Part shown: in pieces, positions 1-6,976 of the stretch
How the letters are laid out: each line of letters begins with the position of its first letter
Numbering within the stretch: position 1 is the stretch's first letter
Source: a virus
Taxonomy: Duplodnaviria; Heunggongvirae; Uroviricota; Caudoviricetes
Length of the DNA stretch: 6,976 nucleotides
Strand: one strand, 5' to 3'
IMG/VR virus record: IMGVR_UViG_2537561980_000011
Notes under the pieces: generated by a model
Seen by the model: the letters and a program-made list of their open reading frames with translations, nothing else
What the model was told of the DNA's origin: nothing
The model's database searches: none
Program-made: the position numbers and the translations under genes

Positions 1-441
1 TACTCAGCGTCGGCAAAGGAGCCATGGGTTCTAGCAACTAACTTACCTGTTGAAATTCGAACACCCAAACAACTTGTTAATATCTATTCGAAGCGAATGC
101 AGATTGAAGAAACCTTCCGAGACTTGAAAAGTCCTGCCTACGGACTAGGCCTACGCCATAGCCGAACGAGCAGCTCAGAGCGTTTTGATATCATGCTGCT
201 AATCGCCCTGATGCTTCAACTAACATGTTGGCTTGCGGGCGTTCATGCTCAGAAACAAGGTTGGGACAAGCACTTCCAGGCTAACACAGTCAGAAATCGA
301 AACGTACTCTCAACAGTTCGCTTAGGCATGGAAGTTTTGCGGCATTCTGGCTACACAATAACAAGGGAAGACTTACTCGTGGCTGCAACCCTACTAGCTC
401 AAAATTTATTCACACATGGTTACGCTTTGGGGAAATTATGA
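1..441 (+). CDS. IS10 transposase, C-terminal fragment (5'-partial at window edge)
   Basis: Continuous frame-1 ORF from nt 1 to TGA at 439-441. The provided 97..441 ORF is just the internal Met-initiated part of it. Sequence recognised as IS10/Tn10 transposase C-terminus. Confidence 0.9.
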   Translation, partial: YSASAKEPWVLATNLPVEIRTPKQLVNIYSKRMQIEETFRDLKSPAYGLGLRHSRTSSSERFDIMLLIALMLQLTCWLAGVHAQKQGWDKHFQANTVRNRNVLSTVRLGMEVLRHSGYTITREDLLVAATLLAQNLFTHGYALGKL

Positions 442-454
442 GGGGATCTCTCAG
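432..454. repeat. IS10 inside-end terminal inverted repeat (about 23 bp) with Dam GATC site
   Basis: Matches the recalled IS10 inside-end sequence in reverse complement; GATC at 446-449. The transposase stop codon lies within or adjacent to the repeat, as in IS10. Confidence 0.8.
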
Positions 455-492
455 GGCACCGCATCACAAAACTCATTGTTGAGGGCGCGATA

Positions 493-681
493 ATGAAAAC
501 GTTATTACCAAACGTTAATACGTCTGAAGGTTGTTTTGAAATTGGTGTCACTATCAGTAATCCTGTATTTACTGAAGATGCCATTAACAAAAGAAAACAC
601 GAACGGGAGTTATTAAATAAAGTATGCATTGTTTCAATGCTGGCCCGTTTACGTCTGATGCCAAAAGGATGTGCACAATGA
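493..681 (+). CDS. hypothetical small protein (62 aa) of prophage early-left region; possibly the 3' part of a gene truncated by the IS10 insertion
   Basis: ORF with GAGGG 7 nt upstream of ATG 493. Its stop TGA (679-681) overlaps the ATG (678-680) of the next ORF (ATGA coupling). Same strand and operon direction as the downstream exo/xis/int genes. The frame is open upstream all the way to the IS10 tip, so the true N-terminus is uncertain. No family recognised. Confidence 0.4.
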   Translation: MKTLLPNVNTSEGCFEIGVTISNPVFTEDAINKRKHERELLNKVCIVSMLARLRLMPKGCAQ

Positions 682-869
682 ATCCAGTATTTGCACTTAT
701 TCTGACGGTTTTTCTTGTTTCCGGAGAGCCAGTTGATATTGCAGTCAGTGTTCACAGAACAATGCAGGAATGTATGGCAGCAGCAACCGAACAGAAAATT
801 CCAGGCAACTGTTATCCGGTCGATAAAGTTATTCACCAGGATAATAACGAAATCCCGGCAGGTCTTTAA
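678..869 (+). CDS. hypothetical small protein (63 aa) with N-terminal hydrophobic segment (signal peptide or membrane anchor) and two Cys
   Basis: ATG at 678 preceded by AAGGA (664-668). The product MNPVFALILTVFLVSGEPV... begins with a hydrophobic stretch. ATGA overlap with the upstream ORF. The provided 624..869 ORF is the same frame with an upstream Met; I prefer 678 because of the RBS and coupling. Confidence 0.5.
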   Translation: MNPVFALILTVFLVSGEPVDIAVSVHRTMQECMAAATEQKIPGNCYPVDKVIHQDNNEIPAGL

Positions 870-962
870 AACAGCACCGTAATAAATATCCAGTTTCATT
901 CTTATATGTCAGCAATGGCAGAGATTTGTTCACCCTTAAATCTGTGATGAGGTTTACCAATA

Positions 963-3404
963 ATGAGCACTGATAAAGAAGAATTTGCACTATATTGCGA
1001 AGCAAAAAATGACAAAGTAAGAAAACGCCTAGGAATTAAAGGTGGTTTTTACTGGACTACAGCAAAAAAATTATCTGTTGCAATCTCCCGCTGCATTACC
1101 GCAATGGATGACAACGATTATGATGAAGACGACTTTAAAAAACCCGTCCGCGTCAATTTGCCCGTTGTTGACGACCTTCCGCCAGAAGGCGTGTTTGATA
1201 CTGAATTCTGCAACCGCTATGAAAAAGGCGGGAAAGATGGCATCACAATGACATTTATCGGCCCTTCCCCCTCTGTTCAGGACAAACCAGCCAGCACTGA
1301 CAATACCAACATCAACGGCGAAGACATGGCTGAGATTGAGGAGAGCATGCTTCTGCCTGTCTCCGGTCAGGAACTGCCCATTCGTTGGCTTGCTCAACAC
1401 GGCAGCGAAAAACCAGTAACGCACGTTTCACGCGACGAACTCCAGGCATTACACATTGCACGGGCTGAAGAACTACCGGCTGTTACTGCCCTGGCTATTT
1501 CGCATAAAACCAGTCTGCTCGACTCGCTGGAGATTCGCGACCTCCACAAACTGGTTCGTGACACTGACAAAGTTTTCCCTAATCCTGGTAATTCAGACCT
1601 GGGACTAATAACTGCTTTTTTCGAAGCATACCTGGACGCTGACTACACTGATCGGGGTCTGCTGACAAAAGAGTGGATGAAAGGAAATCGTGTTTCACGC
1701 ATCACCCGCACGGCTTCCGGTGCTAATGCTGGCGGTGGGAACAAAACCGATCGCAATCCGAATTTAGTACACACCCTCGACACACTGGATGTGGAGATTG
1801 CAGCAGCCACACTTCCGATGGATTTTAATATTTATGAAATTCCGGGCAGCGTTTATCGTCGCGCAAAAGAAGTAGTCCTGAACAAAGAAAGTCCGTTCAA
1901 AGAATGGTCCGCAGCACTTCGTGCAACCCCGGGTATTCTGGACTATTCCCGCGCCGCTATTTTTGCACTTATCCGAAGCGCACACCCTGAATTTTATCAC
2001 TACCCGGGACGCCTTCAGGGGTATATCAACGCCTATTTGACGGAAACTGATCACGAGAACCCCAGCAAGGAAACTCTCACAGCTGCCCGGCATACGCCGG
2101 AAAAAGATATCCTGGAAGAAATTAACCGCGAGGTGGTTACTGAGCGTGAAACAGAAGAAGAAAAACCACAACCATCTGACGCAATGGCAGGTGAACAGGC
2201 AACAACTGAAACAATGGAACCGGATACAACTGAACATGGCCAAAACGCGCAGTCGCTGGATGCTCAGTCGCAGGTGAGTTCCGCTAACCAAGTAAAAGTC
2301 ACCGCTGACGAAGTAAACAAAATTATGCAGGCAGCCAATATCAGCCAGCCTGACGCCGATAAGTTACTTGCTGTATCGCGTGGTGAATTTGTTGAGGGGA
2401 TTAGCGACCCGAATGATCCGAAATGGATTAAGGGGATCCAGACCCGCGATTCTGTGAACCAGAACCAGCAAGAAACGGAACAGAACGACCAGAAAGCGGA
2501 ACAAAACAGCCCAAATACGCAACAAAACGAGCCAGAAACGAAACAACCTGAACCAGTAGTGCAACAGGAACCGGAAAAGATCTGCACCGCCTGCGGTCAG
2601 AGCGGTGGCGGCAACTGCCCTGATTGTGGTGCGGTGATGGGTGACGCAACATACCAGGAAATATTCGATGGAGAGAATCAGCCTGAAGTTCAGGAAAATG
2701 ATCCGGAGGAAATGGAAGGCACTGCGCATCAGCACAAGGAGAACCCTGGCGGCAATCAGCATCACGCCAGCGATAATAAAACTGGCGAGGCGACAGATCC
2801 CTTAATTAAGGTGAATGGTCATCATAAGCTCACATCCACCAGCAGAGCGGGGATTCATCTGATGATCGACCTTGAAACCATGGGAAAAAATCCCGATGCC
2901 CCGATTATCTCAATAGGCGCAATATTTTTCGATCCACAAACCGGAGATATGGGACCGGAATTTAGCAAGACCATCGATCTGGATACTGCTGGCGGAGTCA
3001 TTGATCGTGACGTCATTAAATGGTGGCTAAAGCAATCACGTGAAGCGCAGTCTGCCATTATGACCGATGAAATCCCGTTAGATGATGCACTACTGCAATT
3101 GCGGGAATTTATCGACGAAAACTCCGGTGAATTTTTTGTTCAGGTCTGGGGTAATGGGGCCAACTTCGACAACGTGATTTTACGCCGTTCATACGAACGA
3201 CAGGGTATCCCCTGCCCGTGGCGCTACTGCAACGATCGCGATGTACGCACAATCGTTGAGCTGGGGAAAGCCATAGACTTCGATGCCAGAACTGCTATCC
3301 CATTCGAAGGTGAGCGCCATAATGCACTTGATGACGCTCGTTACCAGGCAAAATACGTTTCAGCTATCTGGCAAAAACTGATCCCGAGTCAGGCTGATTT
3401 TTAA
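963..3404 (+). CDS. RecE-like prophage protein (813 aa): RecE N-terminal homology region, acidic Q/E-rich linker, CxxC-x7-CxxC zinc ribbon, C-terminal DEDDh (DnaQ-like) 3'-5' exonuclease domain
   Basis: Long ORF with GAGG about 10 nt upstream of ATG 963. Residues about 110-500 (NGEDMAEIEESMLLPVSGQELPIRWLAQHGSEKPVTHVSRD...TASGANAGGGN...KGIQTRD) match my memory of the N-terminal, non-catalytic region of Rac RecE (exonuclease VIII). The C-terminal 180 aa carry DEDDh motifs: MIDLETMG (D636/E638, nt 2868-2876), NGANFDN (D736, nt 3168-3170), HNALDD (H786/D791, nt 3318-3335). Zinc ribbon CTACGQSGGGNCPDCG at nt 2583-2627. Confidence 0.85.
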   Translation: MSTDKEEFALYCEAKNDKVRKRLGIKGGFYWTTAKKLSVAISRCITAMDDNDYDEDDFKKPVRVNLPVVDDLPPEGVFDTEFCNRYEKGGKDGITMTFIGPSPSVQDKPASTDNTNINGEDMAEIEESMLLPVSGQELPIRWLAQHGSEKPVTHVSRDELQALHIARAEELPAVTALAISHKTSLLDSLEIRDLHKLVRDTDKVFPNPGNSDLGLITAFFEAYLDADYTDRGLLTKEWMKGNRVSRITRTASGANAGGGNKTDRNPNLVHTLDTLDVEIAAATLPMDFNIYEIPGSVYRRAKEVVLNKESPFKEWSAALRATPGILDYSRAAIFALIRSAHPEFYHYPGRLQGYINAYLTETDHENPSKETLTAARHTPEKDILEEINREVVTERETEEEKPQPSDAMAGEQATTETMEPDTTEHGQNAQSLDAQSQVSSANQVKVTADEVNKIMQAANISQPDADKLLAVSRGEFVEGISDPNDPKWIKGIQTRDSVNQNQQETEQNDQKAEQNSPNTQQNEPETKQPEPVVQQEPEKICTACGQSGGGNCPDCGAVMGDATYQEIFDGENQPEVQENDPEEMEGTAHQHKENPGGNQHHASDNKTGEATDPLIKVNGHHKLTSTSRAGIHLMIDLETMGKNPDAPIISIGAIFFDPQTGDMGPEFSKTIDLDTAGGVIDRDVIKWWLKQSREAQSAIMTDEIPLDDALLQLREFIDENSGEFFVQVWGNGANFDNVILRRSYERQGIPCPWRYCNDRDVRTIVELGKAIDFDARTAIPFEGERHNALDDARYQAKYVSAIWQKLIPSQADF

Positions 3405-3419
3405 TGTTCAACCCTAATT

Positions 3420-3445
3420 GCCGCTAACCGTATATAGTTAGCGGC
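3420..3445 (+). other. perfect 9-bp inverted repeat (GCCGCTAAC / GTTAGCGGC, 8-nt loop) between the exonuclease gene and xis; possible RNA processing or protein-binding site; not a canonical intrinsic terminator
   Basis: Seen directly: 3420-3428 GCCGCTAAC, loop CGTATATA, 3437-3445 GTTAGCGGC. No T-tract follows the stem. Confidence 0.3.
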
Positions 3446-3462
3446 GGTTATGAGATATAGCT

Positions 3463-3666
3463 ATGAGCAGCTTATTTTTAACCGAAGATGAATTGCTAAT
3501 ATTAACGGGCTGCAAATATGCAAGCCACCAGCGAAAATGGTTAATGGAAAACGGGCTTCCGTTCTATACCAATCGTAGTGGCAAACCGATTGTCAGCCGG
3601 GATCTATTTACCTGCAATAAAACTTTACCACCACGCGAGGTAGAGCCGAATTTTGGTGCGATCTGA
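3463..3666 (+). CDS. small excisionase-like protein (67 aa; DUF4224-like phage protein typically found immediately upstream of integrases)
   Basis: Position immediately upstream of, and coupled to, the integrase gene: stop TGA 3664-3666 overlaps ATG 3666-3668. Size and the motif LTEDELLILTGCKYASHQRKWLMENGLPFY resemble the small DUF4224-type proteins encoded next to lambdoid integrases. The RBS is weak and function is inferred from context. Confidence 0.55.
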   Translation: MSSLFLTEDELLILTGCKYASHQRKWLMENGLPFYTNRSGKPIVSRDLFTCNKTLPPREVEPNFGAI

Positions 3667-4690
3667 TGGGAAGACGAAGGAAAAATCCTGAACACGAAAA
3701 ATTACCTCCAAATGTATACCCAAATAAATATAGTTATGTATGGAAACCAACATCCAGAGAATCTGTCACACTAACCGCCATCAAGGATGGTTTAGCTGCT
3801 TTATGGAAAAAGTATGAGGAAACTGTAAATAATCGCGATCGTGCAATGACATTCGGTCGCTTGTGGGAAAAATTCCTCGCCAGCGCCTATTACAGTGACC
3901 TTAGTCCAAGAACACAAAAAGATTATCTGCAACATCAAAAAAAGTTGCTTGCCGTATTCGGTAAGGTACCAGCGGATTCCATAAAACCAGAACACATCCG
4001 TCGATACATGGACAAAAGAGGGGAGCAGAGTAAAACGCAAGCCAACCATGAAAAAAGCAGTATGTCCCGTGTTTACAGTTGGGGGTATGAGCGAGGGTAC
4101 GTGAAGGCTAACCCATGTGCAGGTGTAAGTAAATTCAAGGCCAAAAACCGCGAACGATATGTAACCGACAAAGAATACCAGGCAGTATTAAGCGTTGCAC
4201 CTCTTCCTGTTTTTATCGCAATGGAAATTGCCTATCTGTGTGCAGCGAGGGTTTCCGATGTGTTATCGCTGAAATGGGAACAGATTGGAAACGACGGGAT
4301 ATTCATCCAGCAAGGGAAAACCGGAAAAAACAGATAAAAGCATGGAGTCCACGATTACAGGCAGCGATCGAAAAAGCAAAACAGTTACCAAAATCTGCCT
4401 ATGTGATCAGCAATCAATACGGCAACCGATATATGTACAAAGGCTTTAACGAAATGTGGGTAGATGCAAGAAATCGTGCTGGAAAAATTTCAGGTATTTT
4501 AACCGACTTCACCTTTCATGATCTGAAGGCGAAAGGAATTTCAGACTATGAAGGAAGCAGCCGGGATAAGCAACTTTTCTCTGGTCACAAAACCGAAGGG
4601 CAAGTGCTAATCTATGACAGGAAGGTTAAAGTTTCACCAACACTTGATGTCCCGTTACCTGAAAATATTCCAAGAAAATATTCCAAGTAA
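3666..4690 (+). pseudogene. int: lambda-family tyrosine integrase, disrupted by a frameshift in an A-run (about 4325-4330); would be about 341 aa if one A were restored
   Basis: N-terminus MGRRRKNPEHEKLPPNVYP... is the lambda Int-type arm-binding N-terminus (lambda: MGRRRSHERRDLPPNLY). The catalytic region is recognisable (ARVSDVL box I Arg; QQGKTGK; HDLK; SGHKTE; LIYDR with the Tyr). Frame 3 runs 3666..4337 and ends ...GKTGKNR*; frame 2 continues ...NRKKQIKAWSPRLQ... to the stop at 4688-4690. The two frames join through a 6-A run that would read GKTGKKQIKAW with 7 A. Confidence 0.85.
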
Positions 4691-4742
4691 TTCCAAGTGT
4701 GATTTTTGTCACTGACTTAATGATGTGTAAGTGATTGAATTT

Positions 4743-4832
4743 TGGCGGAGAGAGGGGGATTTGAACCCCCGGTGGAGTTGCCCCCACTCCGGTTTTCGAG
4801 ACCGGTCCGTTCAGCCGCTCCGGCATCTCTCC
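4743..4832 (-). tRNA. serU: tRNA-Ser (anticodon CGA), 90 nt with long variable arm
   Basis: The reverse complement reads GGAGAGATGCCGGAGCGGCTGAACGGACCGGTCTCGAAAACCGGAGTGGGGGCAACTCCACCGGGGGTTCAAATCCCCCTCTCTCCGCCA, a class II tRNA with anticodon loop CU-CGA-AA and an encoded CCA end. Adjacent to mtfA and asnT as in the E. coli serU-mtfA-asnT locus. Its 3' end faces the prophage integrase, which is typical for a tRNA att site. Confidence 0.9.
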
Positions 4833-4925
4833 GTTCAGATGGTTGCCATGATGCCAGGAAATTTGGCATTTTAACAGTCCCTGTCCGTGCAATTTTGTTC
4901 AAGTGACGAGTTTGCGAGCAAAACG

Positions 4926-5723
4926 ATGATTAAGTGGCCCTGGAAAGTACAAGAATCAGCACATCAAACTGCCCTTCCCTGGCAGGAAGCACTATCGATC
5001 CCCCTTTTAACGGGTCTGACGGAACAGGAACAAAGCAAATTAGTCACTCTTGCCGAACGTTTTTTACAGCAAAAGCGGCTTGTTCCTTTACAGGGCTTTG
5101 AACTGGATTCATTAAGAAGCTGCCGGATAGCACTTCTATTTTGCCTACCCGTTCTGGAGTTAGGACTGGAATGGCTGGATGGTTTTCATGAAGTCTTAAT
5201 TTATCCTGCGCCATTTGTGGTCGATGATGAATGGGAAGACGATATCGGTCTGGTGCATAACCAACGTATTGTTCAGTCAGGTCAGAGCTGGCAGCAAGGG
5301 CCTATCGTTTTGAACTGGTTGGATATACAAGATTCTTTTGATGCATCTGGTTTTAACCTGATTATTCATGAAGTCGCTCATAAGCTGGACACCCGTAACG
5401 GCGATCGCGCCAGCGGAGTTCCCTTTATTTCGTTGCGTGAGGTTGCTGGCTGGGAACACGATCTTCATGCTGCAATGAACAACATTCAGGAAGAAATCGA
5501 ATTAGTTGGTGAGAATGCAGCGAGCATTGATGCTTATGCTGCCAGTGATCCTGCTGAATGTTTTGCCGTACTTTCTGAATATTTCTTTAGCGCCCCAGAA
5601 CTTTTTGCTCCTCGTTTCCCTTCATTGTGGCAACGTTTCTGTCAATTTTATCAACAAGATCCTTTGCAGAGACTGCATCACGCTAATGATACAGACTCGT
5701 TTTCGGCGACGAATGTTCATTAA
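4926..5723 (+). CDS. mtfA: MtfA (Mlc titration factor A; zinc-dependent peptidase, HExxH motif)
   Basis: The product [28 protein letters not shown]...[10 protein letters not shown]... matches MtfA/YeeI as I recall it, including the HEVAH zinc motif (nt 5367-5381). Length 265 aa as in E. coli. I chose ATG 4926 rather than the ORF-track start 4887 because MIKWPWK is the conserved N-terminus. Synteny with serU and asnT supports the call. Confidence 0.9.
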
Positions 5724-5776
5724 TTAACAACTTTGCAGATTAATTAACCAATTGAAATGGCTTATGAAATTTAGTG

Positions 5777-5805
5777 TTGACAGACAAGGTACCGCTAAGT
5801 AATAT
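5777..5805 (+). promoter_or_regulatory. sigma70-type promoter for tRNA-Asn: -35 TTGACA (5777-5782), 17-bp spacer, -10 TAATAT (5800-5805), GC-rich discriminator GCGC
   Basis: Consensus -35 hexamer, optimal 17-bp spacing and a near-consensus -10 located about 19 nt upstream of the mature tRNA 5' end. The GCGC discriminator after the -10 is typical of stringently controlled stable-RNA promoters. Confidence 0.55.
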
Positions 5806-5823
5806 GCGCTCCGTTCACACGAT

Positions 5824-5899
5824 TCCTCTGTAGTTCAGTCGGTAGAACGGCGGACTGTTAATCCGTATGTCACTGGTTCGAGTCCAGTCAGAGGAGCCA
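5824..5899 (+). tRNA. asnT: tRNA-Asn (anticodon GUU), 76 nt with encoded CCA
   Basis: Sequence TCCTCTGTAGTTCAGTCGGTAGAACGGCGGACTGTTAATCCGTATGTCACTGGTTCGAGTCCAGTCAGAGGAGCCA is identical to the enterobacterial tRNA-Asn as I recall it; anticodon GTT at 5857-5859. Assignment to the asnT copy (rather than asnU/V/W) rests on adjacency to mtfA. Confidence 0.92.
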
Positions 5900-6060
5900 A
5901 TTTTCTGTTTTCATGCATCCTTGCAAATCTTTATCTGATGTTGATTCAACAGGTTAGTGTGAAAACTCTTCTCGGTGCATTCTGATTTTACCCTACGCAT
6001 CGGGAAAAATTGGTGGTCAAATCTGGGATCAGGTTAGTTCGATAATGGAGTGACCCCCAT

Positions 6061-6976: not shown

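Follow-up and report, generated by a model that had tools for sequence, protein, structure and literature searches.

What does an exonuclease do that carries the long non-catalytic part of RecE but neither the RecE nuclease domain nor a RecT partner? This question is raised by one gene, here called exo, in the window, the 6,976-nt stretch of phage DNA analysed in this work. RecE and RecT are the workhorse of recombineering, and the N-terminal region of RecE has been reused in nature with a nuclease of presumably opposite polarity and without RecT; exo can be regarded as a natural domain-swap experiment. Its identity as an early-operon modular exonuclease of Qin/Rac-like lambdoid phages is well supported. 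Good support also comes from the sequence for a predicted architecture in which the full non-catalytic RecE part (head, linker and zinc ribbon) is joined to a DEDDh domain of the DexA/Rv2179c type with an intact active site. The explanation that we favour, and hold to be fairly probable as a whole, is that of a RecE-headed early-lytic 3′-5′ exonuclease working without an annealing partner.

Domain organization of exo

The exo gene (963..3404; features lie on the + strand unless otherwise stated) is an open reading frame with an ATG start and no internal stops that encodes an 813-aa RecE-head::DEDDh exonuclease, and 100% identical copies annotated as 'exonuclease' were found in complete E. coli genomes. 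The folded RecE-type N-terminal region (aa 1-395; 963..2147) was delimited by Pfam, BLASTP against RecE and an AF2 model. It contains the Pfam Exonuc_VIII (PF06630) match (aa 57-189; nt 1131-1529; E 1e-35), and its most conserved stretch is aa ~240-340 according to a coverage profile of 150 cluster representatives. This head was modelled confidently (pLDDT >90 except for the loop at aa 104-115), and searches of PDB and BFVD with the model found no similar structure.

The head is followed by a mostly disordered Q/E/N-rich linker (aa 396-630; 2148..2852) that aligns to RecE 380-591, with AF2 pLDDT values below 50 at aa 397-450, 490-538 and 557-625. Within it lies a conserved island (aa 443-500; 2289..2462) consisting of two short helices (448-457 and 465-472; pLDDT 63-79) and the motif SRGEFVEGISDPNDPKWIKGIQTRD. 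The island forms the second coverage peak among the 150 representatives, and alignments showed that it is common to RecE and to a variant with a different head, described below. A zinc ribbon, CxxC-x7-CxxC (CTAC...CPDC), occupies aa 541-555 (2583..2627). The swap junction, where homology to recE stops, is at about aa 615 (2806..2808), equivalent to RecE aa ~590, and the DEDDh 3′-5′ exonuclease domain of the Rv2179c/DexA type covers aa 632-803 (2856..3371).

Comparison with RecE of the Rac prophage

By BLASTP, exo aa 58-615 correspond to aa 50-591 of K-12 RecE at 58% identity. Meanwhile, aa 1-616 align to positions 1-603 of the 877 positions of the NCBIfam RecE equivalog NF007259, with a score of 933.4 bits that falls below the curated cut-off of 1269 bits because the C-terminus of the model is missing. 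The RecE likeness proposed in the earlier note was thus confirmed as strong by both alignments, although it reaches to aa 615 and covers about three-quarters of the protein, not two-thirds. The linker and zinc ribbon had been taken as replacements for the RecE nuclease; both are indeed present, but RecE has them too, so the exchange is confined to the last ~200 aa. Specifically, exo and RecE have in common the N-terminal ~600 aa, the Q/E-rich linker, the SRGEFV...KGIQTRD motif and the CxxC...CxxC zinc ribbon. They also share the kind of operon and the site upstream of xis-int. In place of the DEDDh domain of exo, RecE carries a C-terminal PD-(D/E)XK 5′-3′ nuclease (PF12684; PDB 3H4R). The end of the homology roughly coincides with the start of the PF12684 match in K-12 RecE (aa 615-850), and this domain was not found in the exo protein by Pfam.

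At the DNA level, blastn against Rac detected identity to K-12 recE at window positions 1301-1754 (92%) and 2154-2806 (74%) and none elsewhere, with the homology ending at nt 2806. The 92% patch looks like the product of a recent exchange between prophage paralogues.

A search with aa 1-560 returned near-identical E. coli sequences only, and the diversity of RecE-type heads was taken from a 50%-identity cluster search. Fifteen separate clusters share the head-plus-DEDDh layout. In Pfam scans of 20 representatives with RecE-type heads that were classed as 'neither', 18 had no domain beyond Exonuc_VIII, one had a weak PF12684 match, and one was a RecE-head::RecT fusion (P0124).

The exonuclease domain and its relatives

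The C-terminal domain of exo matches the Pfam family Rv2179c-like (PF16473) at aa 632-803 with E 3e-66 and 222.8 bits against a cut-off of 27, spanning profile positions 2-177 of 177, and it adopts a DnaQ/RNase T-like DEDDh fold in the AF2 model. The catalytic set is complete: D636, E638, D736, H786 and D791 align with the invariant D7, E9, D119, H186 and D191 of T4 DexA. Profile search and structure prediction therefore both uphold the earlier assignment to DEDDh rather than to the RecE/lambda-Exo type, including each of the five residues it had named. The dN/dS of the domain is about 0.11 when the exo allele is compared with those of phages mEp460 and Tritos.

T4 DexA (PDB 8KEL) and its E. 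coli homologue EcD ('HREX', Kang et al. 2025) share the Pfam family and the five catalytic residues with exo, and both are 3′-5′ DNA exonucleases (PMC12153337). However, DexA is only 26% identical to the exo domain and is a stand-alone protein of 227 aa, as EcD apparently is too, whereas exo carries a 615-aa RecE-type extension. EcD was compared with exo via its published description (PMC12153337), not by direct alignment. Counted from the first catalytic Asp, the residue matching DexA D90 lies 72 positions on in exo, 75 in EcD and 83 in DexA; the short spacing in exo fits the description of EcD, in which some surface loops found in DexA are missing (PMC12153337).

Other relatives differ from exo in layout or context. 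The founder of PF16473, Rv2179c of Mycobacterium tuberculosis (PDB 4HEC), is a stand-alone bacterial 3′ exoribonuclease, in contrast to the phage multidomain protein encoded by exo. Stand-alone Rv2179c-like exonucleases of ~190 aa from the temperate phages Eeyore (Escherichia) and YeP1 (Yersinia) are 55-58% identical to exo aa ~648-812; they lie directly upstream of a small gene and an integrase gene, in the same terminal early-operon position as exo, but lack the RecE-type head, the linker and the zinc ribbon. Cap18, a CBASS-associated 3′-5′ exonuclease (PDB 7T2S), is a 177-aa protein of host defence islands, and both its genomic context and its N-terminal region differ from those of exo.

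These relatives bring up the alternative that exo is a phage-versus-phage nuclease, involved in superinfection exclusion or defence, in which the DEDDh domain would destroy the nucleic acid of a competitor and the RecE-type head would be auxiliary. There is precedent in EcD, which degrades 5hmC-modified T4 DNA and protects E. coli against T4 (PMC12153337). Moreover, ISG20-like prophage DEDDh exonucleases with variable auxiliary domains, the TONDOs, defend against MS2 and Qbeta, trimming the 3′ ends of RNA-phage genomes (preprint PMC13344964). The retention of intact exo in very many prophages, including defective ones, would also agree with a defensive role. However, the TONDO search took in only matches of <500 aa, and its authors set TONDOs apart by sequence from the other DEDDh domains linked to defence that they cite (PMC13344964). 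The 5hmC-recognition residue W152 of DexA is not conserved: it corresponds to C756 in exo, in the well-aligned stretch at the start of the invariant N-D-R-D-V-R-T block, and to Tyr in the Tritos allele. DexA D169, the other residue reported to recognise 5hmC, corresponds to A770 in a gapped loop, with D772 two residues off. The Asp of the DexA tetramer (D90) is Ala in EcD, and its loss is the mark of the dimer state of the EcD type; exo keeps it, as D708. PADLOC yielded nothing beyond a weak match to generic DEDDh (E 1e-4), and exo, for which no separate promoter-like site was detected, belongs to a lytic operon under repressor control, unlike a typical moron expressed in the lysogen. We regard this alternative, which is drawn by analogy, as unlikely.

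Genomic context of exo

In the window, exo is preceded by dicB, the gene of a cell-division inhibitor (493..681; an ORF in the position of the annotated dicB of the intact prophage L001), and directly by a ydfD-like gene (DUF1482; 678..869), identified by Pfam and the L001 annotation. Directly downstream lies an excisionase-like gene (DUF4224; 3463..3666), identified in the same way, then a tyrosine integrase gene (3666..4690; ORFs and Pfam) that is frameshifted into two overlapping ORFs, and a tRNA-Ser(CGA) on the − strand (4743..4832; ARAGORN and Rfam) that adjoins the integrase and likely marks the prophage end. The 58-bp gap between exo and the xis-like ORF at 3463 is as previously described; it contains a hairpin with a 14-bp stem (3415..3450; RNA fold −21 kcal/mol, z −3.5), which has no U-tract and did not register as a terminator. 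On the + strand, nothing resembling a promoter was detected between 400 and 3800, and terminator-like sites were at background level.

Exo is the last gene of this early-left operon (dicB, ydfD, exo, xis, int). Six related elements keep it in this place, among them the functional phages Tritos and mEp460. Across the loci L001, L002, L004, L008, L009 and L012-L016, the operon position holds alongside different xis/int types and where the N-terminal region is only 31-41% identical. The recE-recT pair has the equivalent operon place in Rac. Since the exo slot upstream of xis-int is that of recE-recT, the two are alternative cassettes.

The window begins with the end of an IS element (1..454, no strand assigned), which we take to be IS10 from its end sequence; the C-terminal part of a DDE transposase (97..441) was recognised in it by a weak Pfam DDE_Tnp_1 match. 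The element ends 38 bp upstream of dicB, homology to L001 begins at nt 455, and the operon is thereby cut off from its promoter region. The integrase is annotated as 'frameshifted' in L001 and L002 too. Thus, the exo copy of the window is intact, but the prophage around it is defective: its integrase gene is frameshifted, and an IS element lies upstream.

In Qin, the equivalent operon is repressed by DicA (PMC10448788). Under the preferred explanation, an early-lytic exonuclease, induction or infection would lead to transcription of the repressor-controlled early-left operon. The exo protein would then act as a metal-dependent (Mg) 3′-5′ exonuclease on free 3′ ends of DNA, and possibly of RNA. 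In the lytic phase, it would shorten or degrade 3′ ends in the DNA of the phage or the host, with host functions carrying out any recombination. The RecE-type head and linker might conceivably bring exo to the target or partner of RecE. Such a targeting role is a guess, because no function has been established for the RecE N-terminal region (PMC11611040) and the head model is without a structural match.

Early-lytic expression would also be expected if exo served host takeover or anti-defence, breaking down host DNA for nucleotide salvage or immune nucleic acids such as retron msDNA, guide strands or oligonucleotide signals. The operon position fits, since exo stands beside the host-directed DicF, DicB and YdfD. 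Additionally, the classical roles of DexA include the scavenging of host DNA in T4 (PMC12153337), and a Rac prophage DNA exonuclease is among listed retron-interacting proteins (bioRxiv 10.1101/2022.08.27.505566). However, none of the known anti-defence families matches the exo protein. We also know of no temperate lambdoid phage that degrades the host chromosome, and we consider such a function quite unlikely.

Lack of an annealing partner

In Rac, recT follows recE; in contrast, no recT is found downstream of exo. No recT-like or other annealing gene lies beside exo in the window or in its intact relatives, as the earlier note had anticipated from the window. In every flank read (the window, L001, L002, L004, L008, L009, L012-L014 and L016), exo is followed directly by xis-int. 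Further from exo, no SSAP family was found by PHROGs among ten early-right-operon proteins of L001, and no annealing protein, recT included, is annotated in the L001 left operon or in the complete Tritos genome. This search relied on PHROGs or Pfam signatures and annotation, which proteins without such a signature could escape.

SynExo recombinases are recognised by a nuclease of the 5′-3′ lambda-Exo/RecE/YqaJ fold and by an adjacent annealing gene (RecT/Redbeta, ERF, Sak or Sak4). The catalytic domain of exo has the DEDDh fold instead, and no such gene adjoins it. Without a cognate annealing protein, exo cannot be a two-component SynExo recombinase. To our knowledge, the known phage recombination schemes have no obvious place for a 3′-5′ exonuclease that lacks an annealing protein. 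EcD, the one E. coli homologue of the domain to have been characterised, is reported to be a defence nuclease against T4, which suggests a different sort of role.

Because nature combines the head, linker and zinc ribbon with a DEDDh domain in the absence of RecT, whatever these parts do must be independent of both the RecE nuclease and RecT. A bolder and doubtful extension of this point is that the ~600-aa non-catalytic part of RecE is a nuclease-independent platform. The orphan-fold head, linker motif and zinc ribbon would be coupled either to a 5′-3′ nuclease plus RecT or to a 3′-5′ DEDDh domain alone, and the DEDDh form would be an early-lytic weapon against a specific nucleic acid rather than a recombinase. 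If so, the platform would recognise either a host partner or the target itself, which could be, for example, the genome of a rival phage, retron msDNA or a different nucleic acid involved in immunity.

Prevalence and conservation

The DEDDh segment was detected in 4041 of 5426 complete E. coli genomes (about three-quarters), with up to 7 copies per genome, whereas canonical recE-nuclease plus recT was detected in 1728 of the 5426 (about one third). The DEDDh form is therefore the commoner of the two in complete E. coli genomes, and exo is among the commonest unstudied enzymes of E. coli prophages. RefSeq names the exo protein 'exonuclease' or '3′-5′ exonuclease', and phage records of such proteins do bear the automatic label 'exodeoxyribonuclease VIII', as had been suspected. 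The Pfam pair PF06630+PF16473 is already precomputed in public collections; with the RefSeq names, this means that the architecture is already catalogued. Our literature search found no experimental study of the RecE-head::DEDDh architecture, in line with the earlier view of it as uncharacterised, although work published in 2025 characterised DexA and EcD, which are related to the C-terminal domain (PMC12153337). Exo is thus widespread, already annotated and apparently unstudied. Since proteins related to the catalytic domain have recently been connected with phage defence, what exo does could matter for immunity conferred by prophages and for the exchange of genes between lambdoid phages, including those carrying Shiga toxin.

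Lambdoid genomes are mosaic, the window copy lies in a defective prophage, and RecT too occurs fused to a RecE-type head (P0124). Exo might accordingly be read as an inert scar of recombination, an accidental recE::exonuclease fusion carried passively and without function in decaying prophages. We consider this extremely improbable, and the conservation data, as judged from sequence, already contradict it: the ORF occurs undisrupted and at full length in functional phages and in 1265 or more complete genomes, the same layout recurs in the 15 separate clusters, the DEDDh domain shows the low dN/dS of 0.11, and five of five catalytic residues are kept.

A sister variant with a YdfE-type head

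The exonuclease of Tritos and mEp460_ev081 occupies the same operon slot as exo (dicB, ydfD, exo, xis, int). It is 78-96% identical to exo over aa 443-813, which include the linker, zinc ribbon and DEDDh domain, and weakly similar over aa 270-360, whereas its first ~245 aa are unrelated to exo, a 'YdfE-type' head replacing the RecE-type head. One carrier of this variant, mEp460_evo81, has been described as a functional temperate phage (PMC10448788). The K-12 Qin pseudogene ydfE was also considered as an N-terminal remnant of the RecE-headed form, and this was rejected, as BLASTP against the exo protein gave no match. Its 256 aa are 99% identical to the N-terminus of the Tritos protein, and K-12 ydfE is an IS2-truncated head, a remnant of the Tritos/mEp460 sister variant.

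Architecture of the RecE-DEDDh fusion protein

The single long ORF of the window (963-3404, + strand, ATG start) encodes 813 aa, and its front is RecE-like, as the earlier note had proposed. A Pfam scan placed Exonuc_VIII (PF06630) at aa 57-189 (E 1e-35), and aa 58-615 were 58% identical to residues 50-591 of K-12 RecE (BLASTP). The NCBIfam RecE equivalog aligned with aa 1-616 (model positions 1-603 of 877) at 933 bits, under the curated cut-off of 1269 bits, as expected because the RecE C-terminus is missing. Pfam identified an Rv2179c-like domain (PF16473) at aa 632-803 (E 3e-66; profile covered over its full length), while the PD-(D/E)XK domain PF12684, found at aa 615-850 of RecE, was absent from the scan of the window protein. 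The catalytic residues D636, E638, D736, H786 and D791 are all present and form invariant columns with D7, E9, D119, H186 and D191 of T4 DexA in the alignment.

The claimed replacement of the RecE nuclease by a DEDDh domain is thus borne out, whereas the Q/E-rich linker and zinc ribbon, also listed as replacements, are not part of the exchange: BLASTP alignment showed that RecE and the window protein have in common the linker, the conserved motif SRGEFV..DPNDPKW.KGIQTRD and, at aa 541-555, a zinc ribbon of the form CxxC-x7-CxxC. Judged from sequence comparison, the exchanged part is only the last ~200 residues. DNA identity to recE was 92% at 1301-1754 and 74% at 2154-2806, and homology ended at nt 2806, placing the junction at ~aa 615, near the start of RecE's own nuclease-domain match. 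The 454-bp patch at 1301-1754 stands out at 92%, the remaining region shared with K-12 recE being 74% identical or undetectable, and looks like a recent gene conversion between two prophage paralogues. The gap to the next gene is 58 bp, as previously noted. Most of it is taken up by a hairpin with a 14-bp stem (3415-3450; -21 kcal/mol, z -3.5) and without a U-tract.

For the full-length protein, AF2 with 94 diverse sequences as input gave a confidently folded head (aa 1-395; pLDDT >90 apart from a loop at 104-115) and a likewise confident C-terminal domain (aa 631-810) with the DEDDh fold. The region between them (aa 397-625) was largely disordered; within it, two short helices were predicted at 448-472, and the zinc ribbon only weakly. 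When aa 1-400 were modelled on their own, pLDDT was 92 and pTM 0.67; Foldseek of this model against BFVD gave zero matches, and a profile search for PDB sequence relatives of the head found no real one. The RecE-type head is a well-defined predicted fold without a solved counterpart.

Relatives of the catalytic domain and possible function

The only PDB sequence matches were 8KEL/8KEN, both T4 DexA, and the window protein belongs to the DexA/Rv2179c exonuclease family by all the sequence and fold criteria applied. As shown by Kang et al. 2025 (PMC12153337), DexA is a 3'-5' DNA exonuclease, and cells are protected by an E. coli homologue, EcD (termed 'HREX'), which degrades T4 DNA containing 5hmC. 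Judged via the DexA alignment, the EcD signature is missing from the window protein: W152 and D169, which recognise 5hmC, line up with C756 and A770 (the latter in a gapped loop, so that its position is uncertain), and the tetramer residue D90 with D708. ISG20-like DEDDh prophage exonucleases with variable auxiliary domains are reported to defend against RNA phages (2026 preprint, PMC13344964). A literature search for the RecE-head::DEDDh protein itself found no paper.

The window protein would work on 3' ends as a metal-dependent 3'-5' exonuclease, and its RecE-derived head, linker and zinc ribbon might direct it to the same localisation or partner as RecE. We prefer 3'-end trimming in phage or host DNA as its purpose; attack on competing phages and attack on host or immune nucleic acids are the other candidates.

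Absence of an annealing partner

No annotated or detectable annealing protein accompanies the exonuclease. In the matching prophage of E. coli 14EC029, none of the ten early-right operon proteins belonged to a RecT, Redbeta, ERF or Sak family in PHROGs, and the left operon annotation listed no annealing protein. The complete genome annotation of phage Tritos likewise contained none; the corresponding slot of Tritos and mEp460_ev081 holds an 823-aa version, and mEp460_evo81 is described as a functional temperate phage (PMC10448788). Four divergent fusion proteins, from five loci in other assemblies, shared 31-41% identity in the N-terminal region. Each is the last gene ahead of the integrase, in most cases with an excisionase in between, and these excisionases and integrases are of differing families (DUF4224, or lambda-type Exc with Arm-binding Int); no annealing gene was found at the five loci. 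The protein departs from RecE in its defining C-terminal domain and from RecET in its defining partner, and the earlier interpretation that this is not a classical RecET system holds. It would not be a SynExo (exonuclease plus single-strand annealing protein) recombinase.

Prevalence, variants and origin

Among 5426 complete E. coli genomes, 1265 carried the whole gene at coverage of at least 80%. The DEDDh-coding segment alone occurred in 4041 genomes (8089 loci, up to 7 copies per genome) versus 1728 for the RecE-nuclease-plus-recT segment, showing that in E. coli it is the 'unusual' DEDDh form that is commoner. Compared with the mEp460 and the Tritos alleles, the DEDDh domain had a dN/dS of 0.11 in both cases, indicating purifying selection, and the conservation data contradict an inert recombination scar. 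The protein is a new variant assembled from known parts, which databases already call 'exonuclease'. It is of value because it is so prevalent and because it is a natural domain swap, through which the role of the RecE N-terminal region, a long-standing question, can be put to the test.

A search with aa 1-620 against 1.8 billion cluster representatives yielded 265 clusters. Eighty representatives had a length of 450 aa or more, and their C-terminal end was DEDDh in 15, RecE nuclease in 22 and neither in 43. Pfam on 20 of these 43 returned only Exonuc_VIII for 18, a weak PF12684 for one and a RecE-head::RecT fusion for one. In this fusion, P0124 (703 aa), a RecT domain (PF03837, aa 528-678) follows the RecE head directly, reflecting either an assembly artefact or a deletion that brought recE and recT together. 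Roughly half of the long RecE-type-head homologues (representatives P0194-P0267) have a 200-400-residue tail that is neither DEDDh nor RecE nuclease; because the scanned tails mostly lacked a Pfam match, further C-terminal modules may exist on RecE-type heads. Precomputed Pfam tables place PF27432 'YdfE_C' between Exonuc_VIII and Rv2179c-like in four divergent fusion loci (L012, L013, L014 and L016); our own scans never returned it, even for P0158 and P0131, for which those tables give it.

The Tritos/mEp460 protein is 78-96% identical to the window protein over aa 443-813, weakly similar at aa 270-360 and unrelated over its first ~245 aa. Over its first 256 aa, K-12 ydfE (a Qin pseudogene; L007:5079-5999) matches the Tritos exonuclease N-terminus (L009:5684-8152) at 99% identity, identifying ydfE as the IS2-truncated head of a sister variant in the DEDDh fusion family. 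Phages Eeyore (L005:5995-6567) and YeP1 (L006:5995-6567) encode relatives of the DEDDh domain as stand-alone proteins of ~190 aa (55-58% identity). As both lie just upstream of the integrase, with only a small unannotated gene between them and it, where an excisionase would be, we suggest that the fusion arose by a recE head joining an exo-xis-int module. Upstream, the Eeyore exonuclease gene neighbours one that resembles a queuine tRNA-ribosyltransferase gene, a hint of modified DNA.

Operon context and state of this copy

Intact relatives have the order CI-like repressor, DUF1391, ydfB, ydfC, (dicF), dicB, ydfD-like, exonuclease, DUF4224 excisionase and integrase, which is a Qin-type early-left operon, repressed in K-12 by DicA (PMC10448788). 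The protein would be made early after induction or infection. The equivalent place in Rac holds kilR...racC, recE, recT, ralR, rcbA, xisR and intR, so recE and the window exonuclease are positional alternatives.

From nt 455 onward, the window is 99.8% identical to the 14EC029 prophage, which adjoins tRNA-Ser(CGA) and mtfA. This copy sits in a defective prophage, with an IS end upstream and a frameshifted integrase. The IS-element end occupies 1-454 (transposase C-terminus at 97-441), and its sequence reads as an IS10 inside end. Since it is inserted 38 bp ahead of dicB, the dicB-ydfD-exo-xis-int genes of this strain are separated from dicF and the repressor/promoter region. No promoter-like site was found anywhere on the + strand at 400-3800. 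The prophage integrase (3666-4690) is split into overlapping ORFs (3666-4337 and 4238-4690) and is labelled 'frameshifted' in two complete genomes, where the upstream exonuclease is intact. A P4-type integrase follows tRNA-Asn (6050-6976 and 6061-6222) and is probably a pseudogene, because its N-terminal ~50 codons are out of frame with the rest. In a 99%-identical record (L004), yersiniabactin (HPI) genes come after this integrase.
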